This document shows positions 1 to 64,000 of a DNA stretch of 64,000 nucleotides, in pieces. The position numbers were made by a program, and so were the translations under genes. The notes below the pieces were generated by a model, which had not been told where the DNA came from, searched no databases, and was given only the letters and a program-made list of their open reading frames with translations. Within the stretch, counting starts at the first letter, position 1. The number at the start of each line of letters is the position of its first letter. The stretch comes from a virus (Duplodnaviria; Heunggongvirae; Uroviricota; Caudoviricetes), in the IMG/VR virus record IMGVR_UViG_3300021400_000025, positions 150,479 to 214,478 of that record; one strand, 5' to 3'.

Positions 1-368
1 GCTTTAGTTTTCTCTATAACTATTTTACTAAAGCCGGTATACTCTAATGCCCCTTCCCCTATAGTCGTCACACTAGATGGAATATGCAATTCAATATTGG
101 GGCCAAAGTAGCTACCAATTGCGCCTGCGCCAATACTTGTCACAGTATTTCCAATCTCAATCTTGGTGAATTCTTTCTGCCATTCGCCCACTCCATTTTG
201 GAATCCGTTAGCCTTAAACCAATCGCTAGTTAGCGTTCCAGAGATGTCATATTCCTCAGTGTTGCCATTGCTCAAAGTGAACCTGGTCTTTGCAGGATCA
301 GGCGTGCTGCCCCCATCAACCGGATTGCCATCCGCGTATAATTGTCTATGTAAATAATAGTTGTGCAT
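1..368 (-). CDS. BspA-like leucine-rich-repeat protein, partial (runs off window start)
   Basis: Translated by hand from ATG at 368: MHNYYL...TRFTLSNGNTEEYDISGTL...KIEIGNTVTSIGAGA...LHIPSSVTTIGEGAL, which is the BspA-type LRR pattern. Not in the ORF track. Confidence 0.7.
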   Translation of the reverse strand, partial: MHNYYLHRQLYADGNPVDGGSTPDPAKTRFTLSNGNTEEYDISGTLTSDWFKANGFQNGVGEWQKEFTKIEIGNTVTSIGAGAIGSYFGPNIELHIPSSVTTIGEGALEYTGFSKIVIEKTK

Positions 369-394
369 CTTTCAAAGAAGGAAATCCACTCATC

Positions 395-1378
395 ATGAAA
401 CTACAGATTCTGGTTCCACAGTACAAGGAGAAGAAGGGCACAATCAAGCCTCTTCTCGATTCCATAGCCCTTCAACAGGGCATTGACTTCAACGATGTTG
501 GGGTCGTCATAGTCAACGATGGCTACCCCAAGTCAAAGCTGACTGACAAGTTCTTGAAGTCCTATCCATTCAAGATTGACTACTACATGGAGGAGCATAG
601 AGGCGTTTCTGGAACCAGGAACTCCTGCCTTGACCACGCAACCGCGGAATATGTCATGTTCTGCGATGCTGACGACATGTTTTTTTCCATGGTGGGATTG
701 AACATCATCTTCGCCGAGATGGACAAGCCAGGTGGGTTCAACTCCCTCACAACGAAGTTCTACGAGGAGGTTCATCGAGATGGCAAGGTCTGGTTCACCG
801 AGCACAAGAAGGACAGGACATTCGTCCATGGCAAGTTCCACAGACGCCAGTATCTCATAGATCTTGGAATCAGGTTCAACGAAGCACTCACTGTCCACGA
901 GGACTCCTATTTCAACTACATGGCGACAACCCTGGCGTCTGACCCGAACACAATCAAGTATTCTGATGTTCCAATCTACCTTTGGAAGTGGCGTGATGAT
1001 TCTGTCTGCCGCCACGACCCACTCTACATGCAGAAGACCTACAAGAACTACCTTGATTCCATCACCGCGCTCATAGAGCAGATGATCAACCGTGGAAAGA
1101 TTGACAACGCGAACATGCTCATCTGCAACCAGATGTTCGATACCTATTATCTGATGGACACGCCATCTTGGCTGAACCAGGACAATCAGGAGTACAGGCT
1201 TGACACGGAGAAGAGGTTCAAGGAGTTCTACGAGAAGTATGGCGATAGGTTCAACAAGCTGGACAATGCGTTCAAGTTGATGGTGTCGAACCAGGTCCGA
1301 GCCAGCAAGATTAAATCTGGCATGGAGATGGAGAAGCAGACCTTTGAGCAGTGGATTGACTACATCAAGGGGCTTTGA
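395..1378 (+). CDS. Glycosyltransferase family 2 (GT-A fold)
   Basis: ILVPQY N-terminal strand, IVNDG, GVSGTRN, FCDADD DxD motif and HEDSYF. Start moved to ATG 395. Confidence 0.85.
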   Translation: MKLQILVPQYKEKKGTIKPLLDSIALQQGIDFNDVGVVIVNDGYPKSKLTDKFLKSYPFKIDYYMEEHRGVSGTRNSCLDHATAEYVMFCDADDMFFSMVGLNIIFAEMDKPGGFNSLTTKFYEEVHRDGKVWFTEHKKDRTFVHGKFHRRQYLIDLGIRFNEALTVHEDSYFNYMATTLASDPNTIKYSDVPIYLWKWRDDSVCRHDPLYMQKTYKNYLDSITALIEQMINRGKIDNANMLICNQMFDTYYLMDTPSWLNQDNQEYRLDTEKRFKEFYEKYGDRFNKLDNAFKLMVSNQVRASKIKSGMEMEKQTFEQWIDYIKGL

Positions 1379-1426
1379 TTGCATCAAGGGGTTGTGAAAG
1401 TATAATATAACGAAGGAGATAATAAC

Positions 1427-1645
1427 ATGTCTGAATCGAGCAAGTCCATAACGATTGGTGGAACAGGGTTCTTCAACCTTTTGTTCCTTGTGTTCCTTGT
1501 ACTCAAGTTGACGAATGTCATCAACTGGAGCTGGTGGTGGGTTACCGCCCCATTGTGGGGGCCTGTTGCCGTGCTGCTTTTGTTGGTGGTTGTGACTGGG
1601 GTGATTTGTGCCATATTTGGAACATCACATCGGGGCATCTACTGA
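1427..1645 (+). CDS. Small membrane protein
   Basis: Two hydrophobic segments around WSWWWVTAPLW; RBS GAAGGAG; upstream TTGCAT-N17-TATAAT at 1379-1407. Confidence 0.7.
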   Translation: MSESSKSITIGGTGFFNLLFLVFLVLKLTNVINWSWWWVTAPLWGPVAVLLLLVVVTGVICAIFGTSHRGIY

Positions 1646-1719
1646 TGGTCTGGCTTGCTGCTGCCTGACATCCTATCCAAGGCACAATCCAAAGAACTGA
1701 AAACACGAGGAGATTCAAC

Positions 1720-2337
1720 ATGAAAGACTTCATATACAACATATGGTCCAGATTCCTGACATGGTTTGGGAAAATCAAGGTGCTTACATTCAACTGCATC
1801 CCTGTCCTTGCACAGGACAAGCCATATTACATAACGGGCTACGACATATTCAGCATGCTCAAGTTCATATAGCCGGGTGATGTCCTCATACGGGGATATG
1901 ACGACTATCTGGATGGAAGGTTCATTCCAGACGAGAAGGGCTATTCCCATGCTGGGATATATGTGGGGGACAACGAGGTGATTCACGCGGTGTCTCCATC
2001 TGTCGAGAGGATCCATCTGGTTGATTTCTGCGTCTCCGACAGGATAATGGTTCTTCGCCCACAAGATGGCGCGTTGGAGGCAATCAACATCGCAGCCAAG
2101 AAACTGGGGGTTCCATATGATTTCAGCTACGACACCGACATTGGGAAGCTCTATTGCTTCGAGTTGATTTCGGTGTGCTATCCACAGGCGCAGATGAAAA
2201 CCCACACGGTCAAGCAGATGTTTGGGTTGATAAGGCGCGACTGCTTCATAGCGAAGTCCATATACGACAATCCGTTCTTCAAGAAAATCTATGAGCGGAA
2301 CGAACGTGGCGTGGTGAGATGTTTTGAGAATGTATAA
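1720..2337 (+). CDS. Permuted papain-like NlpC/P60 (YiiX/YebB-type) protein, one in-frame TAG
   Basis: From ATG 1720 (RBS GAGGAG): ...KFI*PGDVLIRG...YSHAGIYVGD...VIHA...YDF...LYCFELI. The TAG at 1870 sits in the usual xPGD motif. Confidence 0.75.
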
Positions 2338-2359
2338 TTGAGATTGGAGGAACAATACA

Positions 2360-2929
2360 ATGAACGAAGATCAGCAGACAATGACAGAAGAGGAGTGGGA
2401 GGAGGCATATGCGCAGTCCCACATGGAGAGAATGGACGCAATGTACCAGATAATGGATGATGTGTTTGAAGCGCACAAGGATGAGCTGGATAAGTACATC
2501 ATGAACGATGACTTTGAGGGACGTGACAAATTGATTGACCAGATGATTGACGAGATTGTTGAGCAATCTGGCAATTTCATAGGACGTTGTGAAGCGTCTG
2601 AATTCATAGACATGAAGTTGACCCCTGAGATTCCTGCTGCGCCCAACAAAGAACAGGACACCGATGAAATAGAAGCTGAGGCAGATGCATATGAGCAGTC
2701 CCACATGGAGAGATGGGAAGCCCTCAACAGAGTCATGGATGAGGTGTATGAGAGACATCAGGGCGAGTTGGTGGATTCACATGGAGATGCACAAGAGGGA
2801 TTGATTGAGCAAATTGCCGACGAAATGGTTGAGGAATCTGGTGGTATTCTCATGAAGGACGAAGCGCTTGGCTTCATCAGAGCCAAGTTGACCTGTTCAA
2901 GGGATGTGGAGCAGATCGCCAATTCATGA
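2360..2929 (+). CDS. Acidic hypothetical protein with internal repeats
   Basis: Two copies of AYxQSHMER...MDxVxExH...IxQxxDExVExSG; RBS GGAGG. Confidence 0.7.
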   Translation: MNEDQQTMTEEEWEEAYAQSHMERMDAMYQIMDDVFEAHKDELDKYIMNDDFEGRDKLIDQMIDEIVEQSGNFIGRCEASEFIDMKLTPEIPAAPNKEQDTDEIEAEADAYEQSHMERWEALNRVMDEVYERHQGELVDSHGDAQEGLIEQIADEMVEESGGILMKDEALGFIRAKLTCSRDVEQIANS

Positions 2930-3012
2930 GACCATAACTGCTTCAGGAAACATATTGTCGCATGAAGAGATTGTCTCTTTCATCAAGGACAAACTGGAAG
3001 GACATTGATACA

Positions 3013-4215
3013 ATGGGTGTTGTAAAGAAGAACAATGTGTTCTACATAACGCCCAATCCAACAAGAAAGGGATTGGGCGTTGCCTTTTTGCATAATAAAA
3101 ATGAAGACAATAATACATAGATCCATGTTGACAACGAATCTGTTTCAAATATAGACAAAGAGATTCCATTGCAAATACCACTTGGAAATAAACCATCAAT
3201 TGACAACACATTCATTGAGCGCAATCTGATTTTCGTGTGGATAGGGGACAAACTGCCTGTGTACGCCAAGAACTGCATGGATGCATATCGCAAGATGAAT
3301 CCTGAATTCAGCATAATACTCAAATGGCACACAGTGAGGGATGTGGAGCATCCAAAGGATGTCTTGTTGAAGAAGGCTGTTGATTCAATCCTGGAGGTCA
3401 AGGATGGAATTCGGAACAGACACTACGACTTCATCAAGCGGTATCTGGACGAGGGAAGGAAGTTCTGCCAGGTTGTGGCGAATCTTCTGAGGTTCATGGT
3501 GTTGGAGGAAATGGGTGGAATCTATCTGGACATGGATACGTTGCCCATGAGACCATTTGACGATGAACTTCTTGCGAGTGGGTCGTTCAATTCAATCTGC
3601 TCTGGGTGGAGGGACATGGAGATGTGGAACAAGACCCATAGGGATGGAAAGGAACTCTACCACAAGACCTGGGATGAAAGCACATGTAAGTTCTTTAAGT
3701 TTTCAGACATCTTCATGATAGGACATGCCAAAAATGGTCCTGACTTCAAATATGCGAAATACGCCCGAATCCAGAACAACTTCGACACAGGGATGTATCT
3801 TCGCAACCATTTTCTACATGATCCAAAGTTCCTTGAGATGCGGGAATCGTTCCTGAAGGGCGACTTGAAGGAATGTCCATATGACGGTTCTGGAAAGTAC
3901 ATACAGCACTTCTTCGATGGGACTTGGATTAAGTCAGATGTGTATGGGATCAGAACCCCAAGATGCAAGTACGACCTGCAGGAGACACTGGAGATTCCAA
4001 GATGGTTGGAGAAGCAGACGAAGACCGAGTACATAGACAATGGCGTGGTGTCATATCTGACGAAGAGCGCTGAGTTCATACCACATCCATCCGAGGATGT
4101 CCTCAAGATATTTGGGACGACGAAATTCACCGACGACGAGAGCAAGATGGCAGATGAAATGAACATGAAGATGCATCGCGCCATTCAGAAGATATGGGAG
4201 GGCATAGAGGCATGA
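3013..4215 (+). CDS. Glycosyltransferase, GT32/DXD sugar-binding type (probable in-frame TAG at 3118; start uncertain)
   Basis: FVWIG...CMDAYRKMNPEF, LRFMVLEEMGGIYLDMD. The frame is open from ATG 3013 apart from TAG 3118. Confidence 0.65.
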
Positions 4216-4976
4216 TTACATTCAAGTCAAGGGAAGGGAGACTTGGGGAGTTGATGCATCTCATATATGGGTTGTTCTACTTCTGCATACGGAACGATGT
4301 TCCATTGGAGGGCATTGTCATAGACAAGGACTATTCTGGAAAGGCGTATGATTCCGAGGAAAGGGACTATGTGATACGGGACAACTGGCCCATATTCTCC
4401 AACATACAGAGCAACATCATTGAGTGTGGGAATTTCCAGAAGTTCCTTGACGAAAACCATTTCCAGGAACTCTCCAATGGCTATGGCATATACCAGAAGC
4501 CAATCAAGGTGGATTTGGGGAAGAACCACATTCTGGCCGACTATTGGCATTTTCCATACAACAGAAAGCTGTTCCACGCCTTGTTCCGAGTCCCAAGATT
4601 GGTTGAGGCGTTGCGGGAAAGGAACATGGACATTGATTTCAACAACGCATGCTCATGCCACATCAGACGGGGAGACTTCAAGTTCATAGAGTCCAATCCA
4701 GAATTGTTGATGAAATACCATGACAAGAAGCCACCTACAGCGAAGATGGTTCAGGACAAGATGATAGAAGTGTGGATGAAGAATCCAAGCACCCAGATTC
4801 TGGTTTTCTCGGACGATATGGACTGGTGCAAGGAGAATCTTGCCACCAAGAAGGTTGTGTTCATGGAGGGCAACTTGCCATATGAGGACATCAACTTGAT
4901 AGGCATGTGCAAGGAGCATCTGTCGTTCAACTCCAGCTATTTCAACTATGTGGGCATGATGTTGGGAGGAGATTGA
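4212..4976 (+). CDS. Alpha-1,2-fucosyltransferase-like (GT11)
   Basis: GRLGE N-terminal motif, HIRRGD, VFSDDMDWC, NSSYF. ATGA overlap with the previous gene. Confidence 0.7.
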   Translation: MITFKSREGRLGELMHLIYGLFYFCIRNDVPLEGIVIDKDYSGKAYDSEERDYVIRDNWPIFSNIQSNIIECGNFQKFLDENHFQELSNGYGIYQKPIKVDLGKNHILADYWHFPYNRKLFHALFRVPRLVEALRERNMDIDFNNACSCHIRRGDFKFIESNPELLMKYHDKKPPTAKMVQDKMIEVWMKNPSTQILVFSDDMDWCKENLATKKVVFMEGNLPYEDINLIGMCKEHLSFNSSYFNYVGMMLGGD

Positions 4977-5776
4977 TGAACATTAATCTATATCAACGTG
5001 GTAGGTTGTGCAATCAACTGTTGGGAAGGATGTTTTTGCTGTATGTGTGCAAAAAGCATGGCTTGGACTTCAACATAGTCAGCTTTCATCCATCAAGATA
5101 TGTTCAGGAACGAGATGGGTTCTATGGTAAATTCTTGAAATACGAGAGAATTGTATCAGATGGCGACTATGTTGATTTGTCTGACGTGGATGGAGTGACA
5201 ATCACAGGAAAGGGTGGACAATTCCCCCATTTGAAATATGAGGTTGGTGTGGATGAAACAATCGTTCGGACAATCCAAGAACATGGTTTAAGCATTGGGA
5301 AGAAATGCCCCTCGTTCATTTTCCCCACATTGGACTTCATGTTGGATGTGGATGGTGGTCAACTGTTTTTGGACATGGTTGACAACACCAACATCGTGTC
5401 CAGAATGTTGGAAAGGTATCCAAGCATAGAGCAGGGAGCCATTGGATTGCACTTCCGAAGGACAGATATGATAATGAACAATGTTGAGCAATCCAACAAT
5501 GAGCAGATGGGCATATTCAAAAAACATGATGGTTCAAACGAAGATCGTACATTCCTCATCTTCTCAGAGGATATTGCGTGGTGCAAGAAGAACATGCGGT
5601 CAAGCAGAAACAAGGTTATGTTTGTTGAAGGGAACAGGGATTATGAGGATTTCATCGCGTTGAGTTTGTGCGACAACATTTCCCAAGAGCCATTCAATTT
5701 CAAACACGCATCCACATTCACATAGGCTGCTGCATGTTTGAATTTCATCAGGAAGAGAGGAAGGCACATTACATGA
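4976..5776 (+). CDS. Second GT11-like glycosyltransferase, one in-frame TAG
   Basis: GRLCNQ, HFRRTD, IFSEDIAWC, STFT*AAACLN. Readthrough of TAG 5723 ends at TGA 5774-5776, overlapping the next ATG (ATGA). Confidence 0.7.
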
Positions 5777-5973
5777 AAACATATAAAGTGACATTGAAGG
5801 GTGGCATGTACAATCCAGGCGCAGGATTGGACGACGACACCACATATGAATGGGTTGAGGCTGACAATGAAGACGAGGCGTGGAAAATCGCACAGGACAA
5901 GTTCATGCAGGAGTATTTCCACCACATGGACGGTCAGGGACGTGTGGTTGTGGATGTTCGCGAGGATAATTGA
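5773..5973 (+). CDS. Hypothetical protein
   Basis: ATGA-coupled start, MKTYKVTLKGG...VEADNEDEAWKIA. Confidence 0.6.
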   Translation: MKTYKVTLKGGMYNPGAGLDDDTTYEWVEADNEDEAWKIAQDKFMQEYFHHMDGQGRVVVDVREDN

Positions 5974-6003
5974 CGTTTTTCAAGAAAGGATGGATGTTCA
6001 ACT

Positions 6004-6801
6004 ATGAAAACAGCATTGGTTGCAGTCGCAAAGGATGAAGATCACTACATAGATGAGTGGGTTGAGTATCATCAGAAAATTGGATTTGACGATGTATACA
6101 TCTATGGGGACGAGTGGGAGTTGCCTGAGCCTACTCGTTCAAGGAAAGGCGTGTTCTTTGAGAACTGGGAGCGGAAAAAACCAGATGCTGTGGTCAAGAA
6201 CCCCCAGGTGGGTTGCTATCGTGATTTCTGCAAGAAGCATTGGAAAGAGTATGATTGGGCCGCGTTCTTCGACGTAGACGAGTTTTTGTTCATCAAGGAG
6301 ACGAACAATGAATTGAAGCCTTTCTTGGAGAAGCATGGAGATTGTCCAGGTGTGTTCATTCAATGGTTGATGTTTGGCAGCAACAACTTGCAGGAAGTGG
6401 TTGATGGGGATTGGTCAGTCATTGAACGATTTGTTCAATCGGATGATGAATTGCATCCGACGGGGAAGACGATGGTCAATTTCAGTGTGATGAAGAACGA
6501 TTTTCTGATGCATTGCCATAATATAGAGAAAACCGATAAATTCAAGGTACAAGACTTGTTCGGAAATGAAGTGGAAGGGGTGGATAACAAGTCAGATTTT
6601 GATCGACATAATCTGAACATGGCGTATCTTGCACATTATAGGACAAAATCCCATCAAGAATTCTTGGAGAAGGTGAAAAGAAATCTGGATGGTTATGGCG
6701 ACAAGGATTGGACAATCCATGAAAAGGACTTCAAGGATTGTGACAAAAACGAAATTCTCAATTTGGACTTACGATATTACATTAATTCATTAAACACATA
6801 A
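6004..6801 (+). CDS. Glycosyltransferase (GT92/GT2-like)
   Basis: AKDEDHYIDEWVEYHQKIGFDDVYIY, WAAFFDVDEF, WLMFG, LAHYRTKS. Confidence 0.7.
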   Translation: MKTALVAVAKDEDHYIDEWVEYHQKIGFDDVYIYGDEWELPEPTRSRKGVFFENWERKKPDAVVKNPQVGCYRDFCKKHWKEYDWAAFFDVDEFLFIKETNNELKPFLEKHGDCPGVFIQWLMFGSNNLQEVVDGDWSVIERFVQSDDELHPTGKTMVNFSVMKNDFLMHCHNIEKTDKFKVQDLFGNEVEGVDNKSDFDRHNLNMAYLAHYRTKSHQEFLEKVKRNLDGYGDKDWTIHEKDFKDCDKNEILNLDLRYYINSLNT

Positions 6802-6817
6802 AAGTAGGTTGTAATCT

Positions 6818-7744
6818 ATGAAAAGAAACAAATGTTTGAGCATGAGCCTTTACGGCGAGAAAGTATGGTACTATCTTCCGCTGTTGTTTAACATGGATTT
6901 GATAAACAAGTCTGGATTTGACTATGACATCGTAATCCGCGCGGAAAGAAAAAGCAAGGAGATGCTTGGCCACATCTTGGAGCAAGAAGATGTGCATTTC
7001 AATAACGATTTGGTGATGGTGGATATGGATAGACCATCTACTCTTTCGCGCGGATAGTTCTGGAGATACCACGAGATACTTCTTGACAGATATGACTATG
7101 TGATGGTTCAAGATGTTGACAACCTTTTGACCAATGCTGATTGGGATGTGATGGATCAATTCATACAATCAGGTAAGACAATTGGCACATTCAAGTATCT
7201 GAGTTGCAACGGTTCTTTGCTTGATGGTGGGAGGTTGTTTTTCAATAGAAAGCAGATGGACGATGATTTCTTGCGAAGATTTGGGCATATTTGTCAATTG
7301 ATAGACAAGGAAGATGTTGTCAACTACGGCTTTGATCAAGATATGACGCAAGAAGTGTTGAAACCATACATGAAATCAGGTGACTTTGTGTTGTATGAGG
7401 CGTATAGAAACAACCGTTGGATTAAATACAACAATGAAGAGCAAATAGAAAAACGCATGGCTGACGCCCGGTAGAATTATGTTGATATAGTGGATCTAAA
7501 CAACTATGAGTTCAAGAAAGTGGCATATAAGAATGGATGGTACTTCAATGACTTTTTCAAGGGATTGAAGAACTTTGACTTTGACAGTCAAACATATGTC
7601 CTTGATGGCGTGAAATATGAGAGAAATCACGACTATTCAGGAACCCGCACTAGCAATCCATGGGTGGAAAACAAGCAACTTGTTGCCAAGATGAAAAACG
7701 AGTTTGACAAATGCATCAATTCTGTGACGTCTATGCGATGCTAA
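6818..7744 (+). CDS. Putative glycosyltransferase-like protein, two in-frame TAG
   Basis: Joins ORFs 6818, 7100 and 7490 in one frame through TAG 7055 and 7472: SMSLYG...RG*FWRY...YVMVQDVD...FDQD. Confidence 0.65.
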
Positions 7745-7767
7745 AGAATGTTTTGCTACGCAAAACG

Positions 7768-7805
7768 AACATCGCATCTATCTCGGCATGAATTCTGTAT
7801 AATTG
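7768..7805 (+). promoter_or_regulatory. Promoter with 23-nt upstream box (copy 1)
   Basis: AACATCGCATCTATCTCGGCATG, then TATAAT at 7798-7803. A near-identical copy lies at 45557. Confidence 0.6.
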
Positions 7806-7827
7806 AACACAAGGTGGTAATGCGATT

Positions 7828-9270
7828 ATGACAGAGGAAGTCCAGAAGAAGATTGAAAATGCAACAACCTTGCTTGAGAAAATCAAGGTTCTGTTGAACG
7901 AAGCCCATGAACCAGAGGTAATGTACAACAAGTTGCCTGACCCGGAAGAGACAATCGAGGACATTGCGCTGATACAGTGCTTCTATGGCACTGACATTTC
8001 CAGGATACGCGCCACGACCCAGGCTCTTGAGTTCAACCTTCAGATGACTGTGAAGCCATCGACATGGGTTTTCGTGGAGTGCCAGAGGAAGAAGTCCGAC
8101 TGCGCGTTCCAGTGGTTGAAGAGATATGGCGTAAAGCATGTGTTCGTCCAGATGAAGCCTGAGAACGATGGTATCATGTTGAAGCATCCTCTGTGGAACA
8201 TTGGAGCCGACAATTGCGTTGAATCCAGATTGTGCTTCGTTGATTCTGATGTCGTGATGTGCAGCTCCGACTGGATGAAGAAGGCGGCGACCAAGTTTGA
8301 TTCACATGATGTTCTTTCCCTCGCCTCGCACCAATATTATCAGGCCGACGATAAGTGTCTACTGCTTGAAACAATTGGCTACAAGTGGATATCCACTGGG
8401 AAGATTGACAAGGGGCATGTTGGATTCACCATTGGGATGAGGAGAAAGGTTTTTAACATGATTGGCAGACTGGATCCTGCGATAATCCTTGACGACATAC
8501 ATCTGTACCACAAGATTCTTGGGGACGATATGTTCAAGTCCTTTGAGAATTGGTACAAGCCATTTGACCTTCCATCTGACAAGAAGTTCGGCTACAATGT
8601 TGAACTTGGATATGTTGACAACATAGCCTGCCATGTCTGGCATGGGGATGCGCAGTCAAAATACGACGATTTGACGAAGTTGATGGTTGCGTCTGGGGTG
8701 AAGTCAATGTCTGACATGTTCACCTATTCAAGGGGCGATGAACTTCCTGAATGGAAAACCGGCACAGCAGAGGGCATGGCGTTGAGCAGAACCATTCTCA
8801 AGTACCACGAATATGTGAAGAAGAACGAGTTGGTGGAGGACAAGAAGCCATTTGACATAGTTGGTGAATACAAGGCGGAAATGAAGCGTCTACTTGGTGA
8901 GCCTGACGAGAAGCATCCATTGATTGCTTGCACGGTGGTCAAGGACAGATTTGGATTGAAACTTGAGGATTTCACGAAGTTCAAGGATCTGGTTGAAGCC
9001 AAGTTCGCGTTCGCAAAGGTTCAACCCACAATCATGTTCTTCACCGACTGCAAGAAGTATGATTTCGAGGATGAAGGGTTGGATGTTGTGCCATTGAAGA
9101 ACTACAATCCAGACGATGAACAGGCGCAATGCCACAGGAAGGATGTGAAGTTCCCCAAGAACGCCATCATATACTACATTCCGATGGGCGTTGAGGACTT
9201 TGACAACGACCTGTGGATTCCATCTGAGCCAATATGTGGTTCGAATGGCACATTGTTGTTCGCGTGTTGA
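7828..9270 (+). CDS. Putative GT-A fold glycosyltransferase
   Basis: KHPLWNIGA, LCFVDSDV DxD-like motif, HVWHGD. Confidence 0.5.
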   Translation: MTEEVQKKIENATTLLEKIKVLLNEAHEPEVMYNKLPDPEETIEDIALIQCFYGTDISRIRATTQALEFNLQMTVKPSTWVFVECQRKKSDCAFQWLKRYGVKHVFVQMKPENDGIMLKHPLWNIGADNCVESRLCFVDSDVVMCSSDWMKKAATKFDSHDVLSLASHQYYQADDKCLLLETIGYKWISTGKIDKGHVGFTIGMRRKVFNMIGRLDPAIILDDIHLYHKILGDDMFKSFENWYKPFDLPSDKKFGYNVELGYVDNIACHVWHGDAQSKYDDLTKLMVASGVKSMSDMFTYSRGDELPEWKTGTAEGMALSRTILKYHEYVKKNELVEDKKPFDIVGEYKAEMKRLLGEPDEKHPLIACTVVKDRFGLKLEDFTKFKDLVEAKFAFAKVQPTIMFFTDCKKYDFEDEGLDVVPLKNYNPDDEQAQCHRKDVKFPKNAIIYYIPMGVEDFDNDLWIPSEPICGSNGTLLFAC

Positions 9271-9527
9271 TTATTGTAAATACACTTTGCGATGAAAAGA
9301 TTCTACCTTAAGATATTGCGGCTCTTCGGATACAAGCCATCTGGAGGGGGAGACAGTCCCTATGGCACATGAACTAATCACATCGCTTGTCGCCTTGGAC
9401 ATTCTGTTTCTCCTTACTGGAATGCCCAGTGTATCTGGATGGATATTGGACAAACTGGGTCTTTGATTTGCCATTTCTCATCAATTTTTGTAAATACCCA
9501 TGAGGTTTCATAAGAAGAAACAACATC

Positions 9528-10079
9528 ATGGGCGATTTCTATCTTAAAATATTGAAGTTATTCACATCCAGTGTGAGTGTGGGGGATGATCTGCCAGACA
9601 TTCCAGAGCCTCCACCAACACCCTATGTGCCGCCTCGGACCAAGAATGTGGAATTGGCTGAACCTGAGATTGTGGATTTGATTCGCGCAAAGTTCGAGTT
9701 CGCCGACGATGATCTCAACGCCATCCCATAGAATGACTTCGAGAATGAGATTGTCAAAGCCAGACTGTTCATTGCGCAACATCCCACGCCTGCGAAGATA
9801 TTGAGCCTCATTGCCGCCAAGATCTTCACCAGAAAAACCATGTCCCCACAGGATCAGGGGTTCTTCGACGCCCACATGGTGGAGGCATTGAGGGAGATGG
9901 GATGGGTTGTGATGACTGACGACCAGGGGAACATCCTTCGTCTGACGCCACCTGCCAACGAAGCCCATATGTGGTCCATCACGAACAATGTGTGGAAAGA
10001 TCGGAGTGGCAACACCTTGGATTTCCATGTAATGAGGCATCTAAAGCTGAAATACAACTGGAAGAAGTCATCCACGTGA
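9528..10079 (+). CDS. Hypothetical protein, one in-frame TAG
   Basis: ORFs 9528 and 9801 are joined in frame through TAG 9729; TGTAAATA upstream at 9489. Confidence 0.65.
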
Positions 10080-10221
10080 TGAAGTCATCCACATGATGGA
10101 GATTTTTCAACGGAGAATATAGAAAATGGGACAAATTGTAATAGGAACACTTAAGACAACCAAATTGACAATCATTCCAAAGCCCAATCCATATCTTGAG
10201 CCTTGAGAAAGGAGATTGAAT

Positions 10222-10857
10222 GTGACGAACTATTTTTACATATCAGACATCCATTTTGGGTATCAGACAGACACCAATCCAATCAGACGAACATAGTATC
10301 AATTGACCTTCTCCCACTACAAGTTGAATGGACCGAAGGACTATGACAACAGGATGACCAACAACTGGAACGCCATAGTGAAGCCGGATGATCATGTTTT
10401 CATATTGGGGGACATCTCCTGCTATGACACGAAGACAACAGTGAATCTGTTGAAGAACCTGAAGGGGCAGAAGCACTTGATATTGGGGAACCATGACTAC
10501 CAATTCCTGCATGACAACGATTTCAGAGATCAGTTCGTGGAGATCAAGAACTACAAGGAGCAGAACATTGGGGATGGGGTCAGATTGGTTCTGACGCATT
10601 ACCCATTCTACACTTGGAATGGGAGATACAAGGGCAATCCGATGTTCTACGGCCATGTCCACAACTCATGGGAGTATGATTCGTTCAAGCAAGGGCAGGA
10701 GGCGCTGTACAAGTCATAGAACGAGAACTACCCATTGAACTCTCTGAATGTGGGCAGCATGATGCCTTGGATGGACATGACCCCAAGAAGCTTCCAGTTC
10801 TGCATGAACGAAATGCACAACCAGCAGATGGAAACCACAAGGAAGTTCAGAATCTAA
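10222..10857 (+). CDS. Calcineurin-like metallophosphoesterase, two in-frame TAG
   Basis: GTG 10222 after GAAAGGAG. SDIHFG lies upstream of TAG 10294, then LGDIS, GNHD, THYP, GHVH; NVGSMMPWM lies downstream of TAG 10717. Confidence 0.85.
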
Positions 10858-10908
10858 TTTACATCGGAATTTGATTTACGTTGGGATGGATTAAGGCGTA
10901 TAATTGAC

Positions 10909-11340
10909 ATGAAAGGACTATGCGCTGACATGTTGACGAAAGTATGCAATCTGAATGAAATAACTACAGCCCTTCCTGGAAACACTAGAAGGTTCACGAT
11001 AGACGAGACTAACCCGATTTGGGTGGATTTGGGGAAGGTGATGGTGGCAAGGGTGATTGACGGGCAACTAGTGTTCCAGGATGAGAAGGACAGGTCTCTT
11101 TACAAACCCGAAAAATTCATTGAACTCTACTGGGATGTGAATCTGTGCGTTGTGACTCTGTTCACTGAGGAAGTGAAGAACAACCTTCCCTTGTGCCTTG
11201 GGGAGACCACCGCCCCGGCAAGGAAGTTCAATGGCAAGAACGAGAAATACAAGGACATTGGCAAGGAGCTGCCATTCAACGAGAGAAAGGCGTTGCCAGA
11301 TGGCAAATTTGGAAAGAAGGACATTGAGTCATGGAACTGA
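10909..11340 (+). CDS. Hypothetical protein
   Basis: Open frame after a TTTACG-N18-TATAAT promoter; start uncertain. Confidence 0.55.
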   Translation: MKGLCADMLTKVCNLNEITTALPGNTRRFTIDETNPIWVDLGKVMVARVIDGQLVFQDEKDRSLYKPEKFIELYWDVNLCVVTLFTEEVKNNLPLCLGETTAPARKFNGKNEKYKDIGKELPFNERKALPDGKFGKKDIESWN

Positions 11341-12191
11341 ATGAACGAGAGAAGAACATAGTCAACCTCATAAACCAATTGTCCGAGGTTGCGTCTGATG
11401 AAGCAACAACCCAGGATGCAGTGGATCGCATAATTGGGCAGATACGCCAGACCACCAATGAAAACATGAAGAGCGAAATGAAGAAGGTTGAATCGCCCAT
11501 AGACAGACCCCAGATGAAGATTCCTGACACGAACATGACGCAAAGCCTCAAGGATGCCATTGATTTGGAACATGAGAGGATGTTGGAGGAACTTGCCAAG
11601 CACAATCACAATGAGCATGAATTGACATCTACGCAGAATGTTGGGGAGTTGATTTTCACCAGAATCAGAGAAGTCAAGGCTCCGACAAGGGCGCATCCAA
11701 CTGATGCAGGAATTGATTTCTTCGTTCCAGACGCAAAGGCATGGGATGACGACTTCAAGGATACTGTGAAGAAGTATTCAAAGAACAAAGAAGAAATTGG
11801 CTTGGATGGCGAGACGTTTGATGGATTGAAGTTCGATGGAAATGTCCTGGAGGTAAGTCCAAACGCGCATGTTGCCATTCCATCTGGAATCAAGACCATA
11901 ATCCCACAGGGGCTTGCGATGATGATGGTGAACAAGTCTGGGGTTGCCACGAAACTGAAACTTGACCACAGCGCATGTCTCATTGATTCCGAGTACAGGG
12001 ATGAACTCATCTTCTGCTTCTTCAACCACAACGTCGAGCCAGTCAAGATTGAGCCTGGGATGAAGATAACGCAAGGATTGATTGTCCCAGTCATAAATCT
12101 TCAATTACAGGAGGTTTTCAATCGGGTTTATGAAGATATGGGCAGGGAAACCGACAGGGGTGGTGGATTTGGCTCTTCGGGTTCCCACTAA
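11331..12191 (+). CDS. dut: Trimeric dUTPase with long N-terminal extension
   Basis: AGIDF, KSG, IDSEYR, ITQG and RGGGFGSSG motifs. Confidence 0.9.
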   Translation: MELNEREKNIVNLINQLSEVASDEATTQDAVDRIIGQIRQTTNENMKSEMKKVESPIDRPQMKIPDTNMTQSLKDAIDLEHERMLEELAKHNHNEHELTSTQNVGELIFTRIREVKAPTRAHPTDAGIDFFVPDAKAWDDDFKDTVKKYSKNKEEIGLDGETFDGLKFDGNVLEVSPNAHVAIPSGIKTIIPQGLAMMMVNKSGVATKLKLDHSACLIDSEYRDELIFCFFNHNVEPVKIEPGMKITQGLIVPVINLQLQEVFNRVYEDMGRETDRGGGFGSSGSH

Positions 12192-12284
12192 TGAACTGAA
12201 TTGAGAAATGTTCCGAACCCCCTTGACTTATGAGGGGGTTTTGTGGTATAATATAGGTGTTGCGAGAAACAAGGAGAAGACAAA

Positions 12285-12599
12285 ATGAGCAAGACCTACA
12301 TCGTAGACTGGACGAACAAGACCCGTCGTGGCTGGCGCGACTACCGCAAGGTGGTTGAGACCGACAACATCGCGGAGTATGTCAAGGGCAAGATGAAACT
12401 GCATTTTGGCGTTGTCTGTGAAAAGGGCATGTTCAGGTCAGCAACCGAGGTCAGAAAGTCCGAACGCTTTGGCTATGCTTGGGAGGAAGTCAAGGGTGGC
12501 GAGTATTGGTTCACCCGCGATACGTCCATTCTTGTTGGAGAAATCACCTGGGTGGCAAACTACTTTGACTACAAGTTGAGGGGTTGGATGGTTGGCTGA
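12285..12599 (+). CDS. Hypothetical protein
   Basis: RBS AGGAG; TTGACT-N18-TATAAT promoter at 12223-12252. Confidence 0.65.
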   Translation: MSKTYIVDWTNKTRRGWRDYRKVVETDNIAEYVKGKMKLHFGVVCEKGMFRSATEVRKSERFGYAWEEVKGGEYWFTRDTSILVGEITWVANYFDYKLRGWMVG

Positions 12600-12613
12600 G
12601 GAAGAGAAGAACA

Positions 12614-12733
12614 ATGGACATCCGCAAGCATCGTTTCGTGCCAAGGTTCTCGACTGCAACCCGTGTGATTGTGGACAAGAAGCGCAAGCAGAAGTCACGC
12701 AAGTTTTTGAACAACCCCAAGAACTGGAGGTAA
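12614..12733 (+). CDS. Small basic hypothetical protein (39 aa)
   Basis: MDIRKHRFVPRFSTATRVIVDKKRKQKSRKFLNNPKNWR fills the gap between neighbours. Confidence 0.45.
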   Translation: MDIRKHRFVPRFSTATRVIVDKKRKQKSRKFLNNPKNWR

Positions 12734-12736
12734 ACT

Positions 12737-12940
12737 ATGGACGACAAGAAGCAGGAAATGCCGATTCCGGGCACCGTGGGAGAAATGATTGAGTTTCTCA
12801 AGAAGTTCCCGAAGGATCGCATACTTGACCTCTGCTATGTGGAACACAGTGACTATGAAGGCGATTGCGAGACTTCAGCATATCGCATGGAGTTTGAGGA
12901 ACTCAAGGACTATGGTTCGCTTGAAATAACAATCAAGTGA
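12737..12940 (+). CDS. Hypothetical protein
   Basis: TVGEMIEFLKKFPKD; operon context. Confidence 0.6.
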   Translation: MDDKKQEMPIPGTVGEMIEFLKKFPKDRILDLCYVEHSDYEGDCETSAYRMEFEELKDYGSLEITIK

Positions 12941-13158
12941 GAAATGGAGGCAATGAAATGGGAATGGGAGTCATTGACAGTCACACAGTGGACGTGTTGA
13001 AGTCCGAGCTAAAGGAAATGTATTCTGTGTTGATGTGGCTTGACAAGCGCATTGCACAGGAGGGAAACATGGAATGCAGGAGAAACTTGCTTGACACGCG
13101 GAATTACGTCCGCTGTTCCATTGACTGCTTCAACGCCGACATCGTGAACCTTTCATGA
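12937..13158 (+). CDS. Hypothetical protein
   Basis: Operon context with overlapping start/stop; start uncertain. Confidence 0.5.
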   Translation: MRNGGNEMGMGVIDSHTVDVLKSELKEMYSVLMWLDKRIAQEGNMECRRNLLDTRNYVRCSIDCFNADIVNLS

Positions 13159-13556
13159 GGAGATTTGAAATGCGCATTGACAGCAAGACAAACAAGCATG
13201 TAATACTGAATCTTGGAAAGATTGACTACAACAGTCAGGGAAGGAAAACCAACAAGGCAGATGTCTTCATTGGGTTCACCAATCTGCGTGGTGAATCGGA
13301 AGAAGAGTCTTATTTTTCCGTTGCAGGCTATATCTGGAACGAAAGCCACACGCACATTCTCCGTGGAGGAAGCAACGCTGTGCAGTTTCTACTGGACGAG
13401 TTCTTTCCAAACAACGCCACTTTGAGGAAGGTTGTCCAGTTCGCCGAGACGTGGAATCTGGTCTCGTTCTCCCAAATCCCAGAGGAAGTTCGCGCCAAAA
13501 TCATCGACCTGATGGAGGATATTGAGGACTTCAATGGGGATGTCAAAAATCTTTGA
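13155..13556 (+). CDS. Hypothetical protein
   Basis: ATGA-coupled ORF. Confidence 0.6.
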   Translation: MRRFEMRIDSKTNKHVILNLGKIDYNSQGRKTNKADVFIGFTNLRGESEEESYFSVAGYIWNESHTHILRGGSNAVQFLLDEFFPNNATLRKVVQFAETWNLVSFSQIPEEVRAKIIDLMEDIEDFNGDVKNL

Positions 13557-13575
13557 AATTTTTTGACGAAAACAC

Positions 13576-13604
13576 TTTACACATCCTGGTGGATGGTGTA
13601 TAAT
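13576..13604 (+). promoter_or_regulatory. Sigma70-like early promoter TTTACA-N17-TATAAT (representative site)
   Basis: The same 17-nt-spaced pattern occurs at 14028, 20584, 26744, 28550, 33379, 37539 (TTTACT), 47321 and 63173; TTGACA-N17-TATACT at 34464. Confidence 0.8.
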
Positions 13605-13667
13605 GAACTATGATTTGGAAGACCCAATGGTTGGGTCATCCGCAACAAAGAAAGAAGAGAAAGCAAA

Positions 13668-13940
13668 ATGAAGAAGACCATGAAGAAGAACGCCAAGAAG
13701 ACCATCACGACCAAGGCTACGCTGGTGAAGCCGAACGCCTCCTACACGAAGGACGAGGTTCGCTCGTTCCTGGGTCTGTCCAAGGGCACGTATCTGGTTC
13801 CGTCCCAGTACGCCGGCATGGGTGGTCGTGGCAAGGTTCCTGGCACTGCCGTGATCGCGTTTCTTGAGAACCGCAAGCGTGGCCGCACGAAGATTGGCCG
13901 TCGCTACGCCTCTGGCACGGTGACTGTGGTTGCCCGCTAA
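13668..13940 (+). CDS. Small basic putative DNA-binding protein
   Basis: Lys/Arg-rich; YTKDEVRSFLGLSK resembles an excisionase/HTH helix pair; own promoter and terminator. Confidence 0.55.
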   Translation: MKKTMKKNAKKTITTKATLVKPNASYTKDEVRSFLGLSKGTYLVPSQYAGMGGRGKVPGTAVIAFLENRKRGRTKIGRRYASGTVTVVAR

Positions 13941-13997
13941 ACGATCGTCAAGTTCCCCTATACCTCCATTATTTGTTCTTAAACTGGAGGGGGAACG

Positions 13998-14025
13998 AGG
14001 TGGCTCCAAGTGGAGTCACCTTTTT
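13998..14025 (+). terminator. Intrinsic terminator
   Basis: AGGTGGCTCC-AAGT-GGAGTCACCT followed by a T run. Confidence 0.7.
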
Positions 14026-14105
14026 GTTTTACAGTGCGTCCGTTTTGTTGTATAATGTTGTGGAAGGAAGAAAGAGCCATAACCAACATATAGGAAGCAT
14101 CAAAC

Positions 14106-15173
14106 ATGGATCAGCAAGAGAATCATGAACATCCATCTGCCATCAATCGCGGAAAAAAGGCAAAGCCAAACCCGTCCAATTCCAGAATGTATGTGAATGT
14201 CAACCGAGCGAAGAAAACGTATCGGGACAAATACAAGATTGAGACTGACAAGGCGTTGAAGAAGTTCAAGGCCGACATGGGAAAGTCCGAGGACTATGAA
14301 CTTACAGACCCTGAATGGATGAGATTCTTCACAACCATTCTCATTCCTCTGGACAAGGAACGCGAAACGAAGATGATTGACATGTTCAGGAACGATAGAC
14401 CCACCTTGAACAACCTTCTTATCCTCCACAACGCGAAGGCCGGCGAGAATCTTGCCGAGGTCTACTTCAAGAAGTATCAGAAGAACTGTCCCACCAAATG
14501 GTATGACTTGGACGATTTCAAGCAGTTGGCCGCCGAAGGACTTGCCATTGCAGCAAAGAAGTTCGACCTCAACTACAAGAACAGATTTCTGACATACGCC
14601 ACATGGTGGATTCTCAATCGCGTGAGAAAGCCATATCATGAAAAGGGGGCAATGACATTCCACACATCATTGGATGCACCCAGTGCTGCAGGAGATGATT
14701 TGAACACCACCACTGTGGAGGAAGTTCTGAGTCCAGACAAATTGGCTGCCGGATGGGAGTTGCCGGGCGCCTCGTCGGAGTTTGGTGATCCTGGAGAGGC
14801 AATGGACAAACTGAATGTGGATGAAAACCACAACCTTTTCCAAGCGCTGAAGAACTTGAAGGGAGGAGGAAACATCCTTGATGGTGGTGGAGGAGTGGAC
14901 AAGAACAACGCCCATAGAATGATGGACTATTTGATGTCCATAGTGGAGAAGAACGAGAACTCCTACAACAACAAGCAAATCTTCCTGTATCTGTTCAAGA
15001 AAACCTTCATCAAGTATTCAGCATTGAATCCAGATTCCAGTGGGAAGATCTCCACCTACATCTCCGAAGCCGCGAAGTCCAAGGCCGATCTTCTGAAAAG
15101 ACTGAACATGAATGAACATCAATATGAGGCATTGTGTGGAAGACTGACAAGGGGTGGATACGATGGCGTATAA
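14106..15173 (+). CDS. RNA polymerase sigma-factor-like protein
   Basis: Region-2 signature LAAEGLAIAAKKFD...RFLTYATWWI...; SLDAP follows. Confidence 0.75.
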   Translation: MDQQENHEHPSAINRGKKAKPNPSNSRMYVNVNRAKKTYRDKYKIETDKALKKFKADMGKSEDYELTDPEWMRFFTTILIPLDKERETKMIDMFRNDRPTLNNLLILHNAKAGENLAEVYFKKYQKNCPTKWYDLDDFKQLAAEGLAIAAKKFDLNYKNRFLTYATWWILNRVRKPYHEKGAMTFHTSLDAPSAAGDDLNTTTVEEVLSPDKLAAGWELPGASSEFGDPGEAMDKLNVDENHNLFQALKNLKGGGNILDGGGGVDKNNAHRMMDYLMSIVEKNENSYNNKQIFLYLFKKTFIKYSALNPDSSGKISTYISEAAKSKADLLKRLNMNEHQYEALCGRLTRGGYDGV

Positions 15174-15519
15174 GAAAGGGGTCAAGGGGTCTGACAACCC
15201 AAAGCCCAGTCTGGATCTGTTCATGATTCTGGGCAACATTCTGGTTGACAAGGATTGGCGCATGTATGAAAGCCACGTCCAGAACGAACTGTTCCAATCA
15301 ACATTCTCGACCTTCATGATTGTCCGGTATCTGTCCATGAACTCCAACCCAAAGGTCAGGGAGATTGCGATGAAGCACCAAGAGACATTGGAGAGCATCG
15401 CGGACAAGCCAGAACTTGTGTATAAGCTTCTGCTCAAGACTGTGCCAAAGACATTCAATCGGTTCACCCCATACATCAAGTCTGGATTCCCATCGAAAAA
15501 AGTCGAAAAAACTTTGTAA
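15163..15519 (+). CDS. Clamp loader small subunit-like (T4 gp62-like)
   Basis: FSTFMIVRYLSM...YKLLLKTVPK..RFTPYIK resembles the gp62 pattern. Confidence 0.5.
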   Translation: MAYKKGVKGSDNPKPSLDLFMILGNILVDKDWRMYESHVQNELFQSTFSTFMIVRYLSMNSNPKVREIAMKHQETLESIADKPELVYKLLLKTVPKTFNRFTPYIKSGFPSKKVEKTL

Positions 15520-15601
15520 GGAAATCCATTCGAGTTGTCCTATTCTTACTGAAGGGGAGAAGGGTTTCTTCCCATTGTAAATAACCAAGGAGGAAAATGA
15601 A

Positions 15602-16033
15602 ATGAACAAGAAAACTGCAATTGCGCTCATGGCGGCAATGACTGTGTGTCTGACTGCGTTTGGGCATCATCATCACCATTCTGGATTCTGGGGTGGATTC
15701 ACTGGAAGTCTGGTTGGAAGCCTGGTAGCTCCAAGAACAACAGTGGTTGCGCCAGCTCCTGTTGTCACAACACCTGCCGTTGTCACAACGCCCCCCGTTG
15801 TCACAACACCCCCTGTTGTCACAACGACAATCCCATCGTATTCCTATGGGTACTACAACAATGTGTACTGCCCAACCTATTCTGGGTATTACTACTATGG
15901 GAACAGTTGGATTTGGGGTGGTCCGAGGTTTGGTCACAGACCACCACCCCCAATGTGGAGACCCCACCATCGTGGGGGCCCGGGATTCCACCACGGTGGA
16001 TTCCACCACGGTGGTCCGCATCATCGTAGGTGA
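15602..16033 (+). CDS. Secreted Pro/His/Gly-rich low-complexity protein
   Basis: Signal peptide MNKKTAIALMAAMTVCLTA, PVVTT repeats, HHGGFHHGG tail; TGTAAATA at 15576. Confidence 0.65.
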   Translation: MNKKTAIALMAAMTVCLTAFGHHHHHSGFWGGFTGSLVGSLVAPRTTVVAPAPVVTTPAVVTTPPVVTTPPVVTTTIPSYSYGYYNNVYCPTYSGYYYYGNSWIWGGPRFGHRPPPPMWRPHHRGGPGFHHGGFHHGGPHHRR

Positions 16034-16168
16034 TTGTTGAACACAAGGGGAAATGAACAGATGGCTGGCTCTTCATTGAGTCAGCCATTATATTTTCTGA
16101 CCATATCTTCTCAGGAAATCCTCTTTTGCAGCCTTCTGCATCTCCATCATCTGCTGTTGCTTCTCGTC

Positions 16169-16843
16169 CTATGCGACAGGAGCGTTCATCTGGGTCTCCA
16201 GACCACTCTTGTCCAATATGACGAAATGGGTGTATGCGCATGTGAACGAGTGCTGGATTTCATCTGCTTCTGAATAGGACAACTGCAAGTCCGAGAACGC
16301 CTTGATCCAGCAGTTCTTGAATCTGAATCCAACCACAGGCTTCTTGTATGGGGAAAGCAAGGTGACATCAATGTCGCAGACGTTCAGAAGTCCAGAACCA
16401 TCCACATTCCCTGTGTCAAGCGCATTTGCTCCCTTGTTCACTGGGGCGTTGTTCATGCACCAGTTGTACAAGGCCCTGTAATCGGTCCAATCTGCATTGA
16501 TGAAGTAGTTGAATGTGATTTCCTTGCTGCCAGGAGACATCGTGTATGTAGGTCTTTCAATCTCTATGGAACGATACATAACCTTGTCAGTTCCCATTTC
16601 TATGGCGGGAATTGTGAATGTGGAGAGGCGAATATCAATGTTGTGATAAGCTGGTCCAAGAACTAGATAAATCGGTATCGAACAGGTCCATTTGTTCTTC
16701 GCAGCATAAGCGTTCTATCCAGAAATGCCATCAGTAGCAGGGACGTTCACTCCAGGATAGACCAATTGCTGATTCCTATTGAGATTTCTAGTCTGATTTG
16801 GATGTTGGAAATGATTTACTGAATTAGGTACTGCCATGTTCAT
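16169..16843 (-). CDS. Tail tube protein (T4 gp19-like), one in-frame TAG
   Basis: FTIPAIEMG...ITFNYFINADW..Y..LYNW...VTLLSP....FRFKNCW...LQLSY. The frame extends to ATG 16843 through TAG 16715-16717. Confidence 0.7.
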
Positions 16844-17025
16844 TCACCTCCATTTCCTTGATTATTTGTCTATGTTTCCGAACTAGAAACGAAGAATACG
16901 CCACCTTCAAGAGCATGTTTCCTCTGCTCAGATTCCTCAGAGCCGTCAATGCCTTGTTCAAGATTCTTGCGTATTCTGTCATATTCCTCAGGGGTGACGG
17001 AATAGAATTTCACTGGAATTGCCAT
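16840..17025 (-). CDS. Small hypothetical protein, one in-frame TAG
   Basis: Readthrough of TAG 16870 ends at TGA 16840-16842, overlapping the tail-tube ATG (ATGA); GGTAAATA upstream. Confidence 0.6.
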
Positions 17026-17123
17026 GATGCATCTACCTCGTTGTTCCAAGTTATTTACCATTTTTGTTATCCTCAATTATTGGTAAATATATGACAATCA
17101 CACAACAACATACAACAACAACC

Positions 17124-17297
17124 ATGATCAATTCATCCGCGAAGGAGTATATTGGCAGAAAGTTCGATGAACTGAAGACTGCCATAAGATGGGACACATT
17201 CAACTTGACCAGAAGCCAGCAAGAATGTCTTGAAGACAAGTTGGCTGAATTGAGAAAGCAGATGGAGGAATATTATCTCGTCAACGAAGGCGAATAA
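17124..17297 (+). CDS. Small coiled-coil hypothetical protein
   Basis: Follows GGTAAATA at 17082 and a CA-rich leader. Confidence 0.5.
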   Translation: MINSSAKEYIGRKFDELKTAIRWDTFNLTRSQQECLEDKLAELRKQMEEYYLVNEGE

Positions 17298-17388
17298 TCT
17301 GTCCATTTGAAATGCAATTAGCCAAAGTTGGCGAAAAGCAAAAGACCAGGAGAAATCCTGGTCTTTGTTCGTTGTTTTGGATTTTCAA

Positions 17389-18717
17389 TCACATTCTACT
17401 GTACTTGAAGTATTTTTGGATTGCCTGTGAAATCTTGTCGTCAACGTCCTGGAAAAGAGACCTTCTCAAGTCATGCTCTTCCTCGTCGTCAACCTTCGTG
17501 TCGTCCCACAGGACCTGCCTGAACTCTTCAAGCGCGGCCATTACCCTCTTTCGTCCATCGTCCTTGTCATAGTCATAGGACTCGTCCAGTTGCTCTCCGC
17601 CCTCGTCTTCCTCGGAATCCTCTCCTTGGTCAAATGTGCTTTGGTATCCGCTGTTCACGGCATCTGCAAGGTCAGGTGCGTCAAGTTCCAACTTGTCAAT
17701 GCTGCCATAGAACTCTCCACTTGCATCAACATGGTCTGCTTCAATCTTCTCCCTTGGAAGGTCTACATGCGTCCATCCCCAGCCATAGTCAAAGCTGACA
17801 TCCATGGTTCTCCTTGCAACTTCATGTCTCAACTCATCCTCGGCTTCGTCTTCGTCGTAGCTGTTTGTTGAGTAGGAAATCGTGGCAATGCCACCATCAA
17901 TCTGGGCAGTTGGAGTGTCTCCAAACTCATGCTCCTGCCAGAAGAAGTCGTTGTAGTAGTCGCTTGCCTCAATCTCGTATTCACCAGGCATGACCTCAAC
18001 TTGGCATTCCCAGTAACTCTCGTAGTCCTTCTTCATTTTCACGTACTTCTTCTCAAGAATACTGCCAAGTTTCAAGCCCTTGATTGTGACGGTGTAGCCT
18101 GCTCCGGCTCCTTCCTTGACGATCTTCTTGGATTCAGCATATCCTCCCAACTTCTTCGCGGTGTATTCGTCCGCGTTTTCGGCGATTGTCTCGGCCTCAG
18201 TCATGGTCTAGCATTGTCCAATGGTTGTTCCGTTCTTGTTCGTGACAACAAAGCAGTCTCCACAGTCATGGATTGTGCATCCATTCGCCGCTGGATAACG
18301 TTCCCATGTTTCCTTCACAATCTTTCTGAACTTGTTTTCGTTGAACCTTGGTTTCATTTCATTTTCCTCATTCTTCCAAATCACTATCACTGCTGGATTT
18401 TTCCCATCATCATCAAGGTAAATCTCGTATTGTCCATGAGTGTTGTTCTTGTCGATGTAGTCAGATGAAATCCTTGGGTCTTCATACTTGAACTCCTCCC
18501 CGAAGGTGTCAACAAGGAACTTCACAACTTCGTCGTAGAAGGAGATTGTGCAGTCGCGTTTCTCCTCGAAATCCTCGTCCTCCTTGTCGAGGTCGAACCA
18601 GCAAATCACCTGATCGTCGCTCAAGGTGATGTGTATTCCCAAAAACTCGTCGCTCCATGTCTTGCCATCGTATTCGGAGCGCAATGCCTTGTAAATTTCC
18701 TGTAAATCCATTTTCAT
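17389..18717 (-). CDS. Acidic hypothetical (possible virion) protein, one in-frame TAG
   Basis: ORFs 18208-18717 and 17389-18204 are one frame: QC*TMTEAE; TGTAAATA at 18742-18749. Confidence 0.65.
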
Positions 18718-18765
18718 TTCCTTAATCTGTGTGGATAATGATATTTACAAGAAAATGGTGAAAAA

Positions 18766-19788
18766 TCAGAACATGGCCGCAGCCTTCACTCCAATGACGG
18801 TGACATAGATTTCCGACTTGGCGTTCTGGGAAAGCACATTCATGTTCAGATGCATGAGGTTTGGCTTGGAAATCACTATCTCGATGTCCTTTGCCTTTGT
18901 GGTCGCCATGAAGGACTTGCAGGTTGAGGAAAGGGTGTCCAATATCTCCTTGTTGCTGAGGAACACGAAGTTCTGGGTTGTGGATGTTGTGCAGCAGATG
19001 TCCTTGTAGTTTTCCGCGGCGTATGTCATCTTCCCAAACTCCACAGACACCTTGTTGCCTATCTTGGACTTGACGAGCTTCTGGTTGTCGGACACTGTGG
19101 CATAGAGGGTGTTGGCGAGTGGATTTGGGTTCACATCGTCCTCAATCTTGGCCTGCTCTGGAATCTGGATTTTGATTGAGGACTCCCCTGCCTCGGAGAG
19201 GGTTGCCATTATGTCGGATATCTCCGAGAACTTGTTGGAGCTGATTTTGGCGCATAGAAGGAAATTGGATTGGAGATCTTCAATGTTGGCCGCTCTATGG
19301 ACGACCTCTCCATACTTGGATGGCACAAGAACCTTCTCTATGTTCCCCAACTGGCTTTCAACAACAGCGCTTGTGGACAACTGGAACTTGATGTTGTATT
19401 TTGGAGATGCTATCCTCACATATGATGCCTTTGAGCAGACATGCATGGCAACCTTTCCACCATCGTTGAAGAGGCTCGTGTCCTTGATGTCGTAGTATTT
19501 CCCCACATTCCTCAGCACTGCGATGAACTTCTTCACATTGGGGATGAAGAGAGTTGTTCCCTCAACCCCATCTGGAAGGGGGGTTGATTCGTCAAGGTGG
19601 ATTGCGGTTGTGAAAAGGTCGGACTTTCCGGTGGCCCACTTGTTGAACATTGTGGTCTCTGTCTTTCCAATCGACACCTGGCAGCATGATTGGGCGAGAG
19701 TTGTGTCAAAGGTGTTCAACGCCCCAAGAAGCTGCTCAAAGTCCTCCACCTTCAATGTGTATTCAGATATGTTGTTGCTGTTGTCCAT
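18766..19788 (-). CDS. Hypothetical protein, possibly sliding-clamp-like
   Basis: Long clean ORF near helicase and clamp-loader genes with alternating strand/helix pattern; function guessed from context only. Confidence 0.4.
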   Translation of the reverse strand: MDNSNNISEYTLKVEDFEQLLGALNTFDTTLAQSCCQVSIGKTETTMFNKWATGKSDLFTTAIHLDESTPLPDGVEGTTLFIPNVKKFIAVLRNVGKYYDIKDTSLFNDGGKVAMHVCSKASYVRIASPKYNIKFQLSTSAVVESQLGNIEKVLVPSKYGEVVHRAANIEDLQSNFLLCAKISSNKFSEISDIMATLSEAGESSIKIQIPEQAKIEDDVNPNPLANTLYATVSDNQKLVKSKIGNKVSVEFGKMTYAAENYKDICCTTSTTQNFVFLSNKEILDTLSSTCKSFMATTKAKDIEIVISKPNLMHLNMNVLSQNAKSEIYVTVIGVKAAAMF

Positions 19789-19796
19789 ATTCTTCC

Positions 19797-20501
19797 TCAG
19801 TAAGACGATGCAAGCCAGAGCCTGTCATAGGACTCGTTCATGAACTTGACGACCTTCTCGATTTCGCCCTTGTAGTAGAAGAGATCCCTCGCATCCACGA
19901 ACTCGTCCTCCAGACCCAGTTCCTCTGCGCACTCAATCGCGATTCTGCTCCCAGACTCGGGCAAGAACCACCCCACCACCTTCGCCAACCTCATCTTCCA
20001 TTTCTTCCTCTCCCATCTGGCGAGTTCCATGGCAATCTTTCTGGGATCAAGTTCAACGATGTGGTTTTCATCTGGGTTTTCTCCCGATGATTTCGAGCAT
20101 CTGTTGAATGAGCATCTGTTGAAGATGTGCATCAGGTTCCATGAACACGAATCAAGCACGGACATCCCAGGAAGCAAATCCCAGTCGAACTCAAGGTGGG
20201 TGTTGCTCTCGTCAACGAAATTGGAAATGGATCCAACGACCCATGACAGATTGTTTGCGAACTCGCTCTTGTTCATGTCCGCGAGGACCTTCTTTGTGGA
20301 GTCTGGGATGTTGGCGTTCAACACGTCATCTCTGCCGAGGGAAAGTGCCCTCTGCTTCAATTTCATGTACTGCACATGTCTCTGCGACTTGTCGTCCCCA
20401 AGATACCAGTCCATGCCATCCACAACAGCATGCATGACTGTGTATAGACGTTCCAAGTTGATGTTCCGCCCAGTCCTAATCACCGATATGTCAAGCCCCA
20501 T
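19797..20501 (-). CDS. Hypothetical protein
   Basis: MGLDISV... start; divergent TTTACG-N17-TATAAT promoter on the minus strand at about 20541-20570. Confidence 0.6.
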   Translation of the reverse strand: MGLDISVIRTGRNINLERLYTVMHAVVDGMDWYLGDDKSQRHVQYMKLKQRALSLGRDDVLNANIPDSTKKVLADMNKSEFANNLSWVVGSISNFVDESNTHLEFDWDLLPGMSVLDSCSWNLMHIFNRCSFNRCSKSSGENPDENHIVELDPRKIAMELARWERKKWKMRLAKVVGWFLPESGSRIAIECAEELGLEDEFVDARDLFYYKGEIEKVVKFMNESYDRLWLASSY

Positions 20502-20638
20502 TGCTCCATCTCGCTTTCGTTTTTCTCTTTCACACAATCCAATTATACAACACAGGGGCGTCTGCGTAAAGCGCAGAACATCATTTACAACTCAAGCGCA
20601 ATGGGGTATAATTGAAGGAAGCATAAGAGATTTTACAT

Positions 20639-22117
20639 ATGGCGAAACAAGAGGAATTTCACAGAGAGGAACTGTCAAGCAAGACGCTGGAACTGATGTT
20701 GTTCAGGGAAATGATAACGAACCAGGACTTCCTCAGCAGGCTTTCTGGAGTCATGGACCTTAGATGGTTCAGAACGCCGCACATCAGGCTCATGGCGGAG
20801 TTCGCCATGCTGTTCTACAAGAAATATGGTGGCGTCCTCACAAGGGATCTGGTGGAATCCCTCATCCAGAAGCGCAATGACGCGCAGGCCATCGACGCGA
20901 ACAAAATCGACCTGAACGCCGCGCTGTACGATTTCAACAAGGCGAAGGAACTGGATTTGGGGCCGATGGACGAAGCCACGAAGATTTCCAAGATTCAGGC
21001 ATTCGTCAAGCAGGAAGCCATGAGGAACGCCCTTCTGGATTCAGCCACCGACCTTGAGAAGGCGAACACCGACGGAATCATTGAATCAACCTTGAAGAAG
21101 TTCGAGGACATCCAGAAGATTCTGTTCGAGAAGGTTGATCTTGGCGTTGAGATGTCAAAGGAAGAAGTTGATGGTTCAATGGAAGACCACATAGACTATC
21201 TCACCAATCCAGAGGCGAGGATTCCAACCTTGTGGAACTGCCTTGACGATTTGACGCATGGTGGGTTCTTGAAGGATGGCAAGTTCCTCGCTGTGTTCAT
21301 GGCCCAGGCTGGCCTTGGAAAGTCGAACATATTGGCGAACCTTGGCTACAACTTCCTCAAGCAGAACCTGAAGGTTGTTGTGATTTCAATGGAAATGTCC
21401 CAGAACGTCTACTTGCGCAGATTTGACTCGCTCATATCCAAAATCGACATCGACGAACTGGGTTTCTCCAGCATGACTTCGCAGTTGAAGGAGAAGGTCA
21501 GAAACTTCTACACGATTGACTGTCCAGGGGCCAAGTTGAATGTAAAGGAGTTCGCTCCCGGAAGCAAGTCGGCCAAGAACATAGAGGCATATGTGGAGAA
21601 ACTGGCCGAGGTGAAGGGGTGGAAGCCAGATGTCCTCATCATAGACTATCTGAATCTGATAAGACCAAACGCCATGAACGCGAAGGGGGATTCGTCCATG
21701 TACCAAGACGGCAAGGTTGTGTCGGAGGAACTCCGAGCCTTGTCATACAGGCTTGAAATCCCAATCATAACTGCAGTCCAGTGCAACTCAAGTGGATTCA
21801 ACACAGCCGACATTGGAATGCAGAACATCGCTGAATCCAGGGGCATAGCGCACACCGCCGACTTCATAGCTGGCCTTTACCAGACAGAGGAGGAGCAGGA
21901 CGATGGCGTTTTCCACATGAAGGTGTTGAAGTCAAGACTCGGGGACAAGAAGAACCTGAGGTTCGAGTTCGATAAGCACACTATGGAGTTCAGGGACATC
22001 AACGATGTTGGAGACAACAACGACATGGCAGTTGATTCATCCAAGTCAAGCATGGGATTGCCAAAGGCAACCGAGGACGATTTCAACCCATTTGGTGGAG
22101 ACTTGGGAATGCCTTGA
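20639..22117 (+). CDS. Replicative DNA helicase (DnaB/T4 gp41-like)
   Basis: Walker A AQAGLGKS, ISMEMS, IIDYLNL, ELRALS, TAVQ, IAESRGI, KSRLG. Confidence 0.9.
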   Translation: MAKQEEFHREELSSKTLELMLFREMITNQDFLSRLSGVMDLRWFRTPHIRLMAEFAMLFYKKYGGVLTRDLVESLIQKRNDAQAIDANKIDLNAALYDFNKAKELDLGPMDEATKISKIQAFVKQEAMRNALLDSATDLEKANTDGIIESTLKKFEDIQKILFEKVDLGVEMSKEEVDGSMEDHIDYLTNPEARIPTLWNCLDDLTHGGFLKDGKFLAVFMAQAGLGKSNILANLGYNFLKQNLKVVVISMEMSQNVYLRRFDSLISKIDIDELGFSSMTSQLKEKVRNFYTIDCPGAKLNVKEFAPGSKSAKNIEAYVEKLAEVKGWKPDVLIIDYLNLIRPNAMNAKGDSSMYQDGKVVSEELRALSYRLEIPIITAVQCNSSGFNTADIGMQNIAESRGIAHTADFIAGLYQTEEEQDDGVFHMKVLKSRLGDKKNLRFEFDKHTMEFRDINDVGDNNDMAVDSSKSSMGLPKATEDDFNPFGGDLGMP

Positions 22118-22203
22118 CGCCTCCGCCTGCATGAGTCTGGACGAAATGGACTTTCCTTGTCTCATCAGGCATGTCACAATCAAATTTGAAACTGATTTCA
22201 AAT

Positions 22204-24156
22204 TCAAGTGGGATTCCAATGGGCATAGAGCATGGCATCCCCAAACACATGCGCATTCTCCGTCACTGGCCGACCACCACGCTTGCGCGTGAACCATCCA
22301 TTGAAATCATATCCAGTTCGATCACTAAGTGGCAGTTTTCCAATTGGACTGTTCCATGACACAGACTTTTGGAGAGGATTTGCTGGATTCCCACCATTGG
22401 CGTCAAATGTCACTGTGCATTGCTGCGCAGGCGGATCGATGGATTGCGTCTCATCAGACTCGATGCATTCCCATATATACACCTCCTTGTATGGGGGCAT
22501 GTTGTCGTGCGGCAGAAACAACTTCTTCTGGTCGCATTCAAGGGGACTCATCTGGCAATCCACAGTTGCGCTCTTCAATGTATTCTTGTTCTTGTCATCA
22601 TCATCTGATGGGGTTTGGACGACCTTGGTGGATTCACCTCCAACCCCCACATCAACTGGTCTATCGAAGCTGATTTTGTCCCCTTTCTTCGCCAGATACG
22701 CATGCGTGTGGATTGGAATGTTGGATTCCCTCAAGCACACGAATTCCTCCCCCAGTTTCTTCCCCAAGGTGGGGTCATGGTCGGACACGCCTCGCAGGAA
22801 ATTCAGCACTCTTCTCCATTTCCTCCCACCATAGTTCCCAATCACCTTCAGCTCGGTGTCGTCCTTCGTGGAAATCACCACTCGCCCAACATATGAGGTG
22901 GGCTTGATTGATGACACCCAATCATATATGCTTTCAATCTTGCTGCGGATGGTCTCCATCTTGTCCATCATCTTGACATACCATGTCTGGAACTCAGAGA
23001 CAACCACCAAATCCTCGTCCAGTTTGTCCTTGAACATCTCCTGCATGGTCTTCCCCCCAATCTTCAACATGTCTGCGGTGTTGTCTGAGAAGATGTCGAA
23101 CAATGTCTGCAGGGATTGGCGATACAGTTCCGCGTCAGGTGATATGCGCAAAAGGCAATCGTGGATGGTCAAATCGTCTGTGTTGTACTTCTAAAGTCCA
23201 TTCACCATCTGCGATTCATATTGCGCTTCGACGATGGAGGTTGAACTGTTGATTGTGGCGCGCATGAACCTCATTGGCTCTGATTGGATGGATGTGCCGT
23301 CTGAAATGGTGGATGGGATTCCTCTTGGTCCGGTGGATTCCTTGTATTTGATGATGACATTCAGCGATGGGGGGATGTTGTTGTGCGTTTTCTTGGGGTT
23401 TCTCCAATCAAGGACATTCTCGCCATGCAATGGATATGTCAACTGCCCATCATCGAGATTGTTTGGCCGCGCCAGAAGATTGGATGTTGTCTGGACATTC
23501 CCATGCGAAACCAACTGCCCACTGCCCACAGTGAACACATCAACAAGATTTCCACCACCATGTATGGTTGAACAAGGCGTTGTTGGGGCTTCTGGTCTAG
23601 TGATGCGATGCTTGTGCTTCAATGGCATCTATAGGGTGGCTTCGTCCATTCCCATTGGAAGGTCATCTTCGGTTGTGTTCCCCAAGCACCAAATCAATCC
23701 ACATATGTTTTTGAAGTCCTGATACAGGTTGTTGGTGATGGTGGTGGAAATCTCAACTGCGCCATCGTAGTTCAACTTGGCTTCGTTCTTCAGGAACGCA
23801 ATCTGGGCATCCACGTTGTCTTCCAGCATCTTCAAGTCATTTTCCAACTTGCTCTTATATGCCGTGTAGGTTGTCCTTTTCACATAGTCCGTGAACTGGT
23901 TTTCATCGACATGGGCATCGTTCTTCCATTTCCCTGTGGAACAATCAACATTGAACCGACCATTCTAATCCACCAATCCCCCGAATATGGTTTTGCGCAT
24001 GTGCTTGAACAATTCGGTCTATGTCATTGCTGTATATCCAGTCTGATTCTCATCATCGGGGAACAGAAGAAAACAATCAGTCCCATTGTCCGAGATTGAG
24101 AGTTCATGGACCGATATTGGATTGATCCTCAGATATTCGCGCACGTCTATGTTCAT
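22204..24156 (-). CDS. Baseplate wedge/short tail fibre-like protein with C-terminal InlB-B (Listeria-Bacteroides) repeat, four in-frame TAG
   Basis: One frame from ATG 24156 through TAGs 24019, 23965, 23629 and 23191; HNNIPPSL, HTHAY, HDNMPPY tail-collar-like motifs; TVTFDANGG...GYDFNGWFT at the end. Confidence 0.6.
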
Positions 24157-24281
24157 GGTGGAAGTATTTACCATTATGCCGTTTTTTGCCGAAACTGGTA
24201 AATAATATCGCCTGAATAGGCAATGATGATGCCAACTTCGGGCACAAAACACAAACACACAACATACACACGAGGTGCATC

Positions 24282-24914
24282 ATGAAGAGAATCGGATTCG
24301 CATTGGCGTTTCTGTCTTCGATGTTGGCATTGAACGGCCAGATAGTTGACACCTACGCATTCAGAATGAACCTGAAGGTTCCCAGAATCTACAATAACTC
24401 ATAGTCTCTGGGATATCGAAGACTTCAGCCCCAACGATTGACGGGGAATCTGCAGTTCATATACAAGGATGATGGGCAGATTGAGATCAAGGTGCTTGAT
24501 CTTGTCAACAAGTCCCACAAGGTGAATGGAACTCCAATAACATACACTTGCTACGACATCCCCTACAGTGGTCATCAGACATTGGTTGTGGGGATAGGGA
24601 ACAACAAGACGGGTGTGTTCAGACAAGGTGGGGTTGAGTTTGCGTTCCAGGCTGACCCATCCTACAACATAGGGACATTGGACGAGGACAACACCCTCAT
24701 TCTGGAATTTTCGGGATATGGCTCGTTGCGTGGGGACGTGTTGAGGAACATGAGGGGTTCTGTGAAGGGGCAGATTGGATGTGGATGCATGGCCCATGGA
24801 CACATCTCCCCAACCCGCCTGTTTCTGGGATATCTCACTGACATAGTGCATGATGTCGCCCCTCTCTATGGGACATTCACCGCGACATTCAAGAGCAGAA
24901 GAATTGTGGATTGA
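24282..24914 (+). CDS. Secreted hypothetical protein, one in-frame TAG
   Basis: Signal peptide MKRIGFALAFLSSMLALNG; TAG 24402 in PRIYNNS*SLGYR; RBS GAGGTG. Confidence 0.65.
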
Positions 24915-24940
24915 TTGAAGTCTGTTTTGCATTGAAGCGA

Positions 24941-24979
24941 AAGCCAGTTCTCCTCCTTTGGTGGGATTGGCTTTTTTTG
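24941..24979 (+). terminator. Intrinsic terminator
   Basis: AAAGCCAGTT...GATTGGCTTT followed by a T run. Confidence 0.55.
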
Positions 24980-25010
24980 TATAATTGAGCATTGAAAGGT
25001 TCATATACAA

Positions 25011-26696
25011 ATGGATAACGAAAAATACTGCACAAGAATCAACGAAAAGACAGACGAGGTTCTTCTGGCAATCAAGAAGTCTGCCCAGAAGATATCAGAC
25101 ATAGTTTCACAGACTGCAGGTCCGTATGGCCACAATGTCATGCTCATCAATGGCAAGACATGCAGAATCACGAAAGACGGCATTTCTGTTCTGCGTTCAA
25201 TAACGGAGCCTGAGACCGAATCGGATTTCATCGCATTGAGCGTAATCAGGTCTGCATCCGACGAGACGAACAGGCTTGCTGGAGACGGAACCACCGCCAC
25301 ATGCATCCTTGCGAACGAAATCTTCCAGCAGGGGCATACATTCCTCACGGCAGGCATGAATGGCAATCTGCTCAGGAATGGAATAGTAAAGGCGTCTGAC
25401 CTTGCCCAGAAGATGGTTGTTGACAAGTTGTCAACGCCAGTGAAGGACGACAAGGACATCTACAACGTCGCCAAGATTTCCGCCAATGGCTCCGACGAGA
25501 TCGCCCAGATTCTCACAGATGTCTTCTCCAAGATTGGCAAGGACGGAATGGCGAGAGTTGAGCTGTCCAACACCGACAAGACAACCTCCAAGATTGTCTA
25601 TGGCATGACGATTGACCGTGGGCTTGAGTCCCCCTATTTCGCAACGAACGAGCATGGGGAGGCTGTGCTTGACAATCCCATAATCCTTCTTGTGAACAAG
25701 AGACTTTCGGTTGTTGGCGAACTGTTTGAGCCATTCAAGCTGCTTGCGAAGTTGAACCGACCAATCCTCGTTGTGGCAGAGGGATACGATCCAGACATCC
25801 TCAACACATTTGTCGTCAACAAGATCCGTGGTCTGCCAATCTGCGCAATCCTCGCCCCAAATTACGGCGAAGATCGCACGAATATGATGGAAGACCTAGC
25901 AATTGTGACTGGTGGAAAGGTAATTTCCCCCCAGACAGGACTCACCCTTGAATCCATTATAAGCGACCAGTCAATCCTTGGAACGGCGAAGCAAGTGATT
26001 GTGAATGGAGAGTCAACCTCAATCATAGCCGACACGTCCGTTATTGACAAGGAAAGGCTTGACAAGAGGATTGCTGAGATTGACCATGTGCTTGAGGACG
26101 AGACCCTGAACGAGCATGACAAGAGGATTGCCAAGACGAGAAAGGCAAGGCTTGTGTCTGGCATTGGCATCATATCTGTTGGTGGGGCGACAGAGGCCGA
26201 GATGCACGAAAAGAAGGATCTTGTGGATGATGCATTCGCTTCCGTGTCCAGTTCCCAGAAGAAGGGCATTGTTCCAGGCGCTGGCTTGACATATCTCGCA
26301 ATCCACAGCGCGTTGTACAAGTGGCTTTCCGAGCACTACAACGAGCTGACCCAGGAAGAGGCAAGTGGATTCAAGGTGTTCGCCGATTCTCTGACAAAGC
26401 CATTCCTCACCATATGCGGCAATTCTGGGAACCAGAACGCCCAGTATGCCCTTGGTGTTGTCCAGAACACGAACGAAGCCGAACACAAGAACGATGGAAA
26501 AATCTCCAACTGGACAAGATGCGTGGACTTTGGAACTGGGGAGATGATTGATGTGATTGAGAAGGGAATAGTGGATTCAGCCGCAGCGGTGATTGAGACC
26601 ATGAAGAATGGGGCCGCGGCAGGCGCGCAGCTTCTCTCCCTCAGTGGGGTTGTGAACACGCCATTGAAGCCTGTTCCACCCCCACCACAGATGTAA
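25011..26696 (+). CDS. groEL: Chaperonin GroEL-like
   Basis: TAGPYG, ITKDGISV, AGDGTTAT, ISANG, IDRGLESPYF, VGGATEAE, GIVPGAG, GIVDS. Confidence 0.92.
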   Translation: MDNEKYCTRINEKTDEVLLAIKKSAQKISDIVSQTAGPYGHNVMLINGKTCRITKDGISVLRSITEPETESDFIALSVIRSASDETNRLAGDGTTATCILANEIFQQGHTFLTAGMNGNLLRNGIVKASDLAQKMVVDKLSTPVKDDKDIYNVAKISANGSDEIAQILTDVFSKIGKDGMARVELSNTDKTTSKIVYGMTIDRGLESPYFATNEHGEAVLDNPIILLVNKRLSVVGELFEPFKLLAKLNRPILVVAEGYDPDILNTFVVNKIRGLPICAILAPNYGEDRTNMMEDLAIVTGGKVISPQTGLTLESIISDQSILGTAKQVIVNGESTSIIADTSVIDKERLDKRIAEIDHVLEDETLNEHDKRIAKTRKARLVSGIGIISVGGATEAEMHEKKDLVDDAFASVSSSQKKGIVPGAGLTYLAIHSALYKWLSEHYNELTQEEASGFKVFADSLTKPFLTICGNSGNQNAQYALGVVQNTNEAEHKNDGKISNWTRCVDFGTGEMIDVIEKGIVDSAAAVIETMKNGAAAGAQLLSLSGVVNTPLKPVPPPPQM

Positions 26697-26778
26697 TTCA
26701 AACGCCATTGTGAATTACCTCAAAAAAAAATGAACGGTTGCTCTTTACATGGGCAACCGTTTGTTGTATAATTGAATC

Positions 26779-26866
26779 GTTGCTTGTGGTGATGCGAAGG
26801 ATACTTCAACGAACAAATGAACTGAAAATTCAACAAACCCCTCCTTCGCAGATTTTCCCGAGCGAC
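26779..26866 (+). ncRNA. Candidate Y-RNA-like structured RNA, copy A (5' leader of the TROVE gene)
   Basis: 8-bp outer stem GTTGCTTG/CGAGCGAC, bulged T, GG/CC, inner stem TGCGAAGGA/TCCTTCGCA; begins just after TATAAT 26767-26772. Confidence 0.65.
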
Positions 26867-26891
26867 ATTTTACAGAAAGGATGACATAGAC

Positions 26892-28544
26892 ATGAGCAAG
26901 TTCAACGAGAAGAAGGCTGGCGCGCCAATGAAGAAGAACTTCATGGGCGAGGACGCATACGTGCTGCCTGACAAGGAAGCCTTGACCTCAATGGTCATGA
27001 CCACCTTCCTCACTGACGCATACTATGTCACTGAGAACCAGTTGACGCAGAACATCATTGAACTTGCCCAGAAGTGCGGCTCGGAGTTCACTGCAAAGCT
27101 GGCTCTCTATGCCAGAACCAAGGGGAATCTACGTTCGGTCAGCCATCTTCTTGCTGCCCTTGTATGCAAGGACTCCACGCATCCAACCTGGCTCAAGTCC
27201 TTCTACGAGCACATTGTGCTGCGTCCTGACGACATTTCGGAAATTCTGTCCTGCTATGGCAAGTTGAGGGGATTTGACCTCAAGCATATCAGGCAGATTC
27301 CAAACGCCATGAAGAGGGGATTTTCAACGGTCCTCTCCAATCTCTCCCCATACCAGATTGACAAGTACAAGATGAACGGCAGGACTGTGTCCTTGGTTGA
27401 CATCGTGAACCTCCTTCACCCAACGCCAACCGACAAGAACAGAGAGGCATACCGCAGGTTGATGCATGGGGAGTCCCTTGACGGAACATACGATGCGAAG
27501 ATTCTTGAGAAGGAAATGGCCGAGACTGGCAAGAACGCCAGCAACGAGCAGGAACTTGTCCTTGCAAAGCATGACGCAATCAAGTCTGTGCTTGAGAAGG
27601 GGATGCCAATCATGAACCTTCTCCGCAACCTTCGGAACATCATGCTCTACGCCCCAGACATGGTTGACGAGGCAATCAAGCAGCTCACGAACCACGACAA
27701 GATTGTGAACAGCAGGCTTCTGCCATTCAGGTTCATGTCGGCATACGATTCTGTGAACGAGGTTGAGATGTCTGACTACACTCCAGATGAAGATTCTGAA
27801 TCAAAGATAATGTTCGAGTCGGACATGCCAAGAATGGACGCGAACAGGCTTGCTTCAATCAAGACGAAGGTGATGAAGGCAATCGAGGACGCCATGACCA
27901 TTTCGTGCGAGAACGTCCCTGACCTTGAGGGCAATTGCGCAATCCTCATCGACCACTCTGGTTCCGTGCGTGGAGACTGGGGTGGAGATTCAAGGGTCTC
28001 TCCTTGGAGCAGCGTCCGCACTGCCCACATTGGAAACCTGTTTGGCTCCATCGTGGCGTTCAAGCAGAAGGATGTCTACATTGGCATGTTCGGCGACGAG
28101 CTCATTTCACCCAAGATTGACCGAAGCATGGGTCTTCTGAAGTTCAACAAGATGACCTACGATGAGGGAGACGATTGTGGAGGAGCGACAGAGAATGGGT
28201 TGTACACCTTCCTCAAGAATGTCATCAAGGAGAAGAAGCACATCGACAACCTCATCGTGTTCTCCGACATGGAGATTGGAGATGGTGGTGAGGGTGGATG
28301 GGACTACACGAGCAGATCGGGTGTCCATTTCAAGGACTTGTTCAAGGAGTTCAGGAAAATCAACCCCAACTGCCTTACGGTGTGCTGCAACATCAGGGGT
28401 CAGAGTGGGACGTCAGTGTTCAACCCCAACCTCAAGATTCTGAACGTCTCAGGGTGGTCGAACAACATCTTTGATGTGATATCCATGTACAAGGCTGGCA
28501 AGCTGAAGTCCATGGTTGAGGACATTGAAAAAATTAGCATTTGA
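26892..28544 (+). CDS. rsr: Ro60/TROVE-domain RNA-binding protein with C-terminal VWA domain
   Basis: KLALYART..NLRS.., KY......SLVD..NL.HP, LLRNLRNI, SRLLPFRF..AY, ILIDHSGS, IVFSDME. Confidence 0.9.
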   Translation: MSKFNEKKAGAPMKKNFMGEDAYVLPDKEALTSMVMTTFLTDAYYVTENQLTQNIIELAQKCGSEFTAKLALYARTKGNLRSVSHLLAALVCKDSTHPTWLKSFYEHIVLRPDDISEILSCYGKLRGFDLKHIRQIPNAMKRGFSTVLSNLSPYQIDKYKMNGRTVSLVDIVNLLHPTPTDKNREAYRRLMHGESLDGTYDAKILEKEMAETGKNASNEQELVLAKHDAIKSVLEKGMPIMNLLRNLRNIMLYAPDMVDEAIKQLTNHDKIVNSRLLPFRFMSAYDSVNEVEMSDYTPDEDSESKIMFESDMPRMDANRLASIKTKVMKAIEDAMTISCENVPDLEGNCAILIDHSGSVRGDWGGDSRVSPWSSVRTAHIGNLFGSIVAFKQKDVYIGMFGDELISPKIDRSMGLLKFNKMTYDEGDDCGGATENGLYTFLKNVIKEKKHIDNLIVFSDMEIGDGGEGGWDYTSRSGVHFKDLFKEFRKINPNCLTVCCNIRGQSGTSVFNPNLKILNVSGWSNNIFDVISMYKAGKLKSMVEDIEKISI

Positions 28545-28584
28545 CAGGCTTTACACGAAAATCAATTTGTTGTATAATTACTAT

Positions 28585-28667
28585 AGAGCCAGTGGTGAGT
28601 GGATTGTTACTTCTCAATCTGTTAAATTGAATTAAACTACCAATCCACAACTTTCCCTGGCTTTTTT
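28585..28667 (+). ncRNA. Candidate Y-RNA-like small RNA, copy B (own promoter and U-tail)
   Basis: Outer stem AGAGCCAG/CTGGCTTT, bulged T, GG/CC, inner stem GTGGATTG/CAATCCAC, then a T run; promoter at 28550-28578. Confidence 0.7.
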
Positions 28668-28688
28668 ACTTTAAGGGCATCAAATCAC

Positions 28689-29585
28689 ATGAAGTGGAGA
28701 TTGATAGAGGAAGCAAGAAAGACCCCATCTGACATGGAGTCCATCAATGATTCCTTCAACAAGGATGTATCTGACGAGAAGTTCGTCCCAACTGTAGATT
28801 TTGTCAAAGCTGTGTATAGAAGACTTAACCAGAAACTTTTCGGTGGCAGACTTCCATCAACAAATGAATTCAAAGTTGAAATTGTCAGCAGTAATGCGTT
28901 TAATGGAAATGTGACTGCACATGACATCAAAGGCACTGAAAATATCGCAGTTGTCAGTCTTCAGATGAATGGGACAAGTACATTGACAATCCATACCTGG
29001 ATGGAGACAATACTGCATGAAATGATTCACATTGACGATTTGGTGAATCACCCAGAACATTTTCATACAAAGGGATATAGAAGACACGGTAAATGGTTCA
29101 AGGAACAGGCAAGAAGGTTCAAGAAGGAGGGTTTTAACGTGACTGTGAAGTACGAAGGTGATTTTGGCACAAATACAGACGATGAACTTTATTCCAGGAA
29201 CAAAGAGGCAATATTCATCAAGATAAGCGAAAATCCAATTGGTCCCTCTGACATGATAAAGGTCAAAGTTGATGACAGAGACTGGGCATTGAAATGTCTA
29301 TATGTACATGGATATAGAAAGGTGAAGATTCTCCAAACCGACAATGAAAACTCTGGCAGGCTTGACTACAGTGAATATGATGGCGATTCTGGATTTAGCC
29401 CATATCATCTTACTGACAAATTCATAAGGGCATTTGGTCCATTCAACGAAGTTGAAGACATTGACTTGTCAAGTATAGTTGCTGAAAGCGAAGGTGGTTT
29501 TCTTCCAAGCGACACATTGGAGATAAATGAACCTGGATTCAAGCAATATATCAGAAATGGCGTTCGTTATTATGAAGTTTCCTGA
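28689..29585 (+). CDS. SprT-like zinc metalloprotease domain protein
   Basis: YRRLNQKLFGGRLP, ILHEMIH (HExxH), HGKWFK. Confidence 0.75.
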   Translation: MKWRLIEEARKTPSDMESINDSFNKDVSDEKFVPTVDFVKAVYRRLNQKLFGGRLPSTNEFKVEIVSSNAFNGNVTAHDIKGTENIAVVSLQMNGTSTLTIHTWMETILHEMIHIDDLVNHPEHFHTKGYRRHGKWFKEQARRFKKEGFNVTVKYEGDFGTNTDDELYSRNKEAIFIKISENPIGPSDMIKVKVDDRDWALKCLYVHGYRKVKILQTDNENSGRLDYSEYDGDSGFSPYHLTDKFIRAFGPFNEVEDIDLSSIVAESEGGFLPSDTLEINEPGFKQYIRNGVRYYEVS

Positions 29586-30454
29586 TGAAATTTGACCTGA
29601 CAATAGGCAATCCTCCATACACCTCTGGCATGGACATTGACGTGCATAAGGCGTTCTCTGGAATTTCCAAGAAAATCGTTTTTGTCCACCCTTCAACTTT
29701 CCTAATTTCCCACAAGCGCAATTCCTTCAATAAGCAGATGAAAAGGATTGACATGAGGAAACTGGAATCAGCGCATCTATTATGGGGCAATGCCATGTTC
29801 AACATCCAACTGTACGTGCCAATTGTTGTTTCTACTTGGAACGCAGAGAAAACAGATGAAATTGTCCATGTGGTTGATGATGCCTATAACCACTGCGAAT
29901 ATGATGTTGACTATGACAAGGTTCACCATTATGGCAAGGACTATCCAAGGTTTTTGGAATGGTTGAACAATAATGTCATGCCACTTGTGGAGAAGAATGG
30001 TTCTGTTGGAGGACATGGGACGTATGAAGTGACAGAGCAGTTTGGATTCAAGATGTCCACCATGCGTGGGCATCCACCTCTTGACGATGGGGATTCCGCT
30101 TTGAGGGACGATTTCTACACCATCTTGCCACAGTCCGACAAGGTTGTGCGCGAAAACTTCTGCAAGTTGGGGGATTATGATTCAAACTACAAGCGCATGT
30201 TCTCCTTCAAGACAGAAGATGAGCGCGAGAATTTCCTTTGGTACTTGAAGACCAAATGCGTCAGGTTCAACCTCTCCATATTCAAGTTCTCCAACATGCT
30301 GATGAGAGGGGAAATGACCCAGATTCCCTGGATGGACTTCAAAACTCGATATTCCGACGCTGATTTGAGGAAATTGTGGAATATAGATGACGATTTGTGG
30401 GATATAATCAACAAGAAGATACCTGATTATTATGTAGATTACACATATAATTGA
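29585..30454 (+). CDS. Adenine DNA methyltransferase, catalytic motif IV/target-recognition half (Eco57I-like)
   Basis: Starts directly with FDLTIGNPPY; no SAM-binding motif I; ends IPWMDF..YSDADL...WNI. Confidence 0.7.
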   Translation: MKFDLTIGNPPYTSGMDIDVHKAFSGISKKIVFVHPSTFLISHKRNSFNKQMKRIDMRKLESAHLLWGNAMFNIQLYVPIVVSTWNAEKTDEIVHVVDDAYNHCEYDVDYDKVHHYGKDYPRFLEWLNNNVMPLVEKNGSVGGHGTYEVTEQFGFKMSTMRGHPPLDDGDSALRDDFYTILPQSDKVVRENFCKLGDYDSNYKRMFSFKTEDERENFLWYLKTKCVRFNLSIFKFSNMLMRGEMTQIPWMDFKTRYSDADLRKLWNIDDDLWDIINKKIPDYYVDYTYN

Positions 30455-30479
30455 AACAAAGAACTAAAAAGAAAGGAAA

Positions 30480-30656
30480 ATGAACATGACCAATACATTC
30501 AAAACTGGCGATACTATCCTTCTCAAGGATACTAATGCGAAATATACTATCTGGAATGAAGACGACTTTTGGTATTGCCTCAAATCCGTGGATTCTGATT
30601 CCGCAATTCGCATCCCCAAGAAGGGTGCTGCAGAAAAGTGGGTCAAGGTTGCTTGA
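30480..30656 (+). CDS. Small hypothetical protein
   Basis: RBS GAAAGGA; FKTGDTILLK. Confidence 0.5.
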   Translation: MNMTNTFKTGDTILLKDTNAKYTIWNEDDFWYCLKSVDSDSAIRIPKKGAAEKWVKVA

Positions 30657-30860
30657 CCCCATGCGTTTCATAGAATCAATATGGGTGCTACTTGAGACAA
30701 TGTGTTTCAGTAGCACCTAAAACATAAAGAAAACAGGCAACCAAAATTATTCCGATTATTTTTACGGAACCCCCTTGCGTTCGGAACAATAATGTGGTAT
30801 ACTGTTGGGGTTCTTTGGGAGAAGAAGGATGCCCGCGAGTTCCTTCAAGAAAAATGAACT

Positions 30861-31631
30861 ATGTTGAGCGAGCAAGAAAAGTCTGACTACAGAGAAATCG
30901 TCATGAAGCACATGACCAAGATGGCCGAAAGTTTTAGCGATCTAAATCCTAAAAATTCCTTTTATACTCTTTTTCCATCCCGAGCAGTAGAATTTGGGCG
31001 TTCATTTGATAGCAAGTTGGGACATACAATGGAAGGGATAATCGTTGATATATGCAAACGCAATTTCTGCAACGTTTCTCGTAAGGTCAAGGGTTTCTTG
31101 TATTCTGAACAGAGCGACCACATCGGTCACTTGCTGTCCATGTATGAAGACAAGGAGACAAGGAAAACTCCTGAAATTTCAGATTACTTGGGATTTCAGG
31201 TGTCAAGTTCTTCGGGGAAGATGAGGAAAGAGTTATGCGATATAGTCATGCAAGATGGCAACAAGCACTACTTAGTTGAAGTGAAACTTGGTGGTGATAT
31301 GGATGTCAAGAAAGCACAGGGGGAGAAACGCCATTTGCTTGAGTTGTATTACATGATGTTCAACAGTTGCACCAAGAATGACGAAATTAAGATTTTGGTT
31401 GGTACTGTGTACAATTGCTGTGGCGAAGGAAACGATTTCAACCAGAAACGTGTGCTTCAATATTTCAACAGAAATGAGCTATTGATTGGAACCGAGTTTT
31501 GGAGTTTCATCGCAAGGAGTGAAGAAGGTGGGAAGTTCATTTGGGATGAATTCGTCAAGTGCTGCCCCATGGTCAACACTGCGTATGAGAAGAACAAGGA
31601 ACGAGTGCAGAAAGAACTTAATCTAGTATAA
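30861..31631 (+). CDS. Putative type II restriction endonuclease (PD-(D/E)xK)
   Basis: SFDSKLG..ME, CDIVM...LVEVKLGGDMD; directly upstream of an adenine methylase. Confidence 0.65.
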   Translation: MLSEQEKSDYREIVMKHMTKMAESFSDLNPKNSFYTLFPSRAVEFGRSFDSKLGHTMEGIIVDICKRNFCNVSRKVKGFLYSEQSDHIGHLLSMYEDKETRKTPEISDYLGFQVSSSSGKMRKELCDIVMQDGNKHYLVEVKLGGDMDVKKAQGEKRHLLELYYMMFNSCTKNDEIKILVGTVYNCCGEGNDFNQKRVLQYFNRNELLIGTEFWSFIARSEEGGKFIWDEFVKCCPMVNTAYEKNKERVQKELNLV

Positions 31632-31638
31632 TTAAAAT

Positions 31639-32754
31639 ATGAAATCCAAGCAATTAAAAACTTATGGTCTTAAGCCATTGATAAAGTATCCGGGGGGCAA
31701 GGAAAAAGAACTTCCACTGATATTTGAAAACCTTCCCACATCGTTTCAAGACTATTATGAGCCTTTTGTTGGGGGTGGTTCCGTCCACATGGCGATGTCC
31801 GCCACCCATCATTTCATAAACGATAAGTCAAAGGACTTGATTGATTTTTATCGGGCGTTGAAAAACCAAGATACCCGGGTTCTATTTGACATCGAAAACA
31901 TTAACTCCTCGTGGAAAAACTTGAACCAGTTCATGAACGAGCACAGGGACGAACTTGTTGACATCTACAAGTCGGGAACAGAAAAAAACTTAAATGTGCT
32001 TGACTTCATAGAGAAGAACTATCCTGCCATCAAATTAATATTCAATGGCTTGACTGTTAATGATGGTCTGTTCAAGCGTGAGTTGGTTCGTTGCGTTCCA
32101 TCCAAGTTCAATAGGATGAGGAACATCAGCACAAAGAATGGCGCACTTCCTGAGTCTGATATTTTCCCTAACTTAACAACGGCGTTCATTTCTTCGCTAT
32201 ATTCGTACTACAGAAGTCTATACAACACCAAAGACCCCTCCGTGGTTCCATGCAGAGTGGCGTTATATGTATTTCTCAGGTACTATGCCTACAGTGGGAT
32301 GTTCAGGTTCAACCCAAGGGGGGAGTTCAACGTCCCATATGGCGGGATGGGGTATAACAAGAACTTTCTGGACTCCAAGATTGCTTATTGGAAGTCTCCG
32401 GAGTTGATTGAGCATTTTGAGAAAACCACCATTGAAGCCATGGACTTCCGAGATTTCATAAATGCGCATCCACCAACAAGTGATGATTTCATGTTCCTTG
32501 ATCCACCATATGATTCTGAATTCAGTACTTACGATGGAAATGAATTTGGGAAAGCGGAGCAGTGCGCCCTTGCGAATTACCTTCTGGACGATTGTCCATG
32601 TAAGTGGATGATGGTGATAAAAAACACGGACTTCATCAGAAATCTATATGATGGGCATGGACTTTCCATAAAGGCGTTTGACAAGAAATATTCGGTGAGC
32701 TTCATGAACAGAAACAACAAAAATGTGACGCATCTTATCATCATGAACTATTGA
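31639..32754 (+). CDS. D12-class N6-adenine DNA methyltransferase (Dam-like)
   Basis: KYPGGK, YEPFVGGGSV, IND, RFNPRGEFNVPYG, FLDPPY. Confidence 0.88.
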   Translation: MKSKQLKTYGLKPLIKYPGGKEKELPLIFENLPTSFQDYYEPFVGGGSVHMAMSATHHFINDKSKDLIDFYRALKNQDTRVLFDIENINSSWKNLNQFMNEHRDELVDIYKSGTEKNLNVLDFIEKNYPAIKLIFNGLTVNDGLFKRELVRCVPSKFNRMRNISTKNGALPESDIFPNLTTAFISSLYSYYRSLYNTKDPSVVPCRVALYVFLRYYAYSGMFRFNPRGEFNVPYGGMGYNKNFLDSKIAYWKSPELIEHFEKTTIEAMDFRDFINAHPPTSDDFMFLDPPYDSEFSTYDGNEFGKAEQCALANYLLDDCPCKWMMVIKNTDFIRNLYDGHGLSIKAFDKKYSVSFMNRNNKNVTHLIIMNY

Positions 32755-33377
32755 CAATGAGCATTGAAACATCAGAGTCAAGGTTCAAGGAAGTTACAGG
32801 TCTGACCCATCTTGACTTGTCAGTTCCCCATTTCAGTAAAGGCGACAATCAACAGCAGAAAACGACAAAGCAGCAATTTCGCGATTTTGGCTGGGTATGT
32901 ACGCCCCTCTGGTTGGTTGACGAAATGCTTGAACCTCAGATTTCAAACTTGACATTGACATCCACCACATGCGATGCTTGTGCCGGTTGTGGACAGTTCT
33001 CCATACGCCTGATGAGGAAGATGTACAACAAGCTTCGGGAAATGGGTGCGTCTGAGGACAAGGCAAATATCTGGATTCAGAAAGTCTGGCTTCCCAAACT
33101 ACACTACTTCACTGAATTCCAGTTTTCCAACGTGGCGAAACTCGTTTACATTTTTGGTCCGAACATCAACGTCTATGCCGGAGATTCACTGAACATGAAG
33201 TACGCGAAGGATGAAGACAAGGGCCTGCTCTTTTTCAACGAAAAGTTGAAATCATGGCTGAACATCCCTGACCTCCAACCCGAAGTTGAAAAACGGAAGG
33301 ACGACCTTGACGCGCTTGTGACTCTGTTCAAAGTGCTTGAAACCAACTGGAACCTCATCAACCACATGAAGAACTGA
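32751..33377 (+). CDS. Adenine DNA methyltransferase, SAM-binding half
   Basis: FGWVCTPLWLVDEML, DACAGCGQF (motif I), NVYAGDSL; no NPPY. Confidence 0.65.
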   Translation: MTMSIETSESRFKEVTGLTHLDLSVPHFSKGDNQQQKTTKQQFRDFGWVCTPLWLVDEMLEPQISNLTLTSTTCDACAGCGQFSIRLMRKMYNKLREMGASEDKANIWIQKVWLPKLHYFTEFQFSNVAKLVYIFGPNINVYAGDSLNMKYAKDEDKGLLFFNEKLKSWLNIPDLQPEVEKRKDDLDALVTLFKVLETNWNLINHMKN

Positions 33378-33414
33378 TTTTACAATCAATCATGCAGGTG
33401 GTATAATTTACTGT

Positions 33415-33603
33415 ATGAAATGGAAACTTGTAAATGAATCAAAAACTCCGGCAGATGATGATTCAATAAATTCCACCTTAAATGGGGATGTATCAAAGGG
33501 AACAGACGACTATGACGAGGAAGTTGATGTTATTAGACATCAGAGAGGTGTCATCAAGGCAGAGCGAGTTGGAAAAAACGCCATTAGAATCGTAGTATCT
33601 TAA
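33415..33603 (+). CDS. Short paralog of the N-terminus of the 28689 gene
   Basis: MKWKLVNESKTPADDDSINSTLNGDVS versus MKWRLIEEARKTPSDMESINDSFNKDVS. Confidence 0.55.
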   Translation: MKWKLVNESKTPADDDSINSTLNGDVSKGTDDYDEEVDVIRHQRGVIKAERVGKNAIRIVVS

Positions 33604-33625
33604 TTGAAAGGAAACGCAAACAGAA

Positions 33626-34453
33626 ATGGAACCCGACTATTCAACCTACAGACTGCAGCTCAAGTCCTTGAAGCCGGACCTTGACGAGAAGCAGATCTAC
33701 CAGATGTACAATGGCGTGATGAAGCCTGGGCGCAGCACACAGACAACGCCCTATCTTGCCGAGGATGGCTACTACCACGGACTCTACCTTACGGAGTGCC
33801 TTGACGATGGCCGAATCTACGTTGGGAAGCACAGCACAATGGATCTTGACGATGGGTATCAAGGTTCTGGCTATGAAATCAACGATGGGAAGAACCTTGG
33901 GAAGAAGTTCAAGACGACATGGCTTGAGTTCTTTGATTCGTCTGACCAGGCATATGTCGCCGAGAAGGGGATTGTGAACGCGAACTTCATCCGAAACCAG
34001 AAGCTGGTGATGAACCATGTCCTTGGTGGGAAGCATCTTGATGATGCGAAGCATCTTGATGATTCAAAGCATGATGCGAAGCATCTGGACGATGTGAAGA
34101 AGCATCTGGACGAGAAAAAGCCAGAAGTTGTGAAAACTGAATCCAGCAAGAAGGTTGAGCCATTCAAGACCCCAAATCCGGACAGGATTGAGGTGAAGGG
34201 CAGAAAGAAGAGGGGAAGCACATTCTCGGACCTTGGGGTGAAGGTTGGAGACTGGATTTCGTTCATTGAGGACGAGAGCAAGAAGTTCAAGGTTGTTGAC
34301 GATTGGCATGTTGACGACCACAATGGCCGAACCTTGATGCTCAAGCAGGTTCTACCGGCCTTGACGAAGAGGTTCTATGGCAATCCCCTTTCCGCGTTCA
34401 CGTTCAATGGGAAATGCCTTGCCGCAATCCAGAAGGAACTTCGCAGCAATTGA
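33626..34453 (+). CDS. GIY-YIG (Seg-like) endonuclease-like protein
   Basis: GLYLTECLDDGRIYVGKHST...DGYQGSG...AYVAE...MN. Confidence 0.7.
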   Translation: MEPDYSTYRLQLKSLKPDLDEKQIYQMYNGVMKPGRSTQTTPYLAEDGYYHGLYLTECLDDGRIYVGKHSTMDLDDGYQGSGYEINDGKNLGKKFKTTWLEFFDSSDQAYVAEKGIVNANFIRNQKLVMNHVLGGKHLDDAKHLDDSKHDAKHLDDVKKHLDEKKPEVVKTESSKKVEPFKTPNPDRIEVKGRKKRGSTFSDLGVKVGDWISFIEDESKKFKVVDDWHVDDHNGRTLMLKQVLPALTKRFYGNPLSAFTFNGKCLAAIQKELRSN

Positions 34454-34501
34454 TCCAGGGGTATTGACATTCTCGCTGGGATATGGTATACTGTAGTTGT
34501 T

Positions 34502-34801
34502 ATGAACAAGCACATACAGAAGATCATCAACGATCCCAGGCCTGAATGCCAGGTGAAGGGTCATCGCGTCCATGTCACGATCAATGGCACTGGCGAGAAC
34601 TGGCCGAAATGGAGCCATCTTGCCTATGGCATTGGAGGTGGCTTCATCCACTTCGAGAAGGAGGAGGACTACAACGATTGGAAGTCCCATCAGCCCCAAT
34701 CTTCATCTGGGGACAACGACAACAATGATGAATCCACCAACGAGTGGCAAGGTGGCAGGTATGTCCCAGAGTGTGGGCCGATTGGCTTCAGGGCTGCATG
34801 A
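34502..34801 (+). CDS. Hypothetical protein
   Basis: First ORF after TTGACA-N17-TATACT at 34464-34492. Confidence 0.5.
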   Translation: MNKHIQKIINDPRPECQVKGHRVHVTINGTGENWPKWSHLAYGIGGGFIHFEKEEDYNDWKSHQPQSSSGDNDNNDESTNEWQGGRYVPECGPIGFRAA

Positions 34802-34812
34802 AGGAGAATCGT

Positions 34813-34965
34813 ATGTACGAAAAATTCAAGAAGCAGATTGAACGTATCTTGAAACGTTATTCCATTGTCAATGACCGAGATGCCATCATGAAAGACCTCT
34901 CCGAAGTGGTGACCGAGGCGTATGACATGGGATGTGAAGATGCCAAGGATAATTGGGATGACTGA
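34813..34965 (+). CDS. Small acidic protein, paralog family member 1
   Basis: RILKRYSIVNDRDAIMKDL...EAYDMG..DAKDNWD; RBS AGGAG. Confidence 0.55.
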   Translation: MYEKFKKQIERILKRYSIVNDRDAIMKDLSEVVTEAYDMGCEDAKDNWDD

Positions 34966-34968
34966 ACC

Positions 34969-35166
34969 ATGCCCAAGGAACTTCTGGACAGATTGAATGG
35001 AATCCTGGATTGGTGGAAGATTGAAGATTTTACCGACAGGGAGGAGATTGAGAAGGAATTGACTTCACTTCTGAATGATGCATATTCACAGGGATGGAGT
35101 GACGCAAAGGACGATTCCTTTGAAGAGGATTATAGCCGGGATGATGGAAACTGGCCGGAAGATTGA
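34969..35166 (+). CDS. Small acidic protein, paralog family member 2
   Basis: GILDWWKI...REEIEKEL...DAYSQGWSDAKD. Confidence 0.55.
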   Translation: MPKELLDRLNGILDWWKIEDFTDREEIEKELTSLLNDAYSQGWSDAKDDSFEEDYSRDDGNWPED

Positions 35167-35201
35167 GCAATATCACATTCACCGGATAGGAGAAGAACAA
35201 A

Positions 35202-35369
35202 ATGAGAAACGTTGTTTGCTGGTATGAGATTTGCGTTGATGGCTCTACACAGTGGGAAATGGTTGACCCGCTCAATGGCGAGTGCATCGAGTATTTCTAC
35301 AACAAGCTCGACGCCAAGGTGTATGCAGGGCAGCACGACATCAACATCGTCGAGTGGAGGGAGGACTGA
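35202..35369 (+). CDS. Small hypothetical protein
   Basis: MRNVVCWYEICVDG...; RBS AGGAG. Confidence 0.5.
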   Translation: MRNVVCWYEICVDGSTQWEMVDPLNGECIEYFYNKLDAKVYAGQHDINIVEWRED

Positions 35370-35370
35370 G

Positions 35371-35670
35371 ATGCTACCAACCTACGATGAATGCTGTGGC
35401 GACGGACCTGGGAAGATGTACATGTCCAGGGAACGCGCCTTGTGGGAAATCGCAAGGCAATTGAGCAGGAAGAACGACCTGCTTGAGGTTGAGATGCTAT
35501 GCAAGACGGCAGATGCTCTTCGCAATGCAGCAAAGGGTTCGCTTGGGGATCTCCATGACGATGGCTACATCTGGGCCGAGGAATTGGCTTGCATGGCACA
35601 CAAGAAGATTTGTGAAATCACAGGCGCACCATTCGCCCTCAATGACGAAGAAGAAACAAGGAGTTGTTGA
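35371..35670 (+). CDS. Hypothetical protein
   Basis: RBS GGAGG; operon context. Confidence 0.5.
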   Translation: MLPTYDECCGDGPGKMYMSRERALWEIARQLSRKNDLLEVEMLCKTADALRNAAKGSLGDLHDDGYIWAEELACMAHKKICEITGAPFALNDEEETRSC

Positions 35671-35862
35671 ATGAAGGTCAAGTTCTACAAGTTCTGCTAT
35701 TGGATTGGGACAAAGTTGGGGATACGCCGGCTTGAAGTATGGTCGTATCTTCGTTGGTTCAGTTTGGTTGGGACTGACAGCATTCTTGGGTTCTTCGCCT
35801 TTTCGGAAGACTACTTCAAGTTCTGCGAGAGGTGGGAAATCAATGCGAAGTTTGGTAAATAA
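35671..35862 (+). CDS. Small hypothetical protein
   Basis: Operon context. Confidence 0.45.
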   Translation: MKVKFYKFCYWIGTKLGIRRLEVWSYLRWFSLVGTDSILGFFAFSEDYFKFCERWEINAKFGK

Positions 35863-35884
35863 CCTTGACAGCAAAGAGGCATAT

Positions 35885-36394
35885 ATGGACAACAAGTTTT
35901 TCACGAAGAAGGGAAGCAAGGTTGAGATTGAGGAAGTTCATACCTCTTCGGGACTGGAATACGACATCAATTTCAATGGTGGCACTGACTACTACACCGT
36001 GGCGAAGTGCTGGGACTACCTTCTGGCAGAGAAGATTCGTGACGCGGTTTCCGACTACATGCAGGAGAATTACAAGGTTGTTGGTCAAGAGGACGCCGAG
36101 ATGCTTGAAGAAAGCCTTGACGAACCCATCATGCCTGACACAGCAGTTGCCGGCAAGCCAATTGCAGCGAAAGCAGTATACGAGGAAGACCCACGCCAGT
36201 CCTTCATCATCCACAGCAACAGGCAGTGCAAGGACAAGTGGGAGGAGCAGGCTTTCAAGTATGTCATGCTTACTGGCAATGCGTATGAGGACGAGTTTGG
36301 GATAATGGTTCCTGTCCTTCAAAGGGGAGTGCCAAAGAAGTACAAAGAATTGTTGTCAAGAAGATTTCCAGTTTCATTGGAAGAAATAGATTGA
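35885..36394 (+). CDS. Hypothetical protein
   Basis: RBS GAGG, start MDNKFFTK. Confidence 0.55.
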   Translation: MDNKFFTKKGSKVEIEEVHTSSGLEYDINFNGGTDYYTVAKCWDYLLAEKIRDAVSDYMQENYKVVGQEDAEMLEESLDEPIMPDTAVAGKPIAAKAVYEEDPRQSFIIHSNRQCKDKWEEQAFKYVMLTGNAYEDEFGIMVPVLQRGVPKKYKELLSRRFPVSLEEID

Positions 36395-36407
36395 AAGGAA
36401 ACGCCTA

Positions 36408-36605
36408 ATGGCATATCATAGAATCGACCAAGCGAGGGTCAAGATGCGGGCAAAACGCGCCTGCAAGGCTTGGAACTCCTTCATGGAGGAGCTTGAGCAA
36501 GTCACGATGGAGAGCAACCACACCTACTGCGATGACATATACAAGAAGATGTCCAAATTGGCTGACGAGGTTGGGGACAATCTCAGAAAGGCCTACAATG
36601 GATGA
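36408..36605 (+). CDS. Small hypothetical protein
   Basis: RBS GAAAGGA. Confidence 0.5.
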   Translation: MAYHRIDQARVKMRAKRACKAWNSFMEELEQVTMESNHTYCDDIYKKMSKLADEVGDNLRKAYNG

Positions 36606-36756
36606 GTGGATGAAGAAACTTGATGCGATTCTGGACAAGTATGGCATTGTTGAAAACCGGGAAGCAATCAAGGACGACATCTACCATGATATCATTCAGG
36701 AGGCATTGCGTGTTGGATATGATGCTGGAAATGTAAAGCATTATTGGGATAATTGA
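36598..36756 (+). CDS. Small acidic protein, paralog family member 3
   Basis: AILDKYGIVENREAIKDDI...EALRVGYDAG..YWDN. Confidence 0.55.
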   Translation: MDEWMKKLDAILDKYGIVENREAIKDDIYHDIIQEALRVGYDAGNVKHYWDN

Positions 36757-36768
36757 GAAAGGCATATA

Positions 36769-37278
36769 ATGGATAACAACAAGTATCTATTCCTCATAAC
36801 TGGTGCAGCTGGTTCTGGCAAATCCACATTGGCTCAATTGATTCAGAACATTGCGAAAAAGTACATAGAGCCAATTGCCGAGATATGCGAGGCAGACGAG
36901 TTCTGGTACATCTTGGGCAAGGGGAAGTACGCATTCAACCCCAAGCTGCTTTGGAAGGCGCACAAGTGGTGTCAGGACAACGCAAGGGAGGTCATGTCCC
37001 ATGGGGCGAACTTGATTGTGTCGAACACCAACATCAAGCCATCCGACAGAAAGGCGTATTTCGACATGGCTGATGAATATGGCTACAAAGTCGTGTACAT
37101 CCACCTCAAGACCCAGTTCCAGAACCAGCACAATGTCCCAGACGAGACCGTGAAGCGTATGAGGGACAACTACGTGGACTTGACTTCAGACGAGAAGAGA
37201 CTTGTTGTGAAGTCAGATGAAATGTCGGATGAATTGAAGGAACTTTTGGAGAAAGCAGAGGTGAACTATGAGTATTGA
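36769..37278 (+). CDS. P-loop kinase (AAA_33/polynucleotide-kinase-like)
   Basis: GAAGSGKST, EAD, IVSNTN, HNVPDETVKRM. Confidence 0.8.
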   Translation: MDNNKYLFLITGAAGSGKSTLAQLIQNIAKKYIEPIAEICEADEFWYILGKGKYAFNPKLLWKAHKWCQDNAREVMSHGANLIVSNTNIKPSDRKAYFDMADEYGYKVVYIHLKTQFQNQHNVPDETVKRMRDNYVDLTSDEKRLVVKSDEMSDELKELLEKAEVNYEY

Positions 37279-37549
37279 GCTTGACACCAATGAAATCGCA
37301 GCAAAGTTGTCCTTCCTCATTGGACGCACGGTATTGCTGAAATCAGAAGATGGCGCGAGTTGCGTGTCTTCCATTGAATCGTTCAGGGTAATGAACAAGC
37401 CCATTCCCATGATTGATGTCTACTACAGTGGGCTTGGAATCCAGCACATCACCACCAGTCGGAAATTCAATGAAGTAATGATTGTGAACGAGCAGGGTGG
37501 AATTGAACCCCTCGGCGAGATAGTTGACAGACTTGGCATTTACTTCTAA
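37268..37549 (+). CDS. Hypothetical protein
   Basis: Operon context. Confidence 0.5.
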   Translation: MSIELDTNEIAAKLSFLIGRTVLLKSEDGASCVSSIESFRVMNKPIPMIDVYYSGLGIQHITTSRKFNEVMIVNEQGGIEPLGEIVDRLGIYF

Positions 37550-37587
37550 TCCAGATTGTTGTATAATGTAGTGGAAAGGAAATCCAC

Positions 37588-38583
37588 ATGAAAATCCGTT
37601 CTGACTATGTTTCAAACTCCAGCTCCAGCTCGTTCGTGATTGCGAATTGCGAACTGATCGAACATTTCAACATCACGAAGCAGGACATCCTTGACGCGCT
37701 GATTGACACCTATGGCAGGGATGACTACAAGCGCAGCGTGAAGCAGCGCGCGAAGTCCGCGAAGGAGTATCCAGAATACCATAAGAAGGAGCTGAAGTAT
37801 GGGCATTTCGGTCCGTTCTGGGTGTATGACATGACCGACAAGGCCGACAGGAAGGAGGCAATTGACCTCTGGGGAAATCTGCTCAAGGGATGGGACGCGA
37901 ACAACTGCAAGAAAGTCACGGACGAGGATTCCGAGGACAACAAGGGGAAGATTGCCAGTGGCTCGGCGTATTCCACCTACCGCGAAATCATGGACAAGCT
38001 CTACGATGTGTATGGAATCTCGTTCTGGGACATCCGTGAGTATGCAGTGAATCCAATCAAGAAGAACATGCCAACCAGGTTCATAAGGTCGGACAAGAAA
38101 GACCCAAAGACTGGATGCTATGGTCATTATGTCCCGGTTGAGAAGGAGATTCTGGATTTCGCAATCAAACTGCGCAAGGACATGGGAATCATGACGAACC
38201 TTGATGTAATCAAGTCGAAGGTTGCGAAGTTCTTCGTCCATGCCGACGACAACACACTGTGTGGAGAGAAATTGAGCGAGAATGGAAATGGCGAGAAACG
38301 TTGGGATGCCAAGAAGAAAGATTGGGTGGAGTGTTCAAGCAAGTGGGAATCCAAGTCCTACACCTTTGACCGCATCTGCGAAATCGTGCTTGAGTGGCTT
38401 GTGAAGAAGGGTAGGGTCAATCTCAACGACCAGGCGTTCATGGACATGATGCGCATTGACGAGAAGTACCTTTCAGCATTCGACAAGGAACATGGGGAGC
38501 TATGGGACTTCGCCAACGGCAAGAACTTCACCTGGAAGGACTTGAAGCACTGTGCCTTGACATGGAACCTGCATGAGGGTTGA
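37588..38583 (+). CDS. SNSSSSSF-motif protein 1 (stand-alone copy)
   Basis: MKIRSDYVSNSSSSSFVIA; promoter at 37539-37567. Confidence 0.8.
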   Translation: MKIRSDYVSNSSSSSFVIANCELIEHFNITKQDILDALIDTYGRDDYKRSVKQRAKSAKEYPEYHKKELKYGHFGPFWVYDMTDKADRKEAIDLWGNLLKGWDANNCKKVTDEDSEDNKGKIASGSAYSTYREIMDKLYDVYGISFWDIREYAVNPIKKNMPTRFIRSDKKDPKTGCYGHYVPVEKEILDFAIKLRKDMGIMTNLDVIKSKVAKFFVHADDNTLCGEKLSENGNGEKRWDAKKKDWVECSSKWESKSYTFDRICEIVLEWLVKKGRVNLNDQAFMDMMRIDEKYLSAFDKEHGELWDFANGKNFTWKDLKHCALTWNLHEG

Positions 38584-38855
38584 GAGACTTGAAGAACGAC
38601 AACGAGATATTGCTTCTGTGCGAATGCTCATCCTGCGAACATCAGATGATTGTCCGTTGGGATGGTTCAGACAATGAAGTGTATGTTGAGGTTCATCTTG
38701 CGGACAGCAAAGGCTTCTGGAAGAGGATGTGGCATGGATTGAAATACATCTTTGGGCACAAGTCCAGATATGGCGCATTCGATGAAATCATCCTGCGCAA
38801 AGAAGATGTCAAGTCAATCCAGAAGATTGTGGATCATCTGAAACAAGTCCGATGA
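38580..38855 (+). CDS. Hypothetical protein
   Basis: LLCECSSCEH...; FWKRMWHGLKYIFG. Confidence 0.6.
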   Translation: MRDLKNDNEILLLCECSSCEHQMIVRWDGSDNEVYVEVHLADSKGFWKRMWHGLKYIFGHKSRYGAFDEIILRKEDVKSIQKIVDHLKQVR

Positions 38856-38864
38856 TGTGGAATG

Positions 38865-41564
38865 TCAGTTGTCCAGATTGTGGATGGTTGTTTCACACAA
38901 CTATTCCAAGTCGTCATCTGATGCCAGCCAGTTATCGGTTTCATCGTCTGGATTCTTCAAGAATGGCTTGTTGGAAAGGAATTTCCCAGAACATACCATG
39001 TGGGGAACATAGAAAGCATTTAACACACAACTCCAAAAATTCGCGTTAGTGCCCATTGAGGCTTTACGTCCTATGTCTTGCAACGATTTTTTCAGTTTCT
39101 TCTGCTGATCTTTGAATCTTGCCATATTAGCAATAAGTTCATTCAGTTCAGGTGGATTTTCGTCATCCTCTTCCTAACCAATGGGCAATTCCAAGAAATA
39201 TCTATCTGTATGCAAGTTTTTTTTGAACACCTTACTGCTCACCAAATCTTTTATATAACCAACGAAACTGTCAGCGATATGGTACTTCTTCTATTCTGGA
39301 TAAAAATATAGATCAGTGCTATCGTCTATTTCATCCAAATCCAGTTCATATCTAAAATATTTCTCTCCGTTGTTGTTCAAATCGTCTTGGATCTGTTGCT
39401 TGGTGTCCAGCCATTGTTGCTCCAATTCTGGTCTGAGAATATCCATCATCAAATTGAAGTTTTTATTGAAGAATTCGCGCAACACAGCAAATACCTGACA
39501 TACCAGATTGTTGATTCTGTTGTTGAAACCAATAGTCAATGAAAGATAATCTCTCAATGATGAATTTGTGTATATGGTTCTAACCAACATGTCACTAAAG
39601 AATCCATCTCTTAAATTCCCAACAGATGTATGTTGAGCAGTCGCCCCACATATGCAACATATGTCAGACACCCCAGGTAGGATTTTCGATGTGTCTGATA
39701 TTAAACAGTTATGTAGAACAGGACGAGTGGGTTCACTTTGCATTCCTCCCGAATAGCAACTTGCAAACCAAAGCCCAAGACTGGATGTTGGATTCCATTT
39801 CATGTGAATGTCGTGCAACTTCCGAAAGAGATCGTTTTTTATACAACCATCCAACCCTCCCTCAAAAATGACATTTTCAAATGCCAAAGCTGAATATCCA
39901 TTGTACTTGTCATTGATTCGATCCAATGAATACTCCTTTCGGGCACCATGCAAAAACCAAAATTCGTTTTTGAATGGAGATATGGTCTTCAAGTATCTGG
40001 AAATCACTGACCAGCTTTTATGTGTTTCTTGCCTAGCATCGACATACCAGTGTTGACGAAAACTATCACCAAATGGGTTGCAATAATGTTTTTCTAATAT
40101 CCTTTTGAGAAAACTAATTGAAGTTTTGGAGAACGGTTCACCTTTTCCAGGAGGACATTCTTTGAACATGGTAAAATCGCACTCTGCCCATGGCTTGAAC
40201 ACAGGATATAGGGTTATATTGGTCTTCAATCCATTGATTGGAAAGCACTCATGCACTATTCTGACATAATCGGGGTTGGTTGCCCCCCCGTTCCACTTCG
40301 TCACAGCCCAATGATTTGCGAACCTGGCCCAAGGATATGTCCATCCAATTTGGTCTGGATGACTCTCTTCGTTGAATTCCACAAATTTGATGATGTTTGG
40401 TTCTTCATCAACTTTGCCATAGTAATTATTTGTGTATTTGATCCATCTATGTGCCACATCTATTTCGGGTTTTTTGTATTGGTTGACACTATAGAAAGCC
40501 TCATCAGATGCTGGATATACTTCATCTGATTGTTGAATCCACTTGTTGTTTGGATTGTTCATTCCCTGTTTCCAGGGAATCCACATATGATCAAATTCAC
40601 CATCTTGGTTGGTTGTGACAACCTTTGCCCTTTTTGGGGACTTATATTCACCAACATCAATTTCCTGCAGTTCCAGCCATGGTCTGTATAGTGCGAAGAA
40701 ACTGTCCACATACACCAACAATGTCTGGATTTTCGGCCCATCCCCATATGGATAAATACAAATATTCAATGAGGATACTGGTTGATTGGTGTTGTTATAG
40801 GAATCAATTGTTGTTTCATAGCTCTTTGTCTATTTCCAATTAACTGATATAGAATGAATGGAATTGTTTATTCCTCTTCCAGAATCCAAATTAGAACAAA
40901 CATACATGTTACTGGGCATGTTGTGTTCTTCTGGATCAGAACCATCTCCTGACAATCCATTGGGGTCTGAACCATCCAATGTGTATGTGTCGTCAAAACA
41001 CACCCAGTTGGTGTACGTATGTGGAGATTCGGTACGAACCATGAAGTATAACGCCTTTCCAAACATGAAATAATATGGCTATATTCCTTCACATCCAACG
41101 AGGTGAACATTCACATGGCTGCTTTCATGCTCACTGGATGTTGTTGTTATGGTTATGACTGTTTCTTCTTCAAGACCAAATGAGTATCTATTTGTGTAGC
41201 CATTGTTGGAATACTCCTCAAGATTAATGCATCCTGCAAGTTCTTGGTTTGGTGTTCCATCGTAGGGGTTCAATGTGCCTTGTGTCAATGTGGAATCTCT
41301 CCAACCACAACCGCTGATTGTTACATCTGGATAATAATACCATTCACTCCATTCACTCCAATTGCCACTTCTATCTGTAGTTCTGCTTCGATTTTTCTTA
41401 GATACAGTGATTGTTTCGATTTGAACACCTTTTCCAGGATGGAACCACAATCTTTCATGTGTCCACTGTTCCCACTCATTGCCCTCATCAGGAACAATCT
41501 ATCTTTCTATGGTTCCCAGGCTGGATCCATTGTAAACGGTTGTTTTAATAGTCCATCTACCCAT
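38865..41564 (-). CDS. 899-aa protein with putative clan-CD (C13/caspase-like) cysteine protease domain, six in-frame TAG
   Basis: One frame from ATG 41564 (RBS GAGGAGG) through TAGs 41499, 41079, 40830, 39291, 39174 and 38901 to TGA 38865; FWFLHGA and LWFASCYSGGM dyad motifs. Confidence 0.6.
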
Positions 41565-41565
41565 G

Positions 41566-44500
41566 TCAAATTTCCTCCTCTTCATCAGTCTCATTTGAAT
41601 CTCTGGTGATGACGACGAATCCCTCATTGCCTTGTTCTGACTCGGCAATCCAATCGTCTATTCCCACATCATCTTCTGTTGTGCCATGTGTATTGGCGAA
41701 CTCTCCTTCTGGGAGAGCAGGCAATGAATCGTAGTATTGTCTCACTTCTGCATAATCAGGGAAATGCGGCGTGGGATATTGCTGGTCTATCTATTGGAAT
41801 TCCTGCTTGAGTTCAGGATCCAAATCCTCCCAATCGTCATAGTTCCATGTTGTGTTGGTGGGATCCCATTCTGGTGGCGTGGGTTCTGTCTGTTCTCCTC
41901 CCCCTTCTTCTTCTGGTGGTTGCTTGTCCTCGGCGTATATGATGGATTCGTCCAGACCCCATGGGTAGTTCGCCATTTCCCTCACCTGCTGGATGGTTCT
42001 TCCCACGAACATGACCTGTGTCAGTCCCTTGCCTGTCGTGGAGTCTTTGTTGTTCAGAAATGCGTCTATCCCTATGTTCTGGACATGCAGTGGAATCTGG
42101 ATAGTTTTCAATTCCAAGCATGCCATGACAGCCTCTCTCCCAATTTCCACCACGCTTTCTGGGATTGTCAAGGTGGTCTTCCTTCCTTGTGGACAACGCA
42201 ACAATATGCTTCCATCCTTGGAGAGGAGCAGATTGTCCACAGATGAATAGTTGGGGTTGGATTCTGAGACCACCATGTTTTCCAAGTTCACGCATCCCAC
42301 GAACTGCCAGATTTGCCCATAGGGTTTCTAGTAGATTAAAGAACCCACATTGTCGCCAATAATCACTTCTTCTAGGTCAGGGGATTCGTTGAAGATTGCG
42401 TCGCCATCTTCTGCAATCGCCACATCGTCGCCAATCACTGCCTTCTTGATGTGCTTGACCCATCTAAGCGAATAGTCATAGAAACCATGGCGCGCCATCC
42501 ATGTCAATGACAATGGTTCATCGCCCAAATCGAATGTGTGGGTGGTTCCGTCTTCCATTGTGAATGTGACTTTGCCATCTTTGGGTTGTGGTTCTGGATC
42601 AGGTTCTGGATCATCTTCAATCCAATCTGCTGTGAATGTGAACGCCCATGTGTGGTTTGCTGGCTTGAATGGTGGCATCCAACCATTGAATGTCCAACCC
42701 TCAACTGGGTCAGGCGAGGGTGGTGTGTAGTCGTAGTCGATCTCCACCGAGTTTGTGGTCAGTGCATCCTTTGGTTGTTCACCATGCCCTGCCATGTCAT
42801 AATGTATTGGATACTCAACCAATTTCCAATGGGCATACCAAGTCTCATCCCCAATTATCACATGCCCAATCTCTATTTTTTCGCCATCCTCGTCTGGGGA
42901 GTTCCACCATCCATCTTGGACATATCCAGTCCTGGTTGCAGTTTCCGAAATAGAATCAACCATGTCACCCACATTGAAATGCAATGTGTTGCTTTCTACA
43001 ACCCCACCATTTCCATCCAATGCTATTGTTGCTGGTGTGGGTTCAGGCTCGGGTTCAGGATCAACCACCTTCCATTGGGCAGTGAATCTGACATCCCCAG
43101 TGGAGCCATGGGGGACATCCACAGGAAGCCAACCATTGAATTCAAATCCAACAATGCCATTTGGAGCTGGAGGCAAGTATCTCTGGCTTTCAACATTGTA
43201 ATGCGTCAAAGCTTCTGATGGAATCTCCCCGTGCCCGTTCATGTCATAAGAAATCGCATACTCGATTGGCGTCCAATGTGCGAAAATGCCGATGTCGCGT
43301 GAAATTTGAATGGGGGATTCCAGATGGGTTCCACCATTTTGCGCTGTGTACCATCCATCGAACACATAGCCTGTTCTGCTTGAATCAGGAAGATTGAACA
43401 TCGTTCCATCAAGAAGGGAGAGCGAAGTCTGCGCGAATCCCCAATCCAGATGGATGTTGAACATCTATGGCTCAGGTTCAGGCTCGGGTTCAGGTTCAGG
43501 CTTCTCATCTTCATCAAGCCAATGTGCATAATAGACATTTGCATCTTGGACAATGGTGGACTCGTCTATCGTCTCTCCATCAACCTCATGCGTCCACCAC
43601 CCATCGAACACATGCCCTGTCAGACTGGCTGTTGGCAATTCACCAATTTTCTCCCCCACTTGTCTTGTGGATGCGATTATGAGATGGACATTTGCGATTG
43701 ATGGATCTGGTTCTGGTTGAGGCTCAGGTTCAGGCTTGTTTTCAATCCAATGGACATAGTATGTGATGTTGCCTGTTATAGTGGTTGAGGCCGATACCTG
43801 GTTCCCGCCACTCGCTGCAGTCCACCAACCACCAAAATCATACCCATCTCGTTCCAGTGTGGGCAATGTGCCAAGCGTCGAGCCATATGTCCCTGTCATG
43901 GTTGTGTTTTCGCCACCCCCATTCGCATTGAATATCACCGAGTAGGTTTTTGGCTCCCAATGGGCATAATATATGATTGGCTCTTGGAATGTTTGGTCTA
44001 TGTCCAGTTGCGAACCACCTTCAATCTCCGTCCACCAGCCTTGAAAATTATATCCCTCCCTTGTTGGAGCAGGAGGAACTTCAGTCAACGTTTTTCCAAT
44101 TTCCACATCCTCTGTGAAATTCGCCTGCTCGCCACCATTCGTGAAGAAGGAGATCCGCACATATTCAATCTCTGGTTCCTCTGGCTGTTCAAGCACCTTA
44201 TAATAGACGGCATCGCTTTGTTGTTTGAGCAATCCTGCGCCCAACATGATTGATTTCGCATTGGGAATCTATGCTTCGCTCTTCACATAGAATGTGACTG
44301 GAGTCCACTTGCTGAGATTTGTGCAAGAACCAAGTGCATATGAACCAATGCTCTGCACGGTGCTTGGAATGAAGACTGTGTATAGTTTCGGGCATTGAAA
44401 GAAAGCCTTCTCTCCTATGGATTGAACTCCTTCTGCCATCTTGACTGTGACAAGGTATGGTGCCCGCTCAAACGCCGACTTCTCTATGCTTGTCACTGAA

Positions 44501-45174
44501 GAACCAATGTCCACACGGGTTATCTTGCGTTCATCCCTGAAAACATAGGGGATGCCAGATACACCAGATAAATGTGCCTTGAATCCTTCCAAAATCATGA
44601 ATTGGTTCGTCAAAGCACCCGTTATGTCGTATTCTTCGCTTTCACCATCTTGAAATGTGAACACTGTATGCGATGGGTCTGTGGCTTCCGCCACCTTTGG
44701 AACTATAACTTTCGCCACGTTTTCCTCCTGTATGCCCCAAGGATAGTTTGGTGAATTTTTCACCTCTTTGTTGGTCATCATCACGAACGTCACTTTGAAT
44801 TCTGGGTTGATTGACGCCAATGCATTTCCGTCAATCTGCGTGGTTGAACCATTGATTGTCACTTGCCTCACATTTGGACCGACAACTCCACCACCCAGCA
44901 TTGTCACGTTTGATCCAACTCTGATTTGCGCGATGTTGTTGAGCATTTGAACCAACCTGCGAGAAGGTTGTCTGGTGGTGGGTTGCTCTCCCTCACCAGC
45001 ATCTACCGCCAAACCATGCTCAACCAACCAATCCAAGTCAAGGTTTCCCACGATGTCGTATGTCAAGACAGTGCCATCATCCAATATGAATGTGGTGCAT
45101 CTGTCCTTGTCGCTCTGTTGAACAAGGATTCTATTGGCATGCAATTTTCTAAGGATTAAACTAGAATTACCCAT
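41566..45174 (-). CDS. 1202-aa adhesin-like protein: BspA LRRs plus InlB-B (Listeria-Bacteroides) repeats and PE linkers, four in-frame TAG
   Basis: Joins four track ORFs through TAGs 44269, 43465, 42328 and 41791; SSVTSIEKSAF, ESVVEIGREA, FNANGG...REGYNFQGWWT repeats; TGTAAATA upstream. Confidence 0.75.
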
Positions 45175-45248
45175 GATTAAACCAACTATCCAATGTTATT
45201 TACACAAATTCAATGGCAAGAAAGATGTGATGTCTTTGTTGCCTGCCA

Positions 45249-45485
45249 TCAGTTGGTGTATTCAAATCCATCCTTGAATTTCCTGTCAGGTGGATAATGC
45301 GCACCACTCCATGTTGAATCCCCCTCTTTGATGAGATTCCCAAGCCTTTGCCACCAATACTTGAATGGATGCTTGTGCTTGAACAACATTTCATCGGCTT
45401 TGCGTTCAAGCATGATGTGGTATTCCTTCTATCCGGCCTCTGTCGGTCTATGGCAGAGTTCAAGTGTCTTTGTTTCGTATACCAT
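45249..45485 (-). CDS. Small hypothetical protein, one in-frame TAG
   Basis: MVYETKTLELCHRPTEAG*KEYHIML...; after GGTAAATA (45531-45538) and a CA-rich leader. Confidence 0.55.
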
Positions 45486-45556
45486 GGTTGTGTTGTTGTT
45501 GTTGTGTGTGGATGTATGTGTGTTTGGATATATTTACCTTTTGGCGCGCGGAACAT

Positions 45557-45594
45557 AACATCGCATCCATCTCGGCATGTTTCTTGTATAATTG
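45557..45594 (+). promoter_or_regulatory. Promoter with 23-nt upstream box (copy 2)
   Basis: AACATCGCATCCATCTCGGCATG, then TATAAT at 45587-45592; same spacing as the 7768 copy. Confidence 0.6.
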
Positions 45595-45619
45595 TTGTTG
45601 TTGAAAAGGAAATTCCACA

Positions 45620-46114
45620 ATGGACAAGACAACAAGACGGGAATTCATATTTGGCGCAGTCGCCGTGGCGGCAATCGTCCCATTTGCTGGAGGCACTTCA
45701 GATGTGGCAGAGCAACCCATTACCGACGAAGTGTTTGAGGACATAAGGGTTGACAGGTACTATATCCTCAAGGGTGGGCAATATGGCGACACTGGTGGAA
45801 TTGGATGTCCAGGATTCGAGTTGGGGATTGGTACGGTCAAGGAAATGGCTTGGCAGAAGTACTGCAACATGCTTGACAGATGGATGGACAACATCGAGGA
45901 CAAAGGTTTCTACCTTGAAGTGGTGGGGTATTTCGGACCTGACGATGCCAAGCCATTTGGTAGAATCCGGTTGAACAGGGACTGGCTCATGAAGTTCTAC
46001 AATCTTCACAAGAACGAGACGAAAGAGGATTGGGAGAGGAAATATGGGGACTATTTGGAGTCTCTTCATTGGCCGAAGGCAAGTCTTTCCAAGCTTGGAA
46101 CATTGACAATTTGA
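45620..46114 (+). CDS. Hypothetical protein with twin-arginine-like signal
   Basis: MDKTTRREFIFGAVAVAAIVPFAGG. Confidence 0.6.
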   Translation: MDKTTRREFIFGAVAVAAIVPFAGGTSDVAEQPITDEVFEDIRVDRYYILKGGQYGDTGGIGCPGFELGIGTVKEMAWQKYCNMLDRWMDNIEDKGFYLEVVGYFGPDDAKPFGRIRLNRDWLMKFYNLHKNETKEDWERKYGDYLESLHWPKASLSKLGTLTI

Positions 46115-46127
46115 GGAAAAAACTATA

Positions 46128-47348
46128 ATGGAAGAAAAGAAAAAGTTTGTTGTTGGCGTGATTGGAACGCAGAACACTGGGAAATCCACCTTCATCGGCG
46201 ACATAATGGACAAGTTCAAGGGTTCTCTGAGCGAGTTCCACACTGTTGGATGCGACTACCGCGAGAAGATAAGGAAAGCTGGACTTCAGATTAACAGGAA
46301 CGGCAACCTTGAGGCGCAGAAGATAATCCTTGACACCTTGGTTGAGCAGCTTGACATAATCCAGAAGATGCCAGATGGAAACTACATGACGGACCGCTCC
46401 CCAATCGACGCATATGTCTACACCATGTATCTGTTCAGACACAATCCCGAACTTGGAATCACCCAGTCTGACCTTGATGAAATGTTCAACAAGGTGAAGA
46501 AGTCCATAGAGGGATATGACAGGATAATCTACATTGATCTTGACAACTGTGGGAATGTTGAGGTTGTTGATGACACCTTTCGCGACACGAACCTTGAATA
46601 TCGGGCCGAGATTGACAGGTTGTTCAAGGAGACTTTCCGCAGTCTGGGCAAGGCTCTTGATGGGAAACTGAATTCAGAAATCAAGGGTACGAGGGAAATG
46701 CGGGTCAACCAGTTCCTTGAGATGGAAGGTGGGCGTTTCTTCGTTGGATAGAGAAGGACGGTTGAGTTGAGAACCACAAGATATCCAGATCCACCCCAGA
46801 AGGTGGATGTGATTCACGAGGATGGCTACAGGGTCACTGACAAGTATGTGCTGTTCTACGGCAGTTTCCTCTCCAACTTTTCAAGATGCAAGTTCACGTG
46901 GGAGTATATGGGAGAAAGCCACGAGTTCTTCTGCACGGAGCAGGCGTTCATGTGGGCAAAGGCAAAGTTGTTCAATGACCCAATAATGAGCAAGGCAATT
47001 CTTGACGAGAAGGACGACCCAATGGAATGCAAGCACTGTGGAAGATGGGTTCAGGGATATGATGACAAGAAATGGGCGGAAGTCAGATACAACATCATGC
47101 GGGATGTCAACTTCGCCAAATTCAGTCAATGCAAGTGGCATAGGAACAAGCTTCTGAATCCAGAATTCGATGGCAAGACATTCGTTGAGGCTTCTCCCAG
47201 CGATGGGATATGGGGAATCAGAATGAGCATAGCCGAAAAGGGGGTTCTTGACGAAAGGAACTGGAATGGGCAGAACCTCTTGGGGAAGGCAATAACTGAG
47301 GTCAGAGAGAAACTTAAGGCTTTACAGGTTGTCCAAAATGTTGTATAA
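46128..47348 (+). CDS. P-loop (dNMP-kinase/AAA_28-like) domain plus NADAR domain, joined through TAG 46749
   Basis: GTQNTGKST, TDRSPID; after the TAG: FLSNF, CTEQAFMWAKAKLF, FVEASPSDGIWG, GQNLLGKAITEVR (NADAR/YbiA). Confidence 0.75.
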
Positions 47349-47371
47349 TGTAGTAGGAAAAGGAAACGCCG

Positions 47372-47755
47372 ATGAAAATCAGAATAGACTATGTTTCAAA
47401 CTCAAGTTCAAGCAGCTTCATGGTTGTGGGGCATGCGTTTGACAACGAGGAACTTGCGAAGATTGCCGAATACAACAAGCTGGTTTCTGAATACCAGGAC
47501 ACCCCAGAGGACTACAGCGAGTGGAGCAATGGCGAGATAGTTGAAGCCCTTGAGGAGAAGTTCAAGGACTTGGACTTCCAGTATGGACTGGAGAACTACT
47601 ATGATGAGGTCTGCATTGGAATGGGGTATGAGAAGATGAAGGATTCCGAGACAAGGAAGGACTTTGAGAAGAGGATTGCCGACAGGTTGAAGGAAATGAC
47701 TGGCAAGGACAACATTGAGATTGACTGCATGGTTGATGGTGGAACGGAGTGTTGA
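47372..47755 (+). CDS. SNSSSSSF-motif protein 2
   Basis: MKIRIDYVSNSSSSSFMVV; promoter at 47321-47349. Confidence 0.8.
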   Translation: MKIRIDYVSNSSSSSFMVVGHAFDNEELAKIAEYNKLVSEYQDTPEDYSEWSNGEIVEALEEKFKDLDFQYGLENYYDEVCIGMGYEKMKDSETRKDFEKRIADRLKEMTGKDNIEIDCMVDGGTEC

Positions 47756-47758
47756 GAA

Positions 47759-48325
47759 ATGAAACTCAGAAGCGATTATGTCAGCAACAGTTCTTCGTCT
47801 TCGTTCATCATAATAGCCGACAATGGCGAAGACCAGACCGACAACATCCAGCAAGATTTCTCGTCCTACACGAATGACTGGACTTGCTATGAAATCCCAT
47901 GTCAGAATGGCAAGCATCAGTTTGGATGGGAATGGGAGGACACATGCACCTTTGAAGGCAAGTTGAACTTCGTTGGAATCCAGTTGCTCTACCTGTTCCT
48001 TGAGAAGATTAGTGGAAGGGAGCCGGACCACAAGAGGGAGTTCACAGGCAAGGACTTCGATAGACTCTACGACATGGTGAAGAAGGTCTGCAAGGAACAG
48101 TTCGGGTTCAATGTCAAGTTGAACGAGGATGCAATCAAGATGCACATCTGGCATGACGACGAGCGTGGCTATTATGGCTACAGCATGTTGAACGACAACT
48201 ACTACATTGACCACCAATCTGCATCGTCAGAGGGCGAGTGCATGGAAATGTTCGAGTCGGAGGATGCCTTGTACAACTTCCTCAGATTCCAGGAATCCTA
48301 CATCCGTGGTGGAAACGACAATTGA
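47759..48325 (+). CDS. SNSSSSSF-motif protein 3
   Basis: MKLRSDYVSNSSSSSFIII. Confidence 0.8.
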   Translation: MKLRSDYVSNSSSSSFIIIADNGEDQTDNIQQDFSSYTNDWTCYEIPCQNGKHQFGWEWEDTCTFEGKLNFVGIQLLYLFLEKISGREPDHKREFTGKDFDRLYDMVKKVCKEQFGFNVKLNEDAIKMHIWHDDERGYYGYSMLNDNYYIDHQSASSEGECMEMFESEDALYNFLRFQESYIRGGNDN

Positions 48326-48341
48326 TTAAGGAGAGAATACG

Positions 48342-48668
48342 ATGACATTTGCCATACATTGCAGTTGGGCTAATTATTGCGCTTCCAAAGATGGAACGAT
48401 TGAAGCGAATTCCTACGATGAACTGTTTGATGAAATGCAGAAGTTCTTTGAACATGCATGTGGATTCACTGGCGTTGAGGCGTTTGAGATTTCCCGTCCA
48501 TATATTGAGGATTGGGAAGAGGACGATGGTGAAGAACCTGACATGTACGAATGGGATTGGGAAAACCTGAGAAGGAACCGGAACCTTTCGGATGTATGGG
48601 ACAAGGTGAAACGTGAAATCAAGGAAGAATGGGGAAAGGACTACTTCAACAAGGGAGAAAAGTCATGA
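48342..48668 (+). CDS. Acidic hypothetical protein, paralog A (no motif)
   Basis: Similar to the 48665 gene. Confidence 0.65.
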   Translation: MTFAIHCSWANYCASKDGTIEANSYDELFDEMQKFFEHACGFTGVEAFEISRPYIEDWEEDDGEEPDMYEWDWENLRRNRNLSDVWDKVKREIKEEWGKDYFNKGEKS

Positions 48669-48964
48669 GATTCAGAGTGTATTCCTATTGGGCCGATGGT
48701 TGTGCGAATGCGCGAGATGACATCAAGGCATCTACAACTGACGAGCTTCTCAAGAAGATTGAGGAGAGTTTCAGAAAGGCTTGTGGTGCCATTGGTGGGG
48801 TTGAGAGTTTCTCCGTTGTGTGTTCCGACAAGGACGAAATGGACGATGACTACGAATACGATTGGAACAACAGAAATCTGAGGCGAAGCGAGGACTTGGC
48901 CGATGTTTGGCAAGACGAAGTGAGTTTGGAAATCAAGAACTTTTTCAAGGAGACATTCAAATGA
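48665..48964 (+). CDS. Acidic hypothetical protein, paralog B (no motif)
   Basis: ATGA-coupled at both ends; similar to the 48342 gene. Confidence 0.65.
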   Translation: MRFRVYSYWADGCANARDDIKASTTDELLKKIEESFRKACGAIGGVESFSVVCSDKDEMDDDYEYDWNNRNLRRSEDLADVWQDEVSLEIKNFFKETFK

Positions 48965-49440
48965 AAATCAGAAGTGACTATGTAAGCAACAGCTCAAGCA
49001 GCTCGTTCATCATTGACTTTGGGGATGACAAGGGAGCCTGCATTGACAATGGATTCATGAAGCTGCTCAAGCACGTCAATGGAATCATCCTCAGATGCGT
49101 GTTGGAATCCAAGGACGAATTGAAGGAGTTTGAGGAGAAGGCCTTTTCGGCATTTGGTCCGAAGGTGGATGTGTGGAAGTACGACGACGAACTTGACTTT
49201 GAGATTTCAGTTGACTCCGAGTACATTTCAGAAGATGACAAGCAGATTGACTACATACGAAATGTTCTTCAGAAGAAGAATGGTTCAATCTACTGCCAGT
49301 GTGGAGACGATTTTGGCGAGGACTTGACCAATGCTGTTCAGGTTGCAACCATCATGGAAACCAGGTACAAGCAAATTGAAATCAGTGGGGACGACCACTT
49401 TGATTACCACAGCATCCGTGGTTCGGACCTTGACATTTGA
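48961..49440 (+). CDS. SNSSSSSF-motif protein 4
   Basis: MKIRSDYVSNSSSSSFIID. Confidence 0.8.
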   Translation: MKIRSDYVSNSSSSSFIIDFGDDKGACIDNGFMKLLKHVNGIILRCVLESKDELKEFEEKAFSAFGPKVDVWKYDDELDFEISVDSEYISEDDKQIDYIRNVLQKKNGSIYCQCGDDFGEDLTNAVQVATIMETRYKQIEISGDDHFDYHSIRGSDLDI

Positions 49441-49454
49441 AGGAGAGCAGACAC

Positions 49455-49916
49455 ATGAAAATCCGAACAGACTACGTCAGCAATTCGAGTTCATCCAGTT
49501 TCGTGATAGTTGGGAAGGTGTTTTCCGATGCTGACAAGCTGATGGACACATTGGTGAAGGACAAGGCCAAGTTGTTGGAGGACTTGAACAAGGAATACGA
49601 AAGCGAATGCGAGTCCCTTGACGATTTCATTGAGCAGGAATCTCTCTCTGAGGTTCTGTATACTGTACTTGACAAACTTGGTCTTGACTTCCAGATTGCA
49701 GGAAGAGATTGGGACGAGGTTGAGGAAGTTCTTGTTGGCTATGACATGAAGTCTGGAGACAACAAGATGAAGGACACAGAGACCTTGAAGGAGTACAAGA
49801 CCCGAGTTGTTGACGCGCTCAACGATAAGGGATTGGATGCAAAGTACGATGAAGTTGCCATCGTCACTGGTGGTTCGGATGCTGGTGGCACGACTTTCTT
49901 CAACGAATGTGGTTGA
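49455..49916 (+). CDS. SNSSSSSF-motif protein 5
   Basis: MKIRTDYVSNSSSSSFVIV; body similar to protein 2 (KMKDxETxKxxxxR). Confidence 0.8.
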   Translation: MKIRTDYVSNSSSSSFVIVGKVFSDADKLMDTLVKDKAKLLEDLNKEYESECESLDDFIEQESLSEVLYTVLDKLGLDFQIAGRDWDEVEEVLVGYDMKSGDNKMKDTETLKEYKTRVVDALNDKGLDAKYDEVAIVTGGSDAGGTTFFNECG

Positions 49917-49934
49917 TTGGCATGGGGAAATCAA

Positions 49935-50210
49935 ATGAAAATCCGTTCAGACTATGTTAGCAACTCCAGTTCGTCAAGTTTCATCGTTGACAGGGAAACC
50001 CTTGTTCGGTACATTGAAAAATACGGACCACCAGAGATTGAATATTACCACAAGGAAGTGAACGGCATTGAATGCGTTGAGTTCTCTGGAGAAGACGATG
50101 AACACACCGTTGAGGGCTATGACAGCGACGAGGACTATGTGAGAAGCCTTTACGAGGACATGGGTAATCTATTTGACCCCAAAATCATTAGATGGTCAAA
50201 CGACCATTGA
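49935..50210 (+). CDS. SNSSSSSF-motif protein 6
   Basis: MKIRSDYVSNSSSSSFIVD. Confidence 0.8.
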   Translation: MKIRSDYVSNSSSSSFIVDRETLVRYIEKYGPPEIEYYHKEVNGIECVEFSGEDDEHTVEGYDSDEDYVRSLYEDMGNLFDPKIIRWSNDH

Positions 50211-50225
50211 CAGGAGAATGAACAA

Positions 50226-50714
50226 ATGAAAGTTAGAGCAGATTATGTGAGCAATTCAAGTTCCAGCTCCTTCGTAATCAAGAAGGATGCAGCGAAGGCC
50301 GCGAAGATGTTCCTTGACGATTTCGGGGACTGCATCCATGACGCATTTGACCCTTTGGGCGAGACAATGAACATTGGCGTCCGCACAGTTGGAGCATCAG
50401 AAGACGATTGGTTGGACTGGTTCAGTCCTGAGAGGTTCTGTGGGGACTACATTGATGGTCCGTACGATGGGGTCACCGACACCCATGCCGACCCCTTAAA
50501 CCCAGAGGACATAGCCGAATTGGGCTTTGAGTGCGATGACTGGGACAAGGAGTCCATGGGCAACCTTGCGTTCCTCTACAAGTATTTCAAGAAGTTTGGG
50601 TTTAGACCTGACGATTCAGATTCTGAACACGACTTCCTGGACAAGGACACATTCCTTGGAAGGATTCTGGACAGGCTGGAAGTGAAGGAGAAAATAGATG
50701 AAAATCAGAAGTGA
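50226..50714 (+). CDS. SNSSSSSF-motif protein 7
   Basis: MKVRADYVSNSSSSSFVIK. Confidence 0.8.
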   Translation: MKVRADYVSNSSSSSFVIKKDAAKAAKMFLDDFGDCIHDAFDPLGETMNIGVRTVGASEDDWLDWFSPERFCGDYIDGPYDGVTDTHADPLNPEDIAELGFECDDWDKESMGNLAFLYKYFKKFGFRPDDSDSEHDFLDKDTFLGRILDRLEVKEKIDENQK

Positions 50715-51384
50715 CTATGTGAGCAATTCAAGTTCAAGCAGCTTCGTTGTGGTTCTTCCAAAGAACTACAGGCAGGAGGATTTCATTGACGATGTTGTTC
50801 GGGCATGCTCAGACGACAGGGATGTGGTATATGACGACGAGTACATTGAGGAATTGAACAAGTTCAATCGGCGCAATCTTGACTTCTGCATGAATTCCTA
50901 CGAACTGCTCTTCATTGGGGAACTTGAAGTTGGTTGGGCCCCTGAGTGGAACGACGTTGACAAGGCAGAGGCAGTGACAATCAACTCCCAATTGATGCGA
51001 TGGAGCATCAGACACTACAAGTTCAATGAAACTGACGATAAGTATCGGAAGAAGGTTGTTGAGAACATCATGAAGTGCTGCGACAGGAAGAACAGGGACA
51101 ATCCATTTTCCCGAGATGACCACATGGGAATCTGCGAAATCACCATGAACACAATCCTGAACACGCAGGACTTGATTGCCGAGGGGAAGAAACTTGAATT
51201 GCCAAAGTGGGCTGACCTTGAGACGTTGAAGAAGCGGATCGAGGATGGGGACAGAATCTTCTGCATTGAAATGAACCAGGGTGGCGATGGTCAGGACATT
51301 GGATCAATCTACGCCTTGAATGGCTGGGATTCCAACTTTAACAAATATGCCAATGTGCAAGTTCTTGGCTCTTGGATGGGGTGA
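50698..51384 (+). CDS. SNSSSSSF-motif protein 8
   Basis: MKIRSDYVSNSSSSSFVVV. Confidence 0.8.
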   Translation: MKIRSDYVSNSSSSSFVVVLPKNYRQEDFIDDVVRACSDDRDVVYDDEYIEELNKFNRRNLDFCMNSYELLFIGELEVGWAPEWNDVDKAEAVTINSQLMRWSIRHYKFNETDDKYRKKVVENIMKCCDRKNRDNPFSRDDHMGICEITMNTILNTQDLIAEGKKLELPKWADLETLKKRIEDGDRIFCIEMNQGGDGQDIGSIYALNGWDSNFNKYANVQVLGSWMG

Positions 51385-51467
51385 TGTTCTGAACCAATTC
51401 AAAATCTAGGTGTCGTGGGGTTTTTGTTCCTTTTTACTGCCCACGGCACCTTTTCTGTTTTCTGAAT

Positions 51468-51475
51468 GGTAAATA
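51468..51475 (+). promoter_or_regulatory. Putative late promoter (T/G)GTAAATA (representative site)
   Basis: 13 copies just upstream of starts: + strand 349, 9275, 9489, 15576, 17082, 24197, 51468, 58164; - strand 17052, 18742, 24165, 45197, 45531, plus 54382 and 60377 (15 in total). Resembles the T4 late TATAAATA. Confidence 0.7.
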
Positions 51476-51511
51476 CGAAATGAGTATAATTGAGTTTAGG
51501 ACATAGCTGAC

Positions 51512-53470
51512 ATGGCGAACAACACAAACCATAGCGTATTGACTGCATCTGCTTCACCTGTTGACAGGGTGAACAAGTTGAACACGTAGGGCGCTGGACA
51601 GGCTGGATCAGAGAAAGACGATAGAATCCAGATTCTGGCGCAGAACCGAAACTTCGAGACATTCAAATCCTACACCAGCAAGATTGAGAAGATAATCGAC
51701 AAGCAGGGGATCGTCTCGCTCCAGAATCCTGGAATCTCAACTGCGTTCTTCGGCTATGTCTCCGACGAGTTCGACCACAACTACATCCCCCTCATCACCG
51801 ACAAGTGCCAGAGGTTGTGGCAGTACAGGGCAATCTCGGAATTCCCAGAATGCAACTGGTGCATCAACGAAATCGCGTCTGACTTCCTTACAGTTTCCTC
51901 GACTGGCGAGTTCATCAGATTGAACTTCTCCCCTGACATTTCGGACAAGTTGAACCAGCAACAACAGGATCTGATTCAGAAGGAGTTTGAGAACTTCATC
52001 AAGCTGTTCGACATCCGCAACAACATCGTGGATATCATCAGAACCTATGTCATCGAGGGCGAAGTCTGCTGGGAGAACATCATCAACCACGACATTCCCA
52101 CATTGGGAATCATTGGTGTGAAGAGGTTGAGGAACGACTTCTACGACATCCTCATCAACCAGGCGACAGGGGACAATTGTGGCATCTACTTTGACCTTGA
52201 CAAGTATGCACAGGAGCTTCAATACACGCTCTCTGCGTATTATTCCCAGAACTCCGCCATATTCAACACCATCTACACGAATGGCTATCGTGGATTGGAC
52301 TTCAGCTCCGCGCAGAATGTTGTTCCCTTGCTGTTCCCACAGATAACCTACTTCTCCCACGACAAGAAGTCCCCGAATGGGAGGGTGACATATTCCATAA
52401 TCGAGGGCGTGAAGCAGGCGTACTATCAGTTGGTTCTATTGCAGGACGCCGCCGTGATCATGAGGGTGACGCGGGCTCCAGTGAGGTTGCTCTTCAACAT
52501 AGCGACTGGTGGAATGGCAGACAAGGTTGCGCACGAGTACGTGAGGAAGTTCGCCCAGAAGTTGTCCGAGAAGAAAGTTGCGAAGATTGACAGGCAATCC
52601 AACAACTCCATGATTGGCAAGACCTACAATCCAAGTTCAATGCTGGACAGTTGGGTGTTTCCGAAGTCAAATGCGAACGATGGAACCACAGTCTCCACGA
52701 TTGAACAGACTGCCCAATACGACCAGATTGAAGACCTCAAGTTCTTCCTGAAGCGAATGATTAAGCAGTTCGGCGTTCCATACACAAGATGGGACAATCT
52801 TGAATCCAATTCCTATCGTGCTTCAACCGAAATCACACAGGAGGAGTTCTCCTTCTCAAAGTTGGAGCTGAACATCCAGATGAAGTTCGCAAAGGCTCTT
52901 CAGGACTCGTTCATCGTCCATTTGAAGCTGCGTGGAATATGGCAGCAGTGCCAGTTGAAGGAAAGCGACTTCTTTGTGGAGTTCACGCCACCATATGTCT
53001 ATTCCAAGTTCATCTCGAACCAGGAAATCTCCCAGAAGATGGATCTGTACGCCAAGTACGCCGACAGAGACGAGATGTCAAAGACATGGGCGCAGAAGCA
53101 CATCCTTGGCATGACTGACGCCGAGATCAACGAAATGAACCAGCTCAGGCTGTTCGATGGCATCATGGCCGCGATGGTCGAGGGCATTGGCGAGAAATAC
53201 ATGGGTGGAGAGATTGACGCCTCCCAGATAACCAAGCTGAAGACCATGACGATGGCCAGCCTTGAGGAAATACTTGCCCACAGCATATTCAACACCAACA
53301 AGATCAATGTCACAACAGCAGACGAAGAGAATGGAGAGGGTGGAGAAAATGGCGAAGGTGGAGATGAAGGTGAAGGTGAAGAAGGTGGTGGAGCAGACGA
53401 AGGAGGTGGAGAAGATGACATGGGTGGAGGCGACGAAGGTGGTGGAGCAGACGACAACCCATTCGCCTGA
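51512..53470 (+). CDS. Portal protein (T4 gp20-like), one in-frame TAG at codon 26
   Basis: YRAIS..PEC..CINEI, VIEGE, QDAAVIMRVTRAPVRLLFNI, IEDLKFF. The frame extends to ATG 51512 through TAG 51587. Confidence 0.88.
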
Positions 53471-53486
53471 TGATTGAGGGCTTGAC

Positions 53487-53717
53487 ATGCAGACGAGAAA
53501 CCAAGATCCCAGATACCGTTTCAATCCACTGTATAGAAACCACTTCAAGGAGGGGCAATTCGTCTCTGACAGAAACGCTGAACTTCCAGAACCTGTAATG
53601 TACGATGTCCAGTTTGATTAGTTTGGGGACATGGCACTGGACATGATGAATGGCTATCAGTACTCAGAACAAGAACTTGATGCCATGGTCATGGAACTGC
53701 AGGCGAAGGGTTACTGA
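53487..53717 (+). CDS. Small hypothetical protein, one in-frame TAG
   Basis: MQTRNQDPRYRFNPLYRNHF...FD*FGDMALD...; TAG 53619; absent from the code-11 track. Confidence 0.6.
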
Positions 53718-54370
53718 GGAAGTTCGTCGTCCAAAAGAATCCCTGCTCCAATGGACGCAGAGTTCCCACTTTGTGGCTCCTCATATGGATCAGGGGGCAA
53801 ATCGTTGAACTCCTCCTCGTATTGACTGGTTTCGTATTCACCTTCCCTTGAATGGCTTTGAACAGGATTCTAGTCGATGTTCCCGTCCATTTCCTCATTG
53901 AACTCTTCTTCTTCTCCATCTATTGGTTCCACGCCATATTTTGGATTCAGTTCACACATCTTGTCCAGAACCTCGGTCAATCTGTTGATTATGGATGGAT
54001 CTTTCAAGTAATATGGGAAAATGTAGTGGAGCATTTTGTGTGTGTATGAGTTCAGTGGCATGAAGTCGTCCTCTTGTGAGATGTCGCAATAGGATTCCTC
54101 TGTGAGTTCAGTCTTGAGATGATGGACATTGAACCCCTTCACCAATCGTCTTCCGGTTATATAGTCCCGATGGTTGAACATCTTCGCCATCTTGGATCTG
54201 AAGTCCTTCCATTCCCTGGATTTTCTGAACTTCTCCTTCTTGTTCTCCAATTCGCGCTTCTTGCGCTTTTTCTTTGCTCCAGATTCTGGATTCAGATTGG
54301 ACTTGTTTCTATATGCCCTTCGATTTCTCTTTCTCAAAACATGTGTCCTCTTTTTGCGATGTGCATGCAT
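53711..54370 (-). CDS. HNH endonuclease-like protein with acidic tail, one in-frame TAG
   Basis: EWKDFR....NHRDYITG...VHHL...LNSYTHK; TAG 53870; TGTAAATA upstream. Confidence 0.6.
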
Positions 54371-54494
54371 GTGCTTATATATATTTACAATTCTGTGGGG
54401 AGGTTCATGTTGGATTTTGCTGTGATGTTTTCCATGCGATTTTCGTATAATTAGATGTGATGGCAACATCAGTTCATATACAACAAGAGGATAC

Positions 54495-55292
54495 ATGAAG
54501 AAAATGAATGGTGGAATTTCAAGCATCTTCGAGGAAGGTGCATCTTTTGACAAGGACAATTTGATTTCATATTCCAAGCAGGTGAAGAATGTGTTCCATC
54601 TATGGTTGATAGACGACATAGAGGACAACAAGGCGTATTTGAAGTGGTTTGATGTGCTTCAGAACGCCACTGAGGACGATTTGGTTGTGATACACATCAA
54701 TTGCTGGGGTGGAAATCTATTCACTGCCGTGCAGATTGTGACGCAGATAAAGACATGCGCCGCGCAGGTGGTGTGCCAGATTGAATCTTCGTGCTGTTCT
54801 GCAGCCACGATAATCGCGCTTGCCTGCGATGGACTCATCTGCTATCCACATGGCTATATGATGATTCACACCTCTTCTGGATGCGCATTTGGAAAGCAGT
54901 CTGACATCAAGAAGGAGGAGGAGTTCTACAATCCTTGGCTTGCCAACTTCTTCCATGAGATATACAAGGATTTTCTTTCCAGGAAGGAGATACAGAACGT
55001 CCTGGACGGACACGACATGTGGTTGAACGCCGATGAGGTCATGTCCAGATTCCAGCACAAGGTGGATGTCATCAACAAGGCGAACGCCAAGGCGAAGAAG
55101 CAGGAGAAGGAGCATATGAAGAAGATATATTCGTTCATGTCCCAACTGCAGCACAAGGACGATGAAGTTGGGCAGAAACCATCTGAAAACGAATATACGC
55201 CACCATCCGAGGAAGAAGGTTCTTCAGGCGTGAAGGGCAAACCTGGAGGGAAGAAGAAGGGTGGCAAAAAGAGAAAGCCATCCAGCAAGTAA
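54495..55292 (+). CDS. clpP: ClpP-like serine protease
   Basis: IHINCWGG, CSAATIIAL, MMIH, DMWL.A.E. Confidence 0.8.
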   Translation: MKKMNGGISSIFEEGASFDKDNLISYSKQVKNVFHLWLIDDIEDNKAYLKWFDVLQNATEDDLVVIHINCWGGNLFTAVQIVTQIKTCAAQVVCQIESSCCSAATIIALACDGLICYPHGYMMIHTSSGCAFGKQSDIKKEEEFYNPWLANFFHEIYKDFLSRKEIQNVLDGHDMWLNADEVMSRFQHKVDVINKANAKAKKQEKEHMKKIYSFMSQLQHKDDEVGQKPSENEYTPPSEEEGSSGVKGKPGGKKKGGKKRKPSSK

Positions 55293-55335
55293 GTGATTTT
55301 CAACACGAAACAAGACAGAAAGAGGTAAAGACAAC

Positions 55336-56367
55336 ATGCAACCCCCAATTTCACATTACAAAGACGAAGACCCAGGACAGACGCAGGCGATTCTCAACCA
55401 GGAACTTGAGAAAGAGGTGTCTGAATTGAAGCATCAGAAGAAAACCACTGAACAGGGGAAAGAAGAGGAATCAACATCCACTCCTGAATTGAAGGTTCTT
55501 CCTGTGAAAAAGAGCGAAGCCAAGGCAACCAACGCATCCAACATCGTGAATGCCTTTAGGCAGAAGATGGCGAATGTGGCGACCCCAATAGATTTGCCCT
55601 CTGCAGGGATCACCGTGGAGTTCAAGGAGATTTCCACGCATGAGCAGAAGGAGCTGTCCAAGGTTGCACTGCAAAGCAATTCGAGGGCGGACATCATGTA
55701 TTGCGCCATGATTTCCCTCATAAATGAATTGGCTGTGGACAAGAAGTTCGACATCAGAGACTACACAGAGTTCGAGAGGATTCAGGTGATATTGAATCTC
55801 CAGCAGATGAACAAGATGAATCCAGAAATCAAGTACACATGCTCGCAGTGTGGAAAGGAGAACTCCTATCGTCTGGACACGATGAAGCTGCTCAGGAACT
55901 TCACCAAGACATACAAGCCCGACAATGAATTCATCATCGAGACTGGTGGTGGAAGGAAGTTCAATGTCGTTGCTGGCTGGCCGTCTTGCAGATTGGTGGA
56001 GGAGTTCTTCAAGCACTACTTCAAGAGATACGACAACCAGTCCAAGCCCATGAAGGAGAGCATGGACAACATGTCCCAGATAGAATACATGCTGATGTTC
56101 ATGAAGTCCATTTCTGTGGTGGATGGTTCCGATCCAAGCGATGTTCTCACGGCCAACCTTGAAGATTTGACCTATGGCGAAAGATGCCAAATCGTGGACA
56201 GTCTTCCACAGAACATCATGTTCGACGAGGACACTGGCGTGATTTCCCAGATAATCAAGTCATACATTGAACCCATCAACAAGGTGTTCAAGTACGCCGA
56301 TTGCCCATTCTGTGGCGCGGAGCAAGAAGGGCAAGTCGCCAATCTCTCCGACTTCATGGGTGGTTGA
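55336..56367 (+). CDS. Baseplate hub assembly protein (T4 gp26-like)
   Basis: IDLPSAG..VEFKEIST.EQKEL, CSQCG and CPFCG motifs. Confidence 0.6.
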   Translation: MQPPISHYKDEDPGQTQAILNQELEKEVSELKHQKKTTEQGKEEESTSTPELKVLPVKKSEAKATNASNIVNAFRQKMANVATPIDLPSAGITVEFKEISTHEQKELSKVALQSNSRADIMYCAMISLINELAVDKKFDIRDYTEFERIQVILNLQQMNKMNPEIKYTCSQCGKENSYRLDTMKLLRNFTKTYKPDNEFIIETGGGRKFNVVAGWPSCRLVEEFFKHYFKRYDNQSKPMKESMDNMSQIEYMLMFMKSISVVDGSDPSDVLTANLEDLTYGERCQIVDSLPQNIMFDEDTGVISQIIKSYIEPINKVFKYADCPFCGAEQEGQVANLSDFMGG

Positions 56368-57449
56368 TGAATGGACTTTTCAACAAGGGGTTTCCCTCCA
56401 ACATAATACCGGTGGTTGTGCCCAGCACTGGGATGTATATATCCCTCAGGGAGACCACAATCACCGAGTTGAAGTCCATGTCGAAGATCGTCATAGACAA
56501 CTACAGCAGACGACAGATGGACGTCATATACGATGCCACTGCCCAGTATCTTCAATCCATGATATTGACTGATGGAGTGGATGTGGGCAAGTTCACCGAG
56601 TTCGACAAGCTGTATTGTCTGATGGTCTTCTTCCAGGTGTCGTTCTATCGGGATCCAATCCAGTTCAATTGCCCCAAATGCAAAGTTGAGATAAACTATA
56701 GATACGACATGTCCAGGTATCTTGAGAAGATGAAGACCGCCTATGTGGAGAACCAGACAATTGAAATCCCCCACAAGTCCAGTGTATACACATTCGAGAT
56801 AGGCTGGCCCACGGTGGATGAGATGTCCATGTTGTACAGAGACTTCTACTCGCAGGAAGAGATAACCCCTGACATGGAGCAGACCCAATTTGGGATAGAG
56901 TTCGTCATGTCGTTCGTGAAGAAGATAGTCGTGAGGAGCGCAGGGAGCCGCGACGACATACAGGCTGAGGCGGACTTGACTGCATTGGACACCTTCAGGG
57001 AGAAGATGGAATGCATCAACGCCATTCCATCCATTGTGATGTTCGACGACGAATCTGGTGTGTTCTCCAAAATCACAGGGTATTTCATCAACAGATTGGA
57101 GAACTGCTTTTCGTTCGACAGATGCCCTCAATGCCACGCTGAGACCGAGTATGGATTGCCACAATCCTCCTTCTTCTATGGCATGTTCTATGGGACAATC
57201 AAAAGCATATTCAAGTTCATCATGCAGGTGGAATGCCTCCTTCTCTTCAGATATGATCAGGTGATATTCGACAAGGAGCAGTACATGACATACAACGACC
57301 TCTCCAATCTGATGCATCAGCTCTCGTCCACAGTGGAGAAGGACAACCAGGACAGGCAGAAGGTGGGCAGAGATCATCTGTACAAGGGGCTTTGGCTGAT
57401 ACGCGAGATATTGAACACGATGATATTCCCAGAGGACAAGAAGCACTGA
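56367..57449 (+). CDS. Baseplate hub assembly protein paralog (gp26-like)
   Basis: VVVPSTG..ISLRE.TITELK, CPKC, IGWPTV shared with the upstream paralog. Confidence 0.55.
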   Translation: MNGLFNKGFPSNIIPVVVPSTGMYISLRETTITELKSMSKIVIDNYSRRQMDVIYDATAQYLQSMILTDGVDVGKFTEFDKLYCLMVFFQVSFYRDPIQFNCPKCKVEINYRYDMSRYLEKMKTAYVENQTIEIPHKSSVYTFEIGWPTVDEMSMLYRDFYSQEEITPDMEQTQFGIEFVMSFVKKIVVRSAGSRDDIQAEADLTALDTFREKMECINAIPSIVMFDDESGVFSKITGYFINRLENCFSFDRCPQCHAETEYGLPQSSFFYGMFYGTIKSIFKFIMQVECLLLFRYDQVIFDKEQYMTYNDLSNLMHQLSSTVEKDNQDRQKVGRDHLYKGLWLIREILNTMIFPEDKKH

Positions 57450-57451
57450 TC

Positions 57452-58168
57452 ATGAAACTGACAATAGAAGACATGTTGCGGCATTCGTTCGTGATAACCA
57501 TCAACAAGGAACGCCATTCTTTGTTCAAGAGGATATTCAAGGCGCATGGTCTTGACAAGCCATGTCTCCCAAAGAAGTTCAATGGAGTTGTCGTCCACTA
57601 CAACTCCCCATAGTACAATTGTTCCCTTTCCCACAAGGCTGCGATTGAAAAGGCGAAGAAACTTGACTGGCCGTTCGTCTGCATATTCGAGGATGATGCC
57701 TATCCAATGGTTGGCGTCAAGAATGAACTTGAGAAGTACCTCTCCGAGATTCCAGACAATTGCGCAGTTCTGGTTCTGGGAAGCATATTCTGCCATGGCT
57801 CTCTTGGACTGCAGGGGAATTTCGTCAAGGGGATTCGGATATACGGCGGTCATTCCTACATTCTGTTCAAGGACTGGTACGATAAGTATCTTGAACTGTT
57901 GAAGAAATTTCCAGAGGGCGATGGTCCTCTGTACAAGACTGACAACTCAATAATCCCACTTGACCAGTTCTATGCGACTGGAAGGAATCTGTTCATCCAG
58001 TATTCCCCTGAAAATGGAATGAACAACAAGAGTGGATACATACTCTACTATTCCATGTAGAATTGGAACTGGGTAAAGTTCCCAGACGAGTATATCTTCC
58101 ACAGGGGATTTCCAAAGATTGAGGATCTTTTGGCAAAGGGCAAGAAGAAAGATGGAGATTTATTGTAA
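57452..58168 (+). CDS. Glycosyltransferase family 25, two in-frame TAG
   Basis: FVITIN..R, NSP*YNCSLSHK..IEKAK....VCIFEDDA, GGHSY, PLD; TAG 57611 splits the N-terminus from the CSLSH/FEDD motifs. Confidence 0.8.
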
Positions 58169-58176
58169 ATAAAAAC

Positions 58177-58491
58177 ATGAAAGTTTCAGATATAGTTGTT
58201 CTTCTGGAGGAAATCAAGGACTACTTGGAATACATTGGCTGTGGCGACATGTATGGCGTACTTGGTCACGATGTGGGGGGTGTGTTGAGCCATTCTGTTT
58301 TGCACAACGACCCCCAGTGCTAGTCCTTTGACGCGAATGGAAACCCAATGACTTGTCAGTTGAATGGGTCAGACAAGCAGAACGTCACTGACGTCTACAA
58401 CGACCTGAACGAAGTCATAGACAAGGGTTAGAACAAGGAGTTCGTTGAGCGAATCGACGATGCCATAAAGCACCTTGTCAGAAAAGCTTAA
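58177..58491 (+). CDS. Hypothetical protein, two in-frame TAG
   Basis: MKVSDIVVLLEEIKDYL...; TAGs 58321 and 58429; TGTAAATA at 58164. Confidence 0.6.
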
Positions 58492-60371
58492 TTCTTTGAC
58501 TTCTTGATGAAAGCGCAAATCGGCCAATGGGTCTTTGGCTCTCCCTTGTCGCCAGCGAAAACCACGAAGCAGGTCCAGACCTCCATGTTATCCTCTGGCT
58601 TCTCGTATTCAACCTCAAGATACGAGTTCGTCCATGGGAATGAGAGTCTGTTTTCGGATGCTGATTTCCATTTTTGAGTTGTGTTCTTCCCAATCAAGTC
58701 CTGCAAGTCCATGTTCAACTCCCTTTCCATGTTGTCTGGATCGTCTGGAAGTTCCTTTGATGGAACAGCTTCTGGTGGAGTTGCTGCGTCCACTTGATGG
58801 AAAGGTTGATCAGCCCAACCATTGTGCTGTCCATATACTTCGTGCTTCAACCTTATCGGCTTGAGGCAGTATGTCTCGTCATCGAATTCGGGAATTTTGT
58901 TGTATCTGCTTGCCAATAGATAAGATCTCGTTCCATCTGTCAGAACAAGATTGTCATCGTCTGCCCTGAGATATTCGATGAACTGCACGTCCTTCCCTAT
59001 CTTGGTTGACTTCTTCAATGGAGACAATTTCAACGATGAGACGTTGTTCTTCGGATCAGACACCAACGAAAGAACCATTTTCATGTCCTTGAAGATGAAC
59101 AGATTTGTTGTGGATTTCCGTGGAAGTTTCGCCTTTGCCTTGTCATCTGGCTTGTCGAAGTCGTTTACGGTGGAGTTCTTCGCGTCTCTCTGAACAGATG
59201 GATTTCCACGCTTGTTCACCTTCTGGTAGCCACCATAGACATCATCCTCGAAATCCTCGTACAGTCCTATCTTCTTGGCTGCGTTCTCCGCCGCTTGGTT
59301 GATGAGGTCAAGTTTGTCCTGCTTCTCCTTCTTGCTCTCTTGTTCCTCTGGCTCGGTCTGCCCACTTGCGATGTACGCCCTCAGATTGCACTGGTAGAGA
59401 TACTTCCTCAGAAATGGGTTCATGTAAGATTCGTTGGTGATGGTTTCCTCAATGTGGACGATTTCGTACTTCTGGTTGTAGATTTCCTCTGTTCCATCCT
59501 TGCCTGGCACAGGAACATCAATCAAGTCCCCAACCTCTGGCTTCACCTTGTCTATGTACTTCCCAATGACGGTTGTGTCATGGTAGATTACGCCACCACG
59601 GATTCCACCCATTATCCTTATGCAGCCATGCTTGTCAACTTGAACCGATGTGACTTCAAGGTGGAGATGCGCTTCAACCATATCGTCCTCGAATGGATCG
59701 TAGTGGTCTCCCTTGTAGAGCAATGGATTTATGCGTCCAGTGTCGATCTTCAACTTGCCATGGTCAATCACCTGGCATGGTATCGTTATTGGCAATGGAG
59801 AGGCAATCTCCTGGCAATTGTCCGGAAGAAGCAATGTATTCAAAGTCCTGTCGTCAACAATGGCTCTCAATGTCCCATCGAACAGGTCCGTCTTGAAGTC
59901 GATGACTATGTTGTTCTGGTTCTCAACCAAGTCCCTGTCGGAAGTGAAGTCAATGATGAACTCTGAATTTCCAACAACCTTGTATTCGCGCCACTATGAC
60001 AGTTTCTTCGCAAGGGCTATGGCGAAATCCGTCTGGTCGAGCCACATTGTCATGTTGGAATCTGGCTGCACGCCATAGGCGTTCAAGATTATGGAATCGT
60101 TGTCCCATTTGAGGAACGCAATCATTCTCACCGGATCCTCCCATTCCTGGACATATCCCTCGCCATAGGCATGCACCGCTAGCGCATTGCTGTCAAGTAT
60201 GGGCTTGAACACGTCTGGGTATGGGGTCTTCAACTTGAAGAAGCGGATGTCGGTCCCATAGGCCCTTATCATGTCTGAGACGTAATTTTCATGGACAATG
60301 GATTCAGCATACACGTTCTGCATGCTGCCAATTCTCAGTCCATTTGGTTCTCTGTCCTATATGATTGCCAT
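58488..60371 (-). CDS. Neck/head-completion protein (T4 gp14-like) with C-terminal extension, two in-frame TAG
   Basis: MIRAYGTDIRF, AYGE, LNAYG.Q.D, KPEVGDLI, YEIVHIEE, NPFL; TAGs at codon 5 (60357) and 59994. Confidence 0.7.
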
Positions 60372-60375
60372 GAAA

Positions 60376-60708
60376 CTATTTACCATTTTGGTTCTGCGTC
60401 TTCACGAAGTAGTCCAAGATTGATTCAACGACCTTTGCATCAATGTTCGTGCGTCCATTGGTTGATTCCACCATGAAGATGTCAATGTCGGTGTGTGTTT
60501 TTGTATCCATTCTATGCACATCATCCACGAAATGCGTAAGGGAAATCCCGAACAGAAACTCTGCAAGTTCATCTACTGTCTCGAATCCACCAATGTCCAT
60601 GACATCGCTTTTTCCATCAGTGACGAGCCATATGTTGGCCGTCTTGTTTTCAAGGTCTGGTCCATGGCTTATGATATCCACTATCAATTGGCTTGTCATC
60701 ATAATCAT
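60376..60708 (-). CDS. Hypothetical protein (appears to end at TAG)
   Basis: Ends NQNGK* at TAG 60376; readthrough would run 68 nt into gp14. Confidence 0.5.
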   Translation of the reverse strand: MIMMTSQLIVDIISHGPDLENKTANIWLVTDGKSDVMDIGGFETVDELAEFLFGISLTHFVDDVHRMDTKTHTDIDIFMVESTNGRTNIDAKVVESILDYFVKTQNQNGK

Positions 60709-60730
60709 TTTGGCAGCTACTTCATGGTTT

Positions 60731-61024
60731 TCAATGAACAATCCTCCCCCCAAACAAAGCCACAATGCTGTTCATCACATCAATGTCTATGTTCGTGGAA
60801 TGGTCAAGGGAAGGTTGGACGAGAAACGAAACCAATCCAGGGTCTCCCCATATTTGGAAAATCTCATACCCTTGGGTGGAGAGGTCAAAGAGTTTCTGCA
60901 TTGCATCGTCAAGATTGTGGACAACAAGATCGTCTGTGGGTCTGTCAACGACAACTGTTTCGCAGGTGTCTGCCACCCTTGTGTCATAGATGCGGATGTT
61001 CAACCCCACTTGCCACTTGATCAT
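60731..61024 (-). CDS. Hypothetical protein
   Basis: MIKWQVGLNIRIYD...; operon context. Confidence 0.5.
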   Translation of the reverse strand: MIKWQVGLNIRIYDTRVADTCETVVVDRPTDDLVVHNLDDAMQKLFDLSTQGYEIFQIWGDPGLVSFLVQPSLDHSTNIDIDVMNSIVALFGGRIVH

Positions 61025-61067
61025 CCCCCATCCCCATCGTTTCGCCACGACCACGGCGAGGTCTATG

Positions 61068-61229
61068 TCACGAATCAATGACATCATCAACCATTTCCGG
61101 GGTAAGGCTCAAGTCCTTGCGTTCCTTCAACTCCAGCGCCTTCAATTCGTTGGCAATCTTGAGCTGCTTCGCGATGTCCACCAGATAATGGGGGATGATT
61201 TCCATGAACCTCTGTTCAATCACTGTCAT
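61068..61229 (-). CDS. Small hypothetical protein
   Basis: MTVIEQRFMEIIPHYLVDIAKQLKIANELK; RBS GAAAGGA. Confidence 0.55.
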   Translation of the reverse strand: MTVIEQRFMEIIPHYLVDIAKQLKIANELKALELKERKDLSLTPEMVDDVIDS

Positions 61230-61626
61230 TTTCGTTGTTCCTTTCTGCTTGTATCTTTCTCTCTATCTCGTACAACTTGTTGAATGCCTCAATCAAGGTT
61301 GGAGTGATGTTGGTTGAATGGTCAGGCGTTTCACTGAGACATATGATAATCCTCACTGTTCTGGTTAAATAGCCCAAAAGAATTTCAATGTGCGCTATGG
61401 AGAAGTGAAGCGAGGAATCAAACATCTTTTCGCAGAACTTGTCCTTGTCCCATATCCTTGCAACCTTGCCACTTGCCCATTCACCCATGATGAAATCTCT
61501 TGAAAGTGGGTCTCCAACCTTCAGATAGATGAAGTCAAAATAGGGCAGGTCGATGTCGTACTTTCTGCATGAGTTGCACACCTCCCCAATATACCCTATC
61601 AATTCGTTTTCAGTCATTTCCTGCAT
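61216..61626 (-). CDS. Hypothetical protein
   Basis: Follows the VWA gene. Confidence 0.5.
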   Translation of the reverse strand: MQEMTENELIGYIGEVCNSCRKYDIDLPYFDFIYLKVGDPLSRDFIMGEWASGKVARIWDKDKFCEKMFDSSLHFSIAHIEILLGYLTRTVRIIICLSETPDHSTNITPTLIEAFNKLYEIERKIQAERNNENDSD

Positions 61627-61628
61627 TT

Positions 61629-63050
61629 TCAGATGTCGCGGTAGTCGGGCTTGTAGACCATCTTCTCTCCCCATTCCACGAAGTCCTTGTCAGCATCAGG
61701 GGTGAGGACGAAGAGGGTCGGGTAGGGAGGTGGATAGGTGGGCATGGAAATGTACCCATCTGTGAATGTTATCACGCAGTTGAAATCGTCGCCCAGTTCG
61801 CGCAGCTTCTTGAAGGCAGGGCGGAAGTCTGAACCACCACCACCCTTCGCGTTGAACTTGTCGAACTCCATTGGCGTGTCGGCGTCATAGGTCTTGACAT
61901 CCTGAACCTCGGCATCGCACTGAATCATCGTGATCTCGTACTTGCCAAAGGACTCAACCAGAGCCTTGAACTCAGCAAGGAACTTGGGGAGATCCTGAAG
62001 ATAGGAACCAGAGGTGTCAAGGATGAGAGCGGCCTTGATCTTCATGTCGGTCTTGCCGGGAAGATACATTCCCCTTCCAAGGGCATGGCGGGAGCAGCGC
62101 GCCCAAGAGTGTTCTCCACCAAGGGTCTTCGTGACGAACTGGCTCAGCGCCTCCTTCCAATTGATCTCGGGCTTGAGCATTTCCTTCACAAGATTGTCGA
62201 TTCCTGCGGGCAGATGCCCCTGCTTGCGCTCAATGCTCTGCGCAACACTCGTCACCATTTCCTTGATGTTGTTCTCAACTTCACGTCCATCCTTCATGGA
62301 CGGGTTGAAGTCCTGGTCAAAGCCCTTCTTGCCCCACTTGCCATCCTTCTCCTGACCCTGACCTGCGTTCTCTCCCTCGTAGATGTGCTTGTCGAACTGG
62401 TTGCCATGCTTGGTCTTGTTGTTGCCACTGTTGGATGAGGAGGAGGAGCCGGCATTTCCACCATTGCTGTCGGAACCCTCTTCCCCATCGCCATCCATGC
62501 CATCGCCAGAGCCTGAAGAGTTGGTTGATGAGTCGTTTTCCCCCTGACCATTTCCACTCTGCTTGTTCCCCTTCTTGCCATTCTGCTGCTTCAGCTGCTT
62601 CTGCTGTTGCTGCATGAGGTAGGCGTAGATGTCCTCGGCGTTCTTGCCGGCCACGATGGGGTCGGGGAAGCAACCATCCTTCAGAACCTCCATTCCCTCG
62701 TTCTGGAGCATGTGGTTGATTTCCATGTCGGTGGCAACATTCCACAGCTGGACATCACGAGCCTGCCTGCGGATGAAGTGAAGGAAGATGTTGTGCCAGA
62801 CCTCATGGGCAAGCACGAACTGGCGCTGACCCTCGGTCAAGGTGCTGTAGAACTCGCAATCAAAGAAAATCTTTGACCCATCGGTCGCGGCAGTGCCCAG
62901 GCGGCAATCATAGGTGGGCACAATGCTGAACCTAAGAAGCATCTCCCCGATGAAGGGATGCTTCTCAAGAAGCTGCCACCTGGCGTATTCAAGACCCTTC
63001 ATGACGGTCTCTTTGACATCTTCAATGTTCTTCTTTTCGGCCATAACCAT
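61629..63050 (-). CDS. VWA-like domain plus putative metallopeptidase (DUF2201-type) protein
   Basis: TAATDG, LAHEVWHNIFLH, WNVATDMEIN, LDTSGS, DAEV, GGGGSDF, FTDGY. Confidence 0.85.
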   Translation of the reverse strand: MVMAEKKNIEDVKETVMKGLEYARWQLLEKHPFIGEMLLRFSIVPTYDCRLGTAATDGSKIFFDCEFYSTLTEGQRQFVLAHEVWHNIFLHFIRRQARDVQLWNVATDMEINHMLQNEGMEVLKDGCFPDPIVAGKNAEDIYAYLMQQQQKQLKQQNGKKGNKQSGNGQGENDSSTNSSGSGDGMDGDGEEGSDSNGGNAGSSSSSNSGNNKTKHGNQFDKHIYEGENAGQGQEKDGKWGKKGFDQDFNPSMKDGREVENNIKEMVTSVAQSIERKQGHLPAGIDNLVKEMLKPEINWKEALSQFVTKTLGGEHSWARCSRHALGRGMYLPGKTDMKIKAALILDTSGSYLQDLPKFLAEFKALVESFGKYEITMIQCDAEVQDVKTYDADTPMEFDKFNAKGGGGSDFRPAFKKLRELGDDFNCVITFTDGYISMPTYPPPYPTLFVLTPDADKDFVEWGEKMVYKPDYRDI

Positions 63051-63233
63051 TCTCCTCGAAGGAACTCGCGGGCATCCTTCTTCTCCCTTATGAGGAACTT
63101 GCTCGTCCTCACCCAAACAACGACAATAGTATACACTATTTCACTCATAATGTCAAGGGGGTATGGACATAATTTACAGATGTTCCCCAATGGTGTATAA
63201 TTGATTATACCTTGGAGGAAAGAGGAAATAGGC

Positions 63234-64000
63234 ATGAAAATCAGAGTTTTTTCAGATATACACATTGATGTAAATCAAAACTTCCCATTTTCGCTCAGAA
63301 CAAGCGAAAAAGACGTTTTCACGCTCATTCCGGGGGACATAAGTGGAAATGTGAAGTTGACAGCCAAGTGGATTCAGGCGAACATCCACAATGGCATGTT
63401 CATAGTGGGCAACCACGATCCCTCATACAACGATCTTGGATGGACCATCGGCAAGCAAAAGCAATACCTGCACGACAAGTTCCCAATTGATGGACCGGTC
63501 ACATTCATGGACGAATCTGTTGGCGTTATGTCAAAGCAAATCCCAGGCACGAACATATTGGTGATTGGCTCAACGCTCTACACCGACTACAACTACATGG
63601 AAGAGCGCATGAGAGAAGGACTTGCAGATGGCAACGCGAGGAGAAGGGAGCATGGCGAAAATGAGCTGACGATCCCAGAGGTGAACATGGCAATGGCTTC
63701 CCGTGGTCTCAACGATTTCAGATGGGGTCATGTGGAGGATGAGTTTGACGATAGGGGATTGAAGCAAAGACTTGTCAGACCATCTGACTACAAGAGGTGG
63801 TTCGACATCACCTTCGGCAAGATCAACCAACTTGTGCAGGACAACAAGGACAAGGACATAATAATCATGTCTCATCATTGCCCCACGCCGAAATGCATCG
63901 CAAGCCAGTATGTGGACAACGAAATGAACGCATCCTATGTGTCAGACCTTGAGCAGTTCATCATTGACAATCCCAACATCAGAGCATGGTGCTGTGGTCA
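63234..64000 (+). CDS. Metallophosphoesterase, partial (runs off window end)
   Basis: FSDIH, PGDIS, GNHD, SHHCP, WCCGH; promoter at 63173-63201. Confidence 0.85.
   Translation, partial: MKIRVFSDIHIDVNQNFPFSLRTSEKDVFTLIPGDISGNVKLTAKWIQANIHNGMFIVGNHDPSYNDLGWTIGKQKQYLHDKFPIDGPVTFMDESVGVMSKQIPGTNILVIGSTLYTDYNYMEERMREGLADGNARRREHGENELTIPEVNMAMASRGLNDFRWGHVEDEFDDRGLKQRLVRPSDYKRWFDITFGKINQLVQDNKDKDIIIMSHHCPTPKCIASQYVDNEMNASYVSDLEQFIIDNPNIRAWCCG

What the first reader, a model, noticed from the sequence alone, without database searches (positions are those of the whole stretch)
26744..28667. Ro60/TROVE gene bracketed by two separately promoted RNAs with the same bulged-helix motif: candidate phage Ro60-Y RNA system
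Seen: copy A (26779-26866) and copy B (28585-28667) each start just after a TTTACA-N17-TATAAT promoter. Their architecture is the same: 8-bp outer stem closing in G-C, a 5'-strand GTGGTGA with the first T bulged, a 3'-strand (G/A)A(T/C)TTTCCC, an 8-9-bp inner stem, and a 34-40-nt variable loop. The stem sequences differ completely yet keep pairing, so only the internal motif is conserved. Known: Ro60/Rsr binds a bulged helix near the joined ends of Y RNAs; bacterial Y RNAs lie next to rsr. Inference: these are a divergent Y RNA class, lacking the tRNA-like YrlA domain by eye, forming a phage RNP for RNA quality control, repair or anti-defence.
Basis: partly seen in the sequence, partly recalled or inferred. 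Interest (0 to 1): 0.85.

Follow-up and report, generated by a model that had tools for sequence, protein, structure and literature searches.

The report
Phage Ro60 gene with two Y-RNAs
A 418-kb gut/rumen phage carries a Ro60-type RNA-binding protein gene flanked by two small structured RNAs from a widespread Y-RNA-like family of phages and gut bacteria that is absent from Rfam, so this is a stripped-down variant of a known protein-RNA partnership, not a new kind of system.

Summary
Copies A (26779-26866) and B (28585-28667) each start 7 nt after a TTTACA-N17-TATAAT promoter and fold as described. The shared motif occurs only at these two places in the 418-kb genome.

Both copies are kept in four related ~415-435-kb phages, with compensatory stem changes. 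A covariance model built from them finds the same RNA "handle" on the gene's strand beside TROVE genes in most of 80 phage contigs, in Bacteroides phage crAss001, and in Lachnospiraceae and Paenibacillus loci. There the handle often carries a permuted (YrlA-like) or an intact tRNA-like body.

The window's RNAs are therefore short, body-less (YrlB-like) members of a YrlA-related Y RNA family.

It aligns with the known bacterial CGAA/GNCGAA motif, so which module contacts Ro60 is open.

A is also the 5' leader of the Ro60 mRNA. B is a stand-alone gene.

Ro60 binding, discrete transcripts and function are untested.

Phage Ro60 with Y RNAs is already published (Chen 2014; Thermus phage phiLo 2025). 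This scan has also met the same handle repeatedly on other DNA.

Verdict: new variant of a known kind, moderate interest.

The parts
26733..26761 (+). Inverted repeat (9-bp arms) after the cpn60 stop, flanked by an A-run and a U-rich tail. It looks like the terminator of the upstream gene, and the -35 box of promoter A lies in its loop.
   Evidence: Read from the sequence. Equivalent repeats surround the -35 in L006, L007 and L009.
26744..26772 (+). Promoter A, TTTACA-N17-TATAAT. It belongs to a phage-wide promoter class, TTTACA-N11-TTGTTGTATAAT.
   Evidence: 11 of 12 consensus positions. The class occurs 10 times in the window against 0.05 expected. It is conserved before copy A in 5 of 5 related phages.
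26779..26866 (+). Y-like RNA copy A. Outer stem 26779-26786 with 26859-26866. Bulged U at 26787. GG 26788-89 pairs with CC 26857-58. U26790 faces U26856. G26791 wobble-pairs with U26855 and A26792 pairs with U26854. 3-nt 3' bulge at 26851-53. Inner stem 26793-26801 with 26842-26850. UACUUC at 26802-26807. Displaced CGAA at 26810-26813. 40-nt loop.
   Evidence: Fold. Alignment and RNAalifold. R1 score 84.9 bits. Covariation.
26875..26881 (+). Shine-Dalgarno GAAAGGA of the TROVE gene, 9 nt after copy A. No promoter lies between them, so A is the 5' leader of the Ro60 mRNA.
   Evidence: Sequence. Same layout in 5 of 5 relatives.
26892..28544 (+). Ro60/TROVE-vWA protein gene, 550 aa, with a complete MIDAS motif (D354, S356, S358, T433, D459).
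   Evidence: Pfam TROVE E 2.9e-20. phrog_850, annotated RNA-binding protein, E 1.6e-33. AlphaFold2 model pLDDT 74. Foldseek top 13 matches are all Ro60 structures: 9KOP, 9L5Y, 1YVP, 2I91, 2NVO, 9NEN. Invariant residues in alignment A3.
28550..28578 (+). Promoter B, same class as A. It starts 6 nt after the TROVE stop codon.
   Evidence: 11 of 12 consensus positions. Conserved in 4 of 5 relatives; absent in L008.
28585..28667 (+). Y-like RNA copy B. Outer stem 28585-28592 with 28657-28664. Bulged U at 28593. GGUGA at 28594-28598. Inner stem 28599-28606 with 28641-28648. UACUUC at 28608-28613. 3' motif AACUUUCCC at 28649-28657. U6 run at 28662-28667. The loop holds a small covarying hairpin with loop sequence CUGUUAA.
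   Evidence: Fold. R1 score 89.5 bits. Weak full-length match to Rfam Y_RNA, 18.5 bits, E 1.6. In L006-L009, B is followed within 15-25 nt by a hairpin and a new promoter, so it is a stand-alone gene there.

Best explanation
A and B are the phage's Y RNAs, the small non-coding partners of its Ro60 protein. They are short, body-less (YrlB-like) members of a large YrlA-related family.

All members share a two-part handle. The lower part is a terminal stem with a bulged U, two G-C pairs, a U-U mismatch, a G-U wobble and an A-U pair, followed by a 3-nt bulge on the 3' strand. The upper part is an inner stem capped by single-stranded UACUUC(GAA).

Proposed mechanism, by analogy with characterised Y RNAs. 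The handle docks on the outer surface of the Ro60 ring. The loop then gates access to the central cavity, tethers Ro60 to a host factor such as PNPase, or both. No phage RNase PH-domain exonuclease (PNPase type) or RtcB was found, so any such effector would be host-encoded.

B is made as a free RNA from its own promoter. A is the first 88 nt of the Ro60 mRNA. It is either cut out or terminated to give a second Y RNA, or it lets Ro60 bind its own leader 9 nt from the ribosome-binding site.

Shown here: sequence, fold, covariation, promoters, linkage to TROVE genes, and kinship with YrlA-type RNAs. Inferred: transcripts of discrete size, Ro60 binding, the contact site and the function.
For: 1. 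Structure under selection. In the five related phages, 12 of 20 pairs show compensatory changes. With distant members, 96% of cells are paired, 17-18 of 20 pairs have double changes, and 0 of 500 shuffles reach the covariation score. Slid controls give about 50% pairing.

2. Unpaired positions are invariant across 51 RNAs: bulged U 50/51, mismatch U 51/51, and loop U-A-C..C 51/51.

3. Linkage to TROVE. Only two copies exist in the 418-kb genome, and both flank the gene. In 76 related phage loci, all 97 R1 hits with E below 0.1 lie on the gene's strand, nearly all within about 520 nt upstream. An independent regex finds 182 hits upstream in 67 of 80 loci, against 1 hit on the opposite strand in 527 kb. 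Hits also lie beside TROVE in Lachnospiraceae, Prevotella and Paenibacillus loci and just downstream of crAss001 gp96.

4. Kinship with known Y RNAs. Relatives carry the same handle around a T-arm plus D-arm mimic that matches Rfam YrlA. UACUUCGA aligns to the 5' GNCGAA motif of YrlA (motif from PMC4201824). B gives a weak full-length Y_RNA match.

5. Transcription signals. Both stems begin 7 nt after a conserved -10 box. The other eight promoters of the same class lead to short ordinary leaders.

6. The protein has the Ro60 fold with an intact MIDAS motif.

7. Precedent. Thermus phage phiLo Ro60 binds two adjacent Y-like RNAs in EMSA and forms complexes with host PNPase (PMC12135203). Y RNAs are modular, with a terminal stem that binds Ro60 and a loop that binds an effector (10.1101/312249).
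Against: There are no data on discrete transcripts or on binding for this phage.

Neither RNA reaches any Rfam threshold. A has no Rfam hit at all, and B scores 18.5 bits against a cut-off of 38.

The published Ro60-contact motifs are not present as such. Animal Y RNAs have GGUCCGA and bacterial ones have GNCGAAN0-1G. Here B has lost CGAA and A has it displaced by 3 nt.

A has no terminator and no separate promoter for the gene, so it may never exist as a free RNA.

About 10 of 80 related TROVE loci show no copy within 2.5 kb.

The promoter before B is missing in L008.
Confidence: 0.8

Rival explanations
1. Copy A is mainly a cis-acting leader. Ro60 binds the handle 9 nt upstream of its own ribosome-binding site and represses or attenuates its own synthesis. 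Only B is a free Y RNA, which would also titrate the protein. This partly overlaps with the best explanation.
For: In 5 of 5 related phages A lies between the only promoter and the TROVE start, with no terminator or second promoter. The Shine-Dalgarno sequence follows 9-35 nt after the stem. The upstream gene ends in a terminator-like hairpin that encloses the -35 of promoter A, so the gene depends on that promoter.
Against: In more distant loci the RNAs are separated from TROVE by a terminator hairpin (L071) or an ORF (L016-L018, L144), or they lie downstream of the gene (crAss001). A leader position is therefore not a family trait. The Shine-Dalgarno sequence is not sequestered in the fold. 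A keeps every handle feature of the free-standing copies.
Confidence: 0.3
2. The RNAs act with a partner other than Ro60, such as a host tRNA-handling enzyme or nuclease, and sit beside TROVE only because the genes are co-regulated or co-inherited.
For: Binding is untested.
Against: Linkage to TROVE holds across very different phages and bacteria, on the same strand, despite changes of position, copy number and RNA body. The only invariant parts are the handle motifs, which is what a shared protein partner predicts. In phiLo the adjacent RNAs do bind Ro60.
Confidence: 0.1
3. The hairpins are ordinary transcript-end elements with no RNA-level function of their own. They could be 5' stabilising stem-loops, attenuators or terminators of this promoter class, or decaying remnants of YrlA genes.
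For: B ends in a U6 run like an intrinsic terminator, and A and B have pyrimidine-rich tails. Both have lost the tRNA-like body found in relatives.
Against: The other eight promoters of the same class in the window carry no such stems. Bulged and loop nucleotides are invariant while the stems covary, which is not expected of terminators or relics. A-type and B-type copies have each been kept since before the five phages diverged. A promoter sits between the TROVE stop and B.
Confidence: 0.05

Closest known systems
Bacterial and phage YrlA / YrlB Y RNAs bound by Rsr (Ro60): Salmonella Typhimurium, Mycobacterium smegmatis, 254 bacteria and 22 phages (Chen et al. 2014, PMC4201824; Rfam RF02553)
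   Same: They are encoded within 2 kb of the Ro60 gene, often in more than one copy. The 5' and 3' ends pair into a long stem, and a conserved CGAA-type motif lies near the 5' side. Relatives of the window's RNAs carry the permuted T-arm/D-arm tRNA mimic and match RF02553 below threshold. Short hairpin-type second Y RNAs (YrlB, Yrn2) are also known.
   Different: A and B have no tRNA-like domain and no Rfam match to YrlA. The handle has an extra lower module (bulged U, GG, U-U, G-U, A-U) that lies outside the RF02553 alignment. The motif reads UACUUC(GAA) rather than GNCGAA, and in B the GAA is lost.
Thermus phage phiLo Ro60 with Yrl1 and Yrl2 (NAR 2025, PMC12135203; PDB 9KOP, 9L5Y)
   Same: It is a phage-encoded Ro60 with two adjacent short Y-like RNAs that have no tRNA body. 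Binding was shown by EMSA, the effector is host PNPase, and the phage has no PNPase of its own. phiLo Ro60 is the best structural match to the window's protein. No RNase PH-domain (PNPase-type) gene was found in the window's phage either.
   Different: In phiLo both published RNAs lie upstream of the gene and were picked by their CGAA motif. Here one RNA lies on each side and the CGAA is degenerate. Protein identity is only about 19%. Model R1 gives only weak hits in phiLo, and they lie downstream of the gene.
Metazoan Y RNAs (Rfam RF00019) bound by Ro60
   Same: They are about 85-110 nt long, with paired termini. A single pyrimidine is bulged on the 5' strand and is followed a few positions on by a G-U and an A-U pair. 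The lower stem is separated from an upper stem by an internal loop, there is a large loop, and the 3' tail is U-rich. B aligns end to end with RF00019.
   Different: The score is far below threshold (18.5 against 38 bits) and A does not match. The 5'-strand motif is GUGGUGA, not GGUCCGA. Transcription is from bacterial-type promoters, not by Pol III.
TROVE genes of jumbo phages and crAss-like phages (Iyer et al. 2021, PMC7824862; crAss001 gp96, PMC8375218)
   Same: TROVE proteins are already noted in a subset of jumbo phages as an RNA-repair platform with a tRNA-like partner. In crAss001 the TROVE protein is an early gene.
   Different: Those papers describe no partner RNA for these phages. 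Here partner RNAs are located, including two unannotated copies downstream of crAss001 gp96.

Membership tests
Y RNA in the functional sense (non-coding RNA bound by Ro60) | Physical association with Ro60 | not testable with these tools
   No binding or co-purification data exist for this phage. The only support is genomic linkage and precedent in phiLo.
Y RNA in the functional sense (non-coding RNA bound by Ro60) | Encoded next to a Ro60/TROVE gene | tested here: met
   A ends 25 nt before the TROVE start and B begins 41 nt after its stop. These are the only two copies in 418 kb.
Y RNA in the functional sense (non-coding RNA bound by Ro60) | About 80-130 nt, with 5' and 3' ends paired in a long stem interrupted by a bulge or internal loop, plus a large loop | tested here: met
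   Folds and covariation. The stem starts at the predicted transcription start site.
Y RNA in the functional sense (non-coding RNA bound by Ro60) | Accumulates as a discrete small transcript | tested here: inconclusive
   Contigs from a metatranscriptome of the same sample cover parts of cpn60 and TROVE only, at depth about 3. Short RNAs would not be expected in such contigs.
YrlA (Rfam RF02553) | tRNA-like effector domain (T-arm, D-arm) | tested here: not met
   ARAGORN finds no tRNA-like gene in the window. A and B have no RF02553 hit even at E up to 10. The own-genome RF02553 hits lie elsewhere and are weak or partial. Relatives L011, L021, L049, L051, L071 and L085 do have the domain.
YrlA (Rfam RF02553) | Score at or above the Rfam gathering threshold (69 bits) | tested here: not met
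   Even the tRNA-bearing relatives reach only 29-45 bits.
Bacterial Y RNAs (YrlA/YrlB/Yrn1) | GNCGAAN0-1G / CGAA motif near the 5' side of the stem | tested here: inconclusive
   The family consensus is UACUU-CGAA, and it aligns to the YrlA motif. In A the CGAA is displaced by 3 nt (26810-26813). In B it is absent.
Metazoan Y RNA (Rfam RF00019) | Bulged helix with 5'-strand GGUCCGA; score at or above 38 bits | tested here: not met
   B scores 18.5 bits (E 1.6) and A has no hit. The motif here is GUGGUGA.
Ro60 / Rsr protein | TROVE HEAT-repeat ring plus a vWA domain with a MIDAS motif | tested here: met
   Pfam TROVE. Full-length Foldseek matches to Ro60 structures, TM 0.5-0.7. The DxSxS...T...D residues are invariant in A3.

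The most novel reading that the evidence does not exclude
The two-part handle (a bulged-U helix plus UACUUC(GAA)) defines a large superfamily of Ro60 partner RNAs in phages and gut bacteria that no paper found here describes. Its cargo is interchangeable: none, a permuted tRNA mimic, or an intact tRNA. The lower bulged-U module, absent from the Rfam YrlA model, would be a second protein-contact site. In this phage, copy A would additionally serve as an autoregulatory leader of the Ro60 mRNA. The particle would be an early-expressed device that redirects host RNA decay or counters host nucleases that attack tRNA or rRNA.
Probability: 0.25. Interest if true: 0.7.

Novelty: new variant of a known kind. 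Interest (0 to 1): 0.5.

Why it matters
Ro60-Y RNA particles are well studied in animals and in a few bacteria, but what they do for phages is unclear. This locus is a minimal case: one Ro60 gene and two short RNAs that are little more than the conserved handle. That makes it a clean system for finding out which RNA features the phage-type Ro60 recognises.

The comparative work also shows that the same handle sits beside TROVE genes in most related gut-phage contigs. In cultured crAss001 it lies in an unannotated gap, and in one GenBank record its tRNA-like bodies are annotated as tRNA genes. A dedicated RNA family model would therefore correct annotations. It would also make published crAss001 infection RNA-seq directly usable to test expression.

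The leader position of copy A offers a simple test of whether a Ro60 protein regulates its own mRNA through a Y-RNA-like element.

Tried and rejected
1. Rfam at gathering thresholds over the whole window gave no hits. At E up to 10, only a weak Y_RNA match for B appeared, along with chance snoRNA-type matches.

2. Expression. A metatranscriptome run from the same sample (X2) held 14% of the sampled words. Laid on 22000-34000, it gave five low-depth contigs on cpn60 and TROVE (25087-28353). It gave nothing on A, B or the other 8.7 kb. Contigs cannot show small RNAs, and DNA carry-over cannot be excluded. This says nothing either way about A and B.

3. Additional copies or a tRNA-bearing YrlA elsewhere in the genome: none found. 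The extra regex hits lack the fold and lie inside genes.

4. Partner enzymes in the phage genome: no RtcB and no RNase PH-domain (PNPase-type) gene. Neighbouring genes are a DnaB helicase, cpn60, a SprT-like protein, a restriction-modification pair and a GIY-YIG protein, none of them RNA-repair genes.

5. The idea that the stems are a generic feature of the promoter class is rejected. The other eight promoters lack them.

6. DNA-level similarity to named phages: only a 69% match of part of the TROVE gene to crAss-like phage cr111_1.

7. The review PMC10870794 is not held, so it could not be read.

8. Literature search for crAss-like phages together with Ro60 gave no papers.
Full report
**What is there**

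The window is part of a complete 418,068-bp virus record with direct terminal repeats. Earlier notes of this scan describe it as a rumen phage that reads TAG as an amino acid.

The ORF 26892-28544 encodes a 550-aa protein. It matches Pfam TROVE at E 2.9e-20 and phrog_850, annotated RNA-binding protein. An AlphaFold2 model built from 13 homologues has mean pLDDT 74. Its 13 best Foldseek matches are all Ro60 structures over the full length: Thermus phage phiLo, Xenopus, Deinococcus and human. The MIDAS residues of the vWA domain are invariant among homologues. It is the only TROVE gene in the genome.

Both promoters match 11 of 12 consensus positions. Each predicted RNA stem begins 7 nt after its -10 box.

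The energies lie 3.6-3.7 standard deviations below those of shuffled sequences.

The combined motif occurs twice in the window against 0.19 expected. A covariance model built from the copies (R1) finds only these two sites in the whole genome.

The promoters belong to a class, TTTACA-N11-TTGTTGTATAAT, that occurs ten times in the window against 0.05 expected. The other eight members lead straight into ordinary short leaders and start codons. The stems are therefore not a property of the promoter class.

**Comparative evidence**

Four phage contigs with 82-85% identical TROVE proteins keep both copies in the same places. Two of these contigs are 414 and 434 kb long.

Alignment of the ten RNAs shows that the stems differ while still pairing. 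Twelve of 20 pairs show compensatory changes, some within the A lineage and some within the B lineage.

(A/U)UACUUC at the 5' edge of the loop is invariant in all ten.

R1 then finds the same element in more distant loci, with about 50% protein identity. All hits lie on the TROVE strand.

A second search with a protein alignment gave 194 viral relatives, of which 80 were kept. In 76 of these, all 97 R1 hits with E below 0.1 lie on the gene's strand. Nearly all lie within about 520 nt upstream, with up to three per locus.

A simple two-motif regex, independent of the model, gives:
- 182 hits upstream in 67 of 80 loci;
- 11 hits elsewhere on the same strand;
- 1 hit on the opposite strand in 527 kb.

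Over 51 RNAs (46 distinct), 96% of cells pair and 18 of 20 pairs show double changes. No shuffle out of 500 reaches the covariation score, and slid controls pair at about 50%.

Several unpaired positions are invariant across these RNAs: the bulged U, the mismatch U and the loop letters U-A-C..C. In most sequences these loop letters are followed by G-A-A.

**Link to known Y RNAs**

In several relatives the same handle encloses a T-arm, a closed acceptor-like hairpin and a D-arm. This is the permuted tRNA mimic of YrlA. These RNAs match Rfam RF02553 at 29-35 bits, below the 69-bit cut-off but with E from 3e-4 to 1e-2.

In that alignment, UACUUCGA lies on the 5' GNCGAA motif of YrlA. Chen et al. 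proposed that motif as the Rsr contact (PMC4201824).

Other copies enclose a tRNA in normal order, which Rfam scores as tRNA. Others, like A and B, enclose only a loop. Locus L071 shows all three types in a row behind a Bacteroidota-type promoter.

The handle also lies upstream of TROVE in Lachnospiraceae, Prevotella and Paenibacillus contigs. In Paenibacillus the region matches YrlA below threshold.

In cultured Bacteroides phage crAss001, two tandem copies lie just downstream of the TROVE gene gp96, in an unannotated gap. That gene is reported as early (PMC8375218).

A and B are thus short, YrlB-like members of a YrlA-related family. The tRNA-like body is absent and the CGAA is degenerate. 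It is displaced by 3 nt in A and lost in B.

**Transcription units**

Promoter A is conserved in 5 of 5 related phages. In all five, A is followed by the Shine-Dalgarno sequence and the TROVE start, with no other promoter.

The upstream cpn60 gene ends in a terminator-like inverted repeat whose loop holds the -35 of promoter A. A is therefore the 5' leader of the Ro60 mRNA.

Promoter B is conserved in 4 of 5. In the four relatives, B is followed within 15-25 nt by a hairpin and a fresh promoter, so it is a stand-alone RNA gene there. In the window, B ends in a U6 run 22 nt before the next gene.

**How it most likely works**

Characterised Y RNAs are modular. The terminal stem binds Ro60, mainly through its 5' strand. 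The loop binds an effector or blocks the cavity (10.1101/312249).

Thermus phage phiLo Ro60 binds two adjacent short Y-like RNAs and forms complexes with host PNPase, and that phage has no PNPase of its own (PMC12135203). The window's genome also shows no RNase PH-domain (PNPase-type) gene and no RtcB.

I therefore read A and B as Ro60-docking RNAs whose loops gate the protein or tether it to a host factor. Confidence that they are Ro60 partner RNAs is about 0.8. The mechanism itself is inference.

Which handle module touches Ro60 is open. The lower bulged helix resembles the animal site. The UACUUC(GAA) element is the homologue of the bacterial motif.

A may in addition let Ro60 control its own mRNA (about 0.3, not exclusive of the main reading).

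**Novelty**

Ro60 next to Y RNAs in phages has been published (Chen 2014; phiLo 2025). TROVE genes in jumbo and crAss-like phages have also been noted.

I found no paper that links crAss-like phages with Ro60. Rfam does not detect these RNAs at threshold.

Earlier agents of this scan reported the same handle beside Ro60-like genes on other DNA many times. My results agree with theirs but were obtained independently, from this window.

For this window the finding is a new variant of a known kind. It is well supported as a sequence family and untested biochemically.

Noticed in passing
L145 36597-36778, minus strand (MH675552, about 96,596-96,777): Bacteroides phage crAss001 has two tandem handle-type RNAs (R1 27.7 and 24.9 bits) directly downstream of its TROVE gene gp96. 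They lie in a ~900-nt stretch with no annotation. Published infection RNA-seq could test whether they are expressed.
   Followed up: partly
L143 1144-1262 and 1291-1408 (OR575929, phage csAssE-Sib): The GenBank features tRNA-Tyr and tRNA-Lys just upstream of the 'Ro sixty-related protein' lie inside Y-type handles (AUGGUGA...UUACUUCGA...UUUUCC). They are probably cargo of Y RNAs rather than ordinary tRNA genes.
   Followed up: partly
L071 2020-2430: A crAss-like contig carries three Y-type RNAs in a row before TROVE. The first has a permuted tRNA mimic, the second no body, and the third a normal-order tRNA (Rfam tRNA 53 bits) with a mismatched acceptor stem. A terminator hairpin follows. 54 of 80 loci have three copies.
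   Followed up: partly
L146 3012-3085 and 3201-3292 (Thermus phage phiLo, MH673673): Weak R1 hits (12 and 17 bits) with GUACUUC and AACUUUCC lie downstream of the phiLo Ro60 gene. They overlap the small annotated CDS phiLo_25. The published Yrl1 and Yrl2 lie upstream, where a UUUACUUCGG also occurs near L146 1306.
   Followed up: no
window 13576-63201 (ten sites): A phage-wide promoter class, TTTACA-N11-T(T/G)G(T/G)TGTATAAT, occurs ten times. At 26733-26761 and in relatives, the -35 box sits in the loop of a terminator-like inverted repeat, a compact terminator-promoter unit.
   Followed up: partly
window 30861-32754: A TdeIII-type restriction endonuclease gene (30861-31631) is followed directly by a D12-class adenine methyltransferase gene (31639-32754). 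This is a phage-borne restriction-modification pair 2 kb downstream of the Ro60 locus.
   Followed up: no
window 25011-26696: A Cpn60/GroEL-type chaperonin gene lies directly upstream of the Ro60 unit. In a metatranscriptome of the same sample, the only contigs on a 12-kb stretch fell on this gene and on TROVE.
   Followed up: no
L111 1862-1992 and 2320-2451: A Bacteroidales MAG contig has, upstream of its TROVE gene, two full-length tRNA matches, each with a 73-74-nt insertion in the anticodon arm. They could be intron-bearing tRNAs or another kind of Y RNA cargo.
   Followed up: no
L011 and L013, about 4620-4790; L015-L018, about 4650-4850: Long, structured-looking non-coding stretches follow the TROVE stop in these loci. 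One has a ~9-bp closing stem and a U-run. R1 does not detect them and they were not examined further.
   Followed up: no

Follow-up and report, generated by a model that had tools for sequence, protein, structure and literature searches.

A near-invariant 16-residue peptide begins nine proteins encoded by this 418-kb phage genome, and it is probably a tag that is recognized and modified by a dedicated radical SAM/SPASM maturase. We consider the tag most likely to be the enzyme's recognition or modification site because the tagged family co-travels with one radical SAM/SPASM enzyme. A sequence-only reading of the 64,000-nucleotide stretch analyzed here, called the window below, had imagined a common handle on variable payloads, perhaps a leader for a single modifying enzyme to read; that suggestion is favored by the unrelated bodies of the tagged proteins, by the free arm that the tag is predicted to form, and by a linkage to the enzyme that is found from either direction.

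Eight of the tagged open reading frames (ORFs) lie in the window, at exactly the starts that the reading had given, and have the N-terminus MK[ILV]RxDYVSNSSSSSF; when aligned, these copies all agree at 14 of their first 16 positions. The features concerned are the following, in window coordinates except for the last two, which lie outside the window and carry genome coordinates:

37539..37567, + strand: putative sigma-70-like promoter, TTTACT-17-TATAAT, read from the sequence, upstream of tagged gene 1
37588..38583, + strand: tagged protein 1, 331 aa, pI 7.1, ends ...NLHEG, solitary copy
47321..47349, + strand: putative sigma-70-like promoter, TTTACA-17-TATAAT, 11/12 consensus match, upstream of the array
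47372..47755, + strand: tagged protein 2, 127 aa, ends ...DGGTEC, body family of protein 5
47759..48325, + strand: tagged protein 3, 188 aa, ends ...RGGNDN
48342..48668, + strand: non-tagged small acidic ORF, 108 aa, within the array, paralog of ORF 48629..48964
48629..48964, + strand: non-tagged small ORF, 111 aa, within the array, paralog of ORF 48342..48668
48961..49440, + strand: tagged protein 4, 159 aa
49455..49916, + strand: tagged protein 5, 153 aa, ends ...GGSDAGGTTFFNECG
49935..50210, + strand: tagged protein 6, 91 aa
50226..50714, + strand: tagged protein 7, 162 aa
50698..51384, + strand: tagged protein 8, 228 aa
G000:C1:329959, - strand: start of the ninth tagged ORF, which reads MKIRSDFVSNSSSSSF
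G000:C1:257323-258600, - strand: radical SAM/SPASM enzyme, 425 aa, single copy in the genome (hmmsearch E 1e-44)

Seven of the copies do form one array, a tightly packed run from 47372 to 51384 with gaps of -40 to +18 nt. Interleaved with them are the two non-tagged ORFs, paralogs of each other (BLAST E 2e-15, 36% identity), the first of which (48342..48668) matched no family in a Pfam scan. Every tagged gene of the window has a Shine-Dalgarno-like site (GGAG/AGGA) 6–10 nt upstream of its start, and every one ends in TGA. Both loci sit behind near-consensus sigma-70-type sites, as the reading had said, and the two promoters have the 14-mer TTGTATAATGTAGT in common; that the genes are expressed early, which it had also said, is what the promoter consensus suggests. 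The absence of TAG from these genes, to which it attached importance, is real and uninformative—trivially so, because the genes were called as table-11 ORFs—and many other long ORFs in the window lack TAG as well. Beyond the eight window starts and the ninth ORF, the strict motif is absent from a six-frame translation of the genome. A profile of the tag scores this genome's copies at E-values of 1e-12 to 1e-19.

What has been kept in these genes is the peptide. Across the 48-nt motif, mean pairwise identity is 0.93 for amino acids, 0.70 for nucleotides and 0.56 for third positions, and codons of both the TCN and the AGY boxes are used at each of the six serine positions. Amino acid identity exceeds nucleotide identity and the serine codons are mixed; therefore the tag is conserved as peptide rather than as DNA, much as the codon swaps had already suggested.

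Nor is the tag confined to this genome. When residues 1–36 were made into a profile, it matched 12,835 protein clusters, nearly always, among the best matches listed, with the tag at residue 1. It is invariant across phages of 8 to 500 kb whose capsids differ, and it heads proteins of up to about 900 aa. We found nothing in the literature or in database families that describes the tagged family. PHROG 7397 is the only library family that matches; all eight window proteins match it (E 5e-7 to 0.06), over profile positions from 1 to about 20–100 and mostly by the tag alone, but this PHROG is unannotated and takes in only a small fraction of the tagged proteins.

Behind the tag, the proteins fall into at least 80 groups without detectable profile similarity: 494 members gave 80 BLAST clusters, and hhalign found no detectable homology between the body profiles (median probability 0.2%). 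In the window, proteins 2 and 5 are the only pair with similar bodies (BLAST E 4e-5), just as the reading had it. Protein 1 belongs to body cluster 5, which has an xCxHEG tail and 18 members in other phages. Protein 5 is the best conserved copy, with 77–100% identity across related phage contigs of 420–437 kb, and homologs of protein 8 have 40–92% identity in the body and an invariant tag. The bodies had been called acidic; seven of the eight are (pI 4.3–4.7), and protein 1 is neutral.

The enzyme emerged when the neighbors of tagged genes were tabulated, as the reading had proposed. Among 232 loci fetched by the DNA pattern of the tag alone (112 viral, 120 prokaryotic), 160 contain an ORF of about 354 aa for a radical SAM/SPASM enzyme. 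In 159 of these 160 it shares a strand with the tagged genes, and the median distance between them, 837 bp, means that it is usually adjacent. The enzyme is present in 10 of the 12 viral loci that have at least 4 kb on both sides, and in 99 of the 120 genome loci; when 10 viral records whose fetched locus lacked it were searched elsewhere, each proved to have exactly one. The reverse search gave the matching result: when viral loci were retrieved for their similarity to the enzyme, 64 of the 80 carried 1–10 tagged ORFs within 6 kb. One family of radical SAM/SPASM enzymes is thus linked to the tag both ways. Position 9 of the tag is either Ser or Thr, with only three changes on a tree of 192 enzymes, a pattern compatible with co-inheritance and not proof of co-evolution.

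Sequence relatives place the enzyme among modifiers of peptides and proteins. In a profile search of the PDB its closest characterized relatives are SuiB (1.5e-8), SkfB, PqqE and anSME, all of which modify peptides or proteins, and its local NCBIfam matches are to MftC, WgkB, StrB-type and PqqE models; the equivalog models in NCBIfam all scored far below their cut-offs. Neighbor enzymes scored above the Pfam cut-off for SPASM (23.4 versus 21.5) and just below that for Radical_SAM (27.1 versus 29.5). Aligned with one another, the enzymes have an invariant cysteine-triad region and seven conserved SPASM cysteines. In the phage studied here the cluster motif is Cx7Cx2C, together with the conserved SPASM cysteines, and some relatives have the canonical CxxxCxxC. 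Only about 55 residues precede the radical SAM core, and Pfam and NCBIfam scans of five enzymes turned up no PqqD-like RiPP recognition element. This phage's own enzyme gene lies on the strand opposite to the array, about 56 kb past it; that it is neither adjacent nor on the same strand, and that the enzymes have no PqqD-like domain in these scans, speak against modification of the tag.

A predicted complex of this enzyme with protein 5 lends weak support to binding. Its ipSAE is 0.40 (0.41, 0.40 and 0.36 in separate runs), against 0.00 for the best of three controls; at least 36% of the contacts recur between runs, and pLDDT for the partner is 68 or higher. In calibration 58 of 80 solved complexes scored high enough to pass, as did 2 of 110 mismatched pairs, counts that hold only roughly because our own alignments were used; scores of 0.60 or less took in only 7 of the 80 solved complexes but both of the passing mismatches.

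Binding need not mean modification. The tag might instead dock these proteins on the enzyme and itself stay unmodified, with the bodies as interchangeable specificity or regulatory subunits that would direct one enzyme to host proteins, nucleic acids or metabolites. The two-way genomic linkage fits a partner or adaptor of this sort as well as it fits a substrate; the same can be said of the many diversified bodies per genome set against one enzyme, of the missing recognition element, and of the complex prediction, with the same caveats on its calibration. We nevertheless think adaptors rather unlikely. The enzyme's closest characterized relatives act on the peptide that they bind, and chemically reactive positions of the tag (K, R, D, Y/F, N, the Ser run) stay invariant over 12,835 clusters, a pattern that suits a reaction site better than a docking peptide.

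AlphaFold models of two of the proteins bear on where the tag lies. Both are confident overall (pLDDT 89 for protein 8, 85 for protein 5) apart from the first residues, 1–11 and 1–12 respectively, which fall below 50, and in both the fold begins at the strand that starts at S14/F16. Because the models are confident except for these residues, the tag is predicted to hang free as a flexible N-terminal arm in front of the first beta-strand of the core. Both models read beta1–helices–beta hairpin–helix–beta, then the tail, and the domains that they weakly resemble are ferredoxin-like, ACT or palm-type (VIA Z no higher than 4.1 and 4.0); structural and profile comparisons matched no characterized fold. 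The C-terminal tails, described in the window as rich in G, D, H and E, are so in part across the family: in the last five residues His is enriched 3.7-fold, Gly 1.8-fold and Cys 1.6-fold, and subfamilies conserve tails of their own, such as RFSHH, GAGRDG, CxHEG and ECG. These tails hint that the C-terminus matters too, and a tag that acts purely from the N-terminus leaves them unexplained.

Such features might be taken to mean that the tagged proteins form one divergent superfamily with a ferredoxin-like core, in which the N-terminal strand, the Ser loop and the C-terminal tail together form their own site for catalysis or for binding a ligand or metal, the enzyme being a mere neighbor in the pathway. 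The common topology and the conserved, His-, Gly- and Cys-enriched tails are in keeping with this, but residues 1–11 are unpacked in both models, the body profiles show no homology, and the Z scores are far under the shared-fold level. Strict co-occurrence with a single enzyme family would also go unexplained. We regard a superfamily of this kind as decidedly unlikely.

Another possibility is that the peptide is a targeting signal, for capsids and packaging or for export or import into a compartment, by which the proteins would be delivered along with the DNA. T4 internal proteins are hypervariable small phage proteins that have only a short N-terminal peptide in common, and the likeness is plain; moreover, a T4-like portal gene (Pfam Portal_T4, 1.3e-62) is directly downstream of the array, and T4-like phages, including the culturable Citrobacter phage Miller, carry the family. 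T4-type capsid-targeting peptides are about 10 residues long and end in a prohead-protease site, [LI]-x-E. The window copies, when aligned, have no conserved [LI]xE after the tag, and the tag has no signal-peptide character. It is constant among phages with different capsids, and bacteria and an archaeon carry it on their chromosomes, in cassettes that have Avs-like NTPases beside it and no capsid genes. Its genomic link is with a radical SAM enzyme, which targeting does not explain, and not with capsid genes. We consider a targeting role very improbable. Hardly more credible is an assembly handle, in which the N-terminal strand and polar Ser run would join paralogs into homo- or hetero-oligomers by beta-strand addition or as a polar zipper: the free arm does alternate charged and hydrophobic residues, and several paralogs are co-expressed from one operon, but the enzyme again goes unexplained, and in many prokaryotic loci the tagged gene is solitary and therefore has no hetero-partners there.

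With modification of the tag as the preferred reading, events might run as follows. Client genes would be transcribed from host-type promoters, and the flexible arm ahead of many unrelated folded proteins would be bound by the radical SAM/SPASM enzyme as its substrate or docking site. Most likely the enzyme would then modify the arm; a cross-link, an oxidation or an epimerization within K2/R4/D6/Y7/N10/Ser11–15 are the candidates. All nine tagged proteins of this phage would be clients of its one 425-aa enzyme, and so a repertoire of small, mostly acidic proteins would receive the same chemical change. The tagged proteins may act in host takeover or counter-defense.

It is possible, and we say so tentatively, that this amounts to a protein-tagging system of phages, in which one enzyme puts the same unusual modification on a universal 16-residue tag carried by rapidly diversifying early effectors. 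In the sister cassette of bacteria and archaea an Avs2-like STAND NTPase comes first, followed by a small protein, then the tagged protein and then the radical SAM enzyme. Were the idea correct, this cassette would make the modified tag a currency of phage–host conflict: an immune sensor, for example, might exploit the tag or imitate it, or phages might arm or shield their anti-defense proteins with it. Culturable T4-like carriers such as phage Miller leave the system open to testing.

Several known systems invite comparison. FxSxx-COOH peptides, which pair with FxsB-type enzymes, are short and carry F-x-S-x-x at the C-terminus, according to the NCBIfam descriptions; in the tag, [FY]-V-[ST]-N-S sits at residues 7–11 of the N-terminus, not at the carboxyl end, and the FxsB model was not among the NCBIfam matches listed for the enzymes (one list holding the best 25). 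A parallel comes from sulfatase maturation by anSME/AtsB, a radical SAM enzyme of the SPASM type whose target is a Ser or Cys within a short motif of a folded, full-size protein; in sequence anSME is a weak relative of the enzyme studied here (PDB 4k36/4k37, E 2e-4). The sulfatase motif, C/S-x-P/A-x-R, is absent from the tag and the alignments. The clients here are other proteins than sulfatases and carry their tag at the very start of the chain, and there is no sign of formylglycine chemistry.

For protein effectors matured by radical SAM enzymes in conflicts between phage and bacterium there is a precedent in HXS, a bacterial defense system in which two such enzymes, HxsB and HxsC, mature the periplasmic effector HxsA, which has His-Xaa-Ser repeats; a small protein, HxsD, completes the system (PMC13128918). 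Tagged proteins have no HxS repeats, each genome has one enzyme rather than two, and the system is mainly phage-encoded.

There is also a likeness to the radical SAM/SPASM peptide maturases and their partners: SuiB–streptide, SkfB, PqqE–PqqA and MftC–MftA. Their clients are short peptides, whereas those here are folded proteins of 90–330 aa whose bodies are unrelated; the conserved 16-mer begins at Met1 and is nearly invariant over thousands of clusters; and the system is carried mainly by phages, one enzyme having up to 10 clients. To our knowledge so invariant a leader is rare among RiPPs, and their cores do not take the form of folded domains of this size. Even so, the marks of a RiPP-like maturase and client are present—the radical SAM triad and SPASM cysteines in the enzyme, and a shared recognition peptide in the clients. 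As in those pairs, which supply its nearest relatives among solved structures and NCBIfam models, the enzyme consists of a radical SAM core and a C-terminal set of SPASM cysteines, and in other genomes, though not in this phage, it usually adjoins one or several genes with a conserved N-terminal peptide.

Eight ORFs in the window begin with the same 16 residues, MK[ILV]RxDYVSNSSSSSF, and 14 of these 16 positions are invariant. They lie exactly where the sequence-only reading had placed them: one, protein 1, stands alone at 37588, and the other seven, proteins 2 to 8, form an array at 47372-51384. Selection acts on the peptide, the 'tag', rather than on a DNA repeat, as that reading had also maintained, because amino-acid identity across the 48-nt motif is 0.93 whereas nucleotide identity is 0.70 (0.56 at third positions), and because TCN and AGY codons are both used at every serine position. 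Immediately past the motif nucleotide identity falls to 0.33, and among the bodies of these proteins—the variable parts behind the tag—only those of proteins 2 and 5 are similar (E 4e-5), the one exception that had been noticed before. The virus record is complete, 418,068 bp with direct terminal repeats, the window spanning C1:150479-214478 of it, and when all six of its frames were searched for the strict motif elsewhere, only one extra ORF start was found, that of a ninth tagged gene at C1:329959, minus strand (C1 being the whole record).

The array is tightly packed, its gaps ranging from -40 to +18 nt, and two non-tagged paralogs, for which no Pfam family was matched, are interleaved in it. 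The claim that both loci sit behind consensus promoters also holds at sequence level: a promoter match, TTTACA-17-TATAAT, precedes the array, and a near-identical one precedes the solitary copy at 37588. The promoter core, TTGTATAATGTAGT, taken with up to two mismatches and with TTTAC[AT] 17 nt upstream of TATAAT, occurs nine times in the genome, inside the window at 14048, 34484, 37559 and 47341, and once ~1.3 kb upstream of the ninth tagged gene. The nine copies likely represent a single host-type promoter class. The genes of the setting are these:

48342-48668, plus strand: non-tagged small ORF in the array, paralog of 48629-48964 (36% identity, E 2e-15)
48629-48964, plus strand: non-tagged small ORF in the array, overlapping 48342-48668 by 40 nt
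51494-53470, plus strand: T4-like portal gene directly 3' of the array (Pfam Portal_T4, 1.3e-62)
46128-46751, plus strand: AAA_28 kinase-like gene, terminating at TAG
46767-47348, plus strand: NADAR-domain ORF, its sole start TTG, in frame with the AAA_28 gene
38865-41741, minus strand: stop-to-stop frame with 7 TAGs
41566-45195, minus strand: stop-to-stop frame with 4 TAGs
C1:268611-268687, minus strand, outside the window: suppressor tRNA with CUA anticodon, labeled Pyl by aragorn
C1:231541-242512, outside the window: cluster of 31 further tRNA genes

TAG is a sense codon in some genes of this phage, for example in the two stop-to-stop frames listed with 7 and 4 TAGs, and recoding is supported by the suppressor and the tRNA cluster, the genome encoding 33 tRNAs in all. 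Because TAG, read as sense, joins the AAA_28 gene and the NADAR ORF into one 414-codon frame (46128-47348), a kinase-NADAR fusion may be produced solely when the phage suppressor tRNA is active. The stop-to-stop frame of the portal gene reaches upstream to 51494 with 2 TAGs inside it, and so the true start of this gene, too, might hinge on TAG read-through.

Behind the tag, diversity is extreme. The bodies of 494 non-redundant members fall into 80 BLAST clusters, and when the profiles of the 24 largest were compared by hhalign, the median probability was 0.2%, exceeding 90% in two pairs only. Homologs of protein 8 keep the tag invariant down to 40% identity; protein 5 is 77-100% conserved among related contigs of 420-437 kb. 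The family is acidic, as had been remarked of the bodies in this genome, with a median pI of 4.6 versus 6.1 for neighbouring genes. Over the final five residues of its members, enrichment is 3.7-fold for His, 1.8-fold for Gly and 1.6-fold for Cys, and conserved C-terminal tails are specific to each subfamily. In a large subfamily of ~190 aa from other phages (e.g. L012:1183-1758 and L006:1056-1631, on fetched contigs), the tag continues into F[VI]C[DE][IL]CG...ESGWDM, and so places a zinc-ribbon-like CxxC directly behind the serine run.

AlphaFold models of single chains, a check that the sequence-only reading had proposed, are confident for protein 8 (pLDDT 89) and protein 5 (85). In the monomer, the tag is predicted to be a flexible arm, since pLDDT stays below 50 over residues 1-11 and 1-12, respectively, ahead of a first core strand that begins at S14/F16. 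Neither model had a Foldseek match in the PDB at E <=0.001; among AFDB clusters only uncharacterised look-alikes were found, and in the ESM Atlas only unnamed clusters. The idea that the tag forms a phosphate-binding loop, as in HAD, PP-loop or ASKHA proteins, was considered and dropped, because the tag is unpacked in the models and has no profile support.

The tag extends far beyond this genome. A profile built on residues 1-36, searched at E <=1e-3 against 1.84 billion representative proteins, matches 12,835 clusters, and among the best matches listed the tag nearly always starts at residue 1. As a degenerate DNA pattern it was found in more than 112 viral contigs, 8 to 504 kb in length, where tandem arrays of 1-7 copies are typical, and in more than 120 prokaryotic contigs, mostly MAGs and isolates of Clostridia, together with Methanoculleus, Arenibacter, Sporomusa, Deltaproteobacteria and one Kaiserbacteria MAG. 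Scanned against Pfam, NCBIfam and PADLOC, the eight tagged proteins gave nothing above noise, and 103 diverse family representatives had no Pfam match. PHROG 7397, of unknown function, is the sole library family that aligns to the tag; NCBI and UniRef label members 'hypothetical protein'.

When ORFs on the same strand within 3 kb of tagged genes were clustered, one neighbour dominated: a ~354-aa protein present at 136 loci, with Pfam SPASM above cut-off and Radical_SAM just under it. Its local NCBIfam matches are to peptide maturases, among them MftC, PqqE, WgkB and the StrB type, no equivalog being met, and its nearest structures by PDB profile are SuiB, SkfB, PqqE, anSME and BtrN. An HMM of this enzyme finds it in 160 of 232 loci fetched by the tag; in 159 of the 160 it shares the strand of the tagged genes, and the median distance is 837 bp. 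Of the 12 viral loci flanked by at least 4 kb on either side, 10 contain it, as do 99 of 120 prokaryotic loci. Ten viral records in which the fetched locus lacks it were searched whole, and each has exactly one copy elsewhere. Conversely, among viral loci fetched by similarity to the enzyme, 64 of 80 contain 1-10 tagged ORFs within 6 kb. Tag and enzyme are thus genomically linked in both directions, in support of the earlier suggestion of a shared handle that a single modifying enzyme reads.

The phage studied here has a single copy of the enzyme, far from the array:

C1:257323-258600, minus strand: radical SAM/SPASM enzyme, 425 aa (E 1e-44)

It has a Cx7Cx2C motif, all the conserved SPASM cysteines and no in-frame TAG. 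Its closest relative (78% identity) lies on a 10-kb contig, L242, that has no tagged gene either, a layout that matches the dispersed arrangement in this genome. Some 1.4 kb downstream of the own-genome enzyme gene is an ORF (L233:5353-5895, minus strand) that is LemA-like by eye only; LemA-family genes lie near tagged genes in 14 other loci (Pfam 1.9e-33 in L036). On a tree of 192 enzymes, tag position 9 changes between Ser and Thr only three times, which is compatible with co-inheritance and is no proof of co-evolution. Complex prediction of the own-genome enzyme with protein 5, run on our own alignments, scored 0.40 against 0.00 for the best control and is graded 'weak support': among solved complexes 58 of 80 reach the pass mark, as do 2 of 110 mismatched pairs, and scores of 0.60 or less include only 7 of the 80 solved complexes plus both passing mismatches. 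The runs had at least 36% of contacts in common, with partner pLDDT of at least 68.

When cultured phages were searched by blastn and tblastn, neither the array nor protein 8 nor two other subfamilies had a match; cultured members were reached only via the enzyme, followed by a tag-profile search of Citrobacter phage Miller. Homologs of the enzyme (29% identity) occur in 170 cultured T4-like phages of Klebsiella, Enterobacter, Cronobacter, Citrobacter and Escherichia, and these records are candidates for a Miller-like layout. Miller has two tagged genes, with a vWA-domain gene between them:

L324:592-1059 (NC_025414.1 68091-68558) and L324:4470-4982 (NC_025414.1 71969-72481): tagged genes of Miller

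Their products, CPTMiller_00117 and CPTMiller_00122, both begin MKIRSGFVSNSSSSSF and end in GGGYDG and SKSHH, respectively. Miller's enzyme, CPTMiller_00165, is ~19 kb from the tagged genes, and there is no tagged gene within 5 kb on either side of it.

In about 9 of 120 prokaryotic loci—in Sporomusa sp. KB1, Arenibacter, Cellulophaga, Catalinimonas, Methanoculleus and others—the pair occurs in a four-gene cassette. First comes a NACHT/STAND NTPase (880-930 aa), then a small protein (131-133 aa), next the tagged protein, which has 138-140 aa and whose tag reads MKIRxDFVTNSSSTSF, and last the radical SAM/SPASM enzyme, with a canonical CxxxCxxC.

L236:4800-9469 and L239:4974-9504: cassettes of Sporomusa sp. 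KB1 and Arenibacter
L122, L124, L162, L164, L169, L210 and L224: further cassette loci

The NTPase matches PADLOC Avs2 (9e-32), and in Sporomusa its N-terminus is LmuA/HamA-like. The hosts are bacteria and an archaeon, the insertion contexts differ, and the variable flanks, in which AbiC, GmrSD, SocA and integrase genes lie, look like defence islands. This mobile cassette is a candidate defence system built on the same tag-enzyme pair.

In the simplest account, a dedicated radical SAM/SPASM maturase recognises the tag and probably also reacts there, the variable bodies being its putative clients; the linkage itself is observed, and the substrate relationship and the chemistry are what we infer. 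In a rival account the tag is an adaptor that docks interchangeable specificity subunits onto the same enzyme. Another treats the tagged proteins as one divergent superfamily, ferredoxin-like and with a site of its own formed by the N- and C-termini; VIA-align of the two models against 48,161 chains gave best Z scores of 4.1 and 4.0, to domains of the ferredoxin-like, ACT or palm type, too weak to name a fold. The tag might also be an assembly handle. A further rival is a capsid-targeting or export signal; against targeting stands the occurrence of this tag in cellular cassettes without any capsid genes.

If the tag is a radical SAM client signal, it marks a post-translational modification system that ranks among the largest unannotated ones in the virosphere, a family of more than 12,000 protein clusters with no Pfam or NCBIfam model. 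Such a modification would be unusual in acting on folded proteins, not short peptides, and might add a new reaction to the SPASM repertoire. It would provide a functional handle on thousands of 'hypothetical' genes, presumed early, in gut and rumen phages and jumbo phages, and equally in T4-like phages of Klebsiella, Enterobacter and Citrobacter; the Avs-like cassettes may link it to innate immunity in prokaryotes. The system is very widespread, unannotated and experimentally tractable, and the hypothesis is directly testable because culturable enterobacterial phages hold both tag and enzyme. We found no description of the motif, or of its pairing with the enzyme, in the literature searched (by motif strings and by radical SAM/SPASM/phage). 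Of published concepts the HXS defence system comes closest; there, a protein effector is matured by radical SAM enzymes (PMC13128918). On the reading preferred here, the tag system is a new variant among radical SAM/SPASM maturase-client systems.
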